In this document: one piece after another, positions 1 through 64,000 of the stretch | Numbering within the stretch: position 1 is the first letter of the stretch | How the letters are laid out: each line of letters begins with the position of its first letter | Virus record (IMG/VR): IMGVR_UViG_3300030104_005963 | DNA length: 64,000 bases | Source: a virus | Reading direction: 5' to 3' (one strand) | Notes under the pieces: model-generated | The model's database searches: none | Seen by the model: only the letters and a program-made list of their open reading frames with translations | Told to the model about the DNA's origin: nothing | Program-made: the position numbers and the translations under genes

Positions 1-1
1 T

Positions 2-673
2 GAAACTGATGAAGATGATCTTATTGGCGGTTTCCGTCTTGTTAATGGTGAAACCGTCTGGCACAATGGCCCAGTCATTGAAGCACTCCAACGAGGAGCT
101 ATCTTGCTCCTTGATGAGATCGACCTTGCCTCTAATAAAATTCTCTGTCTCCAATCTATCCTTGAAGGAAATGGAGTCTTCCTCAAGAAAATTGGACAGT
201 TTATCCGTCCCAGTGCAGGTTTCAACGTCATCGCAACCGCAAACACTAAGGGTAAAGGTTCAGATGACGGACGATTCATTGGAACTAACGTGCTCAACGA
301 AGCATTCCTTGAAAGATTCCCAGTAACCTTTGAGCAATCTTATCCTGCTCCTTCCAGTGAGGCAAAGATTCTTTCTAAGATTGCTGATGGTCTTGGTATC
401 GATGATGATAACTTTATCTCTCGTCTAGTTGATTGGGCGGACATCATTCGTAAGACATTTTATGATGGTGGTATTGATGAAATTATCAGCACTCGTCGTC
501 TGACTCACATCATTCGTGCCTATAGTATCTTTAATGATAAGGCAAAGGCAATTCAAAATTGCATCAATCGTTTTGATGATGAGACTAAGCAGTCCTTCAT
601 TGAACTGTATGACAAAGTTGATGCAGAATTCCAAATGCCTTCCGAAGAAGTTGCAACAGAAGAGGTTGCATGA
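2..673 (+). CDS. cobS: CobS/MoxR-like AAA+ ATPase, 5'-truncated by the window edge
   Basis: Frame is open from base 2 (ETDEDDLIGGFRLVNGETVWHNGPVIEALQRGAILLLDEID). Walker B LLLDEID, sensor-1 IATAN and AFLERF are present. Confidence 0.85.
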   Translation, partial: ETDEDDLIGGFRLVNGETVWHNGPVIEALQRGAILLLDEIDLASNKILCLQSILEGNGVFLKKIGQFIRPSAGFNVIATANTKGKGSDDGRFIGTNVLNEAFLERFPVTFEQSYPAPSSEAKILSKIADGLGIDDDNFISRLVDWADIIRKTFYDGGIDEIISTRRLTHIIRAYSIFNDKAKAIQNCINRFDDETKQSFIELYDKVDAEFQMPSEEVATEEVA

Positions 674-679
674 TATAAT
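651..679 (+). promoter_or_regulatory. sigma70-like (early) promoter
   Basis: TTGCAA (651-656), 17 nt spacer, TATAAT (674-679). Confidence 0.6.
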
Positions 680-1112
680 GAATAATAAAGAACAAATGCT
701 TAATGCTTGGTCACTTTTATATGATGAAATGATTACCACTGCAAACTCAGACGACTATCAAGATTTTTGGGAAAACAGTGACCCCAATACAAAAACAATT
801 AATTTTAATATGGACAAACCACATTTTTGGAAATACAGTGAGGATGCAATACTTACTGAACTAAAAGAATATATTAGCAGCACATATAGGCAACACTATT
901 CTGCTGGTAATGATAAAATCCAGACTCTTGATCTGATTGAAGCTTGTGGTGATGGTGAAGCATTTTGCCGATCCAATATCCTCAAGTATGCCTCACGATA
1001 CGATAAGAAAGGCACTGCTCGTCGGGATATTATTAAAATTCTTCACTATGCAGTTCTTCTTCTGCATTTTAGTGATAAGAGCGCACCTCCGACTGAGACT
1101 TATAATCAATGA
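678..1112 (+). CDS. Conserved T4-like cyanophage protein (DUF3310-like)
   Basis: Motif CRSNILKYASRYDKKGTARRDIIKILHY. Start moved to the ATG at 678 because the longer ORF overlaps cobS. Confidence 0.6.
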   Translation: MNNKEQMLNAWSLLYDEMITTANSDDYQDFWENSDPNTKTINFNMDKPHFWKYSEDAILTELKEYISSTYRQHYSAGNDKIQTLDLIEACGDGEAFCRSNILKYASRYDKKGTARRDIIKILHYAVLLLHFSDKSAPPTETYNQ

Positions 1113-1795
1113 AACTTCCATCTAAAACAATGAAACTCTCTGAAAAAACTCTGAATATTCTGAAGAACTTTTCTTCCATCAATCAATCGATTCTTGTAAA
1201 ACAGGGTAATCAACTTCGTACTATTTCTGTTGCCAAGAATATTCTGGCAGAGGCAGAAATTAAAGAAGATTTTCCTCGTGATTTTGCAATTTATGATTTG
1301 AATCAGTTTCTAAATGGTTTGAGTCTCCACCAAGATCCTGAAATGGATTTTTCTCCAGACTCTTATGTCAATATTCGTGAGGGAAAACGTCGGGTCAAGT
1401 ATTTTTATGCTGATCCAAATGTTATTATCTCTCCTCCCGAGAAAGCAATTCAACTTCCATCACAGGATGTTTGTTTTCAATTAGATAGTGTGACACTTGA
1501 GAAATTGTTGAAAGCAGCAGCAGTATATCAACTTCCCGATCTTTGCGCTGTCGGAGAAGCAGGTGTAATTAAATTGGTTGTTCGTGATAAGAAAAACGAT
1601 ACTTCCATTGAGTATGCTGAGGTTGTTGGTGAAACTGATAAAGAGTTCACATTTAATTTCAAGATTGAAAACATTAAAATTATTCCCGGTGCTTATGATG
1701 TCGTTGTGTCATCTAAATTACTGTCCAAATTTACTAATTCAAATCATGATTTGAAGTATTATATTGCTCTGGAACCTGACTCTACATTTGGATGA
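1109..1795 (+). CDS. gp45: DNA polymerase sliding clamp gp45 (alternative start 1130)
   Basis: MKLSEKTLNILKNFSSINQSI...FAIYDLNQFL, YYIALE; located in the replication module. Confidence 0.95.
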   Translation: MKLPSKTMKLSEKTLNILKNFSSINQSILVKQGNQLRTISVAKNILAEAEIKEDFPRDFAIYDLNQFLNGLSLHQDPEMDFSPDSYVNIREGKRRVKYFYADPNVIISPPEKAIQLPSQDVCFQLDSVTLEKLLKAAAVYQLPDLCAVGEAGVIKLVVRDKKNDTSIEYAEVVGETDKEFTFNFKIENIKIIPGAYDVVVSSKLLSKFTNSNHDLKYYIALEPDSTFG

Positions 1796-2127
1796 TACAC
1801 ATTCTTTTTACATTGAAGGGATGTCCTTTTGGATTTTTAGATGATGAGGCACATATTCGTAATGTTCTTGCGAATGCCGCTCAGTTATCTGAAAGCACTT
1901 TATTAGACATTTCTTCTCACAAGTTTGATCCTTATGGAGTAACTGCCGTAGCACTTCTTGCCGATTCTCATATTTCAATTCATACATGGCCTGAGAATGG
2001 TGTGGCAGTTTGTGATGTATTTACTTGTGGAGAACATACAAGTCCTTGGAATGCTTCTCGATACATGTATGATGCTATGGGTGCAACCAGTCATGTAACC
2101 GAAACCTTTACTAGACCTTTGGAATGA
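1792..2127 (+). CDS. speD: S-adenosylmethionine decarboxylase proenzyme-like (class 1b), variant cleavage site
   Basis: GVTAVALLADSHISIHTWPE and CDVFTCG motifs. Confidence 0.9.
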   Translation: MIHILFTLKGCPFGFLDDEAHIRNVLANAAQLSESTLLDISSHKFDPYGVTAVALLADSHISIHTWPENGVAVCDVFTCGEHTSPWNASRYMYDAMGATSHVTETFTRPLE

Positions 2128-2651
2128 ACATTTTTGCCACAGAGCAATGTCCAAAAAATTCTGCAATGGTATTGCCAGACAAGCATGTTGTCAAAATGCC
2201 TTTAGAATCTTGTCAAATGCTTTCTATCATTTTTTCAAAATGGTATTATGATTGGGGTACAATACCAAAAGCAAATGGTGAGGCATATGCCACACGAAAG
2301 GGTGCATTTCGTAATCATCCCTCTACTAAGTGGGCAGCAGCATCGATCTATAACACTGCCTGGTTGATCCAACATGGTTGTGCATTAGCAAGTGAATATC
2401 ATTATAGATATGGTAAAATTCACACATGCTCCAAAACTCTATTTGAGGCTAAAAAATTATTTCATCGTAAAACAAAAATGACAATCGTTTGTCATACACA
2501 GGCAGAAAATTTTTCTCGTGCCATGCCTGACGAATGGAAATTTGATGATACAATAGATACGTTTACTGCCTATAAACGGTATATTGCATCTAAACCTTGG
2601 GTGAAGGATAATTATCTTCGCATCCCTGATCGCAAACCTGATTGGATTTAA
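2124..2651 (+). CDS. Pyrimidine-dimer DNA glycosylase-like (DenV-related family) protein
   Basis: MNIF...PDKHVVKMPLESCQML, NHPSTKW, RYGKIH pattern typical of this phage family. Confidence 0.6.
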   Translation: MNIFATEQCPKNSAMVLPDKHVVKMPLESCQMLSIIFSKWYYDWGTIPKANGEAYATRKGAFRNHPSTKWAAASIYNTAWLIQHGCALASEYHYRYGKIHTCSKTLFEAKKLFHRKTKMTIVCHTQAENFSRAMPDEWKFDDTIDTFTAYKRYIASKPWVKDNYLRIPDRKPDWI

Positions 2652-3595
2652 TTATGAGTGATTTTATTTGGGTCGAAAAGTATCGACCAAAAACTATTGA
2701 AGAGTGTATACTTCCTGACAGTACTAAAAAAACTTTTCAATCTTTCCTAGATAAAGGAGAGATTCCTAATATGCTACTTGCCGGTCCTCCAGGCATTGGT
2801 AAAACAACTGTAGCAAAGGCACTCTGTAATGAACTTGGGGTAGATGTTTATGTCATCAACGGATCCGATGAGGGACGATTCCTTGATACCGTCAGAAATA
2901 ATGCGAAAAACTTTGCTTCGACCGTATCACTTACGTCAGATTCTAAACACAAAGTCATTATCATTGACGAAGCTGACAACACATCCAACGATGTACAACT
3001 CCTCCTACGGGCGTTTATTGAGGAGTTCGCTGGCAATTGCAGATTCATCTTCACCTGCAACTACAAAAACAAAATCCTCGAACCACTTCATTCCCGTTGC
3101 ACAGTGGTTGAATTCGGAATTAGGGGAAGAGACCGTCAAACCATTGCCGCCCAGTTCTTCAAAAGAATCCAAGAAATCTTGGATACAGAAAGTGTTGAAT
3201 ATGATAACAAGGTCCTGGTAGAACTGATAAACAAACACTTTCCTGATTGGAGACGTGTATTAAATGAGTGTCAAAGATATTCTGTTAGTGGTAAAATTGA
3301 TTCTGGCATCCTTGCCACGTTCTCTGATGTTGCTGTAAATGAACTTATTAAAGACCTTAAAGAGAAAAATTTCTCGGAAGTCCGGAAGTGGATTGTTTCT
3401 AACTTGGACAATGATATTTCTATTCTTTTGCGTCGTATTTACGATGCTCTTTATGATTCCTTGGTTCCGGGTTCTATTCCCGCTGCTGTGCTTGTACTTG
3501 CTAAGTATCAGTATCAGGGTGCGTTCGTGGCGGATCAGGAAATAAACATGCTTGCTTGTCTAACTGAGATCATGGTGGAGTGTGAATTTAAATGA
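2642..3595 (+). CDS. gp44: Clamp loader ATPase subunit gp44 (likely start 2654)
   Basis: WVEKYRP, Walker A GPPGIGKT, Walker B IIDEAD, HSRC (SRC) motif. Confidence 0.97.
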   Translation: MDLIMSDFIWVEKYRPKTIEECILPDSTKKTFQSFLDKGEIPNMLLAGPPGIGKTTVAKALCNELGVDVYVINGSDEGRFLDTVRNNAKNFASTVSLTSDSKHKVIIIDEADNTSNDVQLLLRAFIEEFAGNCRFIFTCNYKNKILEPLHSRCTVVEFGIRGRDRQTIAAQFFKRIQEILDTESVEYDNKVLVELINKHFPDWRRVLNECQRYSVSGKIDSGILATFSDVAVNELIKDLKEKNFSEVRKWIVSNLDNDISILLRRIYDALYDSLVPGSIPAAVLVLAKYQYQGAFVADQEINMLACLTEIMVECEFK

Positions 3596-4083
3596 ATAAA
3601 ACTAGATATTATCTAAAATTTGGAAAGCAGACATCAACTTTTGGTGTAGATCCAAAAAACTGGATGAAAGAATTTGGTTGGGAATTTGTCAAGTCTAATG
3701 GGGTAAAAGTTTATTATGATGAAGATTTAAAGCAACTTTATTGCTATGAAAAACCAACCCTTTTATCTCAATATGATTGGGGTAAAACAATGTATTCATT
3801 ACACTCTGCAGATTTGATGATTGATTTTGAAAAAGAAGTTGAAATCACTGAAGAGGTTGTAAAATTAAAACCTGGAAAATCTCAAAAAACTCAATGGAAA
3901 AGTAGTAACAAGGGTGGTAATGGTAAAAATGTAACGTTAAATCCAAAACCCTCTAATGTTACTAAAAATCCTGGACCAGTTAGATACTATAGTAAATCAG
4001 ATCAGGATGGATTTACTAGAATAAATAAACCAAAAAATAATCCTCCAAAGGGAACTATTGTTGGAATTTTTACTGGAGTGTGA
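3592..4083 (+). CDS. Hypothetical protein
   Basis: 163-aa ORF coupled to the gp44 stop (ATGA overlap); no recognisable motif. Confidence 0.6.
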   Translation: MNKTRYYLKFGKQTSTFGVDPKNWMKEFGWEFVKSNGVKVYYDEDLKQLYCYEKPTLLSQYDWGKTMYSLHSADLMIDFEKEVEITEEVVKLKPGKSQKTQWKSSNKGGNGKNVTLNPKPSNVTKNPGPVRYYSKSDQDGFTRINKPKNNPPKGTIVGIFTGV

Positions 4084-4089
4084 ATTCAA

Positions 4090-4263
4090 ATGAAACATCG
4101 TGATAACTATTATGTCAAGTTTGATGATGAAGAACTTCGGCAAATCTTGAAAGAGATTAGTAGTGAAGAAGTTAAAGAGAGGATAAGAAGTTCATTGGGA
4201 AAAACAATTGATCCTATAGATAAGTTTCACGCAACTATCGCATATTATAATAATGAAGTTTAA
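4090..4263 (+). CDS. Small hypothetical protein (57 aa, not in ORF track)
   Basis: MKHRDNYYVKFDDEELRQILKEI...AYYNNEV* fills the gap before purS. Confidence 0.55.
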   Translation: MKHRDNYYVKFDDEELRQILKEISSEEVKERIRSSLGKTIDPIDKFHATIAYYNNEV

Positions 4264-4507
4264 AGCAAAAATTTATGTTAGACTAAGAGCAGCAGTTGAT
4301 GATTCTGCAGGTAATGCAGTTCGTCAAGCTTGTGGAACACTCTCTGATTTAAAGATGGAAAAGTTGAGATTGGGAAAACTAATTGAGATTGATTTTGAGG
4401 CACCCGATAAAGAATATGCCGAGAAAGAAATTGAAATGTTAAGTGACAGACTATTTGCTAATGCTGTAATTGAAGACTATGAATGGAGTGTAAAATCAAG
4501 TGAATAA
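4253..4507 (+). CDS. purS: Phosphoribosylformylglycinamidine synthase subunit PurS
   Basis: Size 84 aa; V.LR..V.D..G.AV, LRLGKLIEI, LFANAVIEDY pattern. Confidence 0.85.
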   Translation: MKFKAKIYVRLRAAVDDSAGNAVRQACGTLSDLKMEKLRLGKLIEIDFEAPDKEYAEKEIEMLSDRLFANAVIEDYEWSVKSSE

Positions 4508-4697
4508 AAATGAACTTGAAGAACTTAGATATGACGTAGCACATCATTTACTTAGTAGAATGAGTAAAGGTTCTCAGTTTGAATATGCATTAGATAAAAT
4601 GCTACAACTCTGTGATCAATATACAGAGAAAGAACTTAAACAAATTTTATCCAAACAAAAAAAGAAAGAGAAAAAAACTAGAGGAATAGGATTCTAA
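4500..4697 (+). CDS. Hypothetical protein
   Basis: 65-aa ORF tiled between neighbours. Confidence 0.55.
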   Translation: MNKNELEELRYDVAHHLLSRMSKGSQFEYALDKMLQLCDQYTEKELKQILSKQKKKEKKTRGIGF

Positions 4698-4966
4698 TGA
4701 TTGAACTTTTAACACAAACCGAGTTTTCATGGGCTGCCAATCACACGATTGTTGAATTTTTGGCAGGATATATATTTGGTAGTGCATTAATTATTGGAGC
4801 ACCAGGTGTGTTCTTCTTCATTGCATTTATGCCAGCACTGCAAAGAACCAAGGGAGCACAAATTGGTTACAAAGATCGTAAAGATTATGGTTACTCATCT
4901 ACCTATGAGAATGGTAAAATGGCAGATCAAAAACCTTATGTACATCAACTTTCATTGGCAGTTTAA
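4697..4966 (+). CDS. Hypothetical membrane protein
   Basis: Hydrophobic segment FLAGYIFGSALIIGAPGVFFFIAF; translationally coupled. Confidence 0.6.
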   Translation: MIELLTQTEFSWAANHTIVEFLAGYIFGSALIIGAPGVFFFIAFMPALQRTKGAQIGYKDRKDYGYSSTYENGKMADQKPYVHQLSLAV

Positions 4967-5103
4967 TGAGTGAAAAAATTGTATGGACACAAAGACCTCC
5001 TATTTCAGATAGGGAATGTATTCTTATTTGTCTAAATAATGCTCCTTGCGGAACAAATAGAAAACAAGTTGAACGATTAATTAGGGAGTATGAAACCAAA
5101 TGA
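4966..5103 (+). CDS. Small hypothetical protein (45 aa, not in ORF track)
   Basis: MSEKIVWTQRPPISDRECILICLNNAPCG...; TAATG overlap with the upstream stop. Confidence 0.5.
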   Translation: MSEKIVWTQRPPISDRECILICLNNAPCGTNRKQVERLIREYETK

Positions 5104-5300
5104 AAAAGAAAATTAGGGCACAAGTAAAGTCTAGATTCTATTATTATTTTTGGTTAATTGCCACAATCTCTGTGGTCTTTGGTCAAATTTATGTCGGAAC
5201 TGGATATCGTGTATTGCATAAAGATATGCAAGAACTCTTTAGAAAAGTAGATGGAGTTCTTCTTCACAAAGATAATACTCCTTATGGAAATATTTTATGA
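5100..5300 (+). CDS. Hypothetical membrane protein
   Basis: Basic N-terminus plus one hydrophobic helix. Confidence 0.55.
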   Translation: MKKKIRAQVKSRFYYYFWLIATISVVFGQIYVGTGYRVLHKDMQELFRKVDGVLLHKDNTPYGNIL

Positions 5301-5557
5301 ACCTGTATAAAATTAATGAAAAAAATTTAGTTGAACCAAGAGTAAAAACTACTCCTGAAAATGTAGAAGAATCAAATAGAGCGTTGTTTCATGCTACAAT
5401 GAATTTACCTTCTGCCGCCAAACACTGTGGTATGACTGAGAAGGAAATGAAATTGACCTTCTGGGAATTTTTAAAATATAATCCTGTTAATTATGAAATC
5501 ACTGAAGTCTTTGAAAACACCTCTCCGATATCCGGGAGGGAAATCGAAAGCAATTAA
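5297..5557 (+). CDS. Conserved cyanophage hypothetical protein
   Basis: MNLPSAAKHCGMT..EMKLTFWEF, HTH-like pattern. Confidence 0.55.
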   Translation: MNLYKINEKNLVEPRVKTTPENVEESNRALFHATMNLPSAAKHCGMTEKEMKLTFWEFLKYNPVNYEITEVFENTSPISGREIESN

Positions 5558-6377
5558 GACTCTTTCTAAGTGGTATCCAAAAATTATCACCGAGTATCGT
5601 GAACCATTCATTGGTGGTGGATCTATTGCGATTGATGTAACCAAGGCAAATCCAGATATTCCTGTCTGGATTAATGACCTGTATGTGCCCCTCTACAACT
5701 TCTGGAAGCAACTGCGTGATCATGGTCAGGACCTCTCAGAGAGTGTCAGAGAGCAGAAAGAGAAGATGCTTGAGAGTGGCACTCAGGATGAGAAAGACAA
5801 GTTTGCTAAGGACTTGTTCAATCAGTACTCCTCAGAAATTGATACCTATGATGATTTTCAGAAGGCAGTTGCTTTCTTCATTATGAACAAGTGTAGTTAT
5901 TCTGGTTTGACCGAGAATAGTACTTTCTCAAGAACTGCCGCTAATGCTAACTTTTCTTTGGTTGGTGCAGATAAACTTGCTCAGTTCTCACAACTAATTA
6001 AAAACTGGAATATCACTAATATTGATTATTCTAAAGTTATGAATGCTGAGGGACCTAAAAATACTTTTGTATTTCTTGACCCTCCTTATGACATCAAAGA
6101 TTTTCTGTATGGAAAAAATTACGAGATGCACAAGTTATTTGATCATGAAGTATTTGCCGAAAAAGTATATTCATGTCCTCATAACTTCATGATCACTTAC
6201 AATGTAAATGATCGTCTTCTTGAATTGTATAAAGATTATTATCTTGAATACTGGAAACTACGTTACTCCATGGTTCATCGTGGAGACAAAAATACTCAGG
6301 ATAATGTAAAAACTGAACTTCTAGTTACAAATTATTCTCTTACACCAAAAACTCCGATTGAAGAACAATGGAATTGA
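5493..6377 (+). CDS. dam: DNA adenine methyltransferase (Dam/D12 class)
   Basis: PLRYPGGKS, EPFIGGGS (motif I), FLDPPY (motif IV). Confidence 0.92.
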   Translation: MKSLKSLKTPLRYPGGKSKAIKTLSKWYPKIITEYREPFIGGGSIAIDVTKANPDIPVWINDLYVPLYNFWKQLRDHGQDLSESVREQKEKMLESGTQDEKDKFAKDLFNQYSSEIDTYDDFQKAVAFFIMNKCSYSGLTENSTFSRTAANANFSLVGADKLAQFSQLIKNWNITNIDYSKVMNAEGPKNTFVFLDPPYDIKDFLYGKNYEMHKLFDHEVFAEKVYSCPHNFMITYNVNDRLLELYKDYYLEYWKLRYSMVHRGDKNTQDNVKTELLVTNYSLTPKTPIEEQWN

Positions 6378-6748
6378 AAGATTGGTTGAACAGTATCAAT
6401 CAAACAAAAAAACATTTGATTGATGAAGATCCTTCTACTGAGAAAGACTATCCTCCATATATTATCAATCGTTGTTTCTCTGGACATATTGATACTTTGA
6501 TGTTTGCAAATGAAATGAATAAGTATCATTTTCTTCCTAAAAAGTTACAATACGACTTTCTTATAAATATTGTGAGGAAAAAGAAGAGATTCTCTCCCTG
6601 GCTCCGACAAGATAAGATCAAAGATCTTGATTATGTCAAACGTTATTATGGTTATAGTAATGAAAAGGCAAAACAGGCTTTGAAAATTCTTACACGAGAA
6701 CAAATTAACTTTATTAAATCGAAATTTGAAACTGGAGGAAAAAGATGA
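6368..6748 (+). CDS. gp62: Clamp loader subunit gp62
   Basis: LKDWLNSIN, YPPYIINR, YYGYSNEKA; immediately upstream of regA. Confidence 0.92.
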   Translation: MELKDWLNSINQTKKHLIDEDPSTEKDYPPYIINRCFSGHIDTLMFANEMNKYHFLPKKLQYDFLINIVRKKKRFSPWLRQDKIKDLDYVKRYYGYSNEKAKQALKILTREQINFIKSKFETGGKR

Positions 6749-7185
6749 GTGTTGTTAGAGAACCTGAAGTGAGTTGGTCTCCCGAACAAATGGTTGAGAT
6801 TGCTCTCAATGAACCTGATGACTTTTTGAAAGTACGTGAAACTTTGACAAGAATCGGAGTTGCATCTAGAAAGGAAAAGAAAATCTATCAGTCCTGTCAT
6901 ATTCTTCACAAGCAAGGAAGATATTTTTTAGTGCATTTTAAAGAACTATTTGCACTAGATGGAAAACATGCGAATTTGACACAAAATGACATCCAGCGCC
7001 GTAACCGTATTGCTCAACTTCTTGCTGATTGGGGTCTTATTAGTATTGTTGATTTAGAAAAAATTCAAGACATTGCACCACTAAATCAAATTAAAGTTCT
7101 TGCATATAAGGATAAGCAAGAATGGACACTAGAAACCAAGTATAATATTGGTTCTAAGAAAAAACGGACAGAGGAAACCGAATAA
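6745..7185 (+). CDS. regA: Translational repressor RegA
   Basis: DDFLKVRETLTRIGVAS, QSCHILHKQG.YF.VHFKELF.LDG. Confidence 0.96.
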   Translation: MSVVREPEVSWSPEQMVEIALNEPDDFLKVRETLTRIGVASRKEKKIYQSCHILHKQGRYFLVHFKELFALDGKHANLTQNDIQRRNRIAQLLADWGLISIVDLEKIQDIAPLNQIKVLAYKDKQEWTLETKYNIGSKKKRTEETE

Positions 7186-7217
7186 AAAACTACGGGGTTC
7201 ACCACCCCGTTTTTTTT
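7184..7217 (+). terminator. Rho-independent terminator, possibly bidirectional
   Basis: A6, then ACGGGGT-TCACC-ACCCCGT, then a T run. Confidence 0.85.
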
Positions 7218-7228
7218 ATGTTCTGTGC

Positions 7229-7236
7229 TATAAATA
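7229..7236 (+). promoter_or_regulatory. T4-type late promoter
   Basis: Exact TATAAATA upstream of hsp20. Confidence 0.75.
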
Positions 7237-7293
7237 TACCGGATGCCTTCGGGGTCCACACAATCAAATCTCGCTTTAATAAGGAGAAGTACA

Positions 7294-7728
7294 ATGAACA
7301 ACTTAGCAAAGTATAATGCCGCCAATCTAGATCAACTGCTAGACCGCATAAATAGGAATAGTATTGGTATGGATGAATACTTCAATCGTCTGTTTTCGTT
7401 GCATGAAACGACATCGAATTATCCTCCGTACAATCTAATACAGGTCAGCAACACAGAATCTGTATTAGAACTAGCACTAGCAGGATTTAAAAAAAATCAA
7501 GTAAATGTCTACACACAAGACGGTAAACTCTTTGTCGAAGGACAAAGAGAAGATGGAGAAACCAACACAGATTACGTCCATAGAGGAGTGGCTCAACGAT
7601 CTTTCACAAGGTGCTGGACACTCAGTGACGAGACGGAAGTTAGATCAGTTAGCTTTGAGGATGGGCTTCTGAGTATTACACTTGGAAAGGTAGTACCAGA
7701 GGCACACAAGAAAAAAGTATGGTTCTAA
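7294..7728 (+). CDS. hsp20: Small heat shock protein Hsp20 (IbpA-like)
   Basis: NYPPYN, ELALAGF, HRGVAQRSF, DGLLSI. SD AAGGAG at 7281-7286 supports the start at 7294. Confidence 0.95.
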   Translation: MNNLAKYNAANLDQLLDRINRNSIGMDEYFNRLFSLHETTSNYPPYNLIQVSNTESVLELALAGFKKNQVNVYTQDGKLFVEGQREDGETNTDYVHRGVAQRSFTRCWTLSDETEVRSVSFEDGLLSITLGKVVPEAHKKKVWF

Positions 7729-7755
7729 ATAGAATTGAATATCGTCGCCGCAGAT

Positions 7756-7809
7756 AGGGAGGAAACTGGCACAAACCAGTTTGACACCTCCCCTTTTTAT
7801 TGCTATACT
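7756..7809 (+). promoter_or_regulatory. Terminator hairpin overlapping a sigma70-like promoter
   Basis: AGGGAGG..CCTCCCCT-T4 hairpin; TTGACA (7781-86), 17 nt, TATACT (7804-09). Confidence 0.75.
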
Positions 7810-7830
7810 ACTTGGAGGAATTGAATCACT

Positions 7831-8109
7831 ATGGAAAAAAACATACAGTGTATTTTATTGAGAGATGATAAAGTTTTGATTGGTGAAGTTCAAGAACTGT
7901 TTGGTGAAATTGGAGAACCTGATTGTAAAATCATCAAACCATATCGAATTGTTCTTGGTATTAATACTGATACTAAAACTGAAGAGTACATTGAACCTTG
8001 GTTGACTTTTACGAATCAGGATGAGATCTTAATTCGATCAGCAGATGTTCTAACTTTTGTTGAACCAAACGGAAAACTTGTTGATGAGTATCTAGCAGCT
8101 ATTGCATAA
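7831..8109 (+). CDS. Conserved hypothetical protein upstream of gp43 (Sm-like pattern)
   Basis: 92 aa, SD GGAGG, PDCKIIKPY, EPW; stop overlaps the gp43 start. Confidence 0.7.
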   Translation: MEKNIQCILLRDDKVLIGEVQELFGEIGEPDCKIIKPYRIVLGINTDTKTEEYIEPWLTFTNQDEILIRSADVLTFVEPNGKLVDEYLAAIA

Positions 8110-10610
8110 TGCGTTTTTATACTAATGTTCAAATGGTCGGGGATCACTTCTTGGTTCGTGGTTATGAAAATGGTCGCCATTTTGCAACCCGTGAGAAGTT
8201 TTACCCGACTCTTTTTGTTGAGTCTAATAAGAAAACAAAGTATCAAACTCTACAAGGTGAATATGTAGAATCTATAGAACCTGGAACCGTTCGTGATTGT
8301 CGTGAGTTTATCAAACGATATGACGGTGTAGATAACTTCAAGATTTATGGTAATGACCGATACATCTATCAGTATATTTCTGAGATGTATCCCGAAGAAG
8401 AAATTAAGTTCGATACTCAAAAGATTAAGATTGCCACCATTGATATTGAGGTTGCATCAGAGAACGGATTCCCCGATGTAGAATCTGCCGCCGAAGAAGT
8501 TCTTTTGATTACGATTCAAGATTACTCTACAAAACAGATTCGCACTTGGGGAAGGGGTCAATTTCTAAATAAACAAGAGAACGTTATTTACAAGGGGTTT
8601 CGTACAGAATACGAACTGCTGACTGACTTTATTAACTGGTGGATGATTGAGGGAAATACTCCTGAAGTTGTTACTGGATGGAATAGTGAACTGTACGATA
8701 TTCCATATTTGGTTCGTCGTATTGATCGCATTCTTGGTGAGAAACTCATGAAGAGACTTTCTCCATGGGGACTTGTAACTGAACGTGAAATTTACATTGT
8801 AGGTAGAAAAAATATTGCGTATGACATCGGCGGTGTCACTCAACTCGATTACTTGAATCTTTATAAGAAATTTACTTATAAGGCACAAGAATCTTATCGT
8901 CTTGATTATATTGCCAGTATTGAACTTGGGCAAAAGAAACTAGATCACTCTGAGTTTGATACTTTTAAAGACTTCTATACTAAAGGGTGGCAGAAGTTTG
9001 TAGAGTATAACATTATTGACGTGGAACTTGTTGACCGAATGGAAGACAAGATGAAACTAATTGAACTTGCCATTACGATGGCGTATGATGCAAAGGCAAA
9101 TTATGCCGATGTCTTTTCACAAGTTCGTATGTGGGATACAATCATCTATAATTATCTGAAGAAAAGAAACATTGTAATTCCTCCTAAAGAACGTTCTGAT
9201 AAGGACTCAAAATATGCAGGTGCTTATGTTAAGGAACCGATTCCGGGAAAGTACGATTGGGTTGTGTCTTTTGACCTTAATAGTCTCTACCCTCATCTTA
9301 TTATGCAATACAACATCTCTCCAGAGACGTTACAGGATACCCGACACCCAAGTGCAACAGTTGATAAAATCCTTAATGAGGAACTAACATTTGAGATGTA
9401 TAAGGACAGTGCGGTATGTGCTAATGGTGCCATGTATCGGAAGGATGTTCGTGGGTTCTTGCCAGAATTGATGGAGAAGATCTATAAAGATCGAACCATT
9501 TATAAAAAGAAAATGCTTCAGGCAAAACAAGATTATGAAAAAACTCCAACGAAGGCACTGGAAAAGGAAATTGCCCGATGCAACAACATCCAGATGGCAC
9601 GAAAGATTCAGCTCAACTCTGCATATGGTGCTATTGGTAATCAGTATTTTAGGTATTATAAACTGGCAAATGCTGAAGCAATTACTCTCTCAGGTCAAGT
9701 TTCGATTCGATGGATTGAAAATCGTATGAACGGATACCTAAATAAACTTTTACAAACAGAGGGGGAGGATTATGTCATTGCATCTGACACTGACTCCATC
9801 TATCTTAATATGGGACCTCTTGTTGATAAATTTTTTAGTGGTAAGTCTGGCGATAAAACAGCAATTGTTTCGATACTTGACAAGATCTGTGAAGACAAGT
9901 TGGAACCATTCATCGAACGATCTTATTCGGACCTTGCGGATTACGTTCAGGCATATGAACAAAAAATGATTATGAAGCGTGAAAATATCGCAGAACGTGG
10001 TATTTGGACCGCAAAGAAACGTTATATCCTTAATGTATGGAATAGTGAGGGAGTTCAATATTCTGAACCTAAACTCAAGATGATGGGTATTGAGGCAGTT
10101 AAATCATCTACACCGGCACCTTGTCGTCAGATGATTAAAGATGGTCTGAAACTGATGATGAATGGTACTGAGGAGGATGTCATTAAATTTATTGATGACT
10201 GTAGGGTTAAGTTTAAGTCTCTTCCTCCAGAAGAAATTGCATTCCCTCGTTCAGTATCGGATGTGGTTAAGTACAAATCACATTCCAGCATCTATGCAAA
10301 GGGAACACCTATTCACTGTCGTGGAGCACTTCTTTTTAACCACTATATAAAAGAACATAAATTGACTAATAAGTATTCCCTTATTAATAATGGTGAAAAG
10401 ATTAAATTCATTTATCTAAAAAAACCAAATATTATCCAGGAAAATGTCATTTCATTTATCCAAGATTTTCCCAAAGAACTTGGTCTTGACAAGTACCTTG
10501 ACTATGACTTACAATTTGAAAAGAGTTTTGTAGAACCACTCAAGGCAATTCTTGATGCCATTGGGTGGAATGTTGAAAAAACCGTAAACTTAGAATTATT
10601 TTTTGCATAA
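8109..10610 (+). CDS. gp43: Family B DNA polymerase gp43
   Basis: Exonuclease DIEV/YNIID; polymerase motifs SFDLNSLYP, KIQLNSAYG, ASDTDS, KKRY. Uninterrupted, 833 aa. Confidence 0.99.
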   Translation: MRFYTNVQMVGDHFLVRGYENGRHFATREKFYPTLFVESNKKTKYQTLQGEYVESIEPGTVRDCREFIKRYDGVDNFKIYGNDRYIYQYISEMYPEEEIKFDTQKIKIATIDIEVASENGFPDVESAAEEVLLITIQDYSTKQIRTWGRGQFLNKQENVIYKGFRTEYELLTDFINWWMIEGNTPEVVTGWNSELYDIPYLVRRIDRILGEKLMKRLSPWGLVTEREIYIVGRKNIAYDIGGVTQLDYLNLYKKFTYKAQESYRLDYIASIELGQKKLDHSEFDTFKDFYTKGWQKFVEYNIIDVELVDRMEDKMKLIELAITMAYDAKANYADVFSQVRMWDTIIYNYLKKRNIVIPPKERSDKDSKYAGAYVKEPIPGKYDWVVSFDLNSLYPHLIMQYNISPETLQDTRHPSATVDKILNEELTFEMYKDSAVCANGAMYRKDVRGFLPELMEKIYKDRTIYKKKMLQAKQDYEKTPTKALEKEIARCNNIQMARKIQLNSAYGAIGNQYFRYYKLANAEAITLSGQVSIRWIENRMNGYLNKLLQTEGEDYVIASDTDSIYLNMGPLVDKFFSGKSGDKTAIVSILDKICEDKLEPFIERSYSDLADYVQAYEQKMIMKRENIAERGIWTAKKRYILNVWNSEGVQYSEPKLKMMGIEAVKSSTPAPCRQMIKDGLKLMMNGTEEDVIKFIDDCRVKFKSLPPEEIAFPRSVSDVVKYKSHSSIYAKGTPIHCRGALLFNHYIKEHKLTNKYSLINNGEKIKFIYLKKPNIIQENVISFIQDFPKELGLDKYLDYDLQFEKSFVEPLKAILDAIGWNVEKTVNLELFFA

Positions 10611-11614
10611 TGGATTTTCTTAAAGATATAGTAAAAGAGATTGGAGATGAGTACACAAAACTCGCAGCAGACATTGACGAAACTGAAACATTTGTTGATA
10701 CAGGTTCGTACATTTTTAACGGACTTGTTTCAGGGTCTATATTTGGTGGTGTATCTGGGAATAAGATTACTGCCATTGCTGGGGAGTCTAGTACTGGAAA
10801 AACTTTTTTCTCTCTTGCCGTCGTCAAAAATTTTCTGGATTCTAACCCTGATGGGATGTGTCTATATTTTGATACTGAAGCGGCTGTTAATAAGTCTTTA
10901 CTCGCAAGTCGTGGGGTAGATCTAAATAGGACGGTAGTCGTAAATGTAGTCACAGTCGAAGAATTTCGTAGCAAGGCACTGAAGGCTGTAGACATATACT
11001 TAAAAAAACCTGAAGACGAACGCAAACCACTAATGTTCGTGTTAGACTCTCTAGGTATGCTTTCGACTGAGAAAGAAATTACTGATGCACTCAATGAAAA
11101 ACAAGTTAGGGACATGACTAAATCCCAACTTATTAAAGGTGCCTTTCGTATGCTCACTCTCAAGTTGGGTCAAGCAAACATTCCAATGATTGTCACAAAT
11201 CATACTTACGATGTTATCGGTTCTTATGTTCCTACAAAAGAAATGGGTGGTGGTAGTGGTCTCAAATATGCTGCGTCTACGATTATCTATTTGTCTAAGA
11301 AAAAAGAAAAAGATGGAACAGAAGTTGTCGGAAATCTTATCAAGGCAAAGACTGCTAAGTCACGTTTAAGTAAGGAGAACAAGGATGTTACAGTGCGTCT
11401 GTATTACGATGAGCGTGGTCTTGATCGATATTATGGTCTTCTTGAGTTGGGAGAACTCGGTGGTCTCTGGAAAAATGTGGCAGGTCGTTATGAGATGAAT
11501 GGTAAAAAAGTATATGCAAAAGCAATTTTAAAAGATCCAGAAGAATACTTCACCGAAGAGGTGATGCAAAAACTAGATCAAATAGCACAACAGGAGTTCA
11601 GTTATGGCGCATAA
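10610..11614 (+). CDS. uvsX: RecA-like recombinase UvsX
   Basis: Walker A GESSTGKT, YFDTE, VLDSLG, GGGSGLKYAAS. Confidence 0.97.
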   Translation: MDFLKDIVKEIGDEYTKLAADIDETETFVDTGSYIFNGLVSGSIFGGVSGNKITAIAGESSTGKTFFSLAVVKNFLDSNPDGMCLYFDTEAAVNKSLLASRGVDLNRTVVVNVVTVEEFRSKALKAVDIYLKKPEDERKPLMFVLDSLGMLSTEKEITDALNEKQVRDMTKSQLIKGAFRMLTLKLGQANIPMIVTNHTYDVIGSYVPTKEMGGGSGLKYAASTIIYLSKKKEKDGTEVVGNLIKAKTAKSRLSKENKDVTVRLYYDERGLDRYYGLLELGELGGLWKNVAGRYEMNGKKVYAKAILKDPEEYFTEEVMQKLDQIAQQEFSYGA

Positions 11615-11741
11615 AAACGAAAAAAGATTTAAAGAAACTGATAAAGGAGAAGACTTTATTAAAAGAGGAATGACTCTTATTACCGAACCCGAAAGTGATT
11701 ATTATTTGAATAAATGGAAAGAATTGAAACAACGATCCTAA
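11604..11741 (+). CDS. Small hypothetical protein (45 aa, not in ORF track)
   Basis: MAHKNEKRFKETDKGEDFIKRGMTLITE...* bridges uvsX and gp41. Confidence 0.45.
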   Translation: MAHKNEKRFKETDKGEDFIKRGMTLITEPESDYYLNKWKELKQRS

Positions 11742-13087
11742 GAAACCTTGTTTTTGATGAAGACTATGCACGAAAGGTAATTCCTTTTATACAACCAGAT
11801 TTTTTTGAAGTTAAAACTGAAAAGACTATCTTTCAGGAGATAGTTCATTTTATTGTAAAATACAATTCTACTATTACTCAGGAAGCACTTCAGATTGAGA
11901 TTGATAATCGAACTGATCTCACTGAAGAAGAAATCAAACAATCCAGAGACATTGTAAGTTCCCTACATAATTCTTTGGTGGAGATTCAGTGGTTATTAGA
12001 TACCACTGAAAAATGGTGTCGTGATCGTGCAATTTATATTGCTCTTATGGAATCTATTCACATTGCCGATGGTAATGATGAAAAGAAAAATCGTGATGCT
12101 ATTCCTAGCATTCTTTCTGAGGCACTTGCTGTTTCTTTTGACAACCACATTGGACATGATTACCTACAAGATTATGAAGAACGATATGAATCTTATCACC
12201 GCAAGGAGGACAAAATTGAATTCGATCTCGAATACTTTAACAAAATCACGAAAGGTGGTTTACCTAACAAGACTCTTAACATCGCGCTTGCTGGTACAGG
12301 TGTCGGCAAGTCTTTATTCATGTGCCATGTTGCTAGCTCCGTGTTGCTCCAGGGGAGGAACGTTCTCTATATTACAATGGAGATGGCAGAAGAGAAGATT
12401 GCTGAACGAATTGACGCCAACCTCCTCAATGTCCCGATCCAGGACTTGACCGATCTTCCAAGGTCATCATTTGAAAATAAAGTTACCAGACTAGCAGAAA
12501 AAACTCAGGGGTCTCTTATAATTAAAGAATATCCCACTGCTTCTGCACATAGTGGACATTTTAAGGCACTTCTTAATGAACTTGCACTTAAGAAGTCATT
12601 TAGACCTGATATTATTTTCATTGATTACCTTAATATATGTGCTTCCTCAAGATATAAGTCAGGTGTTTCTGTCAATTCATATAGCTATATTAAAGCTATT
12701 GCAGAGGAACTTAGAGGATTGGCTGTTGAGGCAAACGTCCCTATCGTTTCTGCCACGCAGACCACTCGTTCTGGTTATGGTAGCAGTGATGTTGATATTA
12801 CTGACACTAGTGAATCCTTTGGTCTCCCTGCTACTGCTGATCTTATGTTTGCCCTTATTAGCACAGAGGAGTTGGAACAGTTGGGACAGATTATGGTAAA
12901 GCAGTTGAAGAATCGATATAATGATCCTACTATTTTTAAGAGATTTATTGTAGGTGTTGATCGTGCTAAGATGCGACTCTATGATTGTGAGCAAAAAGCA
13001 CAAGATGACATACTTGACTCCGGAAACGAAGAGGAGTATAATGATGAGGAACGAAAGAAATCATTCGAGGGATTTAATTTTTCATGA
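11714..13087 (+). CDS. gp41: Replicative DNA helicase gp41 (DnaB family)
   Basis: Walker A AGTGVGKS, YITMEMAEE, IDYLNI, ATQTTR, KNRY. Confidence 0.98.
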   Translation: MERIETTILRNLVFDEDYARKVIPFIQPDFFEVKTEKTIFQEIVHFIVKYNSTITQEALQIEIDNRTDLTEEEIKQSRDIVSSLHNSLVEIQWLLDTTEKWCRDRAIYIALMESIHIADGNDEKKNRDAIPSILSEALAVSFDNHIGHDYLQDYEERYESYHRKEDKIEFDLEYFNKITKGGLPNKTLNIALAGTGVGKSLFMCHVASSVLLQGRNVLYITMEMAEEKIAERIDANLLNVPIQDLTDLPRSSFENKVTRLAEKTQGSLIIKEYPTASAHSGHFKALLNELALKKSFRPDIIFIDYLNICASSRYKSGVSVNSYSYIKAIAEELRGLAVEANVPIVSATQTTRSGYGSSDVDITDTSESFGLPATADLMFALISTEELEQLGQIMVKQLKNRYNDPTIFKRFIVGVDRAKMRLYDCEQKAQDDILDSGNEEEYNDEERKKSFEGFNFS

Positions 13088-13488
13088 CTGTAAATACTGA
13101 CGCATATCTTGAGTTTGTAGATGCCGTTACATCACAACCCAGTAAAAATGCAGATGCATTTGAATATCGTATTCAAGAACTTCGTGGAGAAGGATTTGAA
13201 ACTTGGAGACTTCTTACTGCTGCCGTAGGTATGTCTGCAGAAGCAGGTGAGTTTACTGAGGTCGTCAAAAAAATTATCTTTCAGGGTAAACCTGTCAATG
13301 AAGAAAATATGTTTCATCTAAAACGTGAACTAGGTGACATCATGTGGTATGTTGCTCAGGCATGTATGGGACTTAATATTTCTCTTGATGAGGTTATTGA
13401 AATGAATGTAGACAAACTCAAGTCTAGATATCCTGGTGGAGAGTTTGATGTCCACTATTCAGAAAATCGCAAAGAAGGAGATCTATGA
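13084..13488 (+). CDS. mazG: MazG-like nucleoside triphosphate pyrophosphohydrolase
   Basis: EAGEFTEVVKK, ELGDIMWY, KLKSRYP. Confidence 0.92.
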   Translation: MTVNTDAYLEFVDAVTSQPSKNADAFEYRIQELRGEGFETWRLLTAAVGMSAEAGEFTEVVKKIIFQGKPVNEENMFHLKRELGDIMWYVAQACMGLNISLDEVIEMNVDKLKSRYPGGEFDVHYSENRKEGDL

Positions 13489-13631
13489 CCAAAAAATCAA
13501 AGAAGAACTCAAAGGGTGATACTTTTGAGTGGGAAGAGACTGAAGAAATGCGAAAGGCAGTAGAAAGACTTCATGAAACTATTCGTGAACTTGAAAAGAA
13601 AAATGCACCTGATTATGGAGTTGGGAAATGA
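13485..13631 (+). CDS. Small hypothetical protein (48 aa, not in ORF track)
   Basis: MTKKSKKNSKGDTFEWEE...; SD GAAGGAG and ATGA overlaps at both ends. Confidence 0.55.
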   Translation: MTKKSKKNSKGDTFEWEETEEMRKAVERLHETIRELEKKNAPDYGVGK

Positions 13632-13825
13632 AAAATATTCACAATGGAAGATTAGATTTTGATGATATGGAACTTCTTCAATTAGAGTTCTATGTAAATG
13701 AGATGGAGAAATCCTGTTCAATGGGTGGAGAACTTCGTCGTCATCAATCCATCTATACTAAAATTAAAAAGGAACAGGCACGACGTAATCTTATTAAACT
13801 TGAAAACATTGCACTTGGAAAATGA
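13628..13825 (+). CDS. Hypothetical protein
   Basis: Tiled 65-aa ORF. Confidence 0.55.
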   Translation: MKNIHNGRLDFDDMELLQLEFYVNEMEKSCSMGGELRRHQSIYTKIKKEQARRNLIKLENIALGK

Positions 13826-14034
13826 AACTATTAACACTTGAAGATTATCAAAAAGCAGGAGAAACATTCTGGCCTAAGTACTGGTATGTTGCCAAAGAAC
13901 TTGGAGAGGATGCTAAACCTGAGCAGGTTCTTAAAGTAATGGAAGCAGTTGGTGGACTTGCACTTAAACTTGCATTAGATGAAAAAGAAGGTCCCTTTGG
14001 ATTTAATAAAAAGGAGGAAGATGCTGATGAATGA
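13822..14034 (+). CDS. Conserved cyanophage hypothetical protein
   Basis: FWPKYWYVAKELGE..KPE.VLKVME pattern. Confidence 0.65.
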   Translation: MKLLTLEDYQKAGETFWPKYWYVAKELGEDAKPEQVLKVMEAVGGLALKLALDEKEGPFGFNKKEEDADE

Positions 14035-14263
14035 ACATCCAGAAATTGCCGAGTATGAATGGATCGATGACTGTTTTCGTGTATGGGAAACAAGATTCGG
14101 TCTGTGGTCAAGTGAAACCAAACAAGGTCGTAAAATGATGACCGGTCCTACAAGAGATTCGGTTGTCATTATGACTCGATGGCATCTTAAATGTGAACAG
14201 GAAGGAACCCTTCATTTGTATACCAGAGTTGTTGGTGATGCTTTTGTCAGTGGAAAACTTTAA
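14027..14263 (+). CDS. Conserved cyanophage hypothetical protein
   Basis: SD AAGGAGG at 14011-17; WIDDCFRVWETRFGLW. Confidence 0.6.
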   Translation: MNEHPEIAEYEWIDDCFRVWETRFGLWSSETKQGRKMMTGPTRDSVVIMTRWHLKCEQEGTLHLYTRVVGDAFVSGKL

Positions 14264-14300
14264 CTTTTAGTTAGTTTAAATAAATACCTAAAAAAGTATA

Positions 14301-15599
14301 ATGGCAAAAAGTCTCCTTGATACAGACCTTTATACTAAGGTAGTTACTGTTATCAACGACAACCTTTATGATCTGGGTATGTCGATTGACGATAAAAGAA
14401 CTGAAGGATCATACATTTATATTATGTGTGATGAGGATAGACTTGAAACTCAAGAATCCTTGGAAATGGAAATTGAAAGAATTTCTGGACTCCGATGTAG
14501 TAGAAAATATGTAAAGTCAAAGTCATCAACTGATTTAACTGAGGTTGATGGTTTTAGCAAAAAAGTCAATATTGTATTTAAAAACACCAGGGGTGGGATG
14601 CAGGAAACCACCCTTAATTCTACTATTACTGAATTGTTCCCAGCGATTGCTTTTGAAGCGGGTGTCAGCACAAATCTTGAACCTGCCGTGTTTTACAATA
14701 AACTTGTAGAAGCAAATAATCCAAAATTTGGTGCGTATAAAAATAAGAGTGCATATGAAGCTGGCAAACCTTTTTTAGATAAAGCACCGACTTCTTCCAA
14801 GTTTGAAGAAAAAACAATTAATGCTCAGGCAATTACTAGATGGTTGATCGGTGAAAATAAAAGAAAAAAAATTGCAAAAGTTGTTTGGGGGTATCGTAAT
14901 AACTTGAAACCAGAGGGAGTTGCACCTAATCATAAGGGAGATATTTTTGCTGTTTTTGATGATGGAAGTATTTTAGGCATTTCTCTTAAAGCTGGTGGAG
15001 CAAAAACTGCTGAACCACAATTCAATAGTTATGTTAGACCTATCTTCACTTCTTTTGGAATGCTTAATGATTATACAAAACTTGAAAAAAAATCATATGA
15101 AACTTTCTATAAAGGAATTCCCAATATAACTCAACAAAACACTTATGGAAAACAGACAATGACAAAGGTTATAGGTGCTTTTGAAAAGATGAATCCAAAA
15201 CAATATGAAATGTTATATGATGCACAGTTGGAATTTGTTAGACAGTATATTTGTGATATGATGAATAAGTATCCAGTAAAGGCAAAAAATTGGTTACTTC
15301 GTGAAGTTGCTGCAGAACAGGAAGGAGTTCCTCTTATTGTTTTAAAAGCTGCTGGTAGTGATACACAAGTAATTAATGATGAAAATATAATTAAAGATTG
15401 TGTTCAGACATCTAAAAAAGCAAATGGTATAAAGGCATATCCATCGAAGACATCAAAACAAAATTGGCATATTGATTTAACTTGTAGAACACATACTACA
15501 ACTTTAAATTTTTCAATTAGAACAAATAAAACTGGAATAAGTCATAAACTTGGACAATATATTAATCTTGCGGTCAAATTTAATGGTATAAAAAAATGA
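14301..15599 (+). CDS. Putative PD-(D/E)xK-fold nuclease-like protein
   Basis: 432 aa; ITELFPAI (helix Glu), then KGDIFAVF..GISLKAG resembling a D-x(n)-S/E-x-K active site. Confidence 0.45.
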   Translation: MAKSLLDTDLYTKVVTVINDNLYDLGMSIDDKRTEGSYIYIMCDEDRLETQESLEMEIERISGLRCSRKYVKSKSSTDLTEVDGFSKKVNIVFKNTRGGMQETTLNSTITELFPAIAFEAGVSTNLEPAVFYNKLVEANNPKFGAYKNKSAYEAGKPFLDKAPTSSKFEEKTINAQAITRWLIGENKRKKIAKVVWGYRNNLKPEGVAPNHKGDIFAVFDDGSILGISLKAGGAKTAEPQFNSYVRPIFTSFGMLNDYTKLEKKSYETFYKGIPNITQQNTYGKQTMTKVIGAFEKMNPKQYEMLYDAQLEFVRQYICDMMNKYPVKAKNWLLREVAAEQEGVPLIVLKAAGSDTQVINDENIIKDCVQTSKKANGIKAYPSKTSKQNWHIDLTCRTHTTTLNFSIRTNKTGISHKLGQYINLAVKFNGIKK

Positions 15600-15826
15600 A
15601 CTCACAAATACTTGACTTGATAAAGTCCTTTGAACCGAATTCAAAAAATGGTAGAGATAATTATGAGCAACTTCTTATTCATATCTATCATACTTTTGAT
15701 AAAAGAATTAACTTCACAAAGTCTCAGACATTAAAAGATAAATATAAACATATGCGTCAAGGTGCATTAGAATACATTGTATTGCACAAACAACAGGTAA
15801 TAAGAGAATTAAGTAAAAGGAAGTGA
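15596..15826 (+). CDS. Hypothetical protein
   Basis: Coupled 76-aa ORF. Confidence 0.6.
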   Translation: MNSQILDLIKSFEPNSKNGRDNYEQLLIHIYHTFDKRINFTKSQTLKDKYKHMRQGALEYIVLHKQQVIRELSKRK

Positions 15827-16983
15827 TGAAGAATTTTTTTCAATTTTTATCTGAATCAACTGCAGTCCAGCAGGCAAAAAGAATGGGACTGGTTGGTGAT
15901 GGTCATGGTGGATGGTATGATAAGAAGGGTGAGTTTGTAGCAAAAACTGAGAAAGGACAACTTAAGTTTTATAATAAAAGGCAACGTGTTGGTAAACAAG
16001 ATCCACCAAATACTGATACCGAGAAAAGATTATCTCAGGCAACTTCAAGTAGTGAAATTCAAGAACCACAAGGTCCGCCTGAAGTTGAAAAAACAAAAGG
16101 AACTTTGACCGTTGCTTTTGGTAGATTCAATCCTCCTACCACAGGACATGAAAAACTTTTGGATACAGTCGCATCAAGTTCTGATGAAGGTGACTATATT
16201 ATTGTCCCATCACGTAGTCAGGATAAGAAAAAGAATCCTTTAGATCCTGATACTAAAGTTGAGATTATGAAACAAATGTATCCTGGTCATAGTGGCAAAA
16301 TTGTAAATGATCCTGGTAATAGAACAATTTTTGATGTACTGAAGAAAGCACATACTGATGGATATGCCGGAGTTCGTATTCTTGGTGGTGCAGATAGAGT
16401 AAAAGAATTTGAAAAACTAGCAAATGATTATAATGGTAAACTTTATAACTTTGATAATGTAGAAGTTCTTTCTGCTGGAGATAGAGATCCTGATTCTGAA
16501 GGAACAGAAGGAATGTCTGCATCAAAACAAAGAAAGGCAGCTGCCGAAGGTGATTATAATTCTTTCAGAAAAGGTGTTCCGACATCTATGAACGATAAAC
16601 AAGCAAAGGAGTTATATAATACTCTTCGTACTGCAATGGGTATTAAAGAAGGTTGGAGTCTTTGGCAAATTGCACCTAAGTTTGATTGGAAAAATCTTCG
16701 TGAAAATTTTGTAAAGAAAAACATTTACAGGGTTGGTGATATTGTAGAAAATCTCAATACTGGTCTGGTTGGTAAGATTATTCGTAGAGGCACTAACTAT
16801 CTTATCTGTGTCACCGAAGATGATATTATGTTTAAGTCTTGGATTAAAGATGTAACCGATGTGTCTGGTGTTCCTGCAAATCAAAGAGAAGTTGGAACCG
16901 ATGCTCTTCGTAAGTATGCAGAGACTATGGTGAAGGGTTCTAGTTGGGGCAGGCAATTCATAAATAAATATAAGAAAAAGTAA
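15823..16983 (+). CDS. Cytidylyltransferase-like (HIGH-class nucleotidyltransferase)
   Basis: AFGRFNPPTTGHEKL (HxGH-type motif), KNPL, GADRV, MSASK. Confidence 0.8.
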   Translation: MMKNFFQFLSESTAVQQAKRMGLVGDGHGGWYDKKGEFVAKTEKGQLKFYNKRQRVGKQDPPNTDTEKRLSQATSSSEIQEPQGPPEVEKTKGTLTVAFGRFNPPTTGHEKLLDTVASSSDEGDYIIVPSRSQDKKKNPLDPDTKVEIMKQMYPGHSGKIVNDPGNRTIFDVLKKAHTDGYAGVRILGGADRVKEFEKLANDYNGKLYNFDNVEVLSAGDRDPDSEGTEGMSASKQRKAAAEGDYNSFRKGVPTSMNDKQAKELYNTLRTAMGIKEGWSLWQIAPKFDWKNLRENFVKKNIYRVGDIVENLNTGLVGKIIRRGTNYLICVTEDDIMFKSWIKDVTDVSGVPANQREVGTDALRKYAETMVKGSSWGRQFINKYKKK

Positions 16984-16993
16984 TTGTCTTCAG

Positions 16994-18466
16994 ATGGATA
17001 AACCTGCACAACAGGCACCTGGTGCTAATGATAAAGTAAGAAAGGCTGCTAGACAGTTAGCATACGATGTTCGATATAAAGTAAAAGGTCAGTTTAAGGA
17101 CGGACAAAAAACTGATCCTGCTTCACTGAAGCGTGCTTATATGCAGCAACTGGGTAAGTCTCCGGCACCTGGTCCTGTAAAGGCACTTGCTAAAAAGATG
17201 CTGATTGGCGAAGAATATGATTTTGTAAATCTTAATGATACTGCCAGTGATGCTGTTCTTAGTGTCTTTGAAAAAATCTTTGAAGGGGCAGAAGGAAGTA
17301 AGTATACTGTAAGAGTTAAGGATAAGAAAACTGGTAAGTCTTATCTTAGAAAAGCAGATCGTGCTAAGATTGCAGAACTGAGAAAGAATCCTAATATTGC
17401 TTCTGTAGAAATTGCCGGTAAGAGTGCTGCAGAACCTAGTACTTATGATAAGACTGGAAAGGGTAAGAAAGCTGCTAAAGATTATGATGGTGATGGAAAA
17501 ATTGAGTCTGGAACCGCAGAGTATATGGGTTCCAGAGATAAGGCCATTAAGAAGGCAATGGCAAAAGAAGAGTTTATTGGTGAAGTTGCCGAAGGTGAAC
17601 AGAAGGAAAAGAAACTTGATATAATGAAGGGTAAGAATAAGGTTGTTGTAAATCCACCAATGAATGAGCAACAATCTGAGATGGATAAATCCAAAACTGG
17701 ACCTTCTCCAGAGGATAAGAAGCAACTTGACAATAAGAAGAAGATGCTTCAGAAAAAAATGATGATGCAGAGGCAGACAATGCAAATGCAAAGACAGGGA
17801 AGACTTCCTTTAAATTATAGTGAAGAAAATGAAGGAAATGGTGCATGTTTAAAATGTGGAGAGATTCATGAAGGATCATGTGAACCCAAATCCAAAGAAA
17901 TGAAGGATGCTCCTGATTCTAGAGGAAATTATGCCATGATGAACTTGATTAAAAATAAATTGAGAGCAAGAGGACTTAAGATGTCTTATGATATGGAGGG
18001 AGATTTAGTTGATGAAGCAATGCGTCCTGGTGAACGTCAAAAAAAAGTAGCAGCAAAAGTGCATGATCCATCTGCATCATCTAAAACTCGTGCAGTTGCC
18101 CATAATGTGGCAGTCCGTAATGATGGACCTGGAACTCCTGGTTATGAAAAAAAATCAACTGGCGGAAAGGGTGCTAGATTTGCAGGATATGGTGATCAAG
18201 GTGCTGGTAATAAAGCACGTCGTCGTGCAGGACAAGAACCACTGAGAGGTGATACTCGTAAGGAATCAACCGAAGATTCTTTAAGAGATCGTCGTATGGA
18301 ACGTGGTGGTGTTGATGGAAACGTAAGATATGATAAATCTGCTAAGAATGTAGCAATTGGTTCTGCCAAGAAAAAATATGATGGAATGTCTGCACTTGAA
18401 AAAGTGAAGGCAGATATTCGTGCCAAGCACGGTAAAGGTGCTATTATGGACACCAAGAAGAAGTAA
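16994..18466 (+). CDS. Low-complexity Lys/Glu-rich protein, possibly virion-internal
   Basis: 490 aa of basic blocks separated by acidic EE sites; DYDGDGK loop. Confidence 0.6.
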   Translation: MDKPAQQAPGANDKVRKAARQLAYDVRYKVKGQFKDGQKTDPASLKRAYMQQLGKSPAPGPVKALAKKMLIGEEYDFVNLNDTASDAVLSVFEKIFEGAEGSKYTVRVKDKKTGKSYLRKADRAKIAELRKNPNIASVEIAGKSAAEPSTYDKTGKGKKAAKDYDGDGKIESGTAEYMGSRDKAIKKAMAKEEFIGEVAEGEQKEKKLDIMKGKNKVVVNPPMNEQQSEMDKSKTGPSPEDKKQLDNKKKMLQKKMMMQRQTMQMQRQGRLPLNYSEENEGNGACLKCGEIHEGSCEPKSKEMKDAPDSRGNYAMMNLIKNKLRARGLKMSYDMEGDLVDEAMRPGERQKKVAAKVHDPSASSKTRAVAHNVAVRNDGPGTPGYEKKSTGGKGARFAGYGDQGAGNKARRRAGQEPLRGDTRKESTEDSLRDRRMERGGVDGNVRYDKSAKNVAIGSAKKKYDGMSALEKVKADIRAKHGKGAIMDTKKK

Positions 18467-18795
18467 TGCCTGCCGTATCTAAGGCACAACAAAGGTTTAT
18501 GGGTATGGTGTATGCCGCCAAAAAAGGTGACATGCCCAACCCGTCACCTGAAGTTGCAAAGGCAGCAGAATCTATAAAGAAAAAAGACGCTAAAGATTTT
18601 GCATCAACAAAACATAAAGGTCTTCCAGAAAAGAAAGTTGCAAAAGAAGCAAAAGATTTTTCTCAGAGAGATAAAATTTTAAAGAGAGCAAAATCTCTCC
18701 ATAAACATCTATATAAAAATCTTCATAAGAAAGATACTTCTGGTGATGTAAATGAAAGTAAAAAAACGTTTAAAGAGTTTATAGGCGATATATAG
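18466..18795 (+). CDS. DUF3008-like phage protein
   Basis: MPAVSKAQQRFMGMV...KDFASTKHKGLPEKK. Confidence 0.6.
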   Translation: MPAVSKAQQRFMGMVYAAKKGDMPNPSPEVAKAAESIKKKDAKDFASTKHKGLPEKKVAKEAKDFSQRDKILKRAKSLHKHLYKNLHKKDTSGDVNESKKTFKEFIGDI

Positions 18796-18816
18796 TTTAG
18801 ATATTGGTATCGAACT

Positions 18817-19020
18817 ATGTTAACATTTCTTCTCCCACTTGCGTCCAAAATTATTTCTGATGCAGTTGCCAAGATTCCGGAAAATGAAGAACTTGGTGAG
18901 AAACTTATTGAGATCTGTCTTGTTATTCTTGCTAAGGCAGTTAAGTTGACTAAAACAGATATGGATGATCAACTACTTGAAGTTGTGACAAAGGCAATCA
19001 AAACTAGAGAAGAGGAATAA
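18817..19020 (+). CDS. Conserved cyanophage hypothetical protein
   Basis: LLPLASKII..., AVKLTKTDMDDQLLE. Confidence 0.65.
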   Translation: MLTFLLPLASKIISDAVAKIPENEELGEKLIEICLVILAKAVKLTKTDMDDQLLEVVTKAIKTREEE

Positions 19021-19022
19021 AG

Positions 19023-19030
19023 TATAAATA
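19023..19030 (+). promoter_or_regulatory. T4-type late promoter
   Basis: TATAAATA. Confidence 0.75.
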
Positions 19031-19060
19031 TCATTATAAAGAATTATAGGGTAAGGAAAC

Positions 19061-19573
19061 ATGTCTCTTTGGGGCAATAAAGATACTGTCTATTCGACTG
19101 GAAAAGTAAACTGCACTACTGCTGGAGTACTTACGAAGCAGAGTGGTAGTATTGCTTGGACATCAGGTAATGGTGTAAAGGTTGGTCAAGTGGTAACATT
19201 AGCAACTGATGGTGCTGGTCCTGGTCAAGGTGTAATTTTGAGTATAGATTCTGCTACTCAATTAACACTTACCAATCTTGATCTTCCTGGTGCATTTACA
19301 GACGTTGATTATGAAATTCGTGAAACACCTGTGTCTGAAGTCAAAGGTGGAAGTTTTGCTATTAATGAAATATATGGTGTAGATACTACCGAGCAAAGTG
19401 TTGCTAATGCGGCATCAGGCGAGGCACGCAAATATGCACCTGCTCATGCCGGTTGGGTTGGTATTACAACTTATACAGATAATCACGGAAATCTGAGAGT
19501 TAAGTCAGAAACATTAGTTGCCGGAAGCACCATCACCGGTGATGCGGAAGATACTAAGTTCCCAGATAGCTGA
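19061..19573 (+). CDS. Putative virion structural protein
   Basis: MSLWGNKD..., HAGWVG, RVKSETLVA; follows a late promoter. Confidence 0.65.
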   Translation: MSLWGNKDTVYSTGKVNCTTAGVLTKQSGSIAWTSGNGVKVGQVVTLATDGAGPGQGVILSIDSATQLTLTNLDLPGAFTDVDYEIRETPVSEVKGGSFAINEIYGVDTTEQSVANAASGEARKYAPAHAGWVGITTYTDNHGNLRVKSETLVAGSTITGDAEDTKFPDS

Positions 19574-19581
19574 TATGTGAT

Positions 19582-19953
19582 ATGAGATTTGATGAATTGA
19601 ACGAGGGTAATTATTTACTCTTTGCTATAAAATTTTACGATAATCCCCAGGCAATAACTAAGGATGATTTTGAGGACGATTTAAAACGTATCAAATACAT
19701 CAAAAGGTTATTGAAAAGATATAAAAATTCTGGGGAACTTAAAACACATCTCATATTAAATCATCTGACAGTTTTATTCAATGTCTTTAGTGATGCGGCA
19801 GTTCCTCTGTTGTTCTATAATTTAGAGCATGAATTGTGGCCATACATAAAAAGTTTTTTATTATTTTTGGATAGAATACCAGAATACCCTAAAACAAAAA
19901 TATCTGATATTGAAGAAGATTATTATTGTTTAGCACAATTAAGAGCACTCTGA
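19582..19953 (+). CDS. Conserved T4-like hypothetical protein
   Basis: FAIKFYDNP, DLKRIKYIKRLL, LILNHL. Confidence 0.75.
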   Translation: MRFDELNEGNYLLFAIKFYDNPQAITKDDFEDDLKRIKYIKRLLKRYKNSGELKTHLILNHLTVLFNVFSDAAVPLLFYNLEHELWPYIKSFLLFLDRIPEYPKTKISDIEEDYYCLAQLRAL

Positions 19954-20144
19954 TGAATATAGATAAAATCTTAAATATTATTAGAAATCTTAATGAAGAA
20001 GGAATCCCAACAAATAATGCTAGTGGTGGAGCAATTGCAGGACTACCACCTGATGAACCTCCTGTGAAGAAAAAAAGAAAACAAACTCCTGTAGGAAGGT
20101 ATGGATCAAGAAGAATGTGGATACAGGATTTAAAAAATGGATAA
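19953..20144 (+). CDS. Small hypothetical protein
   Basis: TGATG coupling; PTNNASGGAIAGLPPDEPPV. Confidence 0.6.
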   Translation: MNIDKILNIIRNLNEEGIPTNNASGGAIAGLPPDEPPVKKKRKQTPVGRYGSRRMWIQDLKNG

Positions 20145-20538
20145 CGATAACGTCAATATTAATAATAATGTTAATTCGGCAATATTGGAAAGACTAGAAC
20201 GTGTAGTTGAGTCTTTACAAGATAACTCTGTGAAGATGGGACAACTACTTGCTGTTCATAATGAAAAATTAGAGAAACAAGATAGAATTGATGCAGTTCT
20301 ATTTGAGAAAGTAGAAAGTGTTCATCGTGAAGTTAATAGAAGAGCAGATGAGATAAAGGGAGGATGTGAGAGAGATATAAGAAAAATTGATGAACGTCTT
20401 CGTGTTATGGAAAAGAAGATGTGGACTATTGCCGGTTCTCTAATTGTAATATCATTCATAGTTAGTATGCCAGGTCAAAAACTGCTACAAAACTTCTTGA
20501 CTCCACAGGCACAGCAGGTTATAATAGAGAGACAGTAG
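20137..20538 (+). CDS. Coiled-coil protein with C-terminal membrane anchor
   Basis: Heptad-like LERVVESL..; hydrophobic WTIAGSLIVISFIV. Confidence 0.6.
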   Translation: MDNDNVNINNNVNSAILERLERVVESLQDNSVKMGQLLAVHNEKLEKQDRIDAVLFEKVESVHREVNRRADEIKGGCERDIRKIDERLRVMEKKMWTIAGSLIVISFIVSMPGQKLLQNFLTPQAQQVIIERQ

Positions 20539-20550
20539 AAGTCTTTTGTA

Positions 20551-21522
20551 ATGGATTTGGTTGACTCCAAGTATATTGGTCTGATTTCTTCTCGTCTGCA
20601 AAAATTTAAGAAAGTAAAAAACAATCTTTACAACTTTCGTTGCCCCGTCTGTGGGGATTCGCAGAAAAACAAAAATAAGACACGGGGGTATCTCTACCAG
20701 GTCAAGAATAACACTAACTTTAAGTGCCATAACTGTGGTGCCAGCATGTCATTAAATAATTTTATTAAGACTCTTGATGGCACACTGCATAAGCAGTATA
20801 CAATGGAGAAGTTTAAAGAGGGGCATACGGGTAAAAACTTTGTTGTTGAAGAACCAAAGTTGGTATTTAAAAAACCAGTATTTAAAAAATCAATCAATCT
20901 TCCTAAGGCATCTTCAAATTCCGTTGCCAGACAATATCTTGAGAACAGAAAAATTGATCCTGATAAGTTTTACTATGCAGACAGATTTAAATCATGGACA
21001 AATACACAGAAAAAAACATTCGATAATGTAGGCAGAGACGAACCAAGAATCATTATACCCATGTATGATGAGACAAAAAATTTAATAGGATTTCAGGGGA
21101 GAGCACTAGATAAATCTCCTAATAAATATATCACCATTATGATTCAGGAAGAGGCAGCAAAAGCATATGGAATCGAAAAAATTGATAAGACCTCAGTCGT
21201 CTATATCACAGAAGGTCCTTTCGACTCAACATTTATACGCAACTCGATTGCTATGTGCGGAGCTGATGCTGATGTCCACGATTGGGGTATTAGCAATCCT
21301 GTTTGGGTTTACGACAACGAACCTCGAAACAAGGAAATTGTCCAACGAATTAATAGAACAATCGATAGTGGCGACTCCGTAATTATTTGGCCATCAAATA
21401 TAGGAGAAAAAGATATTAACGACATGGTTCTTGCTGGACATGACGTTATGTCTATGTTAGAATCAAACACATATAGTGGTCTAGAAGCAAAAATCAAATT
21501 CAACAATTGGAAAAAAATATGA
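20551..21522 (+). CDS. gp61: DNA primase gp61
   Basis: Zn finger CPVCGD...CHNC; TOPRIM ITEGPFDS and YDNEPRN. Confidence 0.97.
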   Translation: MDLVDSKYIGLISSRLQKFKKVKNNLYNFRCPVCGDSQKNKNKTRGYLYQVKNNTNFKCHNCGASMSLNNFIKTLDGTLHKQYTMEKFKEGHTGKNFVVEEPKLVFKKPVFKKSINLPKASSNSVARQYLENRKIDPDKFYYADRFKSWTNTQKKTFDNVGRDEPRIIIPMYDETKNLIGFQGRALDKSPNKYITIMIQEEAAKAYGIEKIDKTSVVYITEGPFDSTFIRNSIAMCGADADVHDWGISNPVWVYDNEPRNKEIVQRINRTIDSGDSVIIWPSNIGEKDINDMVLAGHDVMSMLESNTYSGLEAKIKFNNWKKI

Positions 21523-23816
21523 GTAACGGTACAAAAGTAGTCAAGAGAAACGGAACAACAGAACCTCTTGATTTGAATAAACTCCATAAAATGGTGGATG
21601 AGGCATGTAAGGATCTTGCCGGAGTTTCTGCAAGTCAGGTTGAAATTCAATCTGGCATTCAATTTTATGATGGTGTTTCTACCGCAGAAATTCAACAAAT
21701 TTTAATTCGTTCTGCTTCCGATCTCATTGATCTTGAGCATCCTAATTATCAATTTGTAGCTGCACGTCTTCTTTTATTTTCGTTGCGTAAGCAATTGTTT
21801 GGACGTATGCACCAGGCACCGACACTCAAAAGTCATGTCGATGATTGTATCGGAAGAGGTATATATGATGCAGAGATTATAAATCTGTATGATAAAGACG
21901 AATTCGATAAACTTCAATCTTTTATCGATCATGATCGTGACTTCTTGTTTACGTATGCCGGATTACGGCAAGTCGTAGATAAATATCTTGTACAAGATAG
22001 GAGTACCGGAGAACTTTATGAAACTCCGCAGTTTATGTATCTGCTGATTGCTGCAACCATATTCTCCAAATATCCTAAAGAGACAAGATTGGATTATGTC
22101 AAAAGATACTACGACGCAATCTCCAAACACAAAATCAACATTCCCACACCTATCATGGCAGGAGTGCGAACTCCACTTCGACAATATGCTAGCTGTGTTC
22201 TTGTTGATGTTGATGACTCCCTCGATAGCATCTTTAGTTCTGATATGGCTATCGGCAGGTATGTTGCACAAAGGGCGGGAATCGGTATCAACGCAGGCAG
22301 AATCCGTGGCGTCAACAGTAAAATCAGAGGTGGAGAAGTTCAACACACAGGTGTTGTTCCTTTCCTTAAAAAGTTTGAATCTACTGTCCGGTGTTGTACA
22401 CAAAATGGAATACGAGGTGGCTCAGCAACTGTCCACTTCCCAATCTGGCACCAAGAAATCGAAGACATCATCGTCCTGAAGAATAACAAAGGAACTGAAG
22501 ATAATCGTGTCAGAAAACTTGATTACTCAATTCAGATTTCAAAACTTTTCTACGAACGTTTTATCCAGAATAGAGAGATTAGCCTCTTCTCACCGCATGA
22601 CGTACCAGGTCTCAATGATGCTTTTGGTACTGATTTATTTGACGATCTCTATGTACGTTATGAATCAGATGAGTTTACTCCAAGAAAAACTATTGGAGCA
22701 CAAGAACTTTTTCTAAACATCTTGAAAGAAAGAGCAGAAACTGGTAGACTGTATATCATGAATATTGATCACTGCAATAGTCATTCATCTTTCCATGATA
22801 AAGTTGAGATGAGTAATTTGTGTCAGGAGATCACTCTTCCAACTAAACCACTGAACCACATTGACGATGAATCTGGAGAAATTGCTCTCTGTATCCTTTC
22901 TGCTATTAATATTGGTAAAATTAGGGGCAATGAGGATCTTGAAAGCCTCTGTGATCTTGCTGTTAGGGGTCTTGATGAACTTATTGATTTTCAAGGATAC
23001 CCCATCAGAGCAGCAGAAATTGCCACAAAGGCAAGGAGATCCCTTGGTATCGGTTACATTGGACTAGCACATTATCTTGCCAAGAATGGATTGTCTTATG
23101 ACAATCCTGAGGCATGGAAACTGGTTCATGATCTTACAGAAGCATTCCAATATTATCTTATTCGTGCTACAATAGATCTTGCCAAAGAAAAAGGTGCCTG
23201 TGAATACAGTCATAGAACAAAGTATGGAAGTGGAATTCTTCCCATTGATACATATAAGAGTGATGTAGATGAAATAGTCCCGAATGAGCTTAACTATGAT
23301 TGGGAGAGTCTTCGGAACGACATCATTCAATATGGAGTACGGAACTCAACACTGTCGGCACAAATGCCTTCAGAGAGCAGTTCTGTTGTGTCAAATGCCA
23401 CAAATGGAATCGAACCACCTAGAGCGTACTTGTCCACTAAAAAGAGTAAAAAGGGAACCCTTAAACAAGTTGTTCCACAATACACAACTCTTAAAAACAA
23501 TTATACGCTTCTTTGGGATATGGAGTCCAATAATGGTTATATTAATATTGTTGCTGTGATGCAAAAATTCTTTGATCAGGCAATTTCTGGCAACTGGAGT
23601 TATAATCCACAACAATATGAAAATAATGAAGTTCCTGTTTCTGTGATGGCACAGGACTTACTTAAAACCTATAAGTATGGATGGAAGACTTCTTACTATC
23701 AAAATACATATGATAATAAAAATGATGAACTTGAAGAACAAAAATCCGAATTAGAAAGTTTAATCAATCAATTAGAAACCGCCGAGGAGGAAGACTGTGA
23801 GTCTTGTAAAATTTAA
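21519..23816 (+). CDS. nrdA: Ribonucleotide reductase class Ia alpha subunit
   Basis: ATP cone VVKRNG, PTPIMAG, SCVL, SNLCQEI, PSESSS, C-terminal CESCKI. Confidence 0.99.
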   Translation: MSNGTKVVKRNGTTEPLDLNKLHKMVDEACKDLAGVSASQVEIQSGIQFYDGVSTAEIQQILIRSASDLIDLEHPNYQFVAARLLLFSLRKQLFGRMHQAPTLKSHVDDCIGRGIYDAEIINLYDKDEFDKLQSFIDHDRDFLFTYAGLRQVVDKYLVQDRSTGELYETPQFMYLLIAATIFSKYPKETRLDYVKRYYDAISKHKINIPTPIMAGVRTPLRQYASCVLVDVDDSLDSIFSSDMAIGRYVAQRAGIGINAGRIRGVNSKIRGGEVQHTGVVPFLKKFESTVRCCTQNGIRGGSATVHFPIWHQEIEDIIVLKNNKGTEDNRVRKLDYSIQISKLFYERFIQNREISLFSPHDVPGLNDAFGTDLFDDLYVRYESDEFTPRKTIGAQELFLNILKERAETGRLYIMNIDHCNSHSSFHDKVEMSNLCQEITLPTKPLNHIDDESGEIALCILSAINIGKIRGNEDLESLCDLAVRGLDELIDFQGYPIRAAEIATKARRSLGIGYIGLAHYLAKNGLSYDNPEAWKLVHDLTEAFQYYLIRATIDLAKEKGACEYSHRTKYGSGILPIDTYKSDVDEIVPNELNYDWESLRNDIIQYGVRNSTLSAQMPSESSSVVSNATNGIEPPRAYLSTKKSKKGTLKQVVPQYTTLKNNYTLLWDMESNNGYINIVAVMQKFFDQAISGNWSYNPQQYENNEVPVSVMAQDLLKTYKYGWKTSYYQNTYDNKNDELEEQKSELESLINQLETAEEEDCESCKI

Positions 23817-24987
23817 ATCAGATTCTGTGGACAACAAAAATACAACGGTCACTCAAATGACCGTTTTTAATCCTGAACAAGTTGATAGAAAAACACAACC
23901 AATGTTCTTTGGAAAACCTCTGGGTGTTCAGAGGTATGACTCTTATAAGTATCCGGTTTTTGATAAACTGACTACTCAACAACTTGGATACTTCTGGAGA
24001 CCAGAAGAAGTCTCATTGCAAAAAGATCGTGCAGATTATCAGACATTACGTCCAGAACAAAAACATATTTTTACCAGCAATCTTAAGTATCAGATCATGC
24101 TGGATTCTGTACAAGGGCGTGGTCCTGGGATGGCTTTTATCCCTTACTGTTCATTACCTGAACTAGAAGCATGTATGGAAGTGTGGGGATTTATGGAGAT
24201 GATCCATAGTCGTTCATACACATATCTGATTAAAAATGTTTATGCAGATCCTTCAGAAGTATTTGATACTATTTTAACAGACGATAGAATTCTTGAACGT
24301 GCCACCAGTGTAACTGAGGCATATGATGATTTTATCAATTCGGCACATCATTATGATAGCACCAGTGATTGGCAGTACGCTTTACAGGAAGTACCCTATG
24401 CAGTCGATTCAAGATATGAACTCAAACGTAAACTCTATAGAGCAGTTGCAAACGTTAATATTCTTGAAGGTATTCGCTTTTATGTCAGTTTCGCTTGTAG
24501 TTTTGCGTTTGGCGAACTCAAACTTATGGAAGGAAGTGCAAAAATCATCTCTTTGATTGCAAGAGATGAAAATCAGCACCTGGTAATTACTCAGAATATT
24601 CTAAATAAGTGGAGAAACGGTGACGATCCAGATATGCAAAAGATTGCCAAGGAAGAAGAACCTTGGTTAATTCGCGCATTTGAAAATGCAGTAAATCAAG
24701 AAAAACTTTGGGCAGAATATTTGTTTAAAGATGGTTCTATGATTGGTTTAAATGATAAACTACTGCAGCAATATGTTGAATGGATTGCCAACCGTCGAAT
24801 GAAGACAATTGGATTAAAACCGATCTATGACATTGCCGCAAAAAACAATCCACTTCCTTGGACAGAGCACTGGATATCTTCAAAAGGTCTTCAAGTTGCT
24901 CCGCAAGAAACCGAAGTCGAATCTTATATCGTCGGAGGAATCAAGCAAGATGTCAAAGGAGACACCTTCGCAGGATTTAGTTTATGA
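23797..24987 (+). CDS. nrdB: Ribonucleotide reductase class Ia beta subunit
   Basis: FWRPEEV, EMIHSRSY, LEGIRFYVSF, RDENQH, APQETE. Confidence 0.99.
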   Translation: MSLVKFKSDSVDNKNTTVTQMTVFNPEQVDRKTQPMFFGKPLGVQRYDSYKYPVFDKLTTQQLGYFWRPEEVSLQKDRADYQTLRPEQKHIFTSNLKYQIMLDSVQGRGPGMAFIPYCSLPELEACMEVWGFMEMIHSRSYTYLIKNVYADPSEVFDTILTDDRILERATSVTEAYDDFINSAHHYDSTSDWQYALQEVPYAVDSRYELKRKLYRAVANVNILEGIRFYVSFACSFAFGELKLMEGSAKIISLIARDENQHLVITQNILNKWRNGDDPDMQKIAKEEEPWLIRAFENAVNQEKLWAEYLFKDGSMIGLNDKLLQQYVEWIANRRMKTIGLKPIYDIAAKNNPLPWTEHWISSKGLQVAPQETEVESYIVGGIKQDVKGDTFAGFSL

Positions 24988-25078
24988 TAGTATAAGAGCA
25001 TATAAAGAAGCAGCACTATCTGATTCACATATGTTTGGTGAATATGATGGATATCAAGCATACAAGGGGGACGAGTAG
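24950..25078 (+). CDS. Small hypothetical protein overlapping the nrdB end
   Basis: MSKETPSQDLVYDSIRAYKEAAL...; internal ATG of ORF 24827..25078. Confidence 0.35.
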   Translation: MSKETPSQDLVYDSIRAYKEAALSDSHMFGEYDGYQAYKGDE

Positions 25079-25091
25079 TCCCTCTTTTTTT
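25066..25091 (+). terminator. Rho-independent terminator after nrdB
   Basis: GGGGGAC-GAGTA-GTCCCTC followed by a T run. Confidence 0.8.
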
Positions 25092-25098
25092 ATAAATA
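25091..25098 (+). promoter_or_regulatory. T4-type late promoter
   Basis: TATAAATA directly after the terminator U-tract. Confidence 0.75.
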
Positions 25099-25125
25099 TC
25101 CATATATGGATACAGAATAAGAAAA

Positions 25126-26508
25126 ATGTCCTTGTCTCAAAAACAATTTGCCGACTTCAGAAAAGTTTGTGAAGAATTTAATGAAGTAGAAGAAATTATC
25201 GAAGAAGAACTCGTTCATGAAATTTGTGATGAACTGATTGAAGAACTTATTGAAGAAGGATACTCCGAAGAAGAAGCAATTGAAGTTGTCGATGAGGCAA
25301 CTGATCTTTATATTGATGAGACACTTTGTGAAGTAAGTGACTCATATTACGACAGTGCTGTTAGAGCATCGAAGAAATCTGCAAGTGGTATTGACAAGGC
25401 AGCAAGACAGAAGAGAAGAGCAGGTCAGGTTAGATATGCTAAGAGAAAGGCAGGGGATGCTCTCAAAGGTGCTGTCGGTGCTGTTAAAGGTGCTGTTGAT
25501 AGTGTTAAGAAGAAAGCATCAGCTGCTAAAGCAGGTGTTCAGATTGCAGGATCAATTGCTAAAGATGAGGCAAGGAGAGCAGGACGTAAAGCAGCATTAT
25601 CTGTTAGTAAAGCACCAGAAAAGGCAAAGGCAGCAGCATCTGATGCTAAGAAAAAAGCAAAGAGTGGGATCAAAGGATTTATTAAACGTCAGGCACAGAA
25701 GGTTGTCAATCGTATGAGTGAAGAGATTGAAGCACTTAAGGCAACCGGTCTCTTTACTGCGAAGGAGATTAAAGCAATTGTAGAATCAGAGAATGTTTAT
25801 GAAGCAATCACCAGTGAAAAGGGTAAAGCAAAAATGAAATCTATGATTGATGCTCGCACCACTGATTCTGGTAGAGCAAAGTCAGGTAAAGGTCAAAACG
25901 TTAAAGACATTAAGCACATTGGTCGTGCTAATGTTGATGGTTATGGTGGAACACCTCCCAATCTAAAGGTTGCTAAGAATCCAGTAAAATCTAACTTTAC
26001 TGGTCTCAATAGTGGAACCGGCAACAAAGCAAAAAGAAGAGCAGACGCCTTAACAAAGAATGAAGAACTTAAGGCAACTGGTAAGTTCTCTGATAAGGAG
26101 ATTGAAGCAATCATGGAAGCAGACTCACTTGCAGCAATGCAAGCAAGAAGAGAAAAGCGTCTTGCCGCACAAAGAAAGCGTGAAGGCACTACTGCAACTG
26201 GAAGGGACTTTGGTCACGACTATTCCCTAACTCCTGCTCAACAAAAAACAAGAAGAGATGCTGAGTTTAAAGCAGGAATCGGAACTAAGAAAGAAGAAGT
26301 TGAGGTTGATGAAGCAATGAGTTCTTATGATCGCAACCGTAAGAGAGCAGCACAGAGAGCAGCAGATAGAAATGCCGCCAGAGCTGCCGGAAAGACCGGT
26401 GTAGTTCCTGGAGTCGGTTATGTGTCTCCTAGAAAAGAAAGAGAAACATACGTTGATTCTGCGGGCACTACCCGTCATAAGTCTGGTGCAAAGATGCCAA
26501 AGGACTGA
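25126..26508 (+). CDS. Low-complexity protein (acidic N-terminus, Lys/Ala/Arg-rich blocks), possibly virion-internal
   Basis: 460 aa; duplicated LKATG(L/K)F..KEI.AI.E module; late promoter upstream. Confidence 0.6.
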   Translation: MSLSQKQFADFRKVCEEFNEVEEIIEEELVHEICDELIEELIEEGYSEEEAIEVVDEATDLYIDETLCEVSDSYYDSAVRASKKSASGIDKAARQKRRAGQVRYAKRKAGDALKGAVGAVKGAVDSVKKKASAAKAGVQIAGSIAKDEARRAGRKAALSVSKAPEKAKAAASDAKKKAKSGIKGFIKRQAQKVVNRMSEEIEALKATGLFTAKEIKAIVESENVYEAITSEKGKAKMKSMIDARTTDSGRAKSGKGQNVKDIKHIGRANVDGYGGTPPNLKVAKNPVKSNFTGLNSGTGNKAKRRADALTKNEELKATGKFSDKEIEAIMEADSLAAMQARREKRLAAQRKREGTTATGRDFGHDYSLTPAQQKTRRDAEFKAGIGTKKEEVEVDEAMSSYDRNRKRAAQRAADRNAARAAGKTGVVPGVGYVSPRKERETYVDSAGTTRHKSGAKMPKD

Positions 26509-26530
26509 TATAAAATTGACATAATTCTTT

Positions 26531-26567
26531 GAGAGGGCTTGACACCCTCTCTTTTTTTGTTTAGAAT
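26531..26567 (+). promoter_or_regulatory. Terminator with a -35 box in its loop, plus a -10 box
   Basis: GAGAGGG-CTTGACA-CCCTCTC-T7; TTGACA (26539-44), 17 nt, TAGAAT (26562-67). Confidence 0.8.
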
Positions 26568-26615
26568 ATCTTTGCTAAGGTTGATGGATATATAGTAAGC
26601 GCTTAAACAACATGA

Positions 26616-27071
26616 ATGAATTCATATGAAAATCCTTGGACTTACATGGAACGAACTTTTGATAGTAGTGATGTTGGGGATTACTTTGGTTTTGTTTACT
26701 GTATTACCAATCTCATCAATGGACGACAATACATTGGGAGAAAGTATTTTTGGTCGTTCAGAACACCACCAGGAAAGAAACGAAAAGTAAAACAAGAATC
26801 TGATTGGAAAAAATATTATGGATCTTGTCCTGAATTAAAAGAAGATATAAAAAAGATTAACAATAAAATATTTTTTAAGAGAGAAATTCTTTCTCTACAT
26901 AAATCCAAAGGTGATTGTAATTTTGAAGAGACAAAACAATTATTTTTAAATAATGTCTTATCTGAGTCTCTTGACAACGGAACTCCTGCATATTATAATA
27001 GTAACATTCTCGGACGCTATATGCGGAAAGATTATGGTAACTTTGGAAAAAACTCTGGAGATAGCTCATGA
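26616..27071 (+). CDS. GIY-YIG endonuclease (T4 EndoII/Seg-like)
   Basis: FGFVYCITN...QYIGRK, YYGS, EET, YYNSNI. Confidence 0.8.
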   Translation: MNSYENPWTYMERTFDSSDVGDYFGFVYCITNLINGRQYIGRKYFWSFRTPPGKKRKVKQESDWKKYYGSCPELKEDIKKINNKIFFKREILSLHKSKGDCNFEETKQLFLNNVLSESLDNGTPAYYNSNILGRYMRKDYGNFGKNSGDSS

Positions 27072-27237
27072 ATGGGCAGTTGACAGAATGCACACTCTTT
27101 GTGATATGGAATCAAATGATGTGCTAGAATCAGTAGAGAATGCATATGCAATTCAAACAGAGTTTGCCGAATGGTTAGACCCTACTATTAAAGATCATGA
27201 AATTTACTCACTCGAATATCTTGGAGACGATGATTAA
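27034..27237 (+). CDS. Hypothetical protein
   Basis: AHEWAVDR..EF.EW.DP; internal ATG chosen. Confidence 0.55.
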   Translation: MVTLEKTLEIAHEWAVDRMHTLCDMESNDVLESVENAYAIQTEFAEWLDPTIKDHEIYSLEYLGDDD

Positions 27238-27808
27238 AACGTTTATTGGACTTGGAATTGTTTCAGCTACAATTTCTTCTCAAATTTCTGAACAACTATT
27301 AGTAACAAAACCAAATCCTGTTAAAACTTCGACAGTTAAATATAAATCAACTTGGAAATGTCCAAAATGCACACCAGAAGAACAATATGTTCTTAAAAAA
27401 TTACAAGAAAGCACTAAGATTACCGATAGAAATGCTCTTGCTACTATCTTAGGAAATATTAAACAGGAAAGTAAATTTGTTCCTAACATTTGTGAGGGTG
27501 GTGCTCGGGTTTCTTATAATGAATGTCGTGTTGGTGGATATGGTTTAATTCAATGGACTAGTATTGGTCGTTACAAAGGTCTTGGTAGATTTTGTAATAA
27601 GTATGCCTGTGATCCCAGTAGTCTGGAAGGTCAAACTCGTTATATGATTAATGAACCTATATTCCAAAAATATTTGCCTTCATTTGAAGGTAGTGGTCAA
27701 ACTGTTCAACAATATATGATTCCGGCATACTATTGGTTAGGATGGGGTATCAAAGGTAAAAGAGAGTATTATTCTTATAACTATAGTAAAAAACTGATAT
27801 GGGCATAA
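27230..27808 (+). CDS. Phage lysozyme-like (tail lysozyme family) protein with N-terminal signal/anchor
   Basis: ALATILGNIKQES (catalytic Glu), GYGLIQWT, LEGQTRYM. Confidence 0.75.
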   Translation: MIKTFIGLGIVSATISSQISEQLLVTKPNPVKTSTVKYKSTWKCPKCTPEEQYVLKKLQESTKITDRNALATILGNIKQESKFVPNICEGGARVSYNECRVGGYGLIQWTSIGRYKGLGRFCNKYACDPSSLEGQTRYMINEPIFQKYLPSFEGSGQTVQQYMIPAYYWLGWGIKGKREYYSYNYSKKLIWA

Positions 27809-28284
27809 TCAAAAAAGTCAAACAGTTGTTTAAAACACAAACTACTCTTCTCATGAAAAAAACTGGTACTTTTAAAGAAGAAGATGTTGAATGTTCTATT
27901 GATGAAGAAAAAATTGAATGCTCCAAATTAGAAACACCAATATTTGAGTGTGGACCAGGACATTTTAGTCATGGATATAGTCCATATGTTGGAATTCCTG
28001 CTCCAGTATATCTTAATGATGATTCGTGGTTTGGACCTGCTCCTGTTAGATCTCAAAACCAAATTGATTATATGCAACAAGAATACGAAATTAAACGACA
28101 GGAACGGGAAGAAAATTTTTCTGTAGAACCTAATGACATACATCAAAGAATGTATGAAATTGCCACTCAAAATAGTAATACCACTATCGATATTAATCCT
28201 CCTGGTGGTTCAGAAAATTTTCTTGATGGAGGTTCTAATGGTTATGGATGGATGTCAGGAACTGGTAAGGAGCAATTTTTATGA
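27799..28284 (+). CDS. Hypothetical protein
   Basis: 161-aa tiled ORF. Confidence 0.6.
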   Translation: MGIIKKVKQLFKTQTTLLMKKTGTFKEEDVECSIDEEKIECSKLETPIFECGPGHFSHGYSPYVGIPAPVYLNDDSWFGPAPVRSQNQIDYMQQEYEIKRQEREENFSVEPNDIHQRMYEIATQNSNTTIDINPPGGSENFLDGGSNGYGWMSGTGKEQFL

Positions 28285-28490
28285 CTGAAGATTGGCGTTA
28301 TAGTGAGCAAAAACTTGTTCTTCGTGAACAGGCATTAAAAGTTCTTCTTTCTAAATATGGTGGTCAGATGGAAGGATCTATTCCTAAGTATTCAACACAA
28401 TCAATCTATGAGTGTGCTCACGATTGGATATCACAAGGAAATATTAATACATCAGGTATTGTTAGTTATTACAAGGCATATTATTCATGA
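28281..28490 (+). CDS. Conserved cyanophage hypothetical protein
   Basis: EDWRYS..K..LRE, YECAHDW. Confidence 0.65.
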   Translation: MTEDWRYSEQKLVLREQALKVLLSKYGGQMEGSIPKYSTQSIYECAHDWISQGNINTSGIVSYYKAYYS

Positions 28491-29188
28491 AAAAAATTAT
28501 TGCATCCCTGGTTGCTGCGGCAACGGTTGCCCTGCCTGTCCATTCAGACCCACTCCAAGAAAATGAGTACTATACTAGTCACTCTACGGGGTGTATGTTA
28601 CTTCGGGAATGTACAGATGGAGTCGAACAAGTCTTTAGTCTTCTGGATATTTCTAGTCAGTATCCCAATACTGACGATTTTTATTCTATTGCTAACGAAT
28701 TCAACAACATGCTTGTCTCCCTTAGGAGGATCGGAGTTAAGGTGTTTCTAGCAGATGAAAAATATTTTCCTGTAGGACATCGTGGTGTTTATCATACAGT
28801 GGGAAATAATTTTTTCTTAAATAAAACATTTATGAAACGTCCGGGTGTATTAATGAGTGTAATGCGTCATGAAGGATGGCACGCCGCACAAGATTGTATG
28901 GCAGGAACTATTGAAAATAACATGATTGCTATTATTATGGATGAAGAAAAAGTTCCTGAGATATGGCAGGAAATGGCAAGAAGAACATATAAACATATGC
29001 CTAGTGCTATTCCATGGGAAAAAGAAGCAACTTGGGCAGGTAGAACTGCCGGTATGACTCAGAAAGCACTTAAATCTTGTGCTCGTGGTGATATGTGGAC
29101 TGATTATAAACCTACACCTCTGACTAAAGAATGGTTAGAAAAAAATGGTTATATTAAACTTGATGGAACTAGTTACGGCACTAAATAA
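28487..29188 (+). CDS. Secreted HExxH (zincin-like) putative metallopeptidase
   Basis: Signal peptide; VMRHEGWHAAQDC and downstream WEKEA. Confidence 0.65.
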   Translation: MKKIIASLVAAATVALPVHSDPLQENEYYTSHSTGCMLLRECTDGVEQVFSLLDISSQYPNTDDFYSIANEFNNMLVSLRRIGVKVFLADEKYFPVGHRGVYHTVGNNFFLNKTFMKRPGVLMSVMRHEGWHAAQDCMAGTIENNMIAIIMDEEKVPEIWQEMARRTYKHMPSAIPWEKEATWAGRTAGMTQKALKSCARGDMWTDYKPTPLTKEWLEKNGYIKLDGTSYGTK

Positions 29189-29208
29189 TTCTGCCTTACT
29201 CTTTTACC

Positions 29209-29679
29209 ATGCCAGAAGAAGTAAAGAAAGACGAAGTAAAGAAAGAAGAATTAAAAGGAGATAAGAAAAAAGGACCACTTGGAAAGTTAAAAGAAAAAGT
29301 TGAGGACTCTGAGGAACAACTTAATATTATTTCAACTTTTGTTCGTCTAGGTATTCTTGTTTGGTCTGGTGGAATTCTTACTCTTAATTATGTGACGATT
29401 CCTGGTTTTCCTCAAGGAAAAATTGATCCGACATTCATAGCCAGTGTTTTTACGGGGGTTTTAGCTACGTTCGGGGTTCAGACGGCAAAAAATAAAAATG
29501 GTAATGGTAATGGTAGTTCTTCTTCGGGTGCGATAAACAAATCTGATTTAGAAAAATTAATTAATGCAGCATCTCAAACTGCACCTGCACAAACTATCCG
29601 GATTGAGCAAGCACCTCTTCAAATTGGAAATCAACCACCTCAAGGACCACCAAAATCTAACGATTCCTATAAGATGTAA
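29209..29679 (+). CDS. Two-TM membrane protein
   Basis: GILVWSGGILTL and DPTFIASVFTGVLATFGV. Confidence 0.65.
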   Translation: MPEEVKKDEVKKEELKGDKKKGPLGKLKEKVEDSEEQLNIISTFVRLGILVWSGGILTLNYVTIPGFPQGKIDPTFIASVFTGVLATFGVQTAKNKNGNGNGSSSSGAINKSDLEKLINAASQTAPAQTIRIEQAPLQIGNQPPQGPPKSNDSYKM

Positions 29680-29704
29680 TACTGCCGAATTTAAAAAATA
29701 AATT

Positions 29705-30343
29705 ATGACTGATATTGTAAAACAGGTAAACCCCAAAGAAAAATTATCTAAACGCAGAAGATTTAGACGTAGAGGTCCATTTAAATGGGTTCTTCTTGGT
29801 GTGGGTGGTTTAGTCGCAGTTGCACATATTGGTGCTCTTGGTCATCTAATGAAGATGACTGAGAAATATGCAGATAGACCACAGTATCCTTCTATCAATC
29901 TTCCTACCGGAGAGTATTCATCATATGATGTAAAGGTGGGAAAAGAAGGATATGAAATTAGATATAATGCTAATGATCCGAAAGTATTAGTTAGGGAAAG
30001 TAATTTAGATTTAAAAAGTAGTAAAAAAGGATTTTTTGGTAGTTCTCAAAGTTTAGATAAAAATGAATATATTCGGAAAGAATATACAATGTATGGTGAG
30101 TCAAATGGAGGTAATGATCCTGAGGGAAAGTTGAGTGCCGAAAAGTTAACGTGTATCAAATCGGAAGGTTCTGGAGAGTCAACCGGTGCGATAGTGGGAG
30201 CTAGCATGACCAGTGGACTTGCTCCAGTATTAACTGGAATTCCTTATGTTGGATGGTTGGCTGCTGGATGGGCAACTATGTTAGGTCAAAATGTTGGAAG
30301 TAATCTTGGTGGTGAAATAGCAAAATCTGTTAGTGGTTGCTAA
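29705..30343 (+). CDS. Membrane protein with C-terminal glycine zipper
   Basis: N-terminal TM; GAIVGAS..GIPYVGWLAAGW..GSNLGG. Confidence 0.6.
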   Translation: MTDIVKQVNPKEKLSKRRRFRRRGPFKWVLLGVGGLVAVAHIGALGHLMKMTEKYADRPQYPSINLPTGEYSSYDVKVGKEGYEIRYNANDPKVLVRESNLDLKSSKKGFFGSSQSLDKNEYIRKEYTMYGESNGGNDPEGKLSAEKLTCIKSEGSGESTGAIVGASMTSGLAPVLTGIPYVGWLAAGWATMLGQNVGSNLGGEIAKSVSGC

Positions 30344-30402
30344 CAATTAATTAATTGGCATTGGTAAAAAATAACTAGATAGTGTAGTTAAATTTTTTAA
30401 AT

Positions 30403-30726
30403 ATGAAGTTCTTTTTTGTACTTCTAACAACTTTCTTTTTAGCAGCACCGGCATGGGCTGTAGATGTTATAATGAACTCTGATGGTAATCTTCAGTTTGA
30501 ACCATCTGATATCACAATTACTAAAGGAGAAAGCATACACTTTGTAAATGGTATGTTACCACCTCATAATATTATTGTGAATGGTCGTCCTGATTTATCT
30601 AGAGAATCATTATTTTTTAGTCCTGGTCAAACTCAAGATATAAAATTTACTGAAGTAGGAGATTATGATATTTTTTGTGGGCATCATCAAGGTGCGGGCA
30701 TGATTGGAACAGTACACGTTAACTAA
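30403..30726 (+). CDS. petE: Plastocyanin
   Basis: Signal peptide; FEP, PPHN (His ligand), FCGHHQGAGM (Cys/His/Met ligands). Confidence 0.9.
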   Translation: MKFFFVLLTTFFLAAPAWAVDVIMNSDGNLQFEPSDITITKGESIHFVNGMLPPHNIIVNGRPDLSRESLFFSPGQTQDIKFTEVGDYDIFCGHHQGAGMIGTVHVN

Positions 30727-30734
30727 AAAAATAA

Positions 30735-31028
30735 ATGGAATATACGATTACATGGAAATCATCTGACGGAACGGAAACTACTTTTCAATGTGCAGATGAC
30801 CAGTATCTATTAGAAGCTGCCGAAGATGTTGATATTGATGCACCGTCTTCATGCAAGGCAGGTGCTTGTTCTACATGTGCCGGTAAACTTGAAAGTGGAA
30901 CGGTAAATCAGGAGGAGCAATCTTTTCTTGATGATGATCAAATAGAAGATGGATTTATCCTGACATGTGTATCATATCCAATAAGTGACTGTGTTGTATT
31001 GGCAGAACAGGAGGAATGTCTTTATTGA
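30735..31028 (+). CDS. petF: Plant-type [2Fe-2S] ferredoxin
   Basis: [10 protein letters not shown]...LTCVSYP. Confidence 0.96.
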
Positions 31029-31066
31029 TATAATTAAAATGAATTGAAAGAAATGGAGTTAATTAA

Positions 31067-32104
31067 ATGAAAGTTGGTATTATTGGTTTAGGTAGAATGG
31101 GCGAGGGTATGTCTCGTCGGATGATGAAAGCAGGTATTGAAACCTGGGGTTATAGGCGTAACTATGCAAAGGCTGAAGAAGCATTTGAAAAAGGTTATGT
31201 CAGTGGAATTGCCACTGATTTAGAAAATCTTGTTAAAATAGTTCATCATGTAGATGGACAAGTTGGTAAATGTCCCGGAATTTTTCAACTTGTTATTCCA
31301 GCAGAATTAGTAGAGGACACACTCAATGAGTTATTACCATTACTTGGCGACGGAGATATTATTATTGATCATGGCAATAGCAACTTTAAAGATTCTCGCA
31401 GGAGAGCAGAAAGGCTTTCTAAGTATGGTATCCAATATATTGACTGCGGTACTTCTGGTGGAGTTTACGGTCTGGAGCGTGGATACTGTCTTATGGTTGG
31501 TGGTGCAAGTGGCGCAGTATCTGCCTGTGCCCCTATTTTCAGGGCACTGGCACCTGGCATTGCCTCTGCACCCCGCACGGACCCTTACACAAACGCAACA
31601 TCTGCTGAGTATGGTTGGTTACACTGTGGAGGTCCTGGAGCAGGTCATTTTGTAAAGATGGTTCACAACGGAGTCGAATATGGAATCATGCAAGCGTATG
31701 CAGAAGGGTTTAATATTCTCCATCATGGTAATCTTGGTTCCCAATATGTTAAGGAAGGGGATGCTGAGATTGCTCCGATGGAAAATCCGGCAGACTATCA
31801 ATATGATATTGACACTGTTGAGGTGGCTGAGCTTTGGCGTCGTGGTAGCGTTGTTGGTAGTTGGTTACTTGATCTTACCGCTGATGTACTACGGCATGAT
31901 CCTAAACTTAGCAAGTTCGATGGGGGAGTATCAGACTCTGGTGAAGGTCGTTGGACTCTTCACGCTGCTGTGGATCTTGGTGTACCCACACCTGTTATCT
32001 CTGCCGCACTATTTGAACGCTTTAATTCTAGAAGATTGGGCGAGTTCGGAAACAAAATCTTAAATGGTATGAGATATATGTTTGGAGGTCATAACGTAAG
32101 ATGA
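31067..32104 (+). CDS. gnd: 6-phosphogluconate dehydrogenase (short GntZ type)
   Basis: GLGRMG, DHGNS, DCGTSGG, GHFVKMVHNGVEYG, DSGEGRW. Confidence 0.97.
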   Translation: MKVGIIGLGRMGEGMSRRMMKAGIETWGYRRNYAKAEEAFEKGYVSGIATDLENLVKIVHHVDGQVGKCPGIFQLVIPAELVEDTLNELLPLLGDGDIIIDHGNSNFKDSRRRAERLSKYGIQYIDCGTSGGVYGLERGYCLMVGGASGAVSACAPIFRALAPGIASAPRTDPYTNATSAEYGWLHCGGPGAGHFVKMVHNGVEYGIMQAYAEGFNILHHGNLGSQYVKEGDAEIAPMENPADYQYDIDTVEVAELWRRGSVVGSWLLDLTADVLRHDPKLSKFDGGVSDSGEGRWTLHAAVDLGVPTPVISAALFERFNSRRLGEFGNKILNGMRYMFGGHNVR

Positions 32105-32571
32105 TTTGTATTGGAGCACAAACTATTACAACAACTCTCGCTACAATTGCTATTGGATCGATAACTCCGGAAGAGATTAGAACTTATGTTTCTATAAATG
32201 CGGATCCGTGGGACAATAATGAACAGATTAACTTTAAAGAACCTATGGGTTCTTTAGGTATTGAATATGATATTCATAAGAATATGAAATTGTTTATGGA
32301 ACATATTTCTTCTCCGATGCAGTGCAATGATTCTCCAGGTATTAATCATGCAGGTGTTAAATTTTATGCTCCACTTGGAGGCACCACTCTTTATTCTGGA
32401 ATCAGCATCAACAACTCTAATTTTGATACTAATGATAACTTTAGTGGACCATTGGCATCAATAGGTGTAGAATATGGTGACTCTTACAAATTTTATACTG
32501 AATATTTGACAAGTGTTGATGATATTGAAAATGGAAGAGCATCAATTGGATTTAAGGTATTTTTTAAATGA
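32101..32571 (+). CDS. Putative outer-membrane beta-barrel-like protein
   Basis: Alternating beta pattern, duplicated (S)LG(I/V)EY..K(L/F)(F/Y).E motif, aromatic C-terminus GFKVFFK. Confidence 0.45.
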   Translation: MICIGAQTITTTLATIAIGSITPEEIRTYVSINADPWDNNEQINFKEPMGSLGIEYDIHKNMKLFMEHISSPMQCNDSPGINHAGVKFYAPLGGTTLYSGISINNSNFDTNDNFSGPLASIGVEYGDSYKFYTEYLTSVDDIENGRASIGFKVFFK

Positions 32572-32750
32572 CTTTAGCAAACGTTTTACTTTGGGTCGCA
32601 ATCCCATTCGTACTTATTACATTTTGTTTTGGATTTATCAAAGGTGATAATGACTATTACGATAGTGATGATTATACTGGAAATGGGACAGCACATCCAG
32701 TTTTATTTGAGGAGACTGAATGTGATTTGCGTGTAAAAAATGTAAAATGA
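32568..32750 (+). CDS. Small membrane protein
   Basis: One TM plus DNDYYDS acidic tail. Confidence 0.55.
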   Translation: MTLANVLLWVAIPFVLITFCFGFIKGDNDYYDSDDYTGNGTAHPVLFEETECDLRVKNVK

Positions 32751-32759
32751 CCCTAGCAA

Positions 32760-34202
32760 ATGTCTTACTTTAGACAACAATCCCATTTGTATTATCCACT
32801 ATATATTTCGGGTTATGAAAAGGTGAAAATGTCTATTATGAATTATACAAATACGATGGAAACGGAACAGCACGTTAGTAAACGCATAGTTATATTTGGT
32901 GCGGCAGGTGATCTTTGTAAAAGAAAACTCATCCCTTCTTTATATCAATTATGGTATAAAAAACTTTTACCTCAAGGACTACTAATTGTAGGTTCTTCAC
33001 GTAGAGAATTTTCTAGAGAGTGTTGGTTAAATTATTTGGGAAATTATCCTGAAGAATTTACTCATTGGTTGGATTTTGTTTCATGTGATTTATCGTGTGA
33101 AAATAGTTTAAATCAATTACATGATGATAGTATGGATACCACATACTTTTTATCTGTACCACCTAGCACATATGCCGATGCAATTACTAATTTAAAGAAA
33201 GGAGGATTTTTAAATGATCCAGAAAGATCGAGGGTGGTTATCGAGAAACCCTTTGGATACGATTATAAATCTGCTAATCATTTACAGTCAGTGGTGGAGC
33301 GATATTTACGCGAAAAACAAGTTTATCGCATTGACCATTATCTTGGTAAAGATACTGTTAATAATATTCTTGCCACTCGTTTCAGTAACACACTACTTGA
33401 ACCACTATGGAATAGGCAGTATATAGAAGAGGTTCAGATTTTTGCAACTGAGACTATTGGTTGTGAAGGTCGTTCACAATATTATGATGGTTCTGGTGTT
33501 GTTAGAGACATGTTGCAAAATCATATGCTTCAAGTCCTTGCACTGATTGCTATGGAGGCACCATGCAAAATGAATGCTACTGAAATTCGTAGAGAGAAAA
33601 CAAAAGTACTTGCCGCAACTAGACTAGGACATAAAATTATTTTTGGGCAATATGACACTTACAAATCTGAAGAGGGTGTTGATCCTGTCAGTAACACTGC
33701 TACCTATGTTGCTGGTGACATTTATGTCGATAACTGGCGTTGGGAGGGAGTTCCTTTTCACTTCATGAGTGGAAAGAAAATGCCTTACCAATGTGTAGAA
33801 GTAGTTATTAAATTAAAAGCACCACCACAACAATTGTTTGATGGTCATGAATATAATGATCGTATTGTAATGAGGTTACAACCACATCCTCATTTTGATA
33901 TTAGAATTGATATGAAAGCACCTGGTTTTAAAAATGATGTCGAGACTGCAACCCTTACTCATAGGTATCCTGATTGGTTAGGAGTTGATGGTTATGAAAA
34001 ACTTCTTTATGATGCACTTTATAATGACCAGTCACATTTTGTTCACTCTGAAGAAGTTCTAGAATCCTGGAGGATTGTCGATGATTTACTTTGTACTGGG
34101 GATAATTGCCCCATACGTACTACTCCTTATATCTATATTGCTGGTTCCTGGGGACCATGGCACAAAACAGATGAAATAACTAAATGGGATTATCCGGCAT
34201 GA
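32760..34202 (+). CDS. zwf: Glucose-6-phosphate 1-dehydrogenase (true start probably ~32829-32856)
   Basis: IFGAAGDL, EKPFG, RIDHYLGK, DMLQNH, RWEGVPF. Confidence 0.97.
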   Translation: MSYFRQQSHLYYPLYISGYEKVKMSIMNYTNTMETEQHVSKRIVIFGAAGDLCKRKLIPSLYQLWYKKLLPQGLLIVGSSRREFSRECWLNYLGNYPEEFTHWLDFVSCDLSCENSLNQLHDDSMDTTYFLSVPPSTYADAITNLKKGGFLNDPERSRVVIEKPFGYDYKSANHLQSVVERYLREKQVYRIDHYLGKDTVNNILATRFSNTLLEPLWNRQYIEEVQIFATETIGCEGRSQYYDGSGVVRDMLQNHMLQVLALIAMEAPCKMNATEIRREKTKVLAATRLGHKIIFGQYDTYKSEEGVDPVSNTATYVAGDIYVDNWRWEGVPFHFMSGKKMPYQCVEVVIKLKAPPQQLFDGHEYNDRIVMRLQPHPHFDIRIDMKAPGFKNDVETATLTHRYPDWLGVDGYEKLLYDALYNDQSHFVHSEEVLESWRIVDDLLCTGDNCPIRTTPYIYIAGSWGPWHKTDEITKWDYPA

Positions 34203-34415
34203 GTACTTTATTTGTATTTACATTTGTATTACTTCTTGTTTCCGTTATGGAATACACTTGGCCAGTTAAAAAATGATATTATTTGTGAGAACAGTTATGC
34301 AGACTCCATGGTGTTTAGGACTTATGGGGTTTGTTTTGGTATTTGTTCCTGTTATAGGGATGTGGGCTATACATAATTATGGTTGGGAACATTGGGAACC
34401 ATTTAGTAAACACAA

Positions 34416-34628
34416 ATGAACTATCAATTAACACTGTTACTTTGTTTTACACCACTTGTTATTATCTACATAGTGATGAAACTAGCAGTTTGGATTTCTG
34501 CCGTAAATACCGAATCAAATTATGTCAGAAAAGAACCTTTACGAAAACGAGGACCCTATCTGGAAAATCCATATGCAGACGTTGATGAAGATGAAGAGGA
34601 ATTTGGAGATCGCACAGATTATCGATAA
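34416..34628 (+). CDS. Small membrane protein
   Basis: TM followed by acidic tail. Confidence 0.55.
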   Translation: MNYQLTLLLCFTPLVIIYIVMKLAVWISAVNTESNYVRKEPLRKRGPYLENPYADVDEDEEEFGDRTDYR

Positions 34629-34752
34629 TTCTTTATATCAATATTATACTGTAGAAAGAGATCTTCCTGTGCCTAATTGGAGACAAATAAAAGATGCCGA
34701 CTGGTGGATGCAATACTTAAAAGATATGGGAATTGATCCTAGAAATCCATGA
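34522..34752 (+). CDS. Small hypothetical protein (start uncertain, likely near 34600)
   Basis: PVPNWR..KD.DWW..YL..MGID. Confidence 0.4.
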   Translation: MSEKNLYENEDPIWKIHMQTLMKMKRNLEIAQIIDNSLYQYYTVERDLPVPNWRQIKDADWWMQYLKDMGIDPRNP

Positions 34753-35063
34753 ATTTAATATTAAGACCTCATGAAAATTATAATGATCCTGTATGGAGTG
34801 TAATAATTTCTATTATACTTCTTTTGATAGGAGTTGTTTATATTGTTGTCTATATACTGGGTATAGACGATAGGGAATCCCATGGGAGCAATGACACCCC
34901 CAAGCAGGAAGAGCTGCTACAACTTCAGAGTGGTGGAGATCAACAGAGTTCTGGACGGGGACACGATAGACGTGACGATAGATCTGGGGTTCGACCTTTA
35001 CAAGAAGGAGAGAGTGAGAGTGGCGGGAGTGGACACTCCGGAAAAGAGAACAAGAAACCCTGA
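34749..35063 (+). CDS. Membrane protein whose tail overlaps the nuclease gene
   Basis: DPVWSVIISIILLLIGVVYIVVYIL. Confidence 0.5.
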   Translation: MNLILRPHENYNDPVWSVIISIILLLIGVVYIVVYILGIDDRESHGSNDTPKQEELLQLQSGGDQQSSGRGHDRRDDRSGVRPLQEGESESGGSGHSGKENKKP

Positions 35064-35343
35064 AGAGAAAGAACTTGGAATCGACGCAACCGAATGGCTC
35101 AAGGCGAAATTGGAAGGTGCTATATCTGGTGACGATGAGTTGTCTGTTAGGACTGAACTTGTTGGTGGTGTCGGGAAATATGGCCGTCTTCTTGGCTGGT
35201 TATACATTGGGGACGCAGAGTTGTCCCTTAATGAACAAATGATTACTGAGGGTTATGCCTGGGAATATGATGGAGGAACAAAACAAAAAGATTTTGGACA
35301 ACTACGTGAGATTCGTAAGGCACATGGGACATTAGTGGAATGA
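34882..35343 (+). CDS. Thermonuclease (SNase-like) endonuclease
   Basis: VLDGDTIDV, RVAGVDTPE, KYGRLLG, EGYAWEY. Confidence 0.9.
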   Translation: MGAMTPPSRKSCYNFRVVEINRVLDGDTIDVTIDLGFDLYKKERVRVAGVDTPEKRTRNPEEKELGIDATEWLKAKLEGAISGDDELSVRTELVGGVGKYGRLLGWLYIGDAELSLNEQMITEGYAWEYDGGTKQKDFGQLREIRKAHGTLVE

Positions 35344-35546
35344 CAAAAAATATAATTATCAATGCTCCAGAAGGAACAAATATTGAGGGATTACAAATAG
35401 AACAGACAATTTCTCAACCGGCAGATCTAGAAGTAGGTCCTGTAAAAGTTGGAGATTTTTCTGTTCTTACTTGGAGTAATATTTCTGCCGTAATTATTTT
35501 ACTTGGAGTTCTTGCTATATTTTATAGATTCTTAAAAACTAAATAA
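35340..35546 (+). CDS. Small membrane protein
   Basis: C-terminal TM. Confidence 0.55.
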   Translation: MTKNIIINAPEGTNIEGLQIEQTISQPADLEVGPVKVGDFSVLTWSNISAVIILLGVLAIFYRFLKTK

Positions 35547-35568
35547 AAATTATTTGGGAATTTAAACG

Positions 35569-35790
35569 ATGCAAAAAGTAATTAACATCTTAGCAGTTCT
35601 ATCATTTGTCGGCACGGCATCTATTATTGGTGGTGGTTTTTATCTCTATTCACAAAAAGATGCTCTTATAGAAGAAGCTAAAAAGAGAGCAACTGAAGAA
35701 GTAATGAAAGTTGTTCCAGATATGATTGGTAATTTAATGCCAGAAATTCCAGAAATTCCTTCTGCTACTGGTGGAGCAATTCCTTTTTAA
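35569..35790 (+). CDS. Small membrane-anchored protein
   Basis: MQKVINILAVLSF..GG..Y; Pro-rich end. Confidence 0.65.
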   Translation: MQKVINILAVLSFVGTASIIGGGFYLYSQKDALIEEAKKRATEEVMKVVPDMIGNLMPEIPEIPSATGGAIPF

Positions 35791-35796
35791 TGATTA

Positions 35797-36516
35797 ATGC
35801 CTGAAATTAATATTCCTGAAATTAATATTAAAACACCTGAAATTAATATTAGGACATTAGATATTCCTAATGTTCCTAGGTGGTTAACTGATGCATCATT
35901 ATCTTTACCATCTACTGCACCAGTTACTGTTGACATAGGAATTCCTGTTATTGATATGCCTGGTTGTGTAGAGGCACATAAAACTAATAATAAGAAAAAT
36001 AATCAAATTAAAACTGATGATGAAAGAGGTATAAAAACATTTTGTGATGCTGGTGTTCCTTCATATAATCCAATAGATTTTAATGCTGCCGATCATTTAC
36101 AAACACCAAAGGCACCCATTCCTCCTTACAAAGCACCAGAACCACCAAAAGATGTTCCGTTAAAATCTATTCCAAAAATTCCACCAGTTGTAACTGCTAC
36201 AGTGGAGCAAGTTGAAGAAGTTCCTCCACCCGAACCTGAAATTCCTTGGGTTGAAAAATATTTACCAGCACCAGAAGCAGCAACTACAACTGCTGCTATT
36301 GCGTTAGTTGCCACAACTTCTGCTTTACTTGCAAAACCTCTTGCTGATATTTTATTGCGTGTTATAAAACCAACGATTAAAAAAGTTGTTAAAAAAATTG
36401 CTGATATTAGGGGGAAAGAGACAAAGGTCTTGAGCGCATCGGTCCGCCGAGCAGAGCAGCGGGATCGGAATCAGGCGATAAAGCAGATTCGTTCTGCTTT
36501 GAAACCGAAGGGATAG
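35797..36516 (+). CDS. Pro-rich membrane protein
   Basis: EINI repeats; PVIDMPGCVEAH...FCDAG; TM AAIALVATTSALL; basic tail. Confidence 0.65.
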   Translation: MPEINIPEINIKTPEINIRTLDIPNVPRWLTDASLSLPSTAPVTVDIGIPVIDMPGCVEAHKTNNKKNNQIKTDDERGIKTFCDAGVPSYNPIDFNAADHLQTPKAPIPPYKAPEPPKDVPLKSIPKIPPVVTATVEQVEEVPPPEPEIPWVEKYLPAPEAATTTAAIALVATTSALLAKPLADILLRVIKPTIKKVVKKIADIRGKETKVLSASVRRAEQRDRNQAIKQIRSALKPKG

Positions 36517-37333
36517 AGTGTGCATGAGGACTAATGTAAGTCTTATCTCTTACTACGACATCAGCACATATTCTTGCATAACGACTTCTGGGATGAAAAC
36601 TAATTCCAGATTTAATCAATTCTCCACAATTTTTGAGACGAGCAATTTCAAAGTCTAATCTTTTGTTAGCAGCTTGTTGTTGCATTAAAGAAATACTAGC
36701 AGCTGCCGCTTCTTTACATTGTTCTTGTAGTTTTTTATCTAATGGTGTACTCCAAGTCATGGAGAAACCCACACTTAAATTATAATTATCTTTTTGACCT
36801 GTTCTAATAGGAATTCTGTATAATATGTCGCCAGGATTATCAGGAGCGCCATCACCAATTATATTTCCATCATCATCAAAATCACCCGTAAGATCTCTCA
36901 TATCATATACATTATCTAAGTAACTACCTTCAAATGGTTTTTGTGCCGATACTGCTCCTGTCACATATGGTGTAAAATTAACGGTTTCTCCTTGGCACTG
37001 GATACCTGAACCATAAGTGTTAGTGATATATGGTCCTTGTAAAACTTGAATAGCTTGATTGGTAACTGAGCCTGAACTATTGGCAATTGGAGCAGCAGTT
37101 GCACTGACTCCCCCTACAGTTTCCGCAACCGCAGGTGTCGCATTGGTTAGTTGTGTTAGACATAAAATTACTGGGAGAAAATACTTGTTGTATCGGTGAT
37201 ACTGGTCACCTCTGTTGTTCTTTGAATAATTGTGTGATTTTGCAGTCCGGGTCCAGAATAAGTTTCTGTGAACTGAAATGCTCCCCCCTGTGTTGTTTGT
37301 CTGAATTGGGGAACGTCTGTTACTCCTGTCCAT
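36407..37333 (-). CDS. Secreted hypothetical protein (start problematic)
   Basis: Signal-like FLPVILCLTQLTNATPAVA, then ETVGGVSATA..NSSGSVTNQAIQ; Cys pairs near the C-terminus. Confidence 0.7.
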   Translation of the reverse strand: MDRSNRRSPIQTNNTGGSISVHRNLFWTRTAKSHNYSKNNRGDQYHRYNKYFLPVILCLTQLTNATPAVAETVGGVSATAAPIANSSGSVTNQAIQVLQGPYITNTYGSGIQCQGETVNFTPYVTGAVSAQKPFEGSYLDNVYDMRDLTGDFDDDGNIIGDGAPDNPGDILYRIPIRTGQKDNYNLSVGFSMTWSTPLDKKLQEQCKEAAAASISLMQQQAANKRLDFEIARLKNCGELIKSGISFHPRSRYARICADVVVRDKTYISPHAHSIPSVSKQNESALSPDSDPAALLGGPMRSRPLSLSP

Positions 37334-37623
37334 GATGATGTCACTCCATCTATAGTTACACTTGTGGAACCTGTTGTAGGACTTAAGGTTCCGTTTACTG
37401 GTTCAATTCCACTACCAGTTGAAGAATATTGGTATCCTGTATTGTAATCCATCGAATTGATGGTTTCAACAACTTTACTTGTTGTTTCCGTGTGGCTGGT
37501 CATTGAACCTTGTTGAAAATTTGGGACCACTGGGACCGCCAGGGCAGTTGCAGGTATGATACTTGCAACCACCACACACATCGCAGACCAAATTATCGTC
37601 CCTCCAAAACGGATCATTTTCAA
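37168..37623 (-). CDS. Secreted Thr/Ser-rich hypothetical protein
   Basis: Signal peptide ending ALA, then VPVVPNFQQGSMTSHTETT. Confidence 0.7.
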   Translation of the reverse strand: MKMIRFGGTIIWSAMCVVVASIIPATALAVPVVPNFQQGSMTSHTETTSKVVETINSMDYNTGYQYSSTGSGIEPVNGTLSPTTGSTSVTIDGVTSSWTGVTDVPQFRQTTQGGAFQFTETYSGPGLQNHTIIQRTTEVTSITDTTSIFSQ

Positions 37624-37637
37624 TCTCCTTTTGCAAT

Positions 37638-38132
37638 TTAGTCAATAACGGTGATCTCCGAGACAAATTGTCCGATTCCACTTGTACCAGCTCCTCCAGC
37701 AGTCACGGTAAGAACACCTGCAGAGGTTACAGTACCGGCAAGATCACCAGCAGCACCAGCAGTATAAGAAGTTAATGATGAAAAGTTTGGATTAGCACCT
37801 ACTGTTGCGGCACTTGTCGGAACTGCATCAGCTTGGGTATAAGATTGACTGAAGGAAAATGCTGATCCGGCAGTGTCTTGTGTTGCTGCAATTGTTCCTG
37901 GATTATATACACCAGAAGTAATCGTTCCTGCAGAAACTGTTCCTGCCGTGCTTCCATCTGTAGTATCAATATTTGATCCAGAAATACTGAATGATGAACC
38001 AATTCTAGTAGATGTCGCCCTTGCTGCATCAACAGTCAGTTGTACACTTGATGCATGTTTACTTACAATACCACCAGCATAAACAGGTGATGTCATCAAT
38101 ATCATACCAATAGCAATAAATGCTTTTTTCAT
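37638..38132 (-). CDS. Secreted Ala/Gly/Thr-rich hypothetical protein
   Basis: MKKAFIAIGMILMTSPVYA signal; C-terminal QFVSEITVID. Confidence 0.75.
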   Translation of the reverse strand: MKKAFIAIGMILMTSPVYAGGIVSKHASSVQLTVDAARATSTRIGSSFSISGSNIDTTDGSTAGTVSAGTITSGVYNPGTIAATQDTAGSAFSFSQSYTQADAVPTSAATVGANPNFSSLTSYTAGAAGDLAGTVTSAGVLTVTAGGAGTSGIGQFVSEITVID

Positions 38133-38215
38133 GGGTTTGAAGAAGATGTAAAATTATTTAGTTTAAAAAAACGTCTAAATAATGCGAATCATGTAATTAA
38201 AATTTTATTAGAATC

Positions 38216-38455
38216 ATGACTGAACAACAACAACATCTTGCAAATCTTATTGAACAGAGAGATGGATTGAGAAGTGATCTTGAAAAACTTCAAGAAACAA
38301 CCGGAAATAGAAGAGAATTATTTTTTAAAGTGCAGGGTGCCATCGAATATTTGACACAGACTGGAGTTCAACTTCCAGAACCAGAACCAGAAGCAGAAGT
38401 GGCAGAGACGGAAGTGGTTGAAGAATCTGCTCCAAAAAAAGGAAAAAAGGGTTGA
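38216..38455 (+). CDS. Small coiled-coil acidic protein
   Basis: QQHLANL..QR..L; QGAIEYL. Confidence 0.65.
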   Translation: MTEQQQHLANLIEQRDGLRSDLEKLQETTGNRRELFFKVQGAIEYLTQTGVQLPEPEPEAEVAETEVVEESAPKKGKKG

Positions 38456-38480
38456 CGCACTAATTTAGATGCCCTATAAT
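38452..38480 (+). promoter_or_regulatory. sigma70-like promoter for the tRNA-Arg/ncRNA/talC unit
   Basis: TTGACG, 17 nt, TATAAT. Confidence 0.8.
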
Positions 38481-38540
38481 AACTGAGTTGAGAGGCAAAC
38501 ACGGGTAAGAGGAACGACAAACTGTTCCCGCCTCTCACAT

Positions 38541-38614
38541 GACTCAGTAGCTCAGCTGGATAGAGCAACTGCCTTCTAAGCAGTCGGTCGTAGGTTCAAG
38601 TCCTACCTGAGTCG
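38541..38614 (+). tRNA. tRNA-Arg (anticodon UCU), CCA not encoded
   Basis: GACTCAG/CTGAGTC acceptor stem, ACTGC-CTTCTAA-GCAGT, GGTTCAAGTCC. Confidence 0.95.
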
Positions 38615-38637
38615 TTGGAAATCGACGGATTTCCATA

Positions 38638-38810
38638 GGGTGTGACAGAACAACGCTTGTGGAGGCACGGCGTAATGTATAATAGGACAGGGGTGGTGCC
38701 CGCTGTGTTCGCACAGAACTCTTACCAGGAGGTCCGAAAGTCTGAGTGACCTATTATCACATCAGTGATTCCCACTCGGTGAAGGTATAATGTATTCCTT
38801 CCACCCACCA
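38638..38810 (+). ncRNA. Highly structured RNA, manA-motif-like candidate, with a tRNA-like ACCA end
   Basis: Multiple helices (GGCAC/GTGCC, ATAATAGG/CCTATTAT, CTGTG-TTCG-CACAG, GAGTG/CACTC, GGGTG/CACCC-ACCA); lies between a tRNA and talC. Confidence 0.6.
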
Positions 38811-38885
38811 CAACACAACCATGGGTAGACATCTCCCCAAAATTGCAGGTTGGTTCACCTGCATCTTTTCCATATTTTTGTTAAA

Positions 38886-39530
38886 ATGAAAATTTTCCTG
38901 GATACTGCCGATACTGAAGTAATTAAAAAATATTATGAAACTGGATTGATTGATGGTATTACTACCAATCCTACTCTGATTATGAAGAGTGGTAAAAATC
39001 CTGATGATGTATATCAAGAACTAAAAGATCTTGGAGTCAATGACCTAAGTATGGAAGTTGTTGGTACTGCTGATGAAATGATTAAAGAAGGACTCAGACT
39101 TCAGGAAAAATTTGGTTTCTGCACAACTGTAAAAGTTCCAATGACAAAGGATGGTCTTACCGCCTGCCGAGAACTATCATATCAAAATATTAGAGTTAAT
39201 GTAACTCTTATTTTCTCTGCTGCACAGGCAGTTCTTGCTGCTCGTGCCGGTGCTTTTTATGTGTCTCCTTTTGTGGGACGACTTGATGATCAGTCTGTGG
39301 CAGGACTTGAAGTGGTACGTTCTATTTCTGAACTGTATCGCATTCATGGATGTCCCACACAAGTTCTTTCTGCTTCTATCCGAAGTGTGCAAAGAGCAGT
39401 GAGGTCGTGGTATAATGGAGCTCAGGTGGTCACAATGCCACCTAAGGTCTTTGAAGATATGTACAATCACATTCTTACTGATAAAGGATTGGAAATATTT
39501 GACAAAGACTGGCAGTCTGTTGTAAAATAG
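38886..39530 (+). CDS. talC: Transaldolase (TalC/FSA family)
   Basis: MKIFLDTAD, GITTNPTL, VKVP (Schiff-base Lys), NVTLIFS, YVSPFVGRLDD. Confidence 0.97.
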   Translation: MKIFLDTADTEVIKKYYETGLIDGITTNPTLIMKSGKNPDDVYQELKDLGVNDLSMEVVGTADEMIKEGLRLQEKFGFCTTVKVPMTKDGLTACRELSYQNIRVNVTLIFSAAQAVLAARAGAFYVSPFVGRLDDQSVAGLEVVRSISELYRIHGCPTQVLSASIRSVQRAVRSWYNGAQVVTMPPKVFEDMYNHILTDKGLEIFDKDWQSVVK

Positions 39531-39545
39531 GCATATGCCTTTTCT

Positions 39546-39616
39546 GCGGGTGTGGTGTAGCGGTAACATGTGAGCCTTCCAAGCTTTTGTCACGAGTTCG
39601 ATCCTCGTCACCCGCT
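39546..39616 (+). tRNA. tRNA-Gly (anticodon UCC), CCA not encoded
   Basis: GCGGGTG/CACCCGC acceptor stem, CTTCCAA loop, GAGTTCGATCCTC. Confidence 0.93.
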
Positions 39617-39648
39617 TCGGATAACCGAATATCCGAATTTATACCTAG

Positions 39649-39656
39649 TATAAATA
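39649..39656 (+). promoter_or_regulatory. T4-type late promoter
   Basis: TATAAATA. Confidence 0.7.
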
Positions 39657-39759
39657 ATACACCTTTTATCAAACTGTATCAAAAGGTAACAACGGGACAA
39701 GTCGAGTCCCTATTCATCTGCGGGTAATCACTCCGCAAGTAACTAAAGAGGTTTTAAAA

Positions 39760-40134
39760 ATGATTAAATCTGTATTCGCAGCAGTTGCTGCTCTGTCCAT
39801 GTCTGCCGGTGCTGCCGTTGCAGGTCCCTATGTCAACGTAGAAACTAATGCCGGATGGGCTGCCGACGATTACACCGGGGCAACGACGGACATCCACGTT
39901 GGCTATGAAGGTGCTCTGGGTGAGTCTGGTTCCTACTATGTTCAGGGTGGTCCCGCTGTCGTTGCTGTAGATGGTGAAGATTCTGAGACTGAGTTCTCTG
40001 GTAAGGCAGGTCTTGGTTTTGCTGTCTCTGATGCAGTTGGTGTATATGGTGAGGTTTCTTTCATCACTACCGAAATTGCCGGTGATGACGAACTGAATGT
40101 CGGTGGTAAACTGGGTGTGAAGTACAACTTCTGA
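39760..40134 (+). CDS. Small secreted outer-membrane beta-barrel-like protein
   Basis: Signal peptide ending AVA, alternating strands (HVGYEG, YYVQGG, VGVYGEVSF), C-terminal beta-signal GVKYNF. Confidence 0.7.
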   Translation: MIKSVFAAVAALSMSAGAAVAGPYVNVETNAGWAADDYTGATTDIHVGYEGALGESGSYYVQGGPAVVAVDGEDSETEFSGKAGLGFAVSDAVGVYGEVSFITTEIAGDDELNVGGKLGVKYNF

Positions 40135-40158
40135 TTACTTGACATCCTGCTATAACAC

Positions 40159-40182
40159 AGGGGTCTAACGACCCCTTTTTTT
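40159..40182 (+). terminator. Rho-independent terminator
   Basis: AGGGGTC-TAAC-GACCCCT followed by a T run. Confidence 0.85.
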
Positions 40183-40371
40183 ATGCTTAAAGTATTATTT
40201 CATCCAGTCACAACTTTCAACCTATTATTAGTTGGTTTTATAGGTTTGGTTGAGATCGTTCACACTACAGCACACCACACTGTAGAATCTGACGTACATG
40301 GATATGTGCGTAAAACGTTTAGAGAAAATCCAGAATTAGTAAAATCTATATGTCGGGACTTAGATGAATGA
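40183..40371 (+). CDS. Small membrane protein
   Basis: N-terminal TM, His-rich HTTAHH. Confidence 0.55.
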   Translation: MLKVLFHPVTTFNLLLVGFIGLVEIVHTTAHHTVESDVHGYVRKTFRENPELVKSICRDLDE

Positions 40372-40586
40372 AAAAGAAAGTAAAGAAAATGATAGAATGG
40401 TTCTATGATAAATCTGATAGAGGAGAACAAAACATTGCAGAATGCAAAAGTCTTTATGATCTTGTAGAAAAACTGCAGTATCGTCTAGAAGATATGGAAA
40501 GTGAACATATGCAACTATTATGTGAAATGGGAAAAATTCAAAGTAAACTAGATATGTTAGAAACTGACCTATCTAATGAAGATTAA
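40368..40586 (+). CDS. Coiled-coil hypothetical protein
   Basis: LQYRLEDME.EH. Confidence 0.6.
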   Translation: MKKKVKKMIEWFYDKSDRGEQNIAECKSLYDLVEKLQYRLEDMESEHMQLLCEMGKIQSKLDMLETDLSNED

Positions 40587-40752
40587 TCTCTGGTATTCTA
40601 AGAGTATGGAAAAATGGAGATGGACTTTATCTGAAGAATTTAGAAATGGTACTACAAAACTAGAACAACACTCTGGTCAACAACCTATGTTACGTGATGC
40701 AATGGAGGATGTTGCTAATACTGTTGAATATATTCTTGATAATAAAACATGA
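40576..40752 (+). CDS. Small hypothetical protein (58 aa, not in ORF track)
   Basis: MKINLWYSKSMEKWRWTL...AMEDVANTVEY. Confidence 0.6.
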   Translation: MKINLWYSKSMEKWRWTLSEEFRNGTTKLEQHSGQQPMLRDAMEDVANTVEYILDNKT

Positions 40753-40952
40753 ATCCGTCATCATATTATAGAGAAGGTGGACTTCCAGTTGAACAAACTA
40801 ATCTTCTAAGGTTAATTAGTGAACTGGAAGGATCATCTCAATTATGTAAATACATGGGATTTATAGATGATATGGAAACCCTTGACAAAATAAAAAAGAA
40901 GTATTATAGTATGTACTTCAGACTCAAAAAAGAGCAACGTAATCCTCAGTAG
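40749..40952 (+). CDS. Hypothetical protein
   Basis: LLRLISELEGS..; 3' end overlaps the first 10 nt of tRNA-Asn. Confidence 0.55.
   Translation: MNPSSYYREGGLPVEQTNLLRLISELEGSSQLCKYMGFIDDMETLDKIKKKYYSMYFRLKKEQRNPQ
40882..40910 (+). promoter_or_regulatory. sigma70-like promoter upstream of tRNA-Asn/Val (inside the preceding CDS)
   Basis: TTGACA, 17 nt, TATAGT. Confidence 0.7.
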
Positions 40953-41014
40953 CTCAGCGGCAGAGCCATCGACTGTTAATCGATTGGTCGTAGGTTCAAA
41001 TCCTACCTGGGGAG
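40943..41014 (+). tRNA. tRNA-Asn (anticodon GUU)
   Basis: TCCTCAG/CTGGGGA acceptor stem, ATCGA-CTGTTAA-TCGAT, GGTTCAAATCC. Confidence 0.95.
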
Positions 41015-41016
41015 TT

Positions 41017-41088
41017 GGGAGATTAACTCAGCGGTAGAGTGACTGCTTTACACGCAGTAGGTCACAGGTTCAAATCCTGTATCTCCCA
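41017..41088 (+). tRNA. tRNA-Val (anticodon UAC)
   Basis: GGGAGAT/ATCTCCC acceptor stem, ACTGC-TTTACAC-GCAGT, GGTTCAAATCC. Confidence 0.95.
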
Positions 41089-41126
41089 TATAAATAAGTG
41101 AAAACTGACGAAGTAATCACTATACA

Positions 41127-41384
41127 ATGGATAATATCCGAGTAAGATGTCGTTCCTGCAATAAGGAAATAGAAGGACATCTGAACAAAACAATTTCTTG
41201 TGGATGTACAAACATGACAACAATTCGTGGAGATAAAATTTCTGCGGTTGATTTGTCATTGGTTGTTATGTTAAATTCCAAACAATCTAAAAATACAAAA
41301 AGAGTCTTGTCAGATCAAGATATTCTTTGGCAAGAAGAAAGAAGGCAACGTAAAGTTCGTAAGTTAGACTTTGAAGTCCGTTGA
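41127..41384 (+). CDS. Zn-ribbon-like hypothetical protein
   Basis: CRSC...CGC.N. Confidence 0.65.
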   Translation: MDNIRVRCRSCNKEIEGHLNKTISCGCTNMTTIRGDKISAVDLSLVVMLNSKQSKNTKRVLSDQDILWQEERRQRKVRKLDFEVR

Positions 41385-41596
41385 AAAAACTTTGGGAAGT
41401 ATGGAAGTATTCATTGGGAAGTTTTAGTGATTCTAAGACAAAACCATATGATAACTGGGTTGCTATTATTCGTACTTTTATATTTGTATCTTATATGATT
41501 ACCAATGCTTTTATTGTATCTGGAGTTATTAGACACTGGAATAATGTACCTGGAGAGAGTCCGGTTGGTCGAGGACACCGCCTTGAAAGCGGCTGA
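41381..41596 (+). CDS. Small membrane protein whose 3' end runs into tRNA-Ser
   Basis: WKYSLGSFSD..T..YD..V..IRT..F; TM segment. Confidence 0.55.
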   Translation: MKKLWEVWKYSLGSFSDSKTKPYDNWVAIIRTFIFVSYMITNAFIVSGVIRHWNNVPGESPVGRGHRLESG

Positions 41597-41634
41597 GGAT
41601 AATACCTTCGCAGGTTCGATTCCTGTTCTCTCCG
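41552..41634 (+). tRNA. tRNA-Ser (anticodon UGA), long variable arm
   Basis: GGAGAGA/TCTCTCC acceptor stem, CCGC-CTTGAAA-GCGG, GGTTCGATTCC. Confidence 0.92.
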
Positions 41635-41690
41635 TATTTCTGTAACTATTTGATACATTAAATAGTAGTGTAGACAGTCTTTCTACTATT

Positions 41691-41846
41691 ATGCATCCCG
41701 ACGATTTACAGAACTGGAAAACCATTAAAGAAAAGTTTGAAGAAAATGGTACGACAGATAATTTTTATTATAAAAGAGCTTGCGCTATTGTAAGAGGAGA
41801 ACCTGACCCCATGGATAATTTGAAAAATGTCACACAGGATGGATGA
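41691..41846 (+). CDS. Small hypothetical protein (51 aa, not in ORF track)
   Basis: MHPDDLQNWKTIKE..E..G.TDNFYYKRACAI. Confidence 0.6.
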   Translation: MHPDDLQNWKTIKEKFEENGTTDNFYYKRACAIVRGEPDPMDNLKNVTQDG

Positions 41847-42009
41847 GATTAAACCCAAGCACTACATTACCGAACAAAAGTGCCAGGAACTAATTGATAA
41901 GGCTATTGACAGACACAATAAAACTGCTACAATTATAAGTGCTATTCTCGGATCAATTCTCCTTGCATTCTATTCGCATGGAGTTCTATCACTAGTTGGT
42001 CGTGTGTAA
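41827..42009 (+). CDS. Small membrane protein
   Basis: IDKAIDRHN..A.IISAILG. Confidence 0.6.
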   Translation: MSHRMDEIKPKHYITEQKCQELIDKAIDRHNKTATIISAILGSILLAFYSHGVLSLVGRV

Positions 42010-42068
42010 TAGCTGCGGTGATCCCCTTTGGTAGATTCAGGGTTAGCGGCGATAGGAATCTACCTTTA

Positions 42069-42140
42069 CGGGGTGTAGCGCAGAGGTAGCGCGGTGCTTT
42101 TGGGAAGCATAGGTCGGAGGTTCGATCCCTCTCACCCCGA
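42069..42140 (+). tRNA. tRNA-Pro (anticodon UGG)
   Basis: CGGGGTG/CACCCCG acceptor stem, GTGCT-TTTGGGA-AGCAT, GGTTCGATCCC. Confidence 0.95.
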
Positions 42141-42163
42141 CTGTCAGTTTACTCACTGGCACC

Positions 42164-42192
42164 TTGACTACATAGTCACAATACCTTATAAT
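42164..42192 (+). promoter_or_regulatory. sigma70-like promoter
   Basis: TTGACT, 17 nt, TATAAT. Confidence 0.8.
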
Positions 42193-42214
42193 ATACAGGC
42201 AATCAAAACAGACA

Positions 42215-42436
42215 ATGGCACTGACCGAAAAATTCAAGTCTAAAGACATCAGCACTCTTCGTGCTGCGGCAAATGGAGAAATTTTTCTGGATGTAAAAAA
42301 TCCAAAGTTGTTTAAAAAAGTTCGTCGTTTTTATGAATCTATCGGAGTAATTTTTTCTGGTGATCCCGGTGATGATTATGAAATGTTGATGGATTACCTT
42401 TATTCCGATCTTGAAGTTGTAGAGGTTGTGCAGTGA
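42215..42436 (+). CDS. Conserved cyanophage hypothetical protein
   Basis: AANGEIFLDVKNPKL.KKVRR.Y. Confidence 0.7.
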   Translation: MALTEKFKSKDISTLRAAANGEIFLDVKNPKLFKKVRRFYESIGVIFSGDPGDDYEMLMDYLYSDLEVVEVVQ

Positions 42437-42711
42437 ATGATTTAGATCCTAAATCTGTTGCTTCGACAAAGACCACTATTATTCATGAACGATTTCCATA
42501 TCGTTTTGTTCAAAAAGGTTACATTCAATTGAACGGAAATCCTGATTTCCGTATGCAAAAAGCACATGAGTATACTAAAAAGTATTCTGATGTCTATTTG
42601 TTTGATAATGGAGATCAAATGCTTCTTGCAATTGAAGACCATGAATATTCCAAATGGTTAGATCCTGAAGGTGTGCCTTGCTATATAAAAGATAGTGTAT
42701 CTGCCAGGTAA
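42433..42711 (+). CDS. Conserved cyanophage hypothetical protein
   Basis: GTG start; ERFPYRFVQKG..NG.PD.R.QK. Confidence 0.7.
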   Translation: MNDLDPKSVASTKTTIIHERFPYRFVQKGYIQLNGNPDFRMQKAHEYTKKYSDVYLFDNGDQMLLAIEDHEYSKWLDPEGVPCYIKDSVSAR

Positions 42712-42963
42712 ATGGAAAAAGATGCTATCAATCTCACTCTTATACATGAGTGGATGACAGTATCTGATGCTAAACTTTTACTTCACTATCAATACATGAA
42801 AGTGAGGTCTCATAAAAAATATGGTGGATGGAAGACTGTTCAGACTCTCATGAATATTGCCTATGGCATTTATCAAAGAGAGTCTGAAGAATTCTTGAGA
42901 GCTAGATTAGATCTTATTAAGTCACGGATGGACTCTAACAGCACTGGTCGGGACAACCCCTAA
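42712..42963 (+). CDS. Hypothetical protein
   Basis: 83 aa; the C-terminal codons coincide with a structured element. Confidence 0.45.
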   Translation: MEKDAINLTLIHEWMTVSDAKLLLHYQYMKVRSHKKYGGWKTVQTLMNIAYGIYQRESEEFLRARLDLIKSRMDSNSTGRDNP

Positions 42964-43053
42964 GTTTCCTGCTTCTTTAAAAAGCAGGTGGTGCGGATGG
43001 AGGTAATACTCCCGCCCTGTTTCTTGCTTCAGGATAAAGAGTAAGTGGCGTGC
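42964..43053 (+). ncRNA. wcaG-RNA-motif-like element
   Basis: Two GTTTC-hairpin-TGGYG units (TGGTG 42989, TGGCG 43046), potential pseudoknot CCTG/CAGG, directly upstream of an NAD-dependent epimerase. Confidence 0.65.
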
Positions 43054-43067
43054 ATGGCAAAGACCTT

Positions 43068-43105
43068 AGGGGGGAGTTGTAAAAACTCTCCTTTTTTAGT
43101 ATAAT
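43068..43105 (+). terminator. Terminator hairpin overlapping a weak sigma70-like promoter
   Basis: AGGGGGAGTT..AACTCTCCT-T5; TTGTAA (43076-81), 18 nt, TATAAT (43100-05). Confidence 0.65.
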
Positions 43106-43129
43106 ATATAATAGGAGTTTGAGTTTATT

Positions 43130-44209
43130 ATGTCTGATTGTAAGAAGACCGCACTTGTACTTGGTGCGGGTGGGTTTATTGGAAGTCATATGGTCAAGAG
43201 ACTTCGTTCCGAAGGTTATTGGGTTCGTGGAGTTGACCTTAAATATCCAGAGTTTTCCAGTCATCAAGCTAATGAGTTCATAGTTGGTGACTTGAGAGAT
43301 GTTAGTTTTGTAAAACGATGTGTTCGTTTTACCGGATATCTTGGAAATTTTTATAAAGATATTGTAGATAAGTTTGCCGAACCTTTTGATGAAATCTATC
43401 AGTTTGCTGCTGATATGGGTGGTGCAGGTTTTGTTTTTACTGGTGAGAACGATGCAGACATCATGCACAATTCTGTATCAATTAATTTAAATGTTCTTGA
43501 AGAACAATGTAAATTGAATGAAGTTGTAGAACAAAATAAGACTAAAATTTTCTATTCTGGATCGGCATGTATGTATCCGGAGCATAATCAACTAGACCCT
43601 AACAACCCAGATTGTCGTGAAGAATCAGCATATCCAGCAGACCCAGATTCGGAATATGGATGGGAGAAACTCTTTAGTGAGAGACTCTACCTTGCATACA
43701 ATCGCAATCATGATATCCCTGTTCGCATTGCTAGGTATCACAATATTTTTGGACCTGAAGGAACTTGGGAAGGAGGAAGAGAGAAAGCACCAGCTGCAAT
43801 CTGCCGTAAAGTCGCTTATCTTCCGGAGGAAGGTGGATCTATCGAGGTGTGGGGAGATGGCCTACAGACTCGTTCCTTCCTGTTCATTGATGAATGCATC
43901 GAGGCAACTAAAAGAATGATGGACAGTGACTTTATGGGTCCTGTGAACATTGGTTCTGAAGAGATGGTTACTATTAATCAACTTGTAGATACTGCTGCAA
44001 AGGTTGCTGACAAGGAAGTTCAGAAAATTCATAAACTTGATGCACCTTTAGGTGTTCGTGGTCGAAATTCTAATAATGATTTAATTCGCAGAGAATTGGG
44101 ATGGGACTATTCACAAACTCTTGAAGAAGGTATCTCTAAAACTTATGCCTGGATCAAATCTCAGATTAAAAGTTCTGAAACATATATTCCTTTTTATCAT
44201 TCGATATGA
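43130..44209 (+). CDS. NAD-dependent epimerase, GDP-mannose 3,5-epimerase-like
   Basis: GAGGFIG, AADMGG, SGSACMYP, YGWEK (YxxxK), GGREKAPAA.CRK. Confidence 0.85.
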   Translation: MSDCKKTALVLGAGGFIGSHMVKRLRSEGYWVRGVDLKYPEFSSHQANEFIVGDLRDVSFVKRCVRFTGYLGNFYKDIVDKFAEPFDEIYQFAADMGGAGFVFTGENDADIMHNSVSINLNVLEEQCKLNEVVEQNKTKIFYSGSACMYPEHNQLDPNNPDCREESAYPADPDSEYGWEKLFSERLYLAYNRNHDIPVRIARYHNIFGPEGTWEGGREKAPAAICRKVAYLPEEGGSIEVWGDGLQTRSFLFIDECIEATKRMMDSDFMGPVNIGSEEMVTINQLVDTAAKVADKEVQKIHKLDAPLGVRGRNSNNDLIRRELGWDYSQTLEEGISKTYAWIKSQIKSSETYIPFYHSI

Positions 44210-45000
44210 CAATAAGTTTTAATCACCTTGGTTTTTGGGGTCGTCTCGGAAATCAAATGTTTCAGTATTCGACGTTGAAGTCTATTGCTAAAAAACATGG
44301 ATATAATTTTACTATTCCTCCTAGTAATTTTAGTGATCCATATAAAGAACATCAGTTATTTGAGGCATTTGAACTAGCAAGTTTGCCTCAAGAAAACATC
44401 AGACTGAACAACATTGAGAATATTCTTAAGGAGACTCACTTTCATTTTGATGAAGAACTTTGTAACAAGTGTCCTGATAATATTGACTTGTTTGGTTACT
44501 TTCAATCAGAGAAATACTTTGTTGATATTAGAGATGAAATATTAGAGGACTTCACATTTCTTCCTCATATCTATGAACCAGCAAAGGAGATGAGGGATGA
44601 ATTTGATGATGAGGTTATCTCTCTTCATATTCGTAGAGGAGATTATGTAGAGCAACCTTGGCATGGTCCACAGACCACTGATTACTATGCCAAAGCACTG
44701 AAAATGATGCCAGAAAATCTACCTGTTATCATCTTTACTGATGATCCTACTTGGGCATTCCAACAAAAGTTATTTGAATCTGATAGATTTGTAGTTTCAG
44801 AAAACAATAGTAATTTATTTGATATGTGTTTAATGACACTTTGTAATTATCATATCATTGCTAATTCATCTTTCTCTTGGTGGGGTGCTTGGTTGTCAGA
44901 TAGTAAAAAAGTTATTGCCCCCAAAAGATGGTTTGGTCCTCCTTTAGATAAAAAAAATGATACTAAAGATTTAATCCCCTCTAGATGGGAGAAAATATGA
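44206..45000 (+). CDS. GT11 alpha-1,2-fucosyltransferase-like
   Basis: GRLGNQMFQY, GYFQS, HIRRGDY, NSSFSWWGA. Confidence 0.88.
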   Translation: MTISFNHLGFWGRLGNQMFQYSTLKSIAKKHGYNFTIPPSNFSDPYKEHQLFEAFELASLPQENIRLNNIENILKETHFHFDEELCNKCPDNIDLFGYFQSEKYFVDIRDEILEDFTFLPHIYEPAKEMRDEFDDEVISLHIRRGDYVEQPWHGPQTTDYYAKALKMMPENLPVIIFTDDPTWAFQQKLFESDRFVVSENNSNLFDMCLMTLCNYHIIANSSFSWWGAWLSDSKKVIAPKRWFGPPLDKKNDTKDLIPSRWEKI

Positions 45001-45866
45001 TTGATTTAAAAAACGTAACCTTTATTATTCCTCTAAGGATTGATACTGATGATAGATTGAGGAATATTATCCTCTCCACATCATTTCTTCTGAATAACTT
45101 TGATTGTAAAGTTATTGTAAAAGAGTCAGATGAAATGAAGAAGTTTGAGATGTGGGCACTTCCCACTATCAAATCTATTGCTGATACATGTAATTTGACT
45201 TATCAGTATGAAGAGAATCATGATGATCACTTTCATAGGACAAGACTTCTGAATGAGATGGTTCTGGATTCGGAGACAGATATTGTTGTTAACTATGACA
45301 GTGATATCATTCTTCCTATCAAATCTTATGTCACGGCAAAGGAAATGCTTGACAATAAAGAGGCAGATGTAGTCTATCCATACAAGTTTGGAGAGAAAGG
45401 AGAAAGAAAAGTTGTCCTAAACACTTCTATTGAAGATGTGGATGATCTCAATTCTCTACTTAAACAACCGATAGTACAGGAGTTTACTACCACTTGGAAA
45501 CCAGAAGTACTAGACCAGTCATATGGATATGCACTTCATGGCAATGGTGAGGGATGGGCTGAGTATGGTATGGTTCAGTTCTTCAATAAACGAGTCTATA
45601 TGGATGGGTACTTGGAGAATGAGAATTTTATGGCATATGCACCAGAAGATGTTGAGAGACATCATAGATGGTTGACATTGGGTTACAAAATTGGTAGAGT
45701 TGAAAATTATGCTTATCATATGGAGCACAAAAGAACACCTAATTCATCATATAGTAATCCATTTATGATGAAAAACAATCAACTTTGGGATTATTTGAAA
45801 GGTTTATCTAAGGATGAATTGATTAAATACTACCAAAAACAAAATTATGTGAGACAAAAACTATGA
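44997..45866 (+). CDS. Glycosyltransferase, GT-A fold (GT2/GT7-like)
   Basis: FIIP.R.D, NYDSD (DxD), ENENF..YAPED.E. Confidence 0.75.
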   Translation: MIDLKNVTFIIPLRIDTDDRLRNIILSTSFLLNNFDCKVIVKESDEMKKFEMWALPTIKSIADTCNLTYQYEENHDDHFHRTRLLNEMVLDSETDIVVNYDSDIILPIKSYVTAKEMLDNKEADVVYPYKFGEKGERKVVLNTSIEDVDDLNSLLKQPIVQEFTTTWKPEVLDQSYGYALHGNGEGWAEYGMVQFFNKRVYMDGYLENENFMAYAPEDVERHHRWLTLGYKIGRVENYAYHMEHKRTPNSSYSNPFMMKNNQLWDYLKGLSKDELIKYYQKQNYVRQKL

Positions 45867-46201
45867 ATAGATATTGTTTTGACCTAGATCATACACTTTG
45901 TGATCCACCATATCTTGAAGAAGAGAAGAGGTGGGATTACTTTGCATCTATTCCATATCGTGATAGAATTGAGGTAGTCAATAAGTTGTGGGAAGAAGGT
46001 CACTATATCATTATTGAAACTGGTAGAGGATGTGACTCTAAGATTAATCACTATGAAAAAACTTATGATCAACTGCGTTCATGGGGTTTGAAATTTCATA
46101 TTCTCAGGACAGGTGTCAAGTTTTCCGCAACTTATTATATTGATGACAAAGCAGTAAATAGTGAGGATTTTTTCAATGGGAACCATCAAAAGTATTGTTA
46201 A
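45863..46201 (+). CDS. Small HAD-superfamily phosphatase (capsule-biosynthesis type)
   Basis: FDLDHTL (motif I), ETGRG, YIDDKA. Confidence 0.8.
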   Translation: MNRYCFDLDHTLCDPPYLEEEKRWDYFASIPYRDRIEVVNKLWEEGHYIIIETGRGCDSKINHYEKTYDQLRSWGLKFHILRTGVKFSATYYIDDKAVNSEDFFNGNHQKYC

Positions 46202-47507
46202 GAAGTCTCCCAATATAATTAAAAGACTTTACTATAGTATAGTTCCTTTTAGTAAAAGATATGGTAAAGTGTATGAAGATACACTTTCTTTTTTAACACA
46301 ATCTGTTGATTGGTCAGAGTGGAGATTAAAAGAATATCAATTATTAGAGATGAAGGTGTTACTTCATCATTGTTATAACAATGTACCCTATTATAGGCAG
46401 ATATTCGTTGACAATAATTGGACTCCTGATGATTTTCAAAATGTTGATGACTTAAAAAAGTTTCCAGTTCTCACTAAGAAGATTATCATGGAGAATAGGA
46501 ATGATCTTATTGCCTCAAACTTATCACATCAAAAGGCATATCCTATTACAACTAGTGGTTCTAGTGGTGACAAGTTGAAGTTTTTTGTTACTGATGATGT
46601 CTTCAAGAAAGAGGCAGCGTTTAATATGCGTGCCTATCAACAACAGGGAGCACAGATGTATGATACTCCCAGTGTGTGGTTGAGGAGGTATGTACCTAAG
46701 AATAGTGATTCACCACTGTGGTATTATGACCACGAACTGAAACGTCTTTATATGTCAGCTTATCATCTAAATGATGATACTATCGATGAGTATATTAATA
46801 AGATTAATTCTGGTAACTATCAGACTATTTGTACTTATCCATCCTCAGCATACATCCTGGCTTGTCTGTGTGAGGAGAACAATCTAAATCTAACTCAGAT
46901 TGAGAAAATTCATGTTACATCAGAAAAAATGTTGAATCAGTGGTATGATAAAGTTGTAGATATATTTGGTATCAGACCTTGTGGTCATTATGGTCAAATG
47001 GAAAAGGTATCATTCATGCATCAGACTGAAGAGTCAAGAGACTACCATCAAAACTATGAGTATGGTATTGATGAATTTTATGATAATGGTGATGGTACAC
47101 ATGGATTAATTGCCACTGGATTTATTAACTACTATATGCCACTTATTAGGTATAGGACAGAGGATACTTTTGTCTTGAAGAATGGTAAGGTGAAAGAAAT
47201 CAACGGACGTAGTAGTGATATTCTAGTATCAGATACTGGTGCTAGACTACCAGGTGTAAATTTCTATAGTTGGATTGATAAGAAAATGCCAGCTGTTAAG
47301 ATGTTCCAGATTATTCAAAAGTCTAAGAAAGATATCACCTTCAAGTATGTTCAAAATGAGTCTTATGAAGGAGATATACATAGTGAAATTGTAAATGGTC
47401 TAAAGTCAAGACTTGGTGATATGAATTACGATATATTGAAGGTATCTGAAATACCTAGAGATAAGAACACACAAAAAATTAGAAGCATTATTAATGAGGT
47501 TAAGTGA
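46176..47507 (+). CDS. Phenylacetate-CoA ligase/CapK-like adenylate-forming enzyme
   Basis: YNNVPYY, KFPVLTK, TTSGSSG (A3 loop), HYGQME, PLIRYRTED, GRSSD. Confidence 0.8.
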   Translation: MGTIKSIVKKSPNIIKRLYYSIVPFSKRYGKVYEDTLSFLTQSVDWSEWRLKEYQLLEMKVLLHHCYNNVPYYRQIFVDNNWTPDDFQNVDDLKKFPVLTKKIIMENRNDLIASNLSHQKAYPITTSGSSGDKLKFFVTDDVFKKEAAFNMRAYQQQGAQMYDTPSVWLRRYVPKNSDSPLWYYDHELKRLYMSAYHLNDDTIDEYINKINSGNYQTICTYPSSAYILACLCEENNLNLTQIEKIHVTSEKMLNQWYDKVVDIFGIRPCGHYGQMEKVSFMHQTEESRDYHQNYEYGIDEFYDNGDGTHGLIATGFINYYMPLIRYRTEDTFVLKNGKVKEINGRSSDILVSDTGARLPGVNFYSWIDKKMPAVKMFQIIQKSKKDITFKYVQNESYEGDIHSEIVNGLKSRLGDMNYDILKVSEIPRDKNTQKIRSIINEVK

Positions 47508-48772
47508 TGAATGTAAGTTTTGTTGGTCTTGGCAAACTGGGTTTGCCTCTTGCTTGTTGTCTTGCAAAAGCAGGTAATAGAGTCCTGGGTGTAGATAAGA
47601 ATGAATATGTTCTGGACAAACTAAACAATCAAGAACTACCGTTCTACGAACCAGGTTTGTCAGATATTTTTCCACATACAAACTTTATAGGATTTACTGA
47701 CTCTTATAAAAGGGCTGTGGATGAGACCGACGCTACAATCATCCTGGTCAATACTCAATTGGGTGATACTGGATACTCGGCAGAGTTTGTAGAGTCTGCT
47801 CTTATCGATCTTGCAGTCAATTTGAAAAAAAGTGATAAGGATTATCATTGTATTATTCTGTCATCTACTGTTCTTCCAGGAACTATTGCCAAACTTATTA
47901 GTCTTTTTGAAAAAATTTCGGGAAGAAAGTTTGAGGAAGGATTTGGTTTTGCATATGTTCCGGACTTTGTGAGACTGGGTAATGTAATCAAAGACTTTAT
48001 GAACCCAGAATTTTTTCTTGTAGGTGCTAATAATTGGAATGATGTAAGTATTGTTACAAGAATTTTTGGTCACTTTCATAAAAACAATCCACCTAAAAAG
48101 TATCTGACATTAGAAGAGACTGAGGTAGCAAAAGTTGCTCTTAATGCTTTTATTGTCAATAAAATTACTTTTGCAAACTTCCTTGGCGAGTGCTGTGAGG
48201 GTATGTATAATGTTGATGTTCATAAAATTACTGATACTATTGGTATTGATAAAAGAATCTCTCCATATTTCTTTGGGTATGGAACTCCATTTGGTGGTAC
48301 TTGTTTTCCTAGAGACACATCTGCTTTCATTAAGTTTGCCTCTGATAGAGGTAAAGAAGCAAAGCACCTTGAATTTGCTAATGAGGTTAATAAAAATGTA
48401 TATAAAACTATTTTAAATAAATGTCGTGAACATCAAACGATTGGCATTGTCGGTGTATCATTTAAACCAAACTCTCCCGTCACAATTGGATCTCCATCAG
48501 TAAAATTAATTGCAGATCTAGCAAAAATTAGTAAAACAATATATACTTTTGATGAATTGGATGAGACATTCAACAATCTTAATGGATTAAATGAATTTAT
48601 TCATAAATGTGTATCACCACAAGAGGTAATTGATATGTCTTCTGTGTGTGTTTTCATGCATCCTACAAAAAAATATGCTACACTTAAAGTTGATGGAAAA
48701 GAATTAGTTGATAACTGGGGCATTTTTTCATCTGAAAAACTTTTTACAGTGGATACTTCGTTACCTGACTAA
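47504..48772 (+). CDS. UDP-glucose/GDP-mannose dehydrogenase family protein
   Basis: GLGKLG, VNT, SSTVLPG, GFGFAYVPDF, GTPFGGTCFPRD (catalytic Cys), FKPN. Confidence 0.9.
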   Translation: MMNVSFVGLGKLGLPLACCLAKAGNRVLGVDKNEYVLDKLNNQELPFYEPGLSDIFPHTNFIGFTDSYKRAVDETDATIILVNTQLGDTGYSAEFVESALIDLAVNLKKSDKDYHCIILSSTVLPGTIAKLISLFEKISGRKFEEGFGFAYVPDFVRLGNVIKDFMNPEFFLVGANNWNDVSIVTRIFGHFHKNNPPKKYLTLEETEVAKVALNAFIVNKITFANFLGECCEGMYNVDVHKITDTIGIDKRISPYFFGYGTPFGGTCFPRDTSAFIKFASDRGKEAKHLEFANEVNKNVYKTILNKCREHQTIGIVGVSFKPNSPVTIGSPSVKLIADLAKISKTIYTFDELDETFNNLNGLNEFIHKCVSPQEVIDMSSVCVFMHPTKKYATLKVDGKELVDNWGIFSSEKLFTVDTSLPD

Positions 48773-49803
48773 TGATTAAAAATAGAGAGAGTGTTGATTC
48801 TTTGAAACCTTACAATGTGGGAGGTAGGTCTAACCTATCTTATGATTGGGAGTGCTTTGATTGGAATGAGTCAGAGTTTCCACCATCAAATGGAGTGTTT
48901 GAGGTGATGAAGAATTTTTATCGATATGAAAGATACCCTGATATCTGTGCTTCCAATTTGAAGCAGAAACTATCAGAGTATGTTTCTCTCCCATCAGACT
49001 TTATTGAGGTGTATAATGGATCTGATGATGGTTTAAGAGATATCTTTACTGTGTTTGTGGATAAGAATACAAAAGTATTAACCTATGCTCCCTCATACAC
49101 ACAGGTAGATACATTTATTTCTATTAATACAGACCACTATGTAAAGGAACAAATTGTAGATCCTCTTGGTAGACATGAATATGAATGGGACAAATGTATT
49201 GATAAAGATGTAGTTTATATTGTCAATCCCAATAATCCGACAGGTAAATTGATTGATGTATCTACTATTCAGGGATTGCTTCAAGAAAATCCAGATACAT
49301 TATTTGTGGTAGATGAAGCGTATTATGAGTTTGCAAAACAATCTTGTGCTCACCTAGTAATAGGTTATAAGAATTTGATTGTTACCAGAACATTCTCTAA
49401 GGCATTTGGACTGGCAGCAGTCAGACTTGGGTATGTATTGGCACATCCTGACCTTCTTTTTAATCTTAGAAAGATTAAAAATGGTAAGACAGTCAATGCC
49501 ATGGCACAAATGTGTGGTGTAGCAGCACTCAATGATCTTCATTATCTGAATGCTAGAATTGATGAGATGAATGATGCTAAGAAGTTTTTTATCGACAATC
49601 TAGCAAACAAATATACTGCTATCAATAGCAATGCTAATTTTGTACTGGTAAAAACACCTGATGCAAAAAGTCTTCTAGATAAAATGAAAAAAAACAAGAT
49701 TCTTATCAGAGATAGAAGTTCCTTTATTAATCTTGAAAATTGTGTTAGAATTACAATAGGTTCTAAGAAGCAAATTATTAAAGTACTTGGAGTAATGAAT
49801 TAA
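48772..49803 (+). CDS. PLP-dependent class I/II aminotransferase (HisC/CobD-like)
   Basis: NPNNPTG, DEAYYEF, RTFSKAFGLA..RLGY (PLP Lys). Confidence 0.9.
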   Translation: MIKNRESVDSLKPYNVGGRSNLSYDWECFDWNESEFPPSNGVFEVMKNFYRYERYPDICASNLKQKLSEYVSLPSDFIEVYNGSDDGLRDIFTVFVDKNTKVLTYAPSYTQVDTFISINTDHYVKEQIVDPLGRHEYEWDKCIDKDVVYIVNPNNPTGKLIDVSTIQGLLQENPDTLFVVDEAYYEFAKQSCAHLVIGYKNLIVTRTFSKAFGLAAVRLGYVLAHPDLLFNLRKIKNGKTVNAMAQMCGVAALNDLHYLNARIDEMNDAKKFFIDNLANKYTAINSNANFVLVKTPDAKSLLDKMKKNKILIRDRSSFINLENCVRITIGSKKQIIKVLGVMN

Positions 49804-50741
49804 TGATTGGATATGATCGTTTAGGTAGCAATGGACGAATGGGTAACCAACTCTTTCAGTATGCTGCTCTTAGAGGTATTGCAGAACATCATGGATATGA
49901 TTGGTGTATTCCTCCCGAAAATACACCCAATCAATCCAACTATGGTATACACGAGGCATTTAATATTCCTCAAGAGCATATAGGATACATTAATCCTAAC
50001 ATTTCAATGCAGACAATTTATAGTGATCAGACAATTCAGATGATGAATCCTGATGTAAAAACTGTGCAAGAGAAGTCATATGGATTTGATAAGGAGTTAT
50101 TTGATAATTTCCAAGATAATACAAATCTTGATGGATATTTGCAATCATACAAATATTTTGAAAATATTAGAGAGCAACTTCTGGGAGAACTTACATTTAA
50201 AGATGATATTCTAGAACCCTGTAAAGAGTTTTTATCTGGATTTGATAAGATTATCTTTCTACATGTTAGGAGAGGTGATGCCACTAGAACTAAAAAACAT
50301 AGAGAAATTTTTCCTATGCCCACCTGGGAATATTATAAAGAAGCACTATCACATTTTGATGATGATATACCTGTTTTTGTATCTAGTGATGATGCTGAAT
50401 GGTGTCAAAAACAAGATTTCTTTTCCGATGATAAATTTTTAATTAGAGAATCAGTTGATTTATATGACCATGTTCATAGAGACGGTGATGGTGAACATCA
50501 TCAATCCTGTGTTCCACATACTGATATGTGTCTGATGTCCCTATGTAATGGTGGTATTCTATCCAGAAGCACATTCTCCTGGTGGGGTGCTTATCTGATT
50601 AAGAATCCTACACAACCTATTGTGGCTCCCAAACCATTTCAATATTATAAACCTGCTTATGATATTGAGTCACATACTGTTGATGAGTCTTTCCTCATCC
50701 CTGACAATTGGATCACTGTAAGTAAAGGTATTAGAGGTTAA
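49803..50741 (+). CDS. Second GT11-like glycosyltransferase
   Basis: GRMGNQLFQY, GYLQS, HVRRGD, STFSWWGA. Confidence 0.85.
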   Translation: MIGYDRLGSNGRMGNQLFQYAALRGIAEHHGYDWCIPPENTPNQSNYGIHEAFNIPQEHIGYINPNISMQTIYSDQTIQMMNPDVKTVQEKSYGFDKELFDNFQDNTNLDGYLQSYKYFENIREQLLGELTFKDDILEPCKEFLSGFDKIIFLHVRRGDATRTKKHREIFPMPTWEYYKEALSHFDDDIPVFVSSDDAEWCQKQDFFSDDKFLIRESVDLYDHVHRDGDGEHHQSCVPHTDMCLMSLCNGGILSRSTFSWWGAYLIKNPTQPIVAPKPFQYYKPAYDIESHTVDESFLIPDNWITVSKGIRG

Positions 50742-50743
50742 TC

Positions 50744-51364
50744 ATGACTTATTCTAAGAGATTTAGTAGTAAATTCTATGCAAGATTACTGAAACCTGCT
50801 GGTAGTAATCCAGTAAGAGATAGAGCATCCTCCTTTGAGATTATCTTTGAACTGCTGGACCAGAAAGAAGATAAGAATTTTTTGATTGTAGAGACTGGTT
50901 GCATGAGAAGAGACCATGGCAATCTTGCTTTTGGTGATGATGGTGCTAGTACGTATATTTTTGATGACTTCATTAACTTCTATGATGGAGAAGTTCATTC
51001 AGTAGATATTTGTGAGGATAATGTAAACTATGCAAATGAATTAACCTCTGATAAGACGACAGTGCATTGTCAAGACTCTGTTGATTTTCTATGGAACTTG
51101 CCAAAGAAACAGATTGATTTCTTGTATCTTGATTCCTTTGATATTATTAAGGAGGACCCTCATCCATCTCAACTACATCATGTGAAAGAGATGTGCGCTG
51201 CTATTGATAAGTTAGGTAAGGGTTCTATTGTCTGTATTGATGACCATAATGCATTTTTTACCAATGATGGGAAGATTGCTAAGGGAACATATGTAAAAGA
51301 TTTTATGGATGATATAGGAATGAAACCTATACATGAAGGATATCAAATTGTTTGGGTAATATAA
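50744..51364 (+). CDS. Class I SAM-dependent methyltransferase-like
   Basis: IVETGC, HSVDI, QDSV, LYLDS, CIDD. Confidence 0.7.
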   Translation: MTYSKRFSSKFYARLLKPAGSNPVRDRASSFEIIFELLDQKEDKNFLIVETGCMRRDHGNLAFGDDGASTYIFDDFINFYDGEVHSVDICEDNVNYANELTSDKTTVHCQDSVDFLWNLPKKQIDFLYLDSFDIIKEDPHPSQLHHVKEMCAAIDKLGKGSIVCIDDHNAFFTNDGKIAKGTYVKDFMDDIGMKPIHEGYQIVWVI

Positions 51365-52102
51365 ATGAGTGATGTATTTCTAAAAGCATGGCACGGTGGA
51401 CTTGGTGATTCATTACAGTTCTCTACTCTCCCAGAGGAGTTTCATAAACAGCAGAACAGAAAGACATATATCTTAGAGGATGCACTTTTTAGAAATTCAG
51501 AAATATATGATCTGGTGTGGAATAAGAATCCATATGTAGAAGGAAAGAAAACAGGAACTTGGAATGCAGGTGACCTACCAGACATCCCATATCAAGAACT
51601 GTGTATGGATGGTAAGGGCACTGGTAATATGATTTCCAATTGGGAATTGTTTCATGGATTGGAACCAGTGAATAGTCATCCTAAAATTTATTATGAACCA
51701 GAAATTCATGATGGATATAAGGATGTCTTTATTGTTGATTTCACTTCTACAACCATAAGTTATAATGAAAACAAGTTAAAAAATATTCTTGAGGATATGA
51801 AAAAAGAATATTCAGACAAGAGGTTTCTTTCTATTGATTTTGTAAAGTCAGTATCTAGTAATTCATATGATATTGAGTATGATGGATGTATTGAAGTGGA
51901 AAGTATTTTTAGGTACTGTGATCTTATGGCATCATCATATGGATTACTTACAGTAAGCAGTGGTGCTAGTCATATGAGTTCTGCTGTAAAAGATTATGCT
52001 CCAGATCTTGACAGTATTTGTGTTATGCCAGAAAAGTGGTATAATTATCATAAGGAAAGGGGACTGTTCTTCTTTGACAATGTTAACTATGTAATTTATT
52101 AG
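51365..52102 (+). CDS. GT9 (heptosyltransferase)-like glycosyltransferase
   Basis: GGLGD near the N-terminus, and SSGASH.S.A (cf. DSGPMH). Confidence 0.55.
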   Translation: MSDVFLKAWHGGLGDSLQFSTLPEEFHKQQNRKTYILEDALFRNSEIYDLVWNKNPYVEGKKTGTWNAGDLPDIPYQELCMDGKGTGNMISNWELFHGLEPVNSHPKIYYEPEIHDGYKDVFIVDFTSTTISYNENKLKNILEDMKKEYSDKRFLSIDFVKSVSSNSYDIEYDGCIEVESIFRYCDLMASSYGLLTVSSGASHMSSAVKDYAPDLDSICVMPEKWYNYHKERGLFFFDNVNYVIY

Positions 52103-52103
52103 T

Positions 52104-53084
52104 ATGGCAAAATTTTTAATTACTGGTATTTCGGGATTTGCTGGTGCTCACCTAGCAAATCTTCTTCATCGTGAGGGACATAAAGTATTTGGTCTCATTC
52201 GTCGTACCAATGGTATGGAAAGTGACATTCGTGATGTTGTTCCTGATGATGCTTATAACTCTATCACTTTCCTGTACGGAGATCTGACCAACTATCGCTC
52301 CATGCGTAAGGTCTTTGAGGAGAATGAGTTTGATGGTGTATTTCACCTAGCAGCACAGTCTCATCCACCCACTAGTTTTCGTGATCCTATTGGCACAATG
52401 GAAACTAATGTTATGGGTAGTGCCAATCTTATCCAGGTCCTTCAAGATCATCAACCCGATTGTAAGGTGATGTTCTGCTCTACATCAGAGGTGTATGGCA
52501 ATGTGGGGCAGGATGGACGTAAGATTCACTGGACTGATGCCATTGTTCCTTCCAACCCTTATGGTGCCTCTAAGGCAGCAACTGATGTATATCTTCAAGA
52601 GAGATTCAACAATGGATTTCTGAAAGGATTCATTACTAGGGCATTCTCTCACACTGGACCACGCAGAGGACGTATCTTCTCCATCTCATCTGATGCATAT
52701 CAGATTGCTAGGATGATGAAGGGTTATCAAACCAAAGAACTTTTGATTGGTAACCTTAGCACAACAAGAGTTGTGATGGATGTACGTGATACTGTCCGAG
52801 CGTACTATCTTGCCATGATGAATGAAGATGTGACTAACCATGTGTTCAATATCTGTGGTGATACACCCAGACAGATGCAGTATTTTACTGACAAATTGAT
52901 TGAAATTTCAGGTTTGAATGATGTAGTACAGAGGATCCATGAACCCTTCTGGCGTCCACATGAGATTCACTATCAACATGGTGACTCTTCTAATCTGGTT
53001 GAAATGACTGGATTCAAGGAAGAGTATGATATTGACACTACACTTGGTGATTTGTTGAAGTATTGGTATGACAAAATCTCATGA
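52104..53084 (+). CDS. GDP-mannose 4,6-dehydratase-like SDR
   Basis: ITGISGFAG, HLAAQSH..SF, STSEVYG, PYGASK. Confidence 0.8.
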   Translation: MAKFLITGISGFAGAHLANLLHREGHKVFGLIRRTNGMESDIRDVVPDDAYNSITFLYGDLTNYRSMRKVFEENEFDGVFHLAAQSHPPTSFRDPIGTMETNVMGSANLIQVLQDHQPDCKVMFCSTSEVYGNVGQDGRKIHWTDAIVPSNPYGASKAATDVYLQERFNNGFLKGFITRAFSHTGPRRGRIFSISSDAYQIARMMKGYQTKELLIGNLSTTRVVMDVRDTVRAYYLAMMNEDVTNHVFNICGDTPRQMQYFTDKLIEISGLNDVVQRIHEPFWRPHEIHYQHGDSSNLVEMTGFKEEYDIDTTLGDLLKYWYDKIS

Positions 53085-53476
53085 TTGTTTTTGTCAATGG
53101 TTGCTTTGATGTGCTTCATAGAGGGCACTTTGAGTTAATCAAGTATGCTGCTTCTCTTGGTGATACACTAATTGTGGCACTTGACTCAGACAATAAGGTA
53201 TCTCAAGATAAGGGATACCTTAGACCAATATACCCCCTTGAGGATAGAGTTTTTCAGATGATGTCTATCAAGGGTGTAAACGTGGTGCATACATTTGATA
53301 GTAGATATGAGTTGGAATCATTGATAGATTCCATACGACCTGATATACTGATAGTGGGTTCTGATTGGAAAGGAAAAGATGTTGTAGGTGCAGAGTATGC
53401 AAAAGAAGTTAGGTACTTTAAAAGGATTGGAAGTTACTCAACAACAAAAACAATTCAAGGTTCTACTTATAGGTGA
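53081..53476 (+). CDS. RfaE/HldE domain II-like (heptose-1-P adenylyltransferase)
   Basis: NGCFDVLHRGH, VGSDW, YSTT. Confidence 0.85.
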   Translation: MIVFVNGCFDVLHRGHFELIKYAASLGDTLIVALDSDNKVSQDKGYLRPIYPLEDRVFQMMSIKGVNVVHTFDSRYELESLIDSIRPDILIVGSDWKGKDVVGAEYAKEVRYFKRIGSYSTTKTIQGSTYR

Positions 53477-54197
53477 CTCTTGTATAGACAGATATGTGTA
53501 TGGTGTTGTTGATAGGATCAGTCCCGAAGCACCTGTACCTGTTCTGAAATGGGAGAGAGAGGAGACAACTGGTGGTATGGCATGGAATGTTTATTACAAT
53601 CTCCTCTCATTTGGTATAAATGTAAGTATCATTACCAATGAAGAAAAACCCATCAAGACTAGATATGTTGATCTTAAATCAAATCAACAGATTATGAGAC
53701 TTGATGAGAAAGATGAGGTGAGTGACTTTGGTTATGCCCTACCAGATAATGAGTATGATGCTCTTGTTATCTCTGACTATAACAAAGGATTCATCTCATC
53801 TGAGATGCTTAATCGACTTGTAAATTGGTTTGATGGTCCAGTGTTTGTGGACACAAAGAAACCAATGGTTCCTCCTGCCAAGGCATTCATCAAGATCAAT
53901 GAGTATGAACATGCCAAAGTGGGTGAGACTACAGACAAAATGATTATCACAAGAGGATCAAAAGGTGCTGAGTATCAGGGAAAACTATATCCTGGTGTTA
54001 AAGTAAATACATTTGATGTTTGTGGTGCTGGTGATACATTCTTGTCAGCCCTTGTGTATTATTACCTGATACATGATAAAATTGAAAAGGCAATACCTTT
54101 TGCTAATAGGGCAGCTGCCATTGCAGTGCAAAACCAAGGTACTTATATACTTTCACAAAGAGACATAAATGAATTGGCACCTGATATCATATGCTGA
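53388..54197 (+). CDS. RfaE/HldE domain I-like PfkB sugar kinase (true start probably ~53427)
   Basis: LIGDS.ID.Y..G..RISPEAPVP, SDYNKG, VDTK, DVCGAGDTF. Confidence 0.88.
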   Translation: MQSMQKKLGTLKGLEVTQQQKQFKVLLIGDSCIDRYVYGVVDRISPEAPVPVLKWEREETTGGMAWNVYYNLLSFGINVSIITNEEKPIKTRYVDLKSNQQIMRLDEKDEVSDFGYALPDNEYDALVISDYNKGFISSEMLNRLVNWFDGPVFVDTKKPMVPPAKAFIKINEYEHAKVGETTDKMIITRGSKGAEYQGKLYPGVKVNTFDVCGAGDTFLSALVYYYLIHDKIEKAIPFANRAAAIAVQNQGTYILSQRDINELAPDIIC

Positions 54198-54921
54198 TGA
54201 AACCTTTGCAAAGCAGCAAAGGTTCTTGCATCAAATACATAAGCAAAAATTTGTACATCATCCCTTTACAAGAAAGGATTTAGTACAAACAAAATTCTAT
54301 CAAGAAAATAAAAAAATACTAGACCAAGAAACTGGTGCTGGGTATTGGTTGTGGAAACCATATTATATTCTTGAGATTCTTAAATCTGCTGAGGAGAATG
54401 ACTTTGTAATCTATGCTGACTGTGGAGACATGTTCTCTAAAGGTTTAGTTGATTATGTAGAACAAATTCTAGAAGACGAGGACATTTCATTTTTACTATT
54501 GACTAGTACAAAAAACAGTAATTCCACAAAAAGAGATTGTTTTATTAAAATGAATTGTGATGAAATGATATATTATGAATCAAATCATTTAGAAGCAGGT
54601 TTCCAAATATGGAGAGTATGTGATAAGTCCATTAAAGCAATCGAAGAATACTTAGAGTATTGTAAAGATGAGGTCATCATTAACAATGATCCAAGTACAT
54701 TGGGTGAAGAATTGCCTGGATTTTTGGAACATCGTAATGATCAAAGTATCCTAACTAATCTTGCAATTAAAAATGGTTACACTGTAGGTGGAACAGAGTA
54801 TAGAAATTTTGTAGAATGCAATTATGAATATTGGTATGAAAGGGATAATGCAGGATATGGTCGTGAGATTGATTTATTTTTGAACGAAATCAAGGAGGAG
54901 TGGAAATGCACAGTATTATAG
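54169..54921 (+). CDS. Putative glycosyltransferase-like protein
   Basis: GYWLWKP, YADCG, HRNDQSIL. Confidence 0.55.
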   Translation: MNWHLISYADETFAKQQRFLHQIHKQKFVHHPFTRKDLVQTKFYQENKKILDQETGAGYWLWKPYYILEILKSAEENDFVIYADCGDMFSKGLVDYVEQILEDEDISFLLLTSTKNSNSTKRDCFIKMNCDEMIYYESNHLEAGFQIWRVCDKSIKAIEEYLEYCKDEVIINNDPSTLGEELPGFLEHRNDQSILTNLAIKNGYTVGGTEYRNFVECNYEYWYERDNAGYGREIDLFLNEIKEEWKCTVL

Positions 54922-55733
54922 TTACAATACACAATAGTGCTAGACAAATTCCAACAGGAGAGATTCTTTTGGAGAAAGTTTTAGATGGTATCGTTAATAA
55001 TACCACTGGTGACTATGAACTTCTTTGTATGCTTGATGGATGCACTGATGATTCTGACAAAATTGTAGACAAATACACTGATAGAGCTAATGTAAGATCA
55101 ATAGTTCTTCCAGATATATTTGAAGTTAGAACAAACAATGCTGCATTCAAAGAATCAAAAGGAGAGTTTGTAATTGTAGTGCAGGATGACCAGGTTGTTG
55201 CTGAAAAGGGTTGGAATGAAAGGATGCAGAAACCCTTTGATAATTTTTATGATGTGTTTGCTGTGACTGCAATGTGCTCTCACAATTGGGAAGTTAATCC
55301 TCACTCAATTCATCTTCATAATCCCAACATACCAGTAACAGGGTGGTGTGATATTTTAAATCATGTAGATCATGCCTCAGTAAATCATGGTTTGTCTAGG
55401 GATGTCTTTGCTGTAAGGTCTTCTGCTAACAGGGGACCTTTGATGATGAACTTAGATGATTTGAAAAAATTAAATTACCTTGATGATTCATTTGCCCCAT
55501 GTGATATGGATGATCATGACCTTATGTACAGGGCATTTCTTGAACTTGGTAAAGTTTGTGGTGCTTATACTATTAATATGGAACCAATGTCCTGGTCTAG
55601 TGGAGCAAGAGTTGGTGGTGATCTGCCCCTCTGGGCATACGAATCACAGCATAAAAATACCAGAACTTTTTATGAGAGATATCATAATGTGTTAGCATCT
55701 CATAGAATCATTGATAATAGAGTGTTAAAGTGA
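54900..55733 (+). CDS. GT2-family glycosyltransferase
   Basis: IVTIHN, DGCTDDS, VQDDQ, DMDDHD. Confidence 0.8.
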   Translation: MEMHSIIVTIHNSARQIPTGEILLEKVLDGIVNNTTGDYELLCMLDGCTDDSDKIVDKYTDRANVRSIVLPDIFEVRTNNAAFKESKGEFVIVVQDDQVVAEKGWNERMQKPFDNFYDVFAVTAMCSHNWEVNPHSIHLHNPNIPVTGWCDILNHVDHASVNHGLSRDVFAVRSSANRGPLMMNLDDLKKLNYLDDSFAPCDMDDHDLMYRAFLELGKVCGAYTINMEPMSWSSGARVGGDLPLWAYESQHKNTRTFYERYHNVLASHRIIDNRVLK

Positions 55734-55735
55734 CC

Positions 55736-55743
55736 TATAAATA
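55736..55743 (+). promoter_or_regulatory. T4-type late promoter
   Basis: TATAAATA. Confidence 0.7.
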
Positions 55744-55762
55744 TTAGTAAATTAATTTTAAC

Positions 55763-55858
55763 ATGAGCTTACCTGATTCTTATTATTTAAAGTTTGCTAA
55801 AAATATCTATACTCAGTGTGGTGAGGATGGAATTAAATATGAACTCGCCAAAGGATGA
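55763..55858 (+). pseudogene. 31-codon remnant resembling the N-terminus of a (Y)SQxGEDG-type methyltransferase-like gene
   Basis: MSLPDSYYLKFAKNIYTQCGEDGI, then runs directly into the cupin start region and stops. Confidence 0.45.
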
Positions 55859-56201
55859 AATTAAGTTTGTTCCCAAAGGTTGGGGATATGAAAAATGGAT
55901 TACCAACGGACCTTTATATTGCGGAAAAATTCTCTGGTTTTGTAAAGGAAAAAAATGTTCTTGGCATTATCATAAAAAGAAAGATGAAGTATTTTATGTT
56001 CACAGTGGCAAGTTAGAAGTTTATTGGAGTTGGCATGATGATTTTCATGAGGCATACATTAAAATATTGAGTCCTGGAGAAAAATTTTATGTTCCTGTGG
56101 GCATGAGACACAGGATGATTGCATTAGAAGATACTGAAATGTTTGAATTTTCAACCGAACATTTTGATGAGGATAGTATTCGTATTGAAAAAGGAGATTA
56201 A
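55839..56201 (+). CDS. Cupin-fold sugar isomerase-like protein
   Basis: KGWGYE, SWHYH.KKDE.FY, HR.IA, EFST. Confidence 0.8.
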   Translation: MNSPKDEIKFVPKGWGYEKWITNGPLYCGKILWFCKGKKCSWHYHKKKDEVFYVHSGKLEVYWSWHDDFHEAYIKILSPGEKFYVPVGMRHRMIALEDTEMFEFSTEHFDEDSIRIEKGD

Positions 56202-57001
56202 TGGACAAAAATAAATCAGCATATAAACTTAAAGGACTTCCTCCAATTTATTATATCAATCTTGATGGTGAACCAGAAAGAAAAATTTATATGGAGGCAC
56301 AACTAAAATACTGGGAGATAGAAAACTACACTCGTATTAGTGCCTATGATGGTCGTGAGGACGACCTAAGTGATATTATTAAAGGGAAGTATCCGGACAT
56401 GGTTTCGTCCGGTGAGATTGGATGTGTGACCTCTCATCTTAAGGCAATTAAACACTGGTACGATACTAGTGATACTTCTTATGCAATTATTATGGAAGAT
56501 GACTGTAGTTTAGATACTGCAAAGTGTTGGAACTTTACATGGAAAGATTTTATTGCAAAAGTTCCTTATGCCTGGGATGTAATTCAACTCGCAATTATTT
56601 CTACTGGTGATGTGCATGTACCTATTCATAATAGATTTGTAAATGATTTTTCGACAGCTTGTTATATCATTACAAGACACCATGCGAAGAAATTAATTGA
56701 CTTCCATATTCGAGGTGACAAATATAAACTTGATTGTGGAGTTAAACCACGTCCTGTTGCCGATGATTTAATTTACAACTCTGGACTAACATTTGCCACA
56801 CCACTTTTGTTGTATCGTATCCAACTAGGGTCATCTATTCATCCAGAACATGTTGATATTTTTCATAAAAATAGTCATGACGGAATTTTAAATTTTTGGC
56901 AGCAGCACGGATCTGATATTACTGTTGATGACATTACCAATTTTGATCCTTACTTTAACAAAATCAGTAATCCGTCAGGAAATTCCGGTCAAGGGGCTTG
57001 A
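56201..57001 (+). CDS. GT25-family glycosyltransferase
   Basis: IYYINLD..ER, GEIGC..SH, IMEDD. Confidence 0.8.
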   Translation: MDKNKSAYKLKGLPPIYYINLDGEPERKIYMEAQLKYWEIENYTRISAYDGREDDLSDIIKGKYPDMVSSGEIGCVTSHLKAIKHWYDTSDTSYAIIMEDDCSLDTAKCWNFTWKDFIAKVPYAWDVIQLAIISTGDVHVPIHNRFVNDFSTACYIITRHHAKKLIDFHIRGDKYKLDCGVKPRPVADDLIYNSGLTFATPLLLYRIQLGSSIHPEHVDIFHKNSHDGILNFWQQHGSDITVDDITNFDPYFNKISNPSGNSGQGA

Positions 57002-57026
57002 CAAAATCTTTACATTACTATATACT
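56998..57026 (+). promoter_or_regulatory. sigma70-like promoter for the hli cluster
   Basis: TTGACA, 17 nt, TATACT. Confidence 0.8.
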
Positions 57027-57053
57027 TATGTAAAGTTATACAACACAAAGTAA

Positions 57054-57263
57054 ATGACCGTAACGACTAATGACCGTGGACAGCAAAATCTCTTTGCTAA
57101 AGAACCACGCATGTACATCTCACAGACAGACGCTGAGCGTTATGGTTACGAGAGCTATGCAGAAAAGGCAGAGAAACTGAATGGTCGCACTGCGATGATC
57201 GGATTCTTCTTTGCCGTATTTTCTTATGCTCTAACTGGTAATCTTTTCTTCGGTCTTTACTGA
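57054..57263 (+). CDS. hli: High-light-inducible protein
   Basis: AEKLNGRTAMIGF chlorophyll-binding motif, TG.LFFG. Confidence 0.9.
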   Translation: MTVTTNDRGQQNLFAKEPRMYISQTDAERYGYESYAEKAEKLNGRTAMIGFFFAVFSYALTGNLFFGLY

Positions 57264-57372
57264 TATCGTAGAAGTTTTTACTATTACTAGTATTGTATTT
57301 CTTGTCTAATGGCATACTTGAAATTTCCGAATTACCATAGTAATATATACGGAGAGAGTAAATTTATTTTAT

Positions 57373-57546
57373 ATGCCAAATCCCAATGGTCTTTACGAAG
57401 ACATGGAGAAACTAAATGCCCTTTACGAAGAACTTTGTTGGGGGCATGACGACGAACTAATCTTTACCCATGATGGTGAAGAAATCATTATCTACAACAA
57501 AACACAACAGGAGAAAAACAATGAACGAAACAGCAGAACGCATTAA
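57373..57546 (+). CDS. Small hypothetical protein (57 aa, not in ORF track)
   Basis: MPNPNGLYEDMEKLNALYEELCWGHDDEL.F. Confidence 0.6.
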   Translation: MPNPNGLYEDMEKLNALYEELCWGHDDELIFTHDGEEIIIYNKTQQEKNNERNSRTH

Positions 57547-57628
57547 TGGTTGGGCAGCAATGATCGGTGTCGTTGCAGCAATGGGATCTTATGCCGCAAC
57601 AGGACAACTTATTCCTGGTATTTGGTGA
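57521..57628 (+). CDS. hli: High-light-inducible protein (35 aa, not in ORF track)
   Basis: MNETAERINGWAAMIGVVAAMGSYAATGQLIPGIW; SD AGGAG upstream. Confidence 0.92.
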   Translation: MNETAERINGWAAMIGVVAAMGSYAATGQLIPGIW

Positions 57629-57689
57629 TGGGATTTGTAGTGGCAGCAGTGCTGCTGCTAATTCCACTTGCCGCAGCAGTAAAAAACTC

Positions 57690-57836
57690 ATGACCTACGA
57701 CTGGACTATACTTCAGACATTAATCTTTATCATCACACCTTTTTTTCTAATGCTTGCTATAAGTAGTGGAGATGAAGATGATGATGGTTCAGATGGTGGA
57801 ATGCTGACACCAGCATATGCACCATCTCCAAGTTGA
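57690..57836 (+). CDS. Small membrane protein
   Basis: TM plus DEDDDG.DGG acidic tail; internal ATG of ORF 57567. Confidence 0.55.
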   Translation: MTYDWTILQTLIFIITPFFLMLAISSGDEDDDGSDGGMLTPAYAPSPS

Positions 57837-57839
57837 TGT

Positions 57840-57873
57840 TAGACTCTCTACATAAGGTAGAGGGTCTATTTTT
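57840..57873 (+). terminator. Rho-independent terminator
   Basis: TAGACTCTCTAC-ATAAG-GTAGAGGGTCTA followed by a T run. Confidence 0.85.
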
Positions 57874-58023
57874 ATGCCTAAAAATCAGGTTAGTGTTGAA
57901 GAACTGAGAGTTCGTATAATGAGATTAAAACATGATTTAGGTTGGGAACCAAAAAATCAAAAAGAATTAACACAGAGATACCTGAGATATGTTCTTGATA
58001 TTTTAGATGAATATAGATATTAG
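57874..58023 (+). CDS. Small hypothetical protein (49 aa, not in ORF track)
   Basis: MPKNQVSVEELRVRIMRLKHDL..YL..VLD..DEY. Confidence 0.55.
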   Translation: MPKNQVSVEELRVRIMRLKHDLGWEPKNQKELTQRYLRYVLDILDEYRY

Positions 58024-58067
58024 AACATAATAAATACTATTATAAGAAAGGTATAGAGAATTATACG

Positions 58068-60920
58068 ATGTCTAGAGCAAGAAGTGTAGCTGATCTAGGT
58101 AATCAATCATTTAATTTCAGTGTTTCGGATGGTGCATTAAAAGTTGGTGCTGGCGTCACTATTGAAAGTACTGGTCAATCACAATTTGCCGGAATTATTA
58201 CTGCAACCAAATTTATTGGAGATGGGTCTGGACTTATTGATGTAACAGGAACTGGTTCTGGAGTCGTAGTTAAGAATAGTGGTTCTCCTGTAGGAACGGC
58301 TGCAACAATAGATTTTGGTGCAAATTTGTCAGTTAGTGCCGCATCTGCTGGCATTGTTACTATTACTGGTGAGGCAGGTGGTGGGGATACTGTATCCATA
58401 AATGCTACTGCAGATGATATTCTTTCAGCATCATCTGGATCTATTTCTGCCGATGATGCAGGTGCAGATAAGTTAGTATTCTGGGATGATTCTGCAGGTA
58501 AGTTAACTTACCTTACTGTAGGATCAAATTTAACGGTTAGTGATACAACAATAACGGCCTCTGGTAGTGGGGGTAGTGGAGCTCAAGGTGCTCAAGGTGT
58601 TCAAGGTGCTGCCGGTGCAGCCGGTGCTCAAGGTGCTGCCGGCGCTCAAGGTGCTACCGGAGCTGCTGGTGCTCAAGGTGCAGCCGGAGCTGTCGGTGCT
58701 CAAGGTGCAGCCGGAGCTGCCGGTGCTCAAGGTGCTGCCGGTGCTCAAGGTGCTGCCGGTGCTCAAGGTGCTGCTGGTGCCGTTGGTGCTCAAGGTGCTG
58801 CTGGAGATATTGTCACGACAAGATCAACTAGTCGTTTTGTTGCAACAGCAGCACAATCAGCATTCTCTACATCATATACTGTTGGTTATGTTGATGTATT
58901 TTTAAATGGTAGTAAACTTGATGGAACTGAGTATGCTGCAACGAATGGAAGTTCTGTTAGTTTAACAACTGCTGCAGCTGCCGATGATATTGTTGAAATC
59001 ATTGCTTATGAAACTGTTGGTATAACTTCTATATCATCTGCAACACAAGGATTAAATGTTACTGGTATTATAACTGCTACTGGTGGTATTGATGCCATAG
59101 GAATCCAATCGGGTGGTGTAAATATTTCTACAGGAATTGTTACTGCTCTTAATTTTATTGGTACTGGTAATACTTTTGCTGTTAATGGAAACGTAGTTGA
59201 TATTAGTATTGCTGGTGGTGGTGGAGATACTGTATCTATAGAATCTAGTGCAACTGATATTCTTTCAGTATCATCCGGAGATATTTCTGCCGATGATGCA
59301 GGTGCAGATAAGTTGGTATTCTGGGATGATTCTGCATCAAAGTTAACTTACCTTACTGTAGGATCAAATTTAACGGTTACGGATACAACAATAGCAGCTT
59401 CCGGTGGTAGTAGTGGTATATCTAGTGTTTTTGAAGATACGACACCACGACTTAGTGGAGATTTGGATGCTAATTCTAAAAACATAACAGGAATCAGTAG
59501 TATAGATTCTGGTAGTGGAGAACTATTTGTTAAATCTGATATAATTACATTTAAAAAATACGATGACACTGAGAGTATTGCTGTATTTAATTCTGATGGT
59601 CCTGTCAACCTATTCTTTAACGGCAGTAAGAAATTTGAAACCACAAGTACTGGTGCTGAAATAACTGGTGATTTAACTGCAACATCATTCAGTGGTTCTG
59701 GTGCTTCTCTAACTGGTGTTGTAACTTCTATTGTTGCCGGATCTAATATTACATTAACTGGTGGACCAACTGGTGCTATTACAATTGCAGCATCTGGTGG
59801 AGGAGGTGGTATTGATGCCATAGGAATTCAATCTGCCGGAACACTTGTCGGAACTGCAACAACTATAAACTTTGGTTCTGGAGCAACCATTACAAACAAT
59901 GTTGCATCAGTTTCTGTTGGATCTACTACTAGATTTGTTGGTGCCAGAATATATTTCAATGATATGACTCCTGCAGGATCGGGTTCTTATTATAATGTAG
60001 ATCAAAATGATTATGATGGTATTACTATAGATACAAATTCCTTCTATAATTCCACTAATGGTAGATTTGTTATACCAGCAGGTGTATCAAAAGTTAGATT
60101 TACAATAACTCTTAGTAAAGATACAGGTGCTATTAATAATGCTTGGCTTGTAAGGAAAAATGGAACCCAAATCTATACTAGCGAGGGTGGTATATTTCAT
60201 GAATTTGAGAGTTCTGGATATACTAATGTTGGAAGTGGTGCTATCACTGGTATATTATCATGTGAAGAAAATGATTATTTTCAACTTTCATATAATGTTG
60301 CTGCTACTACAGCAGATTGGTCTGGTTCTTTCCAAATAGAGGTTGTCGAGGGAGATATTCTTGGAACTTATTTTTCTGCTAATAATATTGTAGATGATAC
60401 AACTCCACAACTTGGCGGAAATTTAGATCTTAATGGTAAAAATATAACCGGAACTGGTAATGCCAATATCACAGGTATTATAACTGCAACAACATTTAGT
60501 GGTTCTGGCGCATCATTAACATCAATCCCTGCCGGACAATTGACAGGAACACTTCCAGCAATTAGTGGTGTTAATCTGACTGGTGTTGTAACTTCTATTA
60601 CTGCTGGATCTAATATTACATTAACTGGTGGACCAACTGGAGCTATTACTATTGCAGCATCTGGTGGAGGAGGTGGTGGAGATACTGTATCCATAGAATC
60701 TAGTGCAACTGATATTCTTTCAGTATCATCTGGAGCTATTTCTGCTGATGATGCAGGTGCAGATAAGTTGGTGTTCTGGGATGATTCTGCAGGTAAATTA
60801 ACTTACCTTACTGTAGGATCAAATTTAACAGTTACGAATACAACAATAACGGCCTCTGGAGGAGGTGGAGGTGGAGGTGGATCGAATGGATTTGCCGTAA
60901 TTGCTGGAATGATATTCTAA
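58068..60920 (+). CDS. Tail-fibre-like virion protein with collagen-like repeats and a C1q-like region
   Basis: G-A-Q/G-A-A triplets, GIITAT.F.G.G.L modules, YNSTNGRFVIPAG, three duplicated 61-aa modules. Confidence 0.75.
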   Translation: MSRARSVADLGNQSFNFSVSDGALKVGAGVTIESTGQSQFAGIITATKFIGDGSGLIDVTGTGSGVVVKNSGSPVGTAATIDFGANLSVSAASAGIVTITGEAGGGDTVSINATADDILSASSGSISADDAGADKLVFWDDSAGKLTYLTVGSNLTVSDTTITASGSGGSGAQGAQGVQGAAGAAGAQGAAGAQGATGAAGAQGAAGAVGAQGAAGAAGAQGAAGAQGAAGAQGAAGAVGAQGAAGDIVTTRSTSRFVATAAQSAFSTSYTVGYVDVFLNGSKLDGTEYAATNGSSVSLTTAAAADDIVEIIAYETVGITSISSATQGLNVTGIITATGGIDAIGIQSGGVNISTGIVTALNFIGTGNTFAVNGNVVDISIAGGGGDTVSIESSATDILSVSSGDISADDAGADKLVFWDDSASKLTYLTVGSNLTVTDTTIAASGGSSGISSVFEDTTPRLSGDLDANSKNITGISSIDSGSGELFVKSDIITFKKYDDTESIAVFNSDGPVNLFFNGSKKFETTSTGAEITGDLTATSFSGSGASLTGVVTSIVAGSNITLTGGPTGAITIAASGGGGGIDAIGIQSAGTLVGTATTINFGSGATITNNVASVSVGSTTRFVGARIYFNDMTPAGSGSYYNVDQNDYDGITIDTNSFYNSTNGRFVIPAGVSKVRFTITLSKDTGAINNAWLVRKNGTQIYTSEGGIFHEFESSGYTNVGSGAITGILSCEENDYFQLSYNVAATTADWSGSFQIEVVEGDILGTYFSANNIVDDTTPQLGGNLDLNGKNITGTGNANITGIITATTFSGSGASLTSIPAGQLTGTLPAISGVNLTGVVTSITAGSNITLTGGPTGAITIAASGGGGGGDTVSIESSATDILSVSSGAISADDAGADKLVFWDDSAGKLTYLTVGSNLTVTNTTITASGGGGGGGGSNGFAVIAGMIF
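58383..60860 (+). repeat. Three dispersed 183-nt direct repeats (58383-58565, 59223-59405, 60678-60860)
   Basis: GDTVSI..A.DILS.SSG.ISADDAGADKLVFWDDSA.KLTYLTVGSNLTV..TTI.ASG, near-identical at DNA level. Confidence 0.9.
58578..58805 (+). repeat. Collagen-like (GGT GCT CAA / GGT GCT GCC)n repeat
   Basis: Uninterrupted Gly-X-Y run. Confidence 0.9.
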
Positions 60921-60942
60921 ATATAACTAAGGAGATAAAAAC

Positions 60943-61305
60943 ATGAGCGCACCAAATTTAGCAAGTCCAACAACAATTAATGGCAAAACTGCAAGGGTAG
61001 GAATAACAACCACAGCAATTGTTGGTGTTATTACTAATGCTAGTTCTAGTGGTAAAGTATTAAAAATAAATTCAATATTTGCAGCAAATGTTGATCCAAC
61101 AACTGCTGTAGATGTAAGTGTATCTGTATATGATGGAACTAATGACTATTATATTGCATCAACAATTTCTGTTCCTATAAAGGCAACCCAAATAATTTCT
61201 CAAAAAGATTCATACTTTTACTTAGAGGAAGGAGATCAATTAAGAATCACTGCAGGTGCTGCTGGTGATCTTAATATTATTGTTGGTTATGAGGATATTT
61301 CATAA
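60943..61305 (+). CDS. Small fibre-associated structural protein
   Basis: MSAPNL..TTI.GKT..., KINSIFAANVD, YLEEGD.L; SD AAGGAG. Confidence 0.65.
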   Translation: MSAPNLASPTTINGKTARVGITTTAIVGVITNASSSGKVLKINSIFAANVDPTTAVDVSVSVYDGTNDYYIASTISVPIKATQIISQKDSYFYLEEGDQLRITAGAAGDLNIIVGYEDIS

Positions 61306-63101
61306 TGTCTAAATCGAGAGGACTTATATCTGGATCGACAACGGTTCGATCAAGAACTTCGGGAATGTATGATAATGATGATAATGTAAGACTTTCTAAT
61401 ATTTCAACTAACGGTCTAGATAGTTTGGGTTTTGGACGGTCAATTTTAGCAGAGAATATTGCTAGTAGTGCATATGATTTTGAATGGTCTCCAGACGGAT
61501 TGCATTTATATATTGCAGAAAGTGGGGACTATATAAAACATTATACTGTTACTAAACCATTTACTACAACTGGTAAAACTCAAGTAGAATCTTTCAATAT
61601 TTCAACTTATGATAGTTCCAACTATGGTTTTACAATGAGTCCTGATGGAAAATATTTTTATGGTTCTGGACCAAATAGAGACGGTATATTCATGTTTACA
61701 TCGAATGTTCCATATTATCTTACAAATGGAGGTGCGCTTATAACTCCTAGTAGAACCACTTTTGCCTATGGATACAATCAAATAAATCATTACTTAGATA
61801 ATATTTTTGGTATTGGTTCTGCAGATGGTGGAATAAGAGGGATTGAATTTAATGGTGATGGCACGAAAATGTATTTGATTGGATTTAGTGATGATAATAT
61901 TCAACAATTTTCATTATCGACACCATATGAAATTGGAGATGCATATGATGCTTCGGCATATGATGGTGCTTACAATATTGGTGGAGATGGTATTACTTCT
62001 CCACAAGGTATGAGGTGGAATGATGATGGATCTAAGTTTTTTGTCGTAGATTCTTCTTTAGATTCGGTAATTGAGTATAGTGTATCAAATGCATATGATG
62101 TAACAACTGGAACAATAACTGAGGGAACAAATTTTTCTGTCAATTCATATGAAAACAATCCATATGATGTTGCATTTAATGCTGATGGAACAAAGATGTT
62201 TGTTATTGGAACTAGTAGTGATAAAATTCATGAATGGACTTTAAGCACTGGATTTGATTTATCATCAACAGTAACCTATGTTTCAGGAACATCATTAGGA
62301 TTAACAAATCCTGCAGCATTTGATTTTAGTCCTGATGGAACATTCATGGCAGTTGTTGATTGGTATAGTGATATCTTAAAGGGATATACTTTGAGTACTG
62401 GATTTGATTCATCAACAATTTCTGCAACACAGACACATGATTTGACTACTATAGAAGGTAGTTCTTATGGTGCTACAACTATAAAAAATCATTTCACTAC
62501 TCCATATGGATGTAGATTTAATGGTGATGGAACTAAAATTACAATAATGGATGGTTATAGTTCCTCTTATGATAAAGCAGCATCCATGCCATTATTAATA
62601 CCATATGATGTAAGAGGTCTTGCTGATGGTTATCTTAATACTATAGCACAAGGAATGGATAATCCCTGGACAATAAGGTTTAGTCGTGATGGAAAAAAAC
62701 TTTATATTTTAGATGGAAGTGATAGTAAAATATATCAATGGGCTTTACATACACCATATGCTCTGGGAAGAGGATCAAGTATTGTTACTTTTGAGGGTAA
62801 GTCATCATCTATTAATGGAGGTGATCCTAGTCCTAGAGGTTTTGATTGGACACACGATGGAAAAGGTATGTTTTTTATGGGTGCTAGTAATGATACAATT
62901 TATTTTTATACAGTCTCAACACCATTTGATGTCACTAGTACATTAACATATAAAAGTAGTTATGATATATCATATTTTGAAGCATATCCATACGTAATTC
63001 GTGTAGTTAACTGTCATAGTAGAGATGATGGTGGTGGATATAAACTTCAGCTTCTTGGAGTAGATAAAGATGATATATTTGAATATGATATAAATTTCTA
63101 A
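61305..63101 (+). CDS. Beta-propeller repeat protein (putative receptor-binding/fibre tip)
   Basis: Nine F/W-x-x-D-G-x-K-type blade motifs, alternating with LSTPYE/LSTGFD segments. Confidence 0.7.
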   Translation: MSKSRGLISGSTTVRSRTSGMYDNDDNVRLSNISTNGLDSLGFGRSILAENIASSAYDFEWSPDGLHLYIAESGDYIKHYTVTKPFTTTGKTQVESFNISTYDSSNYGFTMSPDGKYFYGSGPNRDGIFMFTSNVPYYLTNGGALITPSRTTFAYGYNQINHYLDNIFGIGSADGGIRGIEFNGDGTKMYLIGFSDDNIQQFSLSTPYEIGDAYDASAYDGAYNIGGDGITSPQGMRWNDDGSKFFVVDSSLDSVIEYSVSNAYDVTTGTITEGTNFSVNSYENNPYDVAFNADGTKMFVIGTSSDKIHEWTLSTGFDLSSTVTYVSGTSLGLTNPAAFDFSPDGTFMAVVDWYSDILKGYTLSTGFDSSTISATQTHDLTTIEGSSYGATTIKNHFTTPYGCRFNGDGTKITIMDGYSSSYDKAASMPLLIPYDVRGLADGYLNTIAQGMDNPWTIRFSRDGKKLYILDGSDSKIYQWALHTPYALGRGSSIVTFEGKSSSINGGDPSPRGFDWTHDGKGMFFMGASNDTIYFYTVSTPFDVTSTLTYKSSYDISYFEAYPYVIRVVNCHSRDDGGGYKLQLLGVDKDDIFEYDINF

Positions 63102-63116
63102 ATACTTAAAAACCTC

Positions 63117-64000
63117 ATGGGAAAGACTAGAGAATCTGGGGAATTACTTTCTAACAATTTACTTTCTGCGGATCATTCATCGCAAACAGTTAATGTTGGG
63201 TCTGCAATTACATTTTATGGTGGCACTACAGGAATAATAAGTGCCACATCCTTTAGTGGTTCTGGTGCTTCCCTTACTGGTATTACAACGTCTCAAATTG
63301 TAGACTACTCTAGTTCTTCTGGTGCAACCGGCGCTCAAGGTGCCGCTGGTGCTCAAGGTTCTCAAGGTGTTCAAGGTGCTGCCGGTGCAGCCGGCGCTCA
63401 AGGTGCTGCCGGAGCTGCTGGTGCTCAAGGTGCTGCCGGTGCTCAAGGTGCAACTGGATTGCAAGTAACAGCAAAAACATACACATTTACTGCTAGTAGT
63501 GGTGTATATTATGTTGATAGTGTTCAACAAGATACTATTCATTTAATAAGAGGTCAAAAGTATATTTTTGATGGTTCTGCCGCAACAAGTCATCCTATAA
63601 GATTATCTACTGATTCTAATAATTCTACTTCTTATACCTCTGGTTATACAATTGGATCTAATAACACTCATACTTTTATAGTTCCTTATGATGCACCAGA
63701 TACACTTTATTATTATTGCAACATTCACTCAAACATGGGTGGTTCGATCTCCATTAAAGATTTAACATCTTCTGATTTGCAAGGTGCTCAAGGTGCCGCA
63801 GGAGCTGTTGGTGCTCAAGGTTCTCAAGGTGTTCAAGGTGCCGCAGGAGCAGCCGGCGCTCAAGGTGCTACCGGAGCTGCTGGTGCTCAAGGTGCTGCAG
63901 GAGCAGCCGGCGCTCAAGGTGCTACCGGAGCAGCCGGCGCTCAAGGTGCTACCGGAGCTGCTGGTGCTCAAGGTGCTACCGGAGCTGCTGGTGCTCAAGG
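63117..64000 (+). CDS. Collagen-like fibre protein with an internal cupredoxin-like domain; 3'-truncated and absent from the ORF track
   Basis: Open frame from ATG 63117: [11 protein letters not shown]...GAQG repeats...SHPIRLS...[13 protein letters not shown]...GAQG repeats. Confidence 0.85.
63321..63458 (+). repeat. Collagen-like Gly-X-Y repeat
   Basis: [21 protein letters not shown] run. Confidence 0.9.
63783..64000 (+). repeat. Collagen-like Gly-X-Y repeat, continues past the window
   Basis: GGT GCT CAA GGT GCT ACC GGA GCT GCT units. Confidence 0.9.

Follow-up and report, generated by a model that had tools for sequence, protein, structure and literature searches.

A locus in the DNA of an uncultured T4-like cyanomyovirus raises the question of what kind of RNA lies between a tRNA-Arg gene and the transaldolase gene talC, and of whether this RNA acts on its neighbors or on its own. 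In the stretch that was analysed (64,000 nucleotides, hereafter the window), a segment of 173 nt (38638-38810) starts with GGGTG (38638-42) and ends with CACCC (38802-06) followed by ACCA (38807-10), and GAAGG (38781-85) pairs with CCTTC (38797-801), directly 5' of CACCC. A sequence-only reading had pointed out these features, along with two copies of TAATGTAT (38673 and 38788) and the lack of an encoded CCA in the tRNAs of the window, and had proposed a processed tRNA mimic rather than a simple cis-regulator of talC. The observations themselves are accurate, and none of the six tRNA genes called by ARAGORN in the window has CCA after it. The closest isolates of the source phage, e.g. S-SKS1, are ~80% identical over conserved genes, and the neighboring DNA resembles that of Synechococcus myoviruses.

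It is near certain that the element, which spans 38616-38811 on the plus strand, is a full-length RNA of the known manA family. In an Rfam scan it matches RF01745 with 105.1 bits (E = 3e-26) over model positions 1-192 of 192, a score that exceeds the gathering cut-off of 55.2 bits for this family and that was obtained in scans run at the gathering threshold and at a permissive E<=10. The sequence-only reading had named the right family, but had drawn the boundary at 38638 too tightly, the model starting at 38616 with a conserved 5' hairpin that had been missed. The GUGGUG and ACCA loops typical of manA are present at 38693-98 and 38724-27, and the closing helix and terminal hairpin are kept with compensatory changes, the window being a U-A variant. 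The T4-like cyanophage or marine setting is that expected of manA, which is found in P-HM1/2, P-SSM2/3/4/5/7, S-TIM4 and others. With 105 bits versus 170-194 for most relatives, the window copy forms, together with those of contigs L098, L150 and L181, a divergent, low-scoring subgroup of Synechococcus-phage type. A minimum free energy fold of the single sequence fails to give the family structure (z = -1.6) and was not used. As a single instance, the element is routine annotation, a manA RNA already findable by Rfam.

Relatives were collected through two pattern scans of IMG/VR, which yielded at least 99 anchor matches and at least 81 unique complete manA cores; the counts given here refer to pattern-selected metagenomic contigs among the matches listed, which are not mutually independent. 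The retrieval patterns force the presence of GTGAC.GAA and GGTGGTGC. All 18 loci checked by Rfam are full-length manA (100-194 bits), while two complete copies failed the complementarity filter applied during core extraction: that of L095, with one U-U mismatch, and that of L181, a true manA. Helix and loop conservation was read from an alignment of 79 sequences onto which the Rfam structure was mapped.

In this alignment, GGGTG/CACCC and GAAGG/CCTTC are real helices, corresponding to the family closing helix and to the last hairpin. The five pairs of the closing helix (GGGUG, 38638-38642, with CACCC, 38802-38806) are G-C, G-C, G-C, A-U or U-A, and G-C, and are standard in 79 of the 79 listed sequences, a figure that is partly circular because core extraction demanded a complementary 3' strand. 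The covariation check that had been suggested for this helix bears it out, pair 4 being A-U in 72 and U-A in 7 of these sequences. The last hairpin (helix 12, 38781-38801), in which GAAGG and CCUUC enclose the 11-nt loop UAUAAUGUAUU (12 nt in some relatives), is paired in all 79, with three covarying pairs. The 5' hairpin (38616-38635; 8 bp in the Rfam model) carries a GACG loop (38624-27), a sequence found at this site in 55 of 80 listed relatives, (U)GAUC(A) being present in 13 of them.

These loops acquire a potential role from a recent preprint, in which manA RNAs (RF01745) are reported to form discrete homo-oligomers in vitro, in 10 mM Mg2+ after annealing at 50 C (Ren et al. 2026, bioRxiv 10.64898/2026.07.01.735769). 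The construct manA_A0F1 forms a 60-subunit T=1 shell ~430 A across, and other manA constructs form decamers or octamers; the base of these assemblies is a pentamer whose protomers meet at the intermolecular kissing loops L5-L7' and L8-L9', to which L1-L1' is added in the 60-mer. The A0F1 construct (Table S3 of the same preprint) extends from the 5' hairpin to 4 nt beyond the closing helix, where it ends in UCCU, and its sequence type is the majority cyanophage type among the listed relatives. In our own mapping onto this numbering, which is inferred from figure labels and the construct sequence and not from coordinates, L1 is the loop of the 5' hairpin (P1), L5 is GUGGUG, L7 is ACCA, L8 belongs to the long hairpin, and L9 to the last hairpin.

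The UGGU of L5 (in GUGGUG, 38693-38698) is complementary to the ACCA of L7 (38724-38727), and both are invariant in 79 of 79 listed sequences, GUGGUG being part of the retrieval pattern and the L7 ACCA having been demanded only by the first of the two patterns. The aligned columns of L8 and L9 pair in 89.6% of cells among the listed relatives, with pair types CG 62/AU 16, UA 71/AU 7, and GC 68/UA 6; double changes number 29 where 5.2 are expected, and the covariation score is attained in 0 of 500 shuffles, a signal that is blind to whether the loops pair between or within molecules. Scoring with loops delimited by RNAfold was noisy (own mean 3.2, cross mean 2.8), and the column count is the valid test. 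The window carries a compensated variant, CAU (38760-62) in L8 and AUG (38790-92) in L9 replacing CUG/CAG. This AUG lies inside the second copy of TAATGTAT, which sits in loop L9, and this explains part of what the sequence-only reading had noticed; as a functional repeat, TAATGTAT was discarded, an exact 8-mer repeat occurring in 13% of shuffles of the element and not being conserved as a repeat. Judged from its sequence, the window copy keeps all three published contact sites (L1 GACG, L5/L7, and L8/L9). A longer 5' hairpin, together with differences in P3 and P8, makes its stoichiometry (8, 10 or 60) unpredictable.

Such an assembly evokes the question of how the RNA is produced. In the window, a sigma-70-type promoter (TTGACG-17 nt-TATAAT, 38452-38480, plus strand, 11/12 consensus matches) is likely the start of the tRNA-Arg/manA transcript. 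It is followed by a predicted structured leader (38481-38539, plus strand; -20.4 kcal/mol, z = -2.5 versus shuffles), a stable hairpin whose 5' part, ACUGAGU, repeats the acceptor 3' strand of the tRNA, and by the tRNA-Arg gene itself (38540-38615, plus strand; anticodon UCU, no encoded CCA; called by ARAGORN, 71 bits in Rfam), which the 5' hairpin of manA abuts, its first base coming right after the tRNA end. Past the closing helix and the ACCA tail lies a terminator-like element (38844-38880, plus strand), composed of the hairpin UGCAGGU/ACCUGCA (38844-63) and a U-rich tail, and then talC (38886-39530, plus strand; Pfam TAL_FSA, E = 2.5e-51). Elsewhere in this tRNA-rich region, a full-length wcaG RNA (RF01761, 92 bits, 42960-43059) precedes a sugar epimerase gene.

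The arrangement upstream recurs across the relatives. A promoter with at least 9 of 12 consensus matches is present in 65 of 79 listed loci, its -10 box ending 3-6 nt (in two cases 9-10 nt) before the 5' hairpin, and inspection revealed promoters of the TTGACA-17-TATAAA type, or similar, in eleven more of the 79, so that a consensus sigma-70 promoter directly precedes manA in ~76 of the 79 listed relatives. In the window and in L150, a tRNA-Arg gene stands directly upstream in place of the promoter. Before manA in contig L061 there is no promoter, and what by eye resembled the 3' half of a tRNA is called as a tRNA by neither ARAGORN nor Rfam. Since a promoter or a tRNA lies directly before the 5' hairpin across the relatives, the RNA would be expected always to begin at this hairpin. 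In L160, manA is preceded on its own strand, at a distance of ~230 nt, by a glutamine riboswitch (RF01739, 37.7 bits, 312-360).

The downstream side is more varied. Of 80 listed copies, 17 have an intrinsic terminator as the first feature, 15 have a conserved, U-tailed element, 7 a tRNA (at 4-18 nt) and 41 an ORF (at 11-50 nt); a terminator, conserved element or tRNA therefore comes before any gene in 39 of the 80. Downstream genes include talC in 6 of 80 listed loci, in 5 of which one of these three features intervenes, and gp32-like genes in 17. In L043, L070, L180, and L213, manA is followed by a terminator and then by a fresh promoter, and the nearest relatives of the window copy, those of L098 and L150, have different downstream genes. 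Three complete genomes, P-HM2, P-SSM2, and S-TIM4, carry exactly one copy each, located before gp32 in the first, before purL-hsp20-purM in the second and, by our own reading, after gp23 and beside a small unannotated ORF in the third. In the viral contig L181, which harbors an array of 18 tRNAs and a cyanobacterial-type tmRNA around the element, manA (2452-2659, 100 bits) takes up precisely the space from tRNA-Gly to tRNA-Val (region 2374-2735). The single copy per genome, the unrelated neighbors and the lack of a shared expression platform are easier to reconcile with a stand-alone RNA gene than with a metabolite riboswitch; this context is a poor fit to the 'Cis-reg' label that manA bears in Rfam, and it argues against a talC-specific cis-regulator, in keeping with the doubt expressed in the sequence-only reading, which the promoter, terminator and neighbor statistics of the relatives also support.

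The U-tailed element deserves a brief description. It is ~45 nt long and consists of CCUAAGAUGCAAC, a covarying hairpin of 3-4 bp, and NGGGCAGAUGG, usually closed by ACC/GGU and then followed by a U run. As CCUAAGAUGCAAC...GGGCAGAUGG, it lies 8-17 nt after manA in 15 of 80 listed loci (L046:4560-4617, minus strand; also L011, L036, L050, L063, L112, L136, L139, L142, L160, L173, L208, L210, L218, and L221); it is absent from the window and matches no Rfam family at E<=10. An unusual tRNA-Gly(UCC) with the T arm GGUGGUGCAAUACCAUC is found immediately downstream of either manA or the CCUAAG element (L063:5685-5755, minus; L112:918-988; L153:2344-2414, minus; L204:393-463, minus), scoring 52-56 bits with the Rfam tRNA model; its T arm has the word GGUGGUGC in common with the L5 hairpin of manA and with wcaG. 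In addition, GenBank records contain short 'hypothetical protein' CDSs that overlap manA and that are probably spurious (L222, P-HM2 NC_015284 4849-5023; L224, S-TIM4 ORF_135).

These observations lead us to favor, with modest confidence, a model in which an early transcript shared with tRNA-Arg yields manA as a discrete RNA, one that stops at its own terminator and whose kissing loops drive its self-assembly. The host polymerase would transcribe manA early, together with the tRNA, from the promoter at 38452-80. Processing of the tRNA 3' end would set the 5' end of manA at the base of its 5' hairpin, which makes the discrete, processed RNA of the sequence-only reading plausible. Most transcripts would then stop at the terminator at 38844-80, talC being reached only through read-through or from another start. 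Comparison with its relatives shows that the RNA has the manA architecture, in which the 5' hairpin is followed by the closing helix GGGUG/CACCC drawn round a multi-helix core. We infer that manA most likely works as an abundant, discrete RNA that associates with itself, and that it is unlikely to be a tRNA mimic or a switch specific to talC. Its UGGU/ACCA (L5/L7), CAU/AUG (L8/L9), and GACG loops match the three reported intermolecular contacts, which in the cryo-EM structures link five protomers in a pentamer and the pentamers, in turn, in decamers or a 60-mer shell. A more tentative extension, which we regard as possible but doubtful, is that manA is no cis-regulator but a stand-alone early gene. 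Its product, freed by a promoter start or by tRNA processing, would form RNA-only shells built on pentamers inside the infected cyanobacterium, and these would enclose or display something, for instance a host factor or a metabolite, or would serve as a high-copy decoy; the ACCA-tailed, tRNA-linked copy of the window would be a variant of the cage subunit. Evidence that runs against the model comes from about half of the listed relatives, in which manA stands 11-50 nt before an ORF with no terminator (before gp32-like genes in 17), an arrangement that a leader role fits.

The reading proposed for the locus at the outset, that of a tRNA mimic whose 5-bp 'acceptor' and ACCA end are aminoacylated, or that serves as a decoy for anticodon nucleases, RNases or CCA-adding and repair enzymes, draws on a genuine likeness: as in tRNA, tmRNA, and viral tRNA-like structures, the 3' strands of two stacked helices run on without a break, the last hairpin here taking the place of the T stem and the closing helix that of the acceptor stem, and ACCA follows them in the window and in L098. 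The tail, however, is not conserved; among 81 listed relatives it is ACCC in 28, TCTT in 19, TCCT in 11, ACAC in 6, and ACCA in only those 2, and the construct that forms the cage in cryo-EM ends in UCCU. The resemblance to a T arm does not survive inspection either, as a tRNA would have a 7-bp acceptor and a 5-bp T stem with a loop of 7 nt, while manA has a 5-bp helix and a loop of 11 nt whose centre covaries with L8; the conserved 5' hairpin falls outside the proposed mimic altogether. In a search of 38440-38900, no tRNA, tmRNA or tRNA-like-structure model of Rfam matches 38616-38811 even at E<=10, the match being to manA instead, and ARAGORN calls no tRNA on the element. The GGTG that had been suggested as a local competitor for CACC does exist at 38778, but it is not conserved, being AGTG in L098, GGTA in L150, and TTTG in most others. 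It is true that manA is enriched beside tRNA genes, with two copies directly after a tRNA, and that a tRNA starts within ~55 nt downstream in 11 of 80 listed loci, L181 being a further case outside this set; in L153 and L204, RNase P cleavage would even leave a 4-nt 3' overhang. Weighed together, these data make a tRNA mimic highly improbable.

Regulatory readings call for more attention. Weinberg et al. (2010, PMC2864571) placed manA in the 5' UTRs of sugar, nucleotide, chaperone, and photosynthesis genes and proposed from these positions that it could be a riboswitch; both that work and Rfam label it cis-acting. For the window this would mean that manA, on sensing a metabolite or factor, decides how much transcription passes the terminator at 38844-80 and enters talC. 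The 41 of 80 listed copies that closely precede an ORF, the recurrence of talC in 6 and of gp32-like genes in 17 listed loci, and the terminator after manA in the window agree with such a role, which we nevertheless consider unlikely. There is no consistent expression platform: terminators lie 0-47 nt past the closing helix, without overlap or a shared strand (one dubious call, in L163, is at 82 nt), and in neither the window nor the relatives surveyed does an expression platform overlap the aptamer. Candidate switching devices were considered and set aside. As an antiterminator in the window, the sole pairing between the manA 3' side and the terminator is, by our own reading of the sequence, a weak 5-bp CAACC/GGUUG; the G-rich, GGGAG-like terminator arms are a general trait of cyanophage terminators, shared by the ones that precede manA; and a CUCCC strand acting as an anti-Shine-Dalgarno is at odds with the many downstream genes that have no Shine-Dalgarno sequence and with the variable spacing. 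Furthermore, a riboswitch would have to accommodate downstream genes that often miss a Shine-Dalgarno sequence and are functionally unrelated (gp32, talC, purL, small ORFs, tRNAs), the different genes following the copies nearest to that of the window, the single copy in each of three complete genomes, the terminators with fresh promoters after the copies named above, and the L181 copy between two tRNAs. We know of no ligand for manA. A gene-independent alternative is a promoter-proximal device that acts on the polymerase or the transcript, either by processive antitermination (cf. HK022 put and EAR) or as a 5' stabiliser against RNase E. The constant position of the RNA start, only a few bases from where the transcript begins or a tRNA ends, the terminators or terminator-like elements ahead of same-strand genes in ~40% of listed loci, and the diversity of the downstream genes are all as such a device would have it. 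Against it, a 170-nt fold with invariant loops far exceeds the need of a stabiliser, and antitermination is disfavored by the loci that restart with a new promoter past the terminator, by the copies between or before tRNAs, which would need little of it, and by the absence of put or EAR similarity on the element in the Rfam search (E<=10); either version leaves the covarying loop-loop contacts and the published oligomers unexplained. We judge it quite improbable, more so than a riboswitch.

Beyond the single instance, the importance lies at the level of the family. From 2010 onward, manA had remained an orphan 'riboswitch candidate'. The survey puts the 60-subunit shell reported in vitro into a biological frame: a consensus early promoter or a tRNA directly adjoins the 5' hairpin, half of the loci have terminators or tRNAs past the 3' end, each genome has a single copy whose neighbors are unrelated, and the L8/L9 loops covary. 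Taken together, these features suggest that manA RNA arises as a discrete early product, probably in abundance, as a self-assembling particle would need. If this holds, cyanophages would be the first place in which to seek natural RNA cages in cells.

The closest known systems are found within the family itself. Compared with RF01745 as a whole, the window copy has the same helices and the same invariant GUGGUG/ACCA loops, and it likewise resides in T4-like cyanophage DNA beside sugar-metabolism and tRNA genes; it differs in its longer 5' hairpin, its altered P3 and P8, and its ACCA tail. It shares family and contact loops with the manA_A0F1, 67AA, 6FAB, and Photobacterium manA assemblies resolved by cryo-EM (Ren et al. 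2026), from which its peripheral helices differ. The comparison with tRNA, tmRNA, and tRNA-like structures, drawn above, ends on the short stem, the large loop, the variable tail and the extra 5' hairpin. The ROOL, GOLLD, and OLE multimers (Kretsch et al. 2025, PMC12286853) are likewise structured phage or bacterial RNAs that form symmetric, protein-free homo-oligomers or cages, but their protomers are far longer, with several hundred nucleotides, their sequences are unrelated to manA, and they occur in other hosts. Finally, RNAC and RNAD of phage T4 (PMC3014915, PMC9697503) are also small, stable, non-tRNA RNAs that lie among T4-type tRNA genes and are co-processed with them; they are classed as late, whereas the manA promoters are of early type, and the likeness is one of kind and setting rather than of demonstrated sequence relation.
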